A DNA stretch of 21,745 bases from assembly GCA_964615185.1 (NCBI GenBank), contig CAZTOS010000037.1:1-21745 (forward strand). The letters are read 5' to 3'. The position numbers and the translations under genes were made by a program. Numbering within the stretch: position 1 is the stretch's first letter; every line of letters begins with the position of its first letter. The notes under the pieces were generated by a model. The model was given only the letters and a program-made list of their open reading frames with translations, ran no database searches and had not been told where the DNA came from. Positions 1 through 21,745 of this stretch are shown in pieces. Source of the DNA: an uncultured Thermococci archaeon (GTDB lineage Archaea; Methanobacteriota_B; Thermococci; Thermococcales; Thermococcaceae).

Positions 1-48
1 GTAAATAGGAACTTACGAAACATTTGTTGGTTTTTGTTTTCCGTAATT

Positions 49-56
49 TTTATATA
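49..56 (+). promoter_or_regulatory. Putative TATA box for the structured ncRNA
   Basis: TTTATATA at 49-56 in an AT-rich stretch (17/60 GC in 1-60), about 25 nt upstream of where the GC-rich structured region begins (~80). Confidence 0.55.
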
Positions 57-79
57 GCCTTGTGGGGTAGTTTTTAGTG

Positions 80-273
80 ATGTAGCAGTCTCCGGTATGT
101 GGGGTTTTGTAAGCCCGAATGGAGACTTAACGGAAGATGTGGGGAGTTACCGTTCCCCCCGAAAGCCACCCAATGAAACCACGAGGGTGGAAGGTTATCC
201 GCTACCGAAAGTTCCACTTGCTTCAAAGGTAGCGGATAACCAGAACGGGCGACATCCCTACTGCCCCCCTTTT
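80..273 (+). ncRNA. Structured ncRNA resembling a TnpB omegaRNA / IS200-605-607 right-end RNA (possibly HgcC-like), with no tnpB CDS attached
   Basis: 54% GC over 81-270 (hand count). Stems: AGTCTCC 87-93/GGAGACT 121-127; GGGTTT 102-107/AAGCCC 111-116; GGGGAG 141-146/TTCCCC 153-158; CCACCC 166-171/GGGTGG 185-190; perfect 14-bp GGTTATCCGCTACC 193-206/GGTAGCGGATAACC 228-241; possible pseudoknot CCGTTC 150-155/GAACGG 243-248. The frame from 134 reads KMWGVTVPPESHPMK, which resembles archaeal TnpB C-termini (from memory), with an in-frame TAA at 128-130. Ends are approximate. Confidence 0.65.
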
Positions 274-289
274 CCAAAAATTTATTATA
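274..289 (+). promoter_or_regulatory. Putative BRE/TATA promoter of topA
   Basis: A-rich CCAAAAA followed by TTTATTATA (281-289), about 30 nt before the RBS GAGGAG (311-316) and the start codon. Confidence 0.5.
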
Positions 290-322
290 TGCTCTTCTTC
301 AATTCCCTAAGAGGAGATGCCA

Positions 323-3300
323 ATGACTGTCTTAATTATTGCAGAGAAGCCAAATGTTGCAAAGAAAATTGCATATGCCCTTGCTGAAGGAAAGCCCATA
401 CGAAAAACTTTGTATGGTGTTCCCTACTATGAATTAACCCGCGATGGAAAAAAGATAATCGTGGCTCCAGCAGTTGGTCATCTCTATACACTGGCTCCGA
501 AAACCAAAACCTATGGTTACCCTATTTTTGATATTGAATGGGTCCCAGTTTATGTTGCTGAAAAAGGAAAGAGCTATGCCAAAGACTATATCAAAGCTTT
601 GAGAGAGCTTGCAAAGAGAGCTGATGAATTTATAGTTGCTTGTGACTATGATACTGAAGGTGAAGTAATTGGATATACAGCATTAAAATACGCCTGCGGC
701 GTTGACCCGAAGAAAGCAAAGCGTATGAAGTTCTCAGCTTTAACGAAGAGGGACATCCTTAAGGCATGGTACAACCTTGAGCCAACGATAAACTTTGGAA
801 TGGCCGATGCTGGAATAGCGAGGCATGTTCTTGATTGGTATTGGGGTGTCAACCTTTCGAGAGCTCTAACACATGCTATAAAGCGTGCAAGCGGCAAGTG
901 GATGATTTTAAGCACGGGTAGAGTTCAAGGGCCTACGCTCAAGTTCTTAGTTGAACGAGAAAAGGAAATTGCAAACTTCAAGCCAACTCCATACTGGGTC
1001 ATAAAGATGATTTTGGAGAAAAACGGGAAGCAGTATATAGCCACCTACGAAAAAGAGCGCATCTTAGATGAGGAGGAGGCAAAGCGCATTGTTCAAGAGG
1101 CTAAGAAAGGGCCAGCTTTTGTCGAGAAAGTTGAAGTCAAGCAGCAGAAGAGAAATTCCCCACATCCTTTTGACTTGGGAACACTCCAGAGAGAAGCGTA
1201 TTCTGCTTTTGGTTATTCTCCAAAGAAGACTTTGGATATTGCGCAGAGGTTGTATGAGAAAGGTTATTGTCTTCACCCAGATTCCCTAATTTTGACGCCT
1301 AACGGTATAAAACGAATTGAAGAACTCCCAGAAGAAGGCGAAGTTTTGGCCCTTGATTTTGGACTGAGGCTTTCGAAATGCCACTACAAGTTACTTGAAA
1401 GAGAAGCTGATGAACTCATGTACAAAGTAAAGCTCTCAGATAACACTGAGCTTTTAATCACTGCTGATCATCCAGTTTTGGTTTATCGTGAGGATAAATT
1501 AATTTTTGTCCCTGCCGAAAAGCTAAAAGAGAATGACCAAGTAGTAATGCTGATTAACAACTCCAAATTCCATGAAGAAAAAACACTGACCCTGCTTGAT
1601 ATTCTTCTTGAGAAAGCAAATTCCATGAAAGACTACATACTTTTCAAGCCAGAATTTGGAGAAGAAATTAGAAAAAGACTCATGGATGCCAATAAAAAAA
1701 CTGAGATTCTTGTTCTGTTTAATATAAAGGAACCAACATACTATAAATACTTGCGCGGCAAAATGCCGGTTCCCATAGTTAGATACCTGCTGGGAGAGGG
1801 AGTTATTACACTGAAAGAGCTGAGGGAGAACTATCTTGGTTTTACTTACAGCACTTCAGTTAAACCGGTTAGATTTGAGCCTAATGAGGATTTCTGGTAT
1901 CTGTTTGGCTTTGTGATTGGCGATGGACATCTTGCAAAGAAAGGTGCAATAACAATTCCTGCCAAAGATAGAGAAATGGAGACAATCAAAGCTATTGAGC
2001 ACTCAGTCAAAGCTCTTGGTCTTAGCATCAGATACAACAAAAAACATAAGGTAATAACGATAAGAAGCAAATCATTAACAAGGATATTTGAGCTTTTAGG
2101 CTGTCCATACGGGAATAAAACTGAGGTATTTGATATCCCAGATGAGATTACCTCCAAGAGAGAATGGATTTTGGCGTTCTTGGCTGGGTATTATGATGCC
2201 GATTCGCACATTGGGATAAAGCCTACGGGAGGGAAAAAGTCGTTTTCGCCTCAGATTGTTTTGACATCAAAGAACAAGAAGGCAATATATAAAGTTAAGA
2301 TGCTTTGGCAGCTGTTAGGCGTTGGAACGTATATCTGGACTAAAAAGGATAGAAATGGCATGTTCCAAGCATATGAGCTTAAGGTTTACTCACGTGATGC
2401 ACTACGCTTTTATGAGCTGATAAAAGGCTATCTCAGGGTTAAACGGGAAGATTTGGAGAGAGTAAGACAGCTTGCAATACGGGAGAGGAAACCTTTTTCA
2501 CGCCACTACAGCTTAATAAAAGTTGAGAAGTGGAAAGGAAAAATAAAGTCCAATGCTGGAGTGTGGAAAAGGTTTGATTTAGGCAACCAAACAGTACACA
2601 AGAGAGCAATAAGCTTAGACAAGCTCAAAAAGCTTCTGCCCTATTTGCAAGACAGCGACTTGAGAAGAGTTGCATCTGGTGACGTTTACATCTTAAAAAT
2701 CAAAGAGATTGAGAAATTCCATTATAAAGGAAAAGTTTATGATTTAGTTGTTGAGAACTACCACAACTTCATAGCCAATGGAGTAGTTGTGCACAACTGT
2801 TCATATCCACGTACAAGCTCTCAGAAACTCCCTAAGAATCTAAACTACAAATACATAATTCAAAGCCTCGCAAAAATCCCTGAATACAAGCCCTTTGCCC
2901 ATGAGCTTTTGGGCAAACCTCAGCTAAAACCAGTTGAAGGACCAAAAGATGACCCAGCCCATCCAGCAATTTACCCTACTGGTGAATTGCCTAAACCTGG
3001 AGAGCTAACTCAAGAGGAAAAGAACATCTACGATTTAATAGTTAGAAGATTTTTGGCAGCATTTGCAGACCCAGCAGTTAGGGAGATTATGAAAGTCATA
3101 ATAAACTCAAACAATCACCGGTTCATTTTAAGCGGAGCGAGGACATTAAAGGAAGGATGGCTCAAGATTTACGGCAAATATGTCAGCTTTGATGAAGTTA
3201 TCCTGCCTAAGTTCAGAGAAGGAAAGCCTGTCAGAGTTATCCAAATCAAGCGTGAGAAAAAGAAAACAAAGCCTCCAGCCCGTTATAGTCCGGCAAGCGT

Positions 3301-4039
3301 CATCAAAAAGATGGAGGATTTAGGAATAGGAACAAAGGCAACAAGGGCGCAGATTTTGGAGACGCTCTATCAGAGGGGGTACATTGAGGGGAAGAAAAAA
3401 ATTAGGGTAACTCCCCTCGGCATAAAGGTAGTCGAGGCTTTGGAAAAGAACGTGCCGGAGATTGTGAGTGTTGAACTTACAAGAGAGTTCGAAGAAAAAA
3501 TGGATGAAATTATGAAGCGGAAACTGAGCAAAGATAAGGTCATTGAAGAAGCAAAGGAACAGTTAATAAAGATTCTCAAGGAGTTTAAAGCCAAGGAGCT
3601 GGACATAGGCAGGGAACTTATGGAAAAGTTATTGGAAAGCGAAAAAAGCAAAAATAAGAAGTCAAAGAAAAAGACTGTTAAAGACTTGACATCAGAAGAG
3701 GAAGAAGCTATAAAAAAAGCTGTTGACAGAGATGAGAGAAAACAAAAAAATGAGAGAATAATTGTGGGAAAATGTCCTAAATGTGGTGGAGATTTGGTTA
3801 TAAGATACAACAGAAAAACTGGAAAGAGGTTTGTTGGCTGCTCAAACTGGCCCAACTGTGATGTTACCTACCCGCTTTTACAGAGAGGGGAAATAATTCC
3901 AACGGGAAAAGTTTGTCCAGAGTGCGGCAATGCCCCAATAGTGAAAATCAGGGAGAAAAACAGGGAATATGAAGTCTGTTTGAACATGAACTGCAGAAAA
4001 TGGAAATACAATAATAAGACAAATAAAAGGAGACCCTAA
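323..4039 (+). CDS. topA: DNA topoisomerase I (type IA), intein-containing precursor
   Basis: TOPRIM motifs IIAEKP and [17 protein letters not shown]; after splicing the sequence reads LYEKGY-CSYPRT (catalytic Tyr); [18 protein letters not shown]-terminal Zn ribbons [12 protein letters not shown] and CPEC..CLNMNC. ATG 323 is preferred over 317 on RBS spacing. Confidence 0.97.
1268..2797 (+). mobile_element. Intein (510 aa) with LAGLIDADG homing endonuclease domain, in topA
   Basis: Starts CLHPDS (TGT at 1268); block [10 protein letters not shown]; block [12 protein letters not shown]; block [11 protein letters not shown]; blocks [23 protein letters not shown] ending at 2797; +1 residue Cys (TGT 2798). 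Confidence 0.96.
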
Positions 4040-5229
4040 AGTGCCTCCTTCAAAAGTTTAAGCATTTTGGGCTTTAGCAATATTTTTGGATTCTTTATTA
4101 AAGTCCTAAAGACTTCCTTGTAATCCCCAGCAGCTATTTTCTCGGCATCTACACCACTCATCGCTTGCACTGCGGCATCAAGCTCATCATCACTGAGCTT
4201 TTCACTTATCTGCCTAACTTTTAGAATTCTAAGAAGCCTTTGCCCTTCTCCAGCCCACCATTCCTCAGTGTAGCCTTTGAGTAGTTCAAGATTTTCCTCA
4301 CTCAAAGCTTTGTCAATCCACTTGCTTGCTATCGTTGCCGCTTTCATAGCTTCTGCTATTCCCCCACCGTGCATTGGATTTACCTGTCTTGCCGCATCAC
4401 CGACAACTACAACGTTATCTTTGACAAGCTCTTTCAAAAAGCCGCCAACAGGGACGCCTCCAACATTAACTTCCAAAATCTTGGTTCCTTTTATGTTGTT
4501 CTCTTTGAGCCACTTCTCAAGGTAGTACTTTGCCGTTTTTGGATTATCCCCATTTATTCCAATCCCAACATTTGCCCTGTCTTCATCTTTTGGGAAAATC
4601 CATACATAGCCCCTTGGAGCAACTTCATTGCCAAAGTAAAGATGAATGATGTCTGGATCAAACTCAAAATTCTCAATTATCATCTCGTATTCATAAGCTG
4701 AGTCAAGCTCGTGGGGTGGTAAAAAGCTGTTTATTCCAGCCCATCTTGCTACCCTGCTCTCTACACCATCAGCCGCGACAATCACATCAGCGTAAATCTC
4801 CAAAGGTTCGCCCTCGTGCTTAGCTTTAACCCCGACTATCTTGCCTTCTTTTCTTATTAAGCCAATCGCTTCTGTCTTTGCCATAACATCTGCTCCGGCT
4901 TTGGCTGCATAATAAGCGAGCATCTTGTCAAAGATTTTTCTCTCCAAAATTATGCCACCTACTTTATCATATCTAATTTCAAGTTTGTAACCACTTGGAG
5001 AATAAACAGTAGCACCATAAATTTCTCTATTTATGAAACGCTTGTCCAATGGAATATCATATTTTTTGAAGTTTGCAATGCCTAATCCTTCAGCACATCT
5101 CTTTGGTGACCCTATTTCGGCTTTTTTGTCAATCATGAGAACCCTGTATCCTTTTTTGGCTAAATTCCTTGATAAAATTGGCCCTGCAATGCCAGCTCCA
5201 ACGACTACAACATCATAATACAGCTCCAT
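4036..5229 (-). CDS. Digeranylgeranylglycerophospholipid (geranylgeranyl) reductase, FAD-dependent
   Basis: [12 protein letters not shown]ossmann motif, [38 protein letters not shown] 5229 lies 9 nt after GGAGG. Confidence 0.9.
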
Positions 5230-5230
5230 T

Positions 5231-5428
5231 TTACTCAACCTCCTTAGCAGTTAAAGCACCAACTGGGCAAGTCAAAACGCAGAACTTACATCCAATGCAT
5301 TTCTCTTGGAAGAATTTCCATTCATCGTTTTCAATTATTATTGCCTCCTTTGGACATACCGCCACACAAGAGCCACAGAGATAGCACTTTTCTCTGTTAA
5401 CTAGAATTCCAACCTTTGAAAGCGCCAT
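5231..5428 (-). CDS. 2x[4Fe-4S] ferredoxin, probably co-transcribed with the reductase
   Basis: Two CxxCxxCxxxCP motifs ([24 protein letters not shown]); GGAGG RBS. Confidence 0.92.
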
Positions 5429-5442
5429 AGTTAAACCTCCTG

Positions 5443-6135
5443 CTATTTGACTAACTTTCTTAATTTTTCTTCATCTATTTTTATTGTGCCATTATCTTTT
5501 ATTATTAACGGTACAAACTTATTCAGCTCTTCGGCCTTTTTGATGACCTCTCTCTCTTTGATGTTAAATCGGTCACTGAGATCTTCAATTGTAGCCTCCC
5601 CGTAAAGCATCAAATAGTGAAGTATTGCCAGCTGAGTCATGTCACCAATCTCGTCCAAATAGTGTTCTTTTATCCTTTTTACAAGCATATCTCTGTAGCT
5701 TTCAAGAGACTTCAAAGCTTCCAGCAGAGTGTACAGCTGTTTATTCGCATCAATAAGGTTTATGACCATAGCCTGAAGAGTAGCTGGTGATTCTTCAAGG
5801 TTCTCCAGGTCTATCTCGAATTTCCTTAACTCAGGTTTCCCATCCAGCTTAATCCCCTTATACCAGAATAAATTCGGAGTTACAGTGACAACATAAGTGC
5901 TGGATAGGGTTATTTTATAATACTTCCTGACAGGCCCTATGAATTTACCTTCCTTCTCATATGATTTGAGGAGTCCCTCTCTTTCCATGATTTTGAGATG
6001 TTTTGAGACTGCCGTTGATGAAACACTAACTTTATTGCTCAATAAACTGAAGTAGCATTCAGTACAAGTTAAATGGCTGAGCAAATCTCTTCTCACCTTA
6101 TTTCCCAGAATGTAAAATATATCTGGTTCAGACAT
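5443..6135 (-). CDS. surR: Sulfur-response regulator SurR (ArsR-type, redox CxxC switch)
   Basis: EPDIFYILGNKVRRDLLSHLTCTEC N-terminus with CxxC, HTH, divergent from pdo, with SurR boxes in between. ATG 6135 preferred over GTG 6144. Confidence 0.92.
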   Translation of the reverse strand: MSEPDIFYILGNKVRRDLLSHLTCTECYFSLLSNKVSVSSTAVSKHLKIMEREGLLKSYEKEGKFIGPVRKYYKITLSSTYVVTVTPNLFWYKGIKLDGKPELRKFEIDLENLEESPATLQAMVINLIDANKQLYTLLEALKSLESYRDMLVKRIKEHYLDEIGDMTQLAILHYLMLYGEATIEDLSDRFNIKEREVIKKAEELNKFVPLIIKDNGTIKIDEEKLRKLVK

Positions 6136-6185
6136 GTCCCCCACCTACTCAAATTTGTAGCGTAAAGCTTATATAGTGTGCATCT

Positions 6186-6202
6186 AACCTTTGGTTGACA
6201 AC
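6186..6202 (-). promoter_or_regulatory. Extended SurR binding site GTTn3AACn5GTT
   Basis: The + strand reads AAC-ctttg-GTT-gac-AAC, the exact reverse complement of GTTn3AACn5GTT. It lies between the putative TATA boxes of surR (TATATAAG on the minus strand, 6168-6175) and pdo (TTTATTAA, 6218-6225). Confidence 0.85.
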
Positions 6203-6242
6203 TTTAAATTTGCAAACTTTATTAAAATGTTGCACTCTAAAG

Positions 6243-6251
6243 GTTATAAAC
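6243..6251. promoter_or_regulatory. Short SurR binding site GTTn3AAC near the expected pdo transcription start
   Basis: GTT-ata-AAC, flanked to give AAAGGTTATAAACCTTT. Confidence 0.75.
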
Positions 6252-6282
6252 CTTTAGCTCAGAGGATTTGGGGGTGTTTGGA

Positions 6283-6957
6283 ATGGGATTGATAAGTGAT
6301 GGAGATAAAAGAGTCATTAAGGAGGAGTTCTTTTCAAAGCTAACCAACCCAGTCAAGCTTATCGTGTTCATTGGCAAGGATCATTGTCAGTATTGTGAAC
6401 AGCTTAAGCAGCTTGTTCAAGAGATTAGCGAGCTGAGTGGTCTTGTTAGTTTTGAGATCCATGATTTTGGCAAGGAAAAGGATCTGGCACAGAAGTACAG
6501 AGTTGACAGAGCTCCAGTTACAGTAATAACTCAGGATGGAAAAGATTTTGGGGTTAGATATTTCGGTCTCCCAGCCGGTCATGAGTTTGGCGCATTTCTT
6601 GAGGATATAGTTGATGTCTCTAACGGAACAACAGATTTAATGGAAGAGACCAAAGATGTCATCAAAGAAGTTGATAAAGATGTCAGAATCTTGGTATTTG
6701 TAACGCCAACCTGTCCATACTGTCCCATGGCAGTTAGAATGGCACACAAGTTTGCTATTGAGAATGCATTAGCTGGAAAGAACAAGGTACTTGGAGACAT
6801 GGTTGAAGCGATTGAATACCCAGAGTGGGCTGACCAGTACAGGGTGATGGCAGTTCCAAAGATAGTCATCCAAGTTAACGGCATTGACAAAGTTGAGTTT
6901 GAGGGTGCTTATCCAGAGAAGATGTTCCTGGAGAAGCTTCTTGAAGCTCTCGACTGA
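6283..6957 (+). CDS. pdo: Protein disulfide oxidoreductase (two thioredoxin folds)
   Basis: CQYC and CPYC active sites; MGLIS N-terminus; FEGAYPE C-terminal motif; divergent from surR. Confidence 0.93.
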   Translation: MGLISDGDKRVIKEEFFSKLTNPVKLIVFIGKDHCQYCEQLKQLVQEISELSGLVSFEIHDFGKEKDLAQKYRVDRAPVTVITQDGKDFGVRYFGLPAGHEFGAFLEDIVDVSNGTTDLMEETKDVIKEVDKDVRILVFVTPTCPYCPMAVRMAHKFAIENALAGKNKVLGDMVEAIEYPEWADQYRVMAVPKIVIQVNGIDKVEFEGAYPEKMFLEKLLEALD

Positions 6958-6988
6958 TTTTTAAATCTTTCCTTCCATTTTGATCATG

Positions 6989-7593
6989 ATGAGAGTATTC
7001 ATAATCAAAGCAAATCACGCACATACAAAGGCAGATTTCAGTCTAAAAGATTTACCTGGAACAAGCGGTAGGATTGATTTACTCTGTCGGAGCATTAATT
7101 CGGCTTTTCTGCTTTCCCATGGCTTTCGTAAAAATGTTAGAGTCTGGCTAAATTTAAATGGTCCACCGAATCCACCTAAAACTATACGATTTGAAGGTAA
7201 TGAGATTAAATCCAAAACAATAAATCCAGATGAGAGGAGCATTGCAAAACTGATATTAAAGCACTAAAAGCCGGCGAAGAAATAAAGGAGCCCAGCAAAG
7301 AGCATCAAGTCTTACCAGGAATTTACATCAGCAATTTGACCTTTGAGGATATCGTGAGAAAAACCATCAAAACTGCAAAGCTCTACTATCTTCACGAAGA
7401 GGGCAAACCAATAACTAAGGTTAACTTTAAAGGAAACCTCGCATTTATTCTTGGAGATCACATTGGACTAACTAAGGAAGATGAGGCTTTTCTTGAAAGC
7501 ATTGCAGAAAAGATTAGCATCGGAAGAAAGAGCTACCTAACTTCACATGTTATTGCTTATGTCAATATCTTTCTGGATAATTTGGGCATCTAA
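6989..7593 (+). pseudogene. trmY: tRNA (pseudouridine-54-N1)-methyltransferase TrmY (SPOUT), split by a single-base frameshift at ~7258-7260 (real lesion or sequencing error)
   Basis: [25 protein letters not shown] and PDERS are in one frame; [28 protein letters not shown] are in the -1 frame, which is open from 7261. Adding one A to TTAAAGCA restores a 201-aa protein. Confidence 0.85.
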
Positions 7594-8048
7594 ACTTCTT
7601 CTTTTTCAAATTCGAGTTTTAATGTTGTATGTTCCTGTTTAATTTTTTCAACAAGTTGAGAGATTTCGTCACTCAAGCTTCTTAGCTTTTCTGATAGCTT
7701 GCTGAGTTCTTCAACTACAAGTTCAAGGGCTTTTTCACTTTCTTCTACCTCACGCATGGCCTCCGCAAGTTTCTCTTCTTCCTCTTTCTTGTAAATTTCA
7801 ATTTTCAAGCTATCATAGCGCCATTCAATTTTTCCGTCCTTAATATCAAACTCCACCTCAATCCTCACAACATCTTCCTTTTTTACACCCATATCCTGAA
7901 ACTTGTTGAAGATATACTGATTAAGCTCAGCGGCTGCTCTTACCACTTCCTCGGGATTGACTTTTCCTCGTGTAATAGCGAATAATACTTTTCTCACTTT
8001 GTTTGCATAACCAGCTGCCCTAACAAAACCAGTTAGGAGACGCGGCAT
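7590..8048 (-). CDS. ThermoDBP-related single-stranded nucleic-acid-binding protein (DUF2258) with C-terminal coiled coil
   Basis: [34 protein letters not shown] signature; heptad-rich C-terminus; ATG 8048 follows GGTGGT. Confidence 0.8.
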
Positions 8049-8104
8049 GCTTACCACCATATTCTTTTTATGGTTTGAATTATAAATCACTATCGGTGAG
8101 CTAC

Positions 8105-8779
8105 ATGAATATCTTGATTTTTGGGCCACCTGGAAGCGGAAAATCTACTCATTCTCGAAAAATAGTTGAAAAGTACCGCCTGGAGTATATATCCTCCGGA
8201 GACATAATTAGAGCAGAGATACAGAAAGGCACCACACTCGGAAAAGAGATGGCAAGATATCTGGCAAGGGGAGATCTGATCCCCGATGTTGTTGTTAACA
8301 CACTTGTTCTTTCAAGACTAAGAAGGACACGAAATAACTTCATAATCGATGGTTATCCAAGAACTGCTGAGCAGGTTTTAGCCTTAGAAAACTACCTCTA
8401 TGACCATGGAATCAGATTAGATGTTGCAGTTGACATATTCATATCGAAGGAAGAAAGTATCGAAAGAATAAGTGGAAGGAGAATATGCAGCAAGTGTGGA
8501 GCCGTATATCATGTCCGTTACAAACCACCAAAAGTCCCGAATATATGTGACATATGTGGAGAGAAAATTATTCAGAGACCAGACGATAAACCAGACATTG
8601 TTTCAAAGCGGTATGATATTTACATAAAAAATATGAGGCCAATAATTAAGTTTTACAGAAAACAGGGGGTATATGTTCAGATAAACGGTCATGGAGGAAT
8701 TGAGGAAGTGTGGGAGAGAATTAGACCACTCTTAGATTATATCCACAACAAAGAGAAAAAGAGAAAAGAGCACGAGTGA
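8105..8779 (+). CDS. adk: Adenylate kinase (bacterial-type, Zn-binding LID)
   Basis: P-loop GPPGSGKST, ISSGDIIR, IIDGYPRT, LID GRRICSKC..CDICG..QRPDD; GGTGA RBS before ATG 8105. Confidence 0.93.
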   Translation: MNILIFGPPGSGKSTHSRKIVEKYRLEYISSGDIIRAEIQKGTTLGKEMARYLARGDLIPDVVVNTLVLSRLRRTRNNFIIDGYPRTAEQVLALENYLYDHGIRLDVAVDIFISKEESIERISGRRICSKCGAVYHVRYKPPKVPNICDICGEKIIQRPDDKPDIVSKRYDIYIKNMRPIIKFYRKQGVYVQINGHGGIEEVWERIRPLLDYIHNKEKKRKEHE

Positions 8780-8828
8780 GAGAAAAATCTTTATTTCTAA
8801 ATCCAAAAATTTGATTTTGGTGAGTTTA

Positions 8829-9092
8829 ATGAAAGTGAAATTTTACGCCACTCTGAGAGACTTGACTGGGAGAAAAGAAATTGAAATTAGTGGAGTAAAA
8901 ACTGTAAGGGAGCTTTTAGATAAGCTTGACAAGATGTTTTCAGGGATTAAAAAGGAATTAATTGATGAAGATGGAGACGTTAACGGAATTGTACTTATCA
9001 ATGGTCATAATATTGTTCACCTAAAGCTTTGGGATACCGAGCTGAAGGAAGATGACGTAATCCATATATTCCCTCCCGCTGGTGGTGGCTAA
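8829..9092 (+). CDS. MoaD/ThiS-family ubiquitin-like sulfur carrier (SAMP-like)
   Basis: MKVKFYATLRD..VLING..IFPPAGGG with C-terminal diglycine; GGTGA RBS. Confidence 0.9.
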   Translation: MKVKFYATLRDLTGRKEIEISGVKTVRELLDKLDKMFSGIKKELIDEDGDVNGIVLINGHNIVHLKLWDTELKEDDVIHIFPPAGGG

Positions 9093-9373
9093 TGGCCGTT
9101 GCAGAAATTTGTCTCTTTCCCCTTGGAACAGAGACTCCAAGCGTTGGGAAGTACCTTGAACCGGTGATTGAGGAGATAAGGAGGAGTGGGTTAAAATACA
9201 TGGTCTGCCCAATGGGAACTGTAGTAGAAGGAGATATTGATTCGATTCTTAAACTGATTAAAAGATGCCATGAAGCAATTTTCAAAGCTGGAGCAAAAAG
9301 GGTGGTAATAAGTGTGAAAATTGACGACAGAGTAGATAAACCTATCACGATAGAAAGCAAGCTTGGGGTTTAA
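9092..9373 (+). CDS. MTH1187/YkoF-like thiamine-binding family protein
   Basis: PLGTETPSVGKY..PMGTVVEG..H..GAKRVVISVKIDDRVDK signature; TAATG overlap with the upstream gene. Confidence 0.88.
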   Translation: MAVAEICLFPLGTETPSVGKYLEPVIEEIRRSGLKYMVCPMGTVVEGDIDSILKLIKRCHEAIFKAGAKRVVISVKIDDRVDKPITIESKLGV

Positions 9374-9374
9374 G

Positions 9375-10052
9375 ATGGCCCAATACTTCGACAAAATTGC
9401 TCACCACTACGATGCATGGTATCAAACGAAAGTTGGCCAGTATGTTGATAGAACAGAGAAAAGGCTTATTTTCTCCATGATTAAAACGAAAAGAGGACGA
9501 GCATTAGATTTGGGCTGCGGTACTGGAAATTATACTATTGAACTCCATAAAAGGGGCTTTGATGTGATAGGAGTTGACCTGAATCAAGAGATGCTTAAAA
9601 TTGCCAAGTCCAAGCTTCCGCGTGTTCTTTTCATTCGAGCTGATGCATATAATTTGCCATTCAAAGAAGAAGTCTTTGATTTGGTGCTGAGTGTTACAAT
9701 GTTTGAGTTTATCCACGAACCCGAAAAAGCTTTGAATGAAATATATCGGGTGCTAAAGCCAGGAGGAGAAGTTATCATAGGAACCATGAACGGAAAAAGT
9801 TTATGGTTTCTTTTCAAACGATTTAAAAGCTTGTTTGTTGAAACGGCATACAGATATGCAAGATTCTACACTCCAAAAGAATTAGAAACACTCTTAACAA
9901 ATGCAGGATTTGATAATGTAGAGAGCAGAGGCATTATATTTTTCCCATCGTTCTTTCCATTTGTTGGATTTGCGGAGAAAGTTGACCAGAAATTCAACAA
10001 AAATTTGAAGAGTCTTGGAGCATTCATAGCTGTCAGGGGAGTTAAAAAGTGA
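9375..10052 (+). CDS. Class I SAM-dependent methyltransferase (UbiE/Methyltransf_11-like)
   Basis: ALDLGCGTG, GVDL..ML, ADAYNLPF..FDLV, EIYRVLKPGG. Confidence 0.88.
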   Translation: MAQYFDKIAHHYDAWYQTKVGQYVDRTEKRLIFSMIKTKRGRALDLGCGTGNYTIELHKRGFDVIGVDLNQEMLKIAKSKLPRVLFIRADAYNLPFKEEVFDLVLSVTMFEFIHEPEKALNEIYRVLKPGGEVIIGTMNGKSLWFLFKRFKSLFVETAYRYARFYTPKELETLLTNAGFDNVESRGIIFFPSFFPFVGFAEKVDQKFNKNLKSLGAFIAVRGVKK

Positions 10053-10468
10053 CAGAGAAAGAAGAAATCATCTTGATAACAAGAGAAAAGGCATTTGAAA
10101 GAGCAAGGCATCTCAAACGAGAGAACGAGCTTATCTATGGGGTTAAGTTTATTATAGACCACAAATATCTTCCGCTTGATATTCTGATACCAACCCAAAG
10201 GGAACTCAGTGAGGCAAAGTTATTGGTCGTTCTTCAAGAGATTAAGCATGGCTATGATGCCCCCATCATAGTGTTGGAGCATCAGGGGAGATATTACATC
10301 CTTGATGGTCACCACAGAGCTTACGCACTCAAAAAGCTTGGATTTTCCCAAGTAGAATGCTTAATTCTAAAACCAAGAAAAGAAATTGATACAAAAATTG
10401 AAGAAACAGCTCAAAGATCAAAATTAAAAAGTTTAGACGACATAAAAATAGTGAGAGACAAGAGCTAA
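10049..10468 (+). CDS. Stand-alone ParB/sulfiredoxin-fold (ParB N-terminal) protein
   Basis: LIPTQ..PIIVL..YYILDGHHRAYALKKLG motif; GTGA overlap with the methyltransferase stop. Confidence 0.8.
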   Translation: MTEKEEIILITREKAFERARHLKRENELIYGVKFIIDHKYLPLDILIPTQRELSEAKLLVVLQEIKHGYDAPIIVLEHQGRYYILDGHHRAYALKKLGFSQVECLILKPRKEIDTKIEETAQRSKLKSLDDIKIVRDKS

Positions 10469-13308
10469 CCTTGCTTATAAATCACGTACTCCTTATCTGC
10501 TACAAACACTGGTTCAATTCTCCTCCCTCTAATAATCACTTTATCGGCTCCATACCTCTGCTTGAGCTGTTCTATATACTGGGTAAAGACTTGAGGCATT
10601 TCAACATCCGCTGTTATCGTATTAACACCAGCTTTAACCGAGACATCTCTCTTTACTGGAACATATTTTATGATGTCCATATGAGGCCCAAACGCTGCAT
10701 TTTCATCTTCATTGTTTGTTCCCTGTGTTCTCACTAAGTATATTATGGTAGCCCTTAGGTAAAGGGTTGCTTTATAACCCCTGTCAAATTCTGCCTTTAA
10801 TGCAAGCTTACCGCTTTTTCCCTCTGGGACAACATAAATTGGATTTGCAGGTTCTCCATTAAATTCTGGGGCACTTGCCAATGCTCCAACAGGTCCTTTT
10901 TGGATAAGTACAAGCTCATACTTAGTTGCATGTGGAACGTTCAGCGTTACCTCAACTGGTTTCTCTTGCAAGTGATCAATGTTAACATGAGTGGCTATTG
11001 TCTCCTCGGCTACCAGCTTTCCATCTTTATAGGCTCTGAGCTTTATTGTTGCATCCTTCACATCCCTGCCAAATGCTGATATGTAGAGTCTGGCTTTGTA
11101 TTCTCCAGGTTCAAGCTTTTTGATAGAGCTCCATGTTCCGTTTTTGTAAACCTCCATTTTATAAATCACAAATGGGTGGAACTCATACACATTGATGTCT
11201 CCCGTTGACTTAACAAGCCGGAAGTTTGGGACTCCGTTTCCACCCAAAAATGCCATCCTGATAAAATTGCTGAAAGCCACTTTATGATATGTTAAGATGG
11301 CGTAGTTGGGGAATACCCAGACAATGCCGGGATATGTTCCCTGTTCCCTAATTACTTCTCCAGTTTGGAGAAATATAGCCTGTATAGGTTCAAGCTGCTG
11401 ATTTCCAACCTGGATCACGACCTTCTTTTTCCCATTTTCTGTGAGCACTCTTATTATTTGGTTTTGGCTTAGGACATAAAGGTTTTCTCCGTATTTCTGG
11501 AAGGGAAGTATCATGGCAAGGCTGTCTCTTTCTTTTCTGCTTATGACTCCACCAAGATAGCTTATTGCATTGAACTTGAAGATATCCTGGGTCCATACTA
11601 TGAAGTAGTTGAGCTCCCAACTCTCAAAATCGACTTCACTTTTTGTTCCATCATTTGCAAGAAACCTTGCCAATATGTAATCCCTGTCTCTCGCATGTCC
11701 TCCGTCAGCAGAGGCTCTCCTATTACCAAGGAGAGAACTTTCTATCCAGTATCCATAATCCCACCATGAAGTAGCAGTTGAAAGCTTGGGTGTGTTCTGG
11801 TTCAGCCATCTTAGTGTTTCTTCCCAAGATGGGGTTACTGAACCTGCTTTTGCCATTGCTTTTGCTTGAGAATTCATAGTTGTCGCGCCCACTATTGGTA
11901 TTGGTACGAAGAGTATTATCAAAAGCACAGCATAAAGTGCTTTTGTAGATGTTCTTTCTTTCATATTCTCAACAAAGCTAAAGAGCTCTCCAATTAGGAT
12001 ACCAAACCCAAGTATAACCGCTCCAGAAGCTAAGAACAAGAATCTCACAGCTGTCCACATAAGATAGAGAGACATTACATAGTAAAGCAATACAAACAAT
12101 TGCTTTTCATTAACCTCCCCTTCTCTGGACAAAGTGAGTACAAAGCGAAGTGCTACTGTAGCAATTCCAAGCAGAGAGATCAGGAAGATCGTCCCATCCG
12201 ATGATTTCACTGCGTAATAACGTGATACGTCATCCCAAGTCGTCTTTGCAAGCTCTTGAACAGTCTCATATACCTGAGTTGATTGATATGCACCGCCCAT
12301 AAGCTTGAAAAGCTTTGGACCCACATAGGCATAAGCTCCAGCAAATCCTATGAGAACCACTATTGCCACTACCGCAAACCTGTGCTTCTTGTCGGAGTAG
12401 TTGAGCTTGAACTTCTCTCCATAGAGCATTATTAGGGTCAGTAACATTAGACCAAGAAATACCTTAAACGCGAACTTGATAAAACCCTCAACCCTGACTA
12501 TACCGGGAAAGGTCAGAAGGTATCCCAAGACAAGCACTGCAAAATATGCTGGGTAGAAGTCTCTAATGAACTCTTTGAGCTTTTCAATTTTTCCAAAGAC
12601 GAACAATAGAATCGCGTAAATACTTGCAAAGCCAAGGAAAACCATTAAACCAAATGGCGAACCGTTCCAGACGCTTAATGAAGTGACTGAAAATATCACA
12701 AAGAGCATTCCCCAGAGATACCTCTTTTTATCTTTTGTTTCAAGGTATAAGAACAGTGAAATTACTGCATACAGAAACAGCATTAAAAATGGACCATCAC
12801 CTCTATTATTTCCTGAAAATGTTCTAACGAAATGAGCTGTTGAGAACATCATAACGGTAGCAGCCCATAGCCCAGCCCAGTCTGAGTGGAACTTCTTTCC
12901 AAGTATGTATATTGCAACAATGCTGAAAAACCCAACAAGAGGTGGCCAGAGCTTAAAGACCGCAAGCTCTGTGTATCCAAACACTGAGAGAATCTTGTAG
13001 AGTATGGCAGGTAATATATACAGTCCAAGAGGTTCACCTATTATAGAACCAAATGGAGCCTCTGCCATCATGTAGTATTTTGGTATCCATTCCTTTATCG
13101 TGAGCTTGTAAATCTCAAAATGATAAAATGTATCTGGATCTATAAAGTACTTGTAGCTTGCCGTCTGATATCTAATCTTAAAACCAATTAATGCAATGAC
13201 CACTACTAAAATTGGAAAAACATATTTCCGGATCTTATTAAAGTTAAATGATAGCTCAGAAGAATCTTTTCGTTTTTTAGATTTTTCTTTAACCTTCGTC
13301 TTCACCAT
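10465..13308 (-). CDS. aglB: Oligosaccharyltransferase AglB (STT3), long Thermococcales type
   Basis: DPDTFYH, NRGDG, ETVQEL, WWDYG and SADGG motifs; many TM helices; ATG 13308 follows GAGGTGA. Confidence 0.95.
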   Translation of the reverse strand: MVKTKVKEKSKKRKDSSELSFNFNKIRKYVFPILVVVIALIGFKIRYQTASYKYFIDPDTFYHFEIYKLTIKEWIPKYYMMAEAPFGSIIGEPLGLYILPAILYKILSVFGYTELAVFKLWPPLVGFFSIVAIYILGKKFHSDWAGLWAATVMMFSTAHFVRTFSGNNRGDGPFLMLFLYAVISLFLYLETKDKKRYLWGMLFVIFSVTSLSVWNGSPFGLMVFLGFASIYAILLFVFGKIEKLKEFIRDFYPAYFAVLVLGYLLTFPGIVRVEGFIKFAFKVFLGLMLLTLIMLYGEKFKLNYSDKKHRFAVVAIVVLIGFAGAYAYVGPKLFKLMGGAYQSTQVYETVQELAKTTWDDVSRYYAVKSSDGTIFLISLLGIATVALRFVLTLSREGEVNEKQLFVLLYYVMSLYLMWTAVRFLFLASGAVILGFGILIGELFSFVENMKERTSTKALYAVLLIILFVPIPIVGATTMNSQAKAMAKAGSVTPSWEETLRWLNQNTPKLSTATSWWDYGYWIESSLLGNRRASADGGHARDRDYILARFLANDGTKSEVDFESWELNYFIVWTQDIFKFNAISYLGGVISRKERDSLAMILPFQKYGENLYVLSQNQIIRVLTENGKKKVVIQVGNQQLEPIQAIFLQTGEVIREQGTYPGIVWVFPNYAILTYHKVAFSNFIRMAFLGGNGVPNFRLVKSTGDINVYEFHPFVIYKMEVYKNGTWSSIKKLEPGEYKARLYISAFGRDVKDATIKLRAYKDGKLVAEETIATHVNIDHLQEKPVEVTLNVPHATKYELVLIQKGPVGALASAPEFNGEPANPIYVVPEGKSGKLALKAEFDRGYKATLYLRATIIYLVRTQGTNNEDENAAFGPHMDIIKYVPVKRDVSVKAGVNTITADVEMPQVFTQYIEQLKQRYGADKVIIRGRRIEPVFVADKEYVIYKQG

Positions 13309-13318
13309 CCAAATCACC

Positions 13319-15127
13319 TCATTCAACGGTAACGGATTTTGCCAAATTTCTCGGCTTGTCCGGATCATTACCTCTCAGGACTGCTAAGTGATATGCTAAT
13401 AGTTGTAAAGGAACTATATAAATTATAGGACTCAAAACTTCATCTACCTTCGGCATTTTTATTAAAACGTCACTCACTTTTTTCAGCTCTTCACTATCTC
13501 CCAAGCTTATTATCAGTGCACCTCTGGCTTTGGCTTCTTGGATGTTCGATATCATTTTTTCTAAGGTTTTTCCACTTGGAGCTACCGCAACTACCGGAAC
13601 ACCTTCCTCAATTAATGCCAGCGGTCCATGCTTCAGCTCTCCCGCAGAGAGCCCTTCGGCATGTATATAGCTTATCTCCTTAAGCTTGAGTGCTCCTTCA
13701 AGGGCCGTGGCAAGACTTATGCCCCTTCCAATGTAGAAGAAATCTCTTTTTTCTTTAAGACTTTCCGCTAGTGTCTTTATCTTATTCTCATACCCTAAAG
13801 CAACCTCAATGTACTTTGGCATCTCATAGAGTTCTGCTTCAATCTTTTGAAGATATTCCTTATCCACAGTGTTAAGATATTTTGCAAGTGCAATTGCAAG
13901 CATGCTCAAAACAGTCAGCTGAGTTGTGTATGTTTTTGTTGCGGCAACACCAATTTCCGGACCTGCATGGGTGTAAAGCACAAGGTCACTGATCCTTGTA
14001 GCCATACTCCCAACAACATTCACTATGCTGAGAACCTTGGCACCTTTCTTTTTTGCCAGTTTTATTGCAGCCAAAGTGTCAGCGGTTTCTCCGCTTTGAG
14101 TAATTGCAATAACCAAGGTATTTTCGTCAATTAAGTCCTCAAACTCGTACCTAAACTCACTTGCGTCTTCGACTACTGGTACCTTTTTCACGAGTCTCTG
14201 GAAGAAGTATTTACCCCCAAGTGCAGCGTGATAAGATGTCCCCATGGCAACAAAAAATATTCTATCATACTTTGCGATTTCCCTTGCAATCTCATCAATT
14301 ATACCAGCATTTCCATATATTGCCTCCTTCACTGCTTTCGGCTGTTCATGAATCTCCTTAAGCATGAAATGTTCATATCCCTGCTTTTCTGCCATCTCTA
14401 ATGTCCACTTAATTTCATGGATTTTCTTTTCTTTAATTTCTCCAGTTTTCAAGTCTTTTACAATAAAGGAATCTTTTGTTACAACAGCATACTCTCCATC
14501 ATCAAGAAACACAGCTTTATTCGTGTACGGTAAAAATGCAGGAATATCTGAAGCAGCAAACATTTCTCCATGCCCGATTCCCAAAACAAGCGGACTTTCA
14601 TTCCTAACAAAATATAAGTGCTCTTTATCATGGGCATATATTATTCCAAGGGCAAAAGAACCTTTAAGCCTTAGTAGAGCATATCTAAGGGCATCTTCAA
14701 AGTTTTTAAAATCTCTCAAAGAATCTTCAATTAGATGAGCAATAATTTCAGTATCCGTATCGCTCTTAAACTTATGTCCCTTTCTGATAAGCTCTTCTTT
14801 AAGCTCGAGGTAGTTTTCTATTATCCCATTGTGAACCACTGCAATTTCTCCACTGCAGTCAGTGTGAGGGTGGGCATTAACATCGTTAGGGATTCCATGC
14901 GTTGCCCACCTTGTATGTCCAATTCCCCTTTTTCCAGGCATCTCAAGAAGCCTAAGCTTTTCCTTCAGCTCATCGATCTTTCCGGCACCCTTCCTAATAT
15001 AAAGCCTCCCTCCTTCTTCGGTTACAATACCTACAGAATCATAACCTCTGTATTCCAATCTCTTCAGACCATCCACAAGCACATAACATGCTTTTCTTTC
15101 ACCAATGTATCCAATAATTCCGCACAT
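13319..15127 (-). CDS. glmS: Glutamine-fructose-6-phosphate transaminase (isomerizing)
   Basis: MCGIIG N-terminal nucleophile, [33 protein letters not shown]-terminal [11 protein letters not shown]. Confidence 0.97.
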
Positions 15128-15388
15128 GTGTGATCCCTCATTTAGTTTGTTACTCTCTTTTGTTAGATGTTTTCCCCAATTAAAAGAGTTTCTCTAAAAC
15201 CATTTCAGAACTGTTCTTGAAATAATTTCTTACAGTTTTGTATTGTGTAAAATTGTTTAGTATCTTTTCCTTTATGTATGATATCCTCTGTTCCATCTTT
15301 TATAAATTTACAATTTTAGGTGATGGGAGTTTACACTCTATCAAAAAATCTATATAATCGAACTCTTCAATTTCTTCCAGGTGGGAAA

Positions 15389-15595
15389 ATGGACAAAAAA
15401 CTTGATGAGTTCATGGCATCTCCAATAAAAGTAAAACAAGAAGAAGTCAGGAAAAACAATAAAAAGAAGCGTCTTCGAATGACTAAACTCGATAATTTCC
15501 TTCCAGAGGAACATATAAACTATTTCAAAGCATTAAGGATTGGTTCAAAACGGATAAGAAACGCTAAAATTAGTGAGATATCTCCAGATGATTGA
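15389..15595 (+). CDS. Thermococcales inhibitor of PCNA (TIP)-like small basic protein
   Basis: [49 protein letters not shown]; divergent from glmS. Family recognised from memory. Confidence 0.78.
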
Positions 15596-15670
15596 GAAGT
15601 GTTGTTAAGTCTAACCATTCCTGTAAAAAGGCTAAAACTATCATTAGCAGATAAAAATAATGAGGGGATA

Positions 15671-16465
15671 ATGATGGATGCTGAAACTCTCCTTAAGCTG
15701 ATATTCACTTCAAGATTGCGACGAGATCTGATCTTAGCACTTGGACGTGGGCCCAAAATCCTAAAGGAACTACAAAATGAACTCCATTCAACTCCTTCCT
15801 CAATCCTACATGCCCTAAAGGCTTTGGAAATCAGAAATATCGTACATCAAAATGAAAGCACCAAAGAGTATGAACTTACAAATACAGGATATCTCATCTA
15901 TATACAGCTTAAAAATATCCTGGACTCTTTTGATGTCATATCAAAATTTGAAAACTTCTGGTTGACCCATGATGTCAAACCAGTCCCAGAGGAGTTTCTC
16001 AAGACTATCGGGAATCTCAAAAATTCTCAACTTGTCGTGGCATCTCCGGACGAATTAAAATCCCCTCATGAGGTATATACCGATCTCATCAGGAATTCAA
16101 AATGGGTGAGAGCGATTTCTTCTGTAGTATTCAGGGAATATTCAGATGCCTTTTTAGAGCTTGCCTTTAAAGGAGCAGATATCGAAGCAATACTACCAGA
16201 GAAGACATATAAAAAGCTTCTCAATATGCTCGGAGATGAGGAGATAAGCGCCCTAAAGAAACTCTCCAACATGCGAATTTATACTTTGGAATGGAATCCC
16301 AAAGTTTCATTCACAGTAACTGATTATGTGCTGTCCTTTGGGCTTCTCTTCCCTGATGGAAGATATGATATGACAATGGATCTTGTCAGTTATGATCCAA
16401 AGACCAGAAAATGGGCACTTGATCTTTTCCACCACTACAAGCAGTTTGCAAAAAGAGTGCTTTAG
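15671..16465 (+). CDS. Winged-HTH transcriptional regulator with DUF1724-type C-terminal domain
   Basis: IFTSRLRRDLILAL..SSILHALKAL..YELTNTG HTH; FWLTHD..P; SFTVTD..SFGL..DGRYD..WALDLF pattern; GAGGGG RBS. Confidence 0.75.
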   Translation: MMDAETLLKLIFTSRLRRDLILALGRGPKILKELQNELHSTPSSILHALKALEIRNIVHQNESTKEYELTNTGYLIYIQLKNILDSFDVISKFENFWLTHDVKPVPEEFLKTIGNLKNSQLVVASPDELKSPHEVYTDLIRNSKWVRAISSVVFREYSDAFLELAFKGADIEAILPEKTYKKLLNMLGDEEISALKKLSNMRIYTLEWNPKVSFTVTDYVLSFGLLFPDGRYDMTMDLVSYDPKTRKWALDLFHHYKQFAKRVL

Positions 16466-16469
16466 GTTA

Positions 16470-17600
16470 TTAAAGCGGCTCAGCAATTATAGCTCTGTCC
16501 TTGTATTGGAATACATATGCCCTCCTTTCACCCTTCAAGTTGTTCTCAACTTTTTTCCTAAAGCGCCAGTATTCGCTGTCTGGAATTGAAATTCTAAGCG
16601 TTGCCCTTCCAAACCCTTCTTTCCTCAGAAATTCATTAATTCTCAGGAGATGAAACTTAATGATCCCAACAATGATGTAAGCCCTTTTGAAATACTCGCT
16701 TTTGATTTCATCATCACTGGTTGCTAATACCCTTCTCTTCTCTCTCAGCAACATATAGAGGTTTCCTTTAACTGCATGGAATAGCTCGTTTATTAAATCG
16801 GCATAACCAATGCTCTGTGGAATCTCATAGAGGTATTTTTTAGGCTCGCTCCACTCAATGATGTTTTCAAGGTTAGGATTGCTTTCAAGCCTAATCCCTT
16901 TTGGCAAAAGCACTGCCGAGCGTTCAGCTTTTGCTAAGGGCTCAAAGTAAAAAGTTAATCTATTCAGCTGTCCATATAAGTCAATATACTCAAATTCACC
17001 TTTCCATGGGATTTTTTCTCGCCTAATTTGGGGAGGTAAGTCAAATATGAATGCATCTGTTTTATGTTTGTAAGCTTCATAAATCTTGAGAGGACTTGGA
17101 AGTAAATCCTCCAGCCTCCTTTCGGGCATTTCTGGTGGACGAGCAGGATCAGAGAATATTACATCTGCATTCACTTGCTTTATAACCCACTCACTCAAAG
17201 AATCTCCATGAATGAATTTTATCTTCTCTTTAACACCATACTTCTCCGCATTTTTCATTGCATAAAACAGCTTCCTCTCATCAATATCAATTGCATAAGC
17301 TTCCCTCGCATATTTGGCGAAAAATATAAGCTGTATCCCAATCCCACAGCTCACATCGGCTATGCTTTCTGGCTTAACCCTCTCAGCTCTGTATTCAGCA
17401 ACTACCTCATGAGTGGCATATCTCAGTCCCTCTAAATCCATCCATAAATCCTTTCTCGAGAATTTATCTTTAGCCTTAATCCTGGCTCTCGCTATCTCAA
17501 TTATCTCGTCAGCATTCTCTCTTGGAAGTCTCGCCCTAATCTTCCTCTCATCAAATCCCTTCTTTATCATCTCAACTGCAAGTTCAATATACTCCTCCAT
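16470..17600 (-). CDS. Class I SAM-dependent methyltransferase (Tgs1-like core) with probable C-terminal THUMP-like domain; likely RNA methyltransferase
   Basis: DLEGLRYATHE, IADVSCGIG, AIDID, FIHGDSL, VIFSDPARP. Confidence 0.7.
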   Translation of the reverse strand: MEEYIELAVEMIKKGFDERKIRARLPRENADEIIEIARARIKAKDKFSRKDLWMDLEGLRYATHEVVAEYRAERVKPESIADVSCGIGIQLIFFAKYAREAYAIDIDERKLFYAMKNAEKYGVKEKIKFIHGDSLSEWVIKQVNADVIFSDPARPPEMPERRLEDLLPSPLKIYEAYKHKTDAFIFDLPPQIRREKIPWKGEFEYIDLYGQLNRLTFYFEPLAKAERSAVLLPKGIRLESNPNLENIIEWSEPKKYLYEIPQSIGYADLINELFHAVKGNLYMLLREKRRVLATSDDEIKSEYFKRAYIIVGIIKFHLLRINEFLRKEGFGRATLRISIPDSEYWRFRKKVENNLKGERRAYVFQYKDRAIIAEPL

Positions 17601-17691
17601 TTCCTCACCGCTATTTCCTTAAGAGAGGTTCTTTTAAATTTTTGCGAAAAGATTTAAAGTAATTAGGAAAGAGAGCAAACGGGGAGGAGAA

Positions 17692-19299
17692 ATGACACAC
17701 AGAGAGAAGCTCTACTTTGCACTACTCATTATCATCCTCACTGGAACCTTCTGTTACACTTATAAACAAGCTTCAAGCGAGGGACTGTATGACTATATCG
17801 GAGATGAAGTATGGTATGTATCTGCATCCCGAAATGTGTTACATCGCTTGGGCATTGATGTTCACTATATAAATGAAACAACAAATAGTGAGGGTGTTAA
17901 CATAATATTCCTTACAGAACCTGAGATTAAGGGCGAGGTAAAGGTATCCTTTCTTGGATTTACGATTTTGAGGACATACACAGCTGTAGAACCCCCAACT
18001 ATTCCCGGCTTTGTTTCAAAACTTGGAATAAAGGTTGAGTACATTCCATTCAATTTTTCTCAAGAATATGACGTTGATCTCATGAAGGTCAAGATTTGGC
18101 AGATTGCCCAAAGATATAACTACACAAGATACATACTTTATACAAACTTTCCTGCTGTGTATTATGAAATACCAGAGAACAACTTCGACAAATTTGTAAA
18201 AGAGGTAAGGAATATTGAAGGTGTGGATGTAATTCCGGGTTTTCAATATCCAGATAAGGAAAACATACAGACCTATCTTAATACGGAACATCCATTTCTG
18301 GCAAAAGACTTTATAATGCTGGGCATGCTAATCCAAGATAAGCCAATCTTTTGGCGTCTGCCTGGCTTAATTGCTCATGTAATAATCAATCTCCTTGTAT
18401 TTTTTGCTGCATTGCGAATTACAAAAAGCTATTTAGCAGCATTTATTGCGCTGATATTCTCTGCTTTTGATCCTCTGCTGTATGCGACTTCACTGGCAGC
18501 AATGCTTGATATCTATGTCGCTCTTTTCACTGCAATTTTTATGTACGTCATGATAGAAGACAATCATTACTTAAGTGGTATTTCAATTGGCTTAGCTGCA
18601 GCAACAAAGCTCAACGGTGCATTTCCCTATCCTGTCCTTGTGATAAAAACTCTGAAAAACAGAGTGTCCATTAAAAGAAATGTTTTAATCCTCCTTATTC
18701 TACCTGGAATTGCCTTTTTGATTCCAGAAATTCCAATAATAATGACAATCGGCTTCCAGAGATGGGTTGAGGAGTTCATAGCAAGTTTTTCATGGCATCT
18801 TAGCTTTAAGGGGGAACATCCGGCAAACTCACCTTTTTGGCAGTGGTTCATAAGTTTAAAGCCATTCCCATTTCACTACAACCCTGATGTTTTTGCAGCA
18901 ACTGACCCGATTCTAATGCTCTCAATGATAGTCTTTATATTTGCTATTCCATATGCAGCTAAAAAACGTGGAAAAATTCTGATACCATTTGGAATATTCT
19001 GGTCCACAATTGGGTTCTATGCCTTGCAGTGGATTCTTGGTGGGAAAACCCAGTTTTCATTTTATGCAACTCCTCTCGTTCCAGCTGGGGCAGTAACCCT
19101 TGGTGTTATGGCATATGAACTGATAAAATGGGAGTATTTCGAAGAATCACTTAAGTTTTATTGGACTTGGATTTTAAGGATTCTAAAGCCAATTATTGGG
19201 ACAATAAAGAGTATGAAGTCTAAAGAGGAGCATAGGGATGAAATTACCTCAGAAAGTCAAGCAGATTTCGCTGATTCTTCTTCTGAGTCTGAGCCTTAA
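17692..19299 (+). CDS. GT-C membrane glycosyltransferase, dolichyl-phosphate-mannose-protein mannosyltransferase (PMT)-like
   Basis: First-loop GDEVWY acidic pair, EHPFLAK, WRLP, MLDIY, AATKLNG, HPANSPFWQW; multiple TM segments; GGAGG RBS. Confidence 0.8.
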   Translation: MTHREKLYFALLIIILTGTFCYTYKQASSEGLYDYIGDEVWYVSASRNVLHRLGIDVHYINETTNSEGVNIIFLTEPEIKGEVKVSFLGFTILRTYTAVEPPTIPGFVSKLGIKVEYIPFNFSQEYDVDLMKVKIWQIAQRYNYTRYILYTNFPAVYYEIPENNFDKFVKEVRNIEGVDVIPGFQYPDKENIQTYLNTEHPFLAKDFIMLGMLIQDKPIFWRLPGLIAHVIINLLVFFAALRITKSYLAAFIALIFSAFDPLLYATSLAAMLDIYVALFTAIFMYVMIEDNHYLSGISIGLAAATKLNGAFPYPVLVIKTLKNRVSIKRNVLILLILPGIAFLIPEIPIIMTIGFQRWVEEFIASFSWHLSFKGEHPANSPFWQWFISLKPFPFHYNPDVFAATDPILMLSMIVFIFAIPYAAKKRGKILIPFGIFWSTIGFYALQWILGGKTQFSFYATPLVPAGAVTLGVMAYELIKWEYFEESLKFYWTWILRILKPIIGTIKSMKSKEEHRDEITSESQADFADSSSESEP

Positions 19300-19921
19300 G
19301 CTTTTCTTCAATTTTCCTTAAAGTTTTCCAGCTTCTTCTAACTATTGGAGGAAATTCCCCGTGTTCTTTGTAATATTCCTCAAGAAATTTTATCGTCCTT
19401 GGGTCACTTGGGTAACCAGATCCTATCTCTCCATACTGCTCTTTGAGCTTCTCAATTGCCCTATCTCTCACGACTTTTGCTAAAATTGAGGCAGCAGAAA
19501 CAGGGAGATATTTGTCATCAGCTTTATGCTCGGCTATTATTTTTGGAGAAAAGTTCAGCCTCTTGCCAATTATTTCGCCAAAACGCTCTTCTTTTACATC
19601 AGCGGCATCAATGTAAATTACATCGGGCTTCACCTTTAAAGAGTTAAGGGCTTTTATGAAGTTCTCAACCTCGAACTCATTCATTGTGCCAATTCTTCCA
19701 TCTATCTGCTCCGGGCTTAGCTCAATAATTACATAATCATCTAAAAGTGTAATTATTTCATTGAACAGCTTTTCTCTTCTCTTTGGTGTCACTTTCTTCG
19801 AGTCTCTAACTCCAAGCGCCTCAAGCTTGCTCAAATTTTTTTCATCAATAACAACTGCTGCTATGACAAGAGGCCCTATAACCGGCCCCCTTCCAGCTTC
19901 ATCAATGCCTCCAAGCTTCAT
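19244..19921 (-). CDS. rnhB: Ribonuclease HII
   Basis: GIDEAGRGPVIGP, DSKK, EHKAD, SAASILAKV.RD, GSGYPSDP; C-terminal PIP box QRNLLDFL; GAGGTG RBS before ATG 19921. Confidence 0.96.
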   Translation of the reverse strand: MKLGGIDEAGRGPVIGPLVIAAVVIDEKNLSKLEALGVRDSKKVTPKRREKLFNEIITLLDDYVIIELSPEQIDGRIGTMNEFEVENFIKALNSLKVKPDVIYIDAADVKEERFGEIIGKRLNFSPKIIAEHKADDKYLPVSAASILAKVVRDRAIEKLKEQYGEIGSGYPSDPRTIKFLEEYYKEHGEFPPIVRRSWKTLRKIEEKLKAQTQKKNQRNLLDFLR

Positions 19922-19932
19922 TTTTCGGCACC

Positions 19933-20754
19933 TCATTTTTTGAATGTCAATGCTCCGTATATCACTCCCAATAAAATTGTTGTTATTCCACTTGGAGGTA
20001 TGTTAGTGGCATATGCCAAGAATATTGATAAGATTTCAATACTAAGTGTCAGAAAGAGGCTTATACCTACGATTTTTCTTAAATCATCGCTGAGCATCAT
20101 GGCAATTGCTCCAGGAAGGACGGCGACAACTTGAAGCGTTATTAAGCCAACGGTTTTGACTATTAGCGCTCCAATCGCACCTACGATAACATAAAGAATC
20201 ATCAAATATGCCCTGACGTTCCCGCCATAGCTTTCAACTCCTTCTGGGTCAAAACTGACATAAAGGAAGTTCCTATAGAGGAAGAGCATGAGCAAGAAAA
20301 GCAAAAACCCACCAAAAATTAACATTTCTAAATCGCTGATTGTTATCAAGAAGACCTCCCCCGTTAAGTAGGAGACTATGCTTTCTGAAAGTGCAAAATA
20401 TGGCCTTGATGCCATGACTTTGTAGAGAATTCCAAAACCAAGAACAGTTGCCCCCGCAACGAAGCTTGAGACAATTCCAATAGCAGTGTCGCTTGTAAAT
20501 CCTCTGTTCTCTATCTCTGCTATCGTTATGACAACAAAAATAGTCACAACAAGAGCAACCCATATAATTATACCAAGATTTCCAATTAAAAGTCCTAAAA
20601 TCATGCCCAAAACTGCACCAAAGAGAAGGGAGTGAAACGTTGCATGGGTAAGAAAAGCTAAACCTTTCATGTTAATTAACGGACTGAGCATACCAAGGAG
20701 AACGCTTATCATTATGCTCGCGAGGAGGGCTCTTAAGAGGTATTCTGGAATCAT
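19933..20754 (-). CDS. Metal (Zn/Mn) ABC transporter permease (ABC-3 family)
   Basis: AFLTHATFHSLLFG, DTAIG, SYLTG, SFDPEG, IKTVG, PPSG; hydrophobic; ATGA overlap with the ATPase. Confidence 0.88.
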   Translation of the reverse strand: MIPEYLLRALLASIMISVLLGMLSPLINMKGLAFLTHATFHSLLFGAVLGMILGLLIGNLGIIIWVALVVTIFVVITIAEIENRGFTSDTAIGIVSSFVAGATVLGFGILYKVMASRPYFALSESIVSYLTGEVFLITISDLEMLIFGGFLLFLLMLFLYRNFLYVSFDPEGVESYGGNVRAYLMILYVIVGAIGALIVKTVGLITLQVVAVLPGAIAMMLSDDLRKIVGISLFLTLSIEILSIFLAYATNIPPSGITTILLGVIYGALTFKK

Positions 20755-21539
20755 CTCCGCTCACCTCTATGAATATGCACATCTCCAATGATACAGTACA
20801 ACTTACTGCCAATTTTAATAGCCTTTGAAAGCGGCCCATAAACTCTGCTTATTATCTCATCTCTCAGCACCTCTTCCGGAGTCCCAAATGCCACAAGCTG
20901 TTTATTAAGTAGCATTATCTTATCTCCAATCTCCGTCAATGGATTAACGTCGTGGGTTGTAATTATCATTGTAATACCCTTCTCGTTCTTTATCTTACTT
21001 AAGATGTTGGCAACTTCAACCCTTGCACTTGGATCTAAAGCTGAGAGGGGTTCGTCTAAAAGGAGGAGCTTTGGGTTTGAGATGAGAGCTCTTGCGAGCA
21101 GAACCCTCTGCTTTTGCCCACCACTCAGCTCTTTGAAGAGTTTGTCTTTTATGTGCTTTAATCCGACAAATTCCAGAACTTCTTCTGCAGACTTCAAGAT
21201 TTCGTTAGGGATTTTAAAGTGGACAAAACCTCTCTTGTAAATTCCTCCCATTGCAACAACTTCAAGAGCTGTTAGGGGAACTCTTTCATTTAGATAATGA
21301 CTTTGGGGGACATAGGATATGAGATCTTTAGCTTCTAACGGATGCTTTCCAAATACTATGAGTTTACCTATATACTCTGTGTGAAATCCAGCTAATGTTC
21401 TAAGAAGTGTTGTTTTGCCAGCTCCGTTTGGGCCTAAGAGAAGTAAAGTTTCACCCTCTTCGAGTTTAAAAGTTAAGTTTTCCACAGCTGTGTAGCCATC
21501 ATAATAAATGCTGACATTCTCTGCTCTCACTGCTTCCAT
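20751..21539 (-). CDS. Metal (Zn/Mn) ABC transporter ATP-binding protein
   Basis: GPNGAGKT, YVPQ, LSGGQKQR, LLLDEP, TTHD; C-terminal C..HIH metal-binding tail; GGTGA RBS. Confidence 0.92.
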   Translation of the reverse strand: MEAVRAENVSIYYDGYTAVENLTFKLEEGETLLLLGPNGAGKTTLLRTLAGFHTEYIGKLIVFGKHPLEAKDLISYVPQSHYLNERVPLTALEVVAMGGIYKRGFVHFKIPNEILKSAEEVLEFVGLKHIKDKLFKELSGGQKQRVLLARALISNPKLLLLDEPLSALDPSARVEVANILSKIKNEKGITMIITTHDVNPLTEIGDKIMLLNKQLVAFGTPEEVLRDEIISRVYGPLSKAIKIGSKLYCIIGDVHIHRGERR

Positions 21540-21554
21540 GCAATCACCCCAGAA

Positions 21555-21570
21555 TTTAGGTCTACCTAAA
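21555..21570. promoter_or_regulatory. Palindromic operator, DtxR/MntR/TroR-like, upstream of the metal ABC operon
   Basis: TTTAGGT-CT-ACCTAAA perfect 7-bp arms, lying between a minus-strand TATA (TTTAAAAG, 21596-21589) and the ATG at 21539. Confidence 0.65.
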
Positions 21571-21648
21571 ATATCCTAACCTCATGTGCTTTTAAATGTT
21601 GAGGGAACAAAAATGACTATCTAACTTCAGTGAACTTTTGCTGGAGAA

Positions 21649-21745
21649 TGGAGATTCTTATTTAGAACTAATCTTAAGCTTATTTGTCCCAACAACCCAT
21701 CCAGCATTTCAATTCTCTTAGAGTCTTATTGGAACAGAGAAAAGG
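21649..21745 (-). CRISPR. Trailer (leader-distal) end of a CRISPR array, truncated by the window edge: one intact 30-bp repeat, one 37-bp spacer, one degenerate terminal repeat
   Basis: 21706-21735 on the minus strand is GTTCCAATAAGACTCTAAGAGAATTGAAAT, a typical Thermococcales repeat with the ATTGAAAN 3' end. Spacer at 21669-21705. Degenerate repeat starting at 21668 on the minus strand (GTTCTAAATAAGAATCTCC). 21736-21745 is probably part of the next spacer. Confidence 0.85.

Follow-up and report, generated by a model that had tools for sequence, protein, structure and literature searches.

A gene-free mini-IS607 element with a putative TnpB-type guide RNA scaffold interrupts the conserved non-coding RNA sRk28 in a Thermococci archaeon

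The window analysed here is a stretch of 21,745 nucleotides from an uncultured Thermococci archaeon. Window position 1 is the start of contig C37, and the first 7 bases of the element described below, together with its left flank, are therefore unassembled. The left part of the window carries a compact, structured element, the severed 3' hairpin of a host non-coding RNA and a topoisomerase gene (Table 1). A 96-aa open reading frame at 97-387 was rejected as a gene, as it runs over the element boundary into unrelated flank. At the opposite end of the contig lies a CRISPR repeat (CRISPR-DR6, window 21706-21735).

Table 1. Features at the left end of the window, with their positions, strand and the evidence for each
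Feature	Position	Strand	Evidence
Non-autonomous mini-IS607 (sRk48/sRk52 family)	1..247	+	Five further full copies with common ends; same ends around tnpA+tnpB in relatives; empty sites in relatives
Left-end region, likely the side of putative TnpA binding	1..46	+	Aligns with left ends of tnpA+tnpB and tnpB-only elements; left-end logo, 51 copies
Archaeal TATA box inherited from small-ORF+tnpB derivative	47..57	+	TATA-like motif at left end +53 to +57 in 25/34 minis
P0 stem-loop, DNA of the TnpB zinc-finger segment (CP-CG...LSPNG) with remodelled outer stem	87..127	+	96.5% of cells paired; outer-stem covariation in 25 minis
Junction of ~70-nt internal deletion relative to tnpB-bearing copies	128..133	+	Spacer lengths, minis versus tnpB copies
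Remnant frame of TnpB C-terminal tail, not a gene	134..232	+	tblastn of cognate TnpB, 74% identity over 27 aa; in-frame TAA at 128-130
P1 hairpin, whose loop (150-155) would form the 5' side of the predicted pseudoknot	141..160	+	99.2% paired; no two-sided change
P2 stem-loop, proposed K-loop	166..190	+	3/6 pairs covary; L7Ae gel shift of homologue sRk52 (PMC3124441, section 8)
P3 long stem with variable loop	193..241	+	9/13 pairs covary, 61 distinct copies; perfect 14 bp in window copy
Right end and 3' side of the predicted pseudoknot	243..248	+	Right-end logo 1.8-2.0 bits at -8 to -1; empty sites carry one G beyond the left flank
Putative guide and T run, severed 3' hairpin of host ncRNA sRk28	249..273	+	Empty alleles L047, L050, L051, L052; sRk28 alignment in supplement 4 of PMC3124441; intact in 77/96 relatives
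Neighbouring host gene, topoisomerase I with ~500-aa LAGLIDADG intein	317..4039	+	Pfam Topoisom_bac, Toprim, Intein_splicing, LAGLIDADG_3; context only

A preliminary description of this DNA had read it as an orphan, self-promoted TnpB-type omegaRNA, and every coordinate it gave was reproduced by script. The reverse complement between 193-206 and 228-241 is exact, giving the perfect 14-bp stem it had listed; such a stem arises in 0/2000 shuffles and in 34 of 9975 genome tiles. The complementarity of 150-155 to 243-248 also holds. However, the full 141-158 hairpin described along with it and the pseudoknot are mutually exclusive, because 153-155 cannot pair twice; a 4-bp stem, 141-144/157-160, is compatible with the pseudoknot. 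As described, about 21 nt (249-269) precede a T run at 270-273, and the plus-strand frame 134-232, translated as KMWGVTVPPESHPMKPRGWKVIRYRKFHLLQR and a stop, reads as a TnpB tail behind the in-frame TAA at 128-130; TTTATATA stands at 49-56. The 54%-GC island is real for 87-269 (54.6%), but over the whole quoted stretch 49-273 GC is 50.7%. Folding of the plus strand gives z = -5.05, with 0/200 shuffles equally stable, and that of the minus strand z = -2.83.

By BLAST and nhmmer, the same genome holds one degenerate 3' piece and 5 other full copies of the element (contigs C4, C13, C46, C8 and C113), of which two or more lie within genes. All 5 open with a G run and then CTGTTY, at a point 7 bases before the one that corresponds to window position 1. 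The right end CAGAACGG is common to all six copies, and unrelated sequence lies beyond it; the earlier expectation that every copy would stop there and that conservation would end at 248 was borne out. A sequence search of 61 genomes matched 28, all of the window's family, though a few of these matches cover the flank only. Right ends were counted over a sample of listed places rather than as a census, and 81 distinct ones were obtained. The left end could be located for 51 of them, which fall into three size classes: gene-free minis of 216-262 bp (n=34), tnpB-only elements of ~1,440 bp (1404-1490 bp, n=8) and tnpA+tnpB elements of ~1,850 bp (1846-1858 bp, n=9) with the same two ends; for the remaining 30 no left end was present within the stretch examined. 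Pfam analysis of one full element (L084) identifies TnpA as HTH plus Resolvase, the IS607 type, and matches TnpB to Cas12f1-like and OrfB profiles. The ancestry in a tnpB 3' end and the IS607 affiliation, both suggested from the letters, are thus supported by sequence similarity and by the proteins of the full elements.

The boundaries are sharp. Over 72 exact right ends (9/81 were dropped as inexact or partial), the high information of the last eight positions gives way to no more than 0.29 bits at +1 to +24. On the left side, 44 of 51 copies are preceded by GGG. By base count, one G of the terminal G pair at the right end is supplied by the host. It is near certain that window 1-248 represents a ~255-bp, gene-free, non-autonomous derivative of IS607; the non-autonomous element, a fallback reading of the preliminary description, was right, given the ends common with tnpA+tnpB elements, the dispersed copies and the empty sites. 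In the tnpB-only class (L040, L061, L065, L069, L071, L072), a ~55-aa open reading frame of two sequence types replaces tnpA, with a weak ribbon-helix-helix match (E 0.007) below the cutoff. An Arc-type repressor of IS605 elements has reportedly been described in one study (10.64898/2026.09.24.754181).

Relatives preserve the sites in the empty state. Empty sites are precise for the C4 copy in 5/5 same-genus loci (a ferredoxin gene), for the C113 copy in 4/4 same-genus loci and for the C8 copy, whose orthologous flank is present in 1/5 loci. A further copy, unassembled, falls in the gap that separates the end of C42 from the start of C25, where 5/5 relatives are empty; the interrupted gene we take to be cbiM. 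Through the element in this cbiM-like gene, C42 and C25 (L119, L116) can be ordered. On C4, the mini (G000:C4:27263-27517, L110) interrupts the ferredoxin gene within the first Cys motif, and the gene is intact in 5/5 same-genus relatives. The C13 copy adjoins a 735-bp deletion: the mini (G000:C13:3025-3277, L111) stands in place of 735 bp beginning inside a gene, presumably for a CidA/LrgA-type membrane protein by its look, which suggests an element-mediated deletion.

None of the precise empty sites (C4, C8, C113, cbiM) reveals a target duplication. In all 4 countable sites the empty allele consists of the left flank, one base (G in most relatives) and the right flank, which implies a four-G target run with a single shared G. 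The empty allele carries one G more than a matched GG core predicts (4/4), so that the GG core dinucleotide proposed earlier was not upheld. We infer that the one-G overlap fits either one shared G or a GC x GG crossover. It is consistent with the ISXfa1 scaffold, which includes a fixed right-flanking base (PMC10711439), and with engineered GC donors, which yield products that are GC at the left and GG at the right (10.1101/2023.11.20.567912). Taken together, these comparisons establish a mobile element with IS607 ends that inserts into runs of G and that, in the window, interrupts sRk28.

Positions 247-269 match four genomes at 100%, and the leftward continuation there is a conserved RNA, not the element. 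This RNA is sRk28 of Phok et al. (PMC3124441, supplement 4). It is intact in 77 of the 96 other family genomes, including 7/7 of the same genus, and is not intact in the present one, the only one of 97 family genomes with the element-sRk28 junction. In 3 of 4 metagenome runs, of which one is possibly the source, contigs span the junction, which makes an assembly artefact unlikely. A T run occurs 15-34 nt past the end in 6/31 minis and 6/28 tnpB copies; as it rarely follows other copies, the terminator here belongs to the host RNA, as its 3' end, and is not the element's own, as had been supposed. The natural target of the putative guide 249-269 would be the empty sRk28 allele, in which this sequence comes directly after a G run. 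Elsewhere in the genome the guide finds no match when up to 2 mismatches in 16 nt are allowed, and no GGG-preceded one with up to 3 mismatches in 16 nt; the viral contigs contain neither an exact target nor a match to the P1 motif. Among 74 copies, one pair has a flank in common, being the same site in two genomes. The insertion may represent a natural disruption of sRk28, a conserved RNA. Directly upstream of the expected sRk28 start lies a second multi-copy element (G000:C42:1-245, L122). BLAST matches it at ~30 places in the genome; several of the matches are 190-230 bp long, and one adjoins a Y1 tnpA element on C16. It is possibly a PATE-like mini of an IS605 family, and six related loci gave no Rfam match.

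The scaffold is well preserved as a structure. Over the 61 distinct copies, 96.4% of cells are paired vs 86.4% in shuffles. The covariation analysis advocated earlier gave a divided answer: P2 (3/6 pairs) and P3 (9/13) show two-sided change, whereas P1 and the pseudoknot together show it in 0/10. Pseudoknot cells are paired at 99.4%, with 3 one-sided wobble changes and zero two-sided ones, so that a DNA-level constraint is possible in P1 and the pseudoknot. The covariation of P2 and P3 may itself be inherited from full-length copies, with which the minis interleave. For P0, the outer stem has two-sided change in 5/9 pairs (25 minis, RNAalifold structure). In the predicted fold of the window copy, by a method that cannot form pseudoknots, the flank pairs with the 5' strand of P1, with a similar result in 3/5 other copies; such pairing could misfold the RNA of the window copy.

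The promoter that had been placed upstream of the scaffold is conserved in minis, and homologues are transcribed (PMC3124441). Transcription is predicted to start near 77. The TATA box of the minis aligns with that of the small-ORF+tnpB class (6/8), which indicates that the promoter was inherited and not newly gained; tnpA-bearing elements have a TATA at +30 in 7/9. In P. abyssi, sRk48 and sRk52 are detected on Northern blots, and the start lies 22 nt after the BRE/TATA box, as mapped for sRk52 (PMC3124441). According to the same source, processing shortens the two RNAs from 177/180 nt to ~130 nt and leaves variable 3' ends; both bind L7Ae, and their likeness to IS607 OrfB 3' ends was already remarked. 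A TnpB omegaRNA would be expected to take in about 16 nt of flank. By our count on the published alignment (PMC3124441), the 130-nt sRk52, without P0, would have to stop some 6-23 nt beyond the right end, in favour of a guide drawn from the flank. The 177/180-nt sRk52 clones, by the same count, end just 1-4 nt past it, which speaks against such a guide.

Minis are distinguished from tnpB-bearing copies by their 5' module. The spacer from the P0 loop motif to P1 measures 7-26 nt in 32 minis vs 89-92 nt in 29 tnpB copies, the minis being without ~70 nt of coding DNA. An outer P0 stem of the mini type is found, by a rough pattern, in 32/35 minis vs 2/30 tnpB copies, and stem pairing is equal in the two groups (837/865 cells in minis, 782/811 in tnpB copies). 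The P0 stem has nevertheless been rebuilt, with compensatory changes, for which a function of the DNA end alone is not obviously a sufficient reason. In a tree of the last 120 nt, which has few columns and rough support, minis and tnpB copies interleave, with at least 5 changes forced by well-supported branches; the minis have one 5' module in common despite these interleaving 3' parts. The window copy is a mosaic, 97% identical to the C13 copy in its 5' part and 99% to the C4 copy in its 3' part. Repeated recombination is the simplest reading of the interleaving and the mosaic, and a mis-joined assembly is a possible source of the latter.

At E 1e-70, 49 of 97 family genomes encode the cognate TnpB, compared with 0/36 genomes outside the family. 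The 28 tnpB loci sampled include 22 intact ORFs, 20 of which match all three RuvC motifs (D-E-D) by pattern; there is thus no sign of a dead TnpB clade. TldR proteins are nuclease-dead TnpB repressors, and the suggestion of a TldR-like partner is not supported, as the cognate TnpBs keep these motifs. The PDB chains include no close relative (best E 4e-15). Within the present assembly no cognate tnpB was found. The start of C62 consists of a left end and the start of tnpA, 95.5% identical over 157 nt to the full element L080, and right-end fragments stand at three contig ends, the one checked being 96% identical to L080; they look like collapsed repeats of full-type elements. The genome's remaining TnpBs (10 matches to Pfam PF07282) are unlikely partners, because their 3' ends differ and their identity to the cognate protein is at most 31%. 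An IS607 element at C11 is of a different family, with 53% TnpA identity.

Minis and cognate nuclease tend to coincide. The mini pattern is present in 29/97 genomes and 4/6 genera, and cognate tnpB accompanies it in 20/29 mini-bearing vs 29/68 other genomes (p=0.026, among kin that are not independent). Four genomes of 1-2 contigs (G007, G013, G024 and G027) carry minis without cognate tnpB, with the query used, which argues against strict dependence on TnpB. Two tnpB genes, L044 and L085, lie without a nearby left end in differing contexts, with shortened P3 stems and read-through C-termini. Their products (75% and 68% identity to cognate TnpB) are candidates for immobilised TnpB.

By analogy with characterised systems, we regard it as probable that TnpA moves the mini in trans and that TnpB loads its RNA and cuts the empty allele, repair then restoring the element. 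The serine recombinase TnpA of a full-length copy would excise and insert the mini. Its left-end promoter would produce an RNA of ~185 nt, trimmed to ~130 nt and ending in the host flank, and the TnpB of a full-length or tnpB-only copy would bind it. The complex would cut those chromosome copies with the empty allele (the G run, then 249-264) but not the filled allele, whose right end carries C at -3; with a filled chromosome copy as template, repair would restore or spread the element. The components of this scheme have precedents: IS607 TnpB cuts empty donor sites with TGGG or GGG TAMs (10.1101/2023.11.20.567912; PMC10711439), stand-alone omegaRNAs act in trans (PMC10691335), and Thermococcales are polyploid (PMC12713403). 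The mini is likely a selfish hitch-hiker rather than a host regulator. A bolder history, which we offer tentatively and hold to be rather doubtful as a whole, would make the minis an old lineage of guide-only parasites that took the left-end promoter, evolved a compact scaffold with a rebuilt P0 and go on swapping 3' halves with resident full elements for compatibility. With TnpB supplied in trans, they would spread between chromosome copies by a gene drive powerful enough to maintain an insertion even in a conserved host RNA, and the recombinase would natively cross a mismatched GC x GG core.

The scheme with TnpB guiding has to be weighed against the view that the mini is mobilised by TnpA and its RNA is a by-product, stabilised by L7Ae, with stems inherited or refreshed by recombination and no TnpB guiding at all. 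The persistence of minis in the four near-closed genomes without cognate tnpB fits this view, as do the interleaving of scaffolds with tnpB copies, the mosaic window copy and a pseudoknot without covariation support. It does not predict that an outer P0 stem specific to minis would be kept with compensatory change, that the promoter would sit at a fixed distance in 25/34 minis, or that pairing would not have decayed relative to tnpB copies, and we consider it unlikely.

Two further readings assign the RNA to the host's service. The minis could be decoys or regulators, whose RNA titrates TnpB (or TnpA or L7Ae) and damps full elements to the benefit of the host; a competitor role was speculated for PATE RNAs (PMC4615843), and the minis are multi-copy, self-promoted and, in P. 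abyssi, Northern-detectable (PMC3124441). Disruption of host genes (the ferredoxin gene, the conserved RNA) by lineage-specific insertions is instead what selfish spread predicts, and a site common to one pair only among 74 copies points the same way, so that a regulatory role seems highly improbable. The least probable of all is the proposal of the preliminary description, a domesticated guide that loads TnpB or a nuclease-dead TldR-like protein against a fixed host or viral sequence. Its own promoter, an intact scaffold and a T run after 21 nt give the window copy that appearance. Against it, the junction is unique to the present genome (1/97), the guide equals the adjacent host flank, the genome has no other GGG-flanked target (at up to 3 mismatches in 16 nt) and the viral contigs no exact one, RuvC motifs are complete in 20/22 intact cognate ORFs, and the T run is not conserved.

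The preferred reading, in which TnpA and TnpB act on the mini in trans, offers a testable function for an RNA family that has stood without explanation since 2011, and brings archaeal IS607-type systems into the range of stand-alone omegaRNA elements. The minis amount to a series of natural truncations of a hyperthermophilic TnpB guide, for which a G-run TAM is predicted. The host group is genetically tractable and polyploid, which makes homing measurable, and the one-G overlap bears on the choice of crossover by IS607 recombinases. The concept of guide-only elements served in trans is already published, which limits the surprise.

Rfam contains no family that matches the element at the gathering threshold; the sole match at E<=10, Sso133, is at chance level (17.9 bits vs a threshold of 44, E 0.56). 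HgcC (RF00062) is an archaeal RNA transcribed from transposase loci (PMC4247193), and the sRk48/52 P1 loop has been likened to a tetraloop motif also in HgcC (PMC4615843). The identification with HgcC-type RNAs put forward earlier was rejected, as its covariance model matches neither the element, whether at the gathering threshold or with E relaxed to 10, nor 8 related loci. Within the mainly open-access literature searched, sRk48 and sRk52 are named only in PMC3124441 and PMC4615843. Their description as omegaRNAs or as whole mini-IS607 elements, or such a target rule, was not found there; a prior description of these minis as elements is possible. Separate publications already cover the RNA family, the IS607 guide mechanism and guide-only elements; the whole mini-transposons, the G-run target, the inherited promoter, the scaffold shortened by ~70 nt and the single shared G appear to be new, in that we did not find them in print. 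In supplement 4 of PMC3124441, the sRkB/sRkC family shares this loop motif, and its members finish in a similar ACGG, beyond which the sequence varies; one of them is the 3' end of an OrfB gene. This is probably a second stand-alone omegaRNA family.

The closest known relatives are sRk48 and sRk52 of P. abyssi themselves. Window 133-167 agrees with the sRk52 row of the published alignment at all but 1 of 35 bases (PMC3124441), and the position of the BRE/TATA box, stems P0-P3, the 3' motif and the deleted segment relative to OrfB copies are common to both, from supplement 6 read by eye. The parts of that paper available to us (Phok 2011) present them as transposase-related RNAs and define no ends, target site, mobility or guide role. 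A TldR system would likewise use an omegaRNA-like guide, whereas the cognate proteins here keep their RuvC motifs, the elements are mobile and the guides are not conserved. Stand-alone omegaRNAs and PATEs (PMC10691335; 10.1101/2023.03.14.532601; PMC4615843) are likewise gene-free fused ends with an omegaRNA that needs a nuclease in trans. The PATEs described there derive from IS200/IS605 (Y1) elements, whereas the window mini is of the IS607 type with a lineage-specific, remodelled 5' module. With CboIStron (10.1101/2023.11.20.567912) and ISXfa1 (PMC10711439), the window element has in common a serine-recombinase TnpA, a G-run target, a scaffold ending in CGG with a fixed right-flanking base inside it, a flank-derived guide and a predicted pseudoknot. 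Unlike them, it has no intron and no protein genes, shares one G in place of a matched GG core, and is archaeal and hyperthermophilic.
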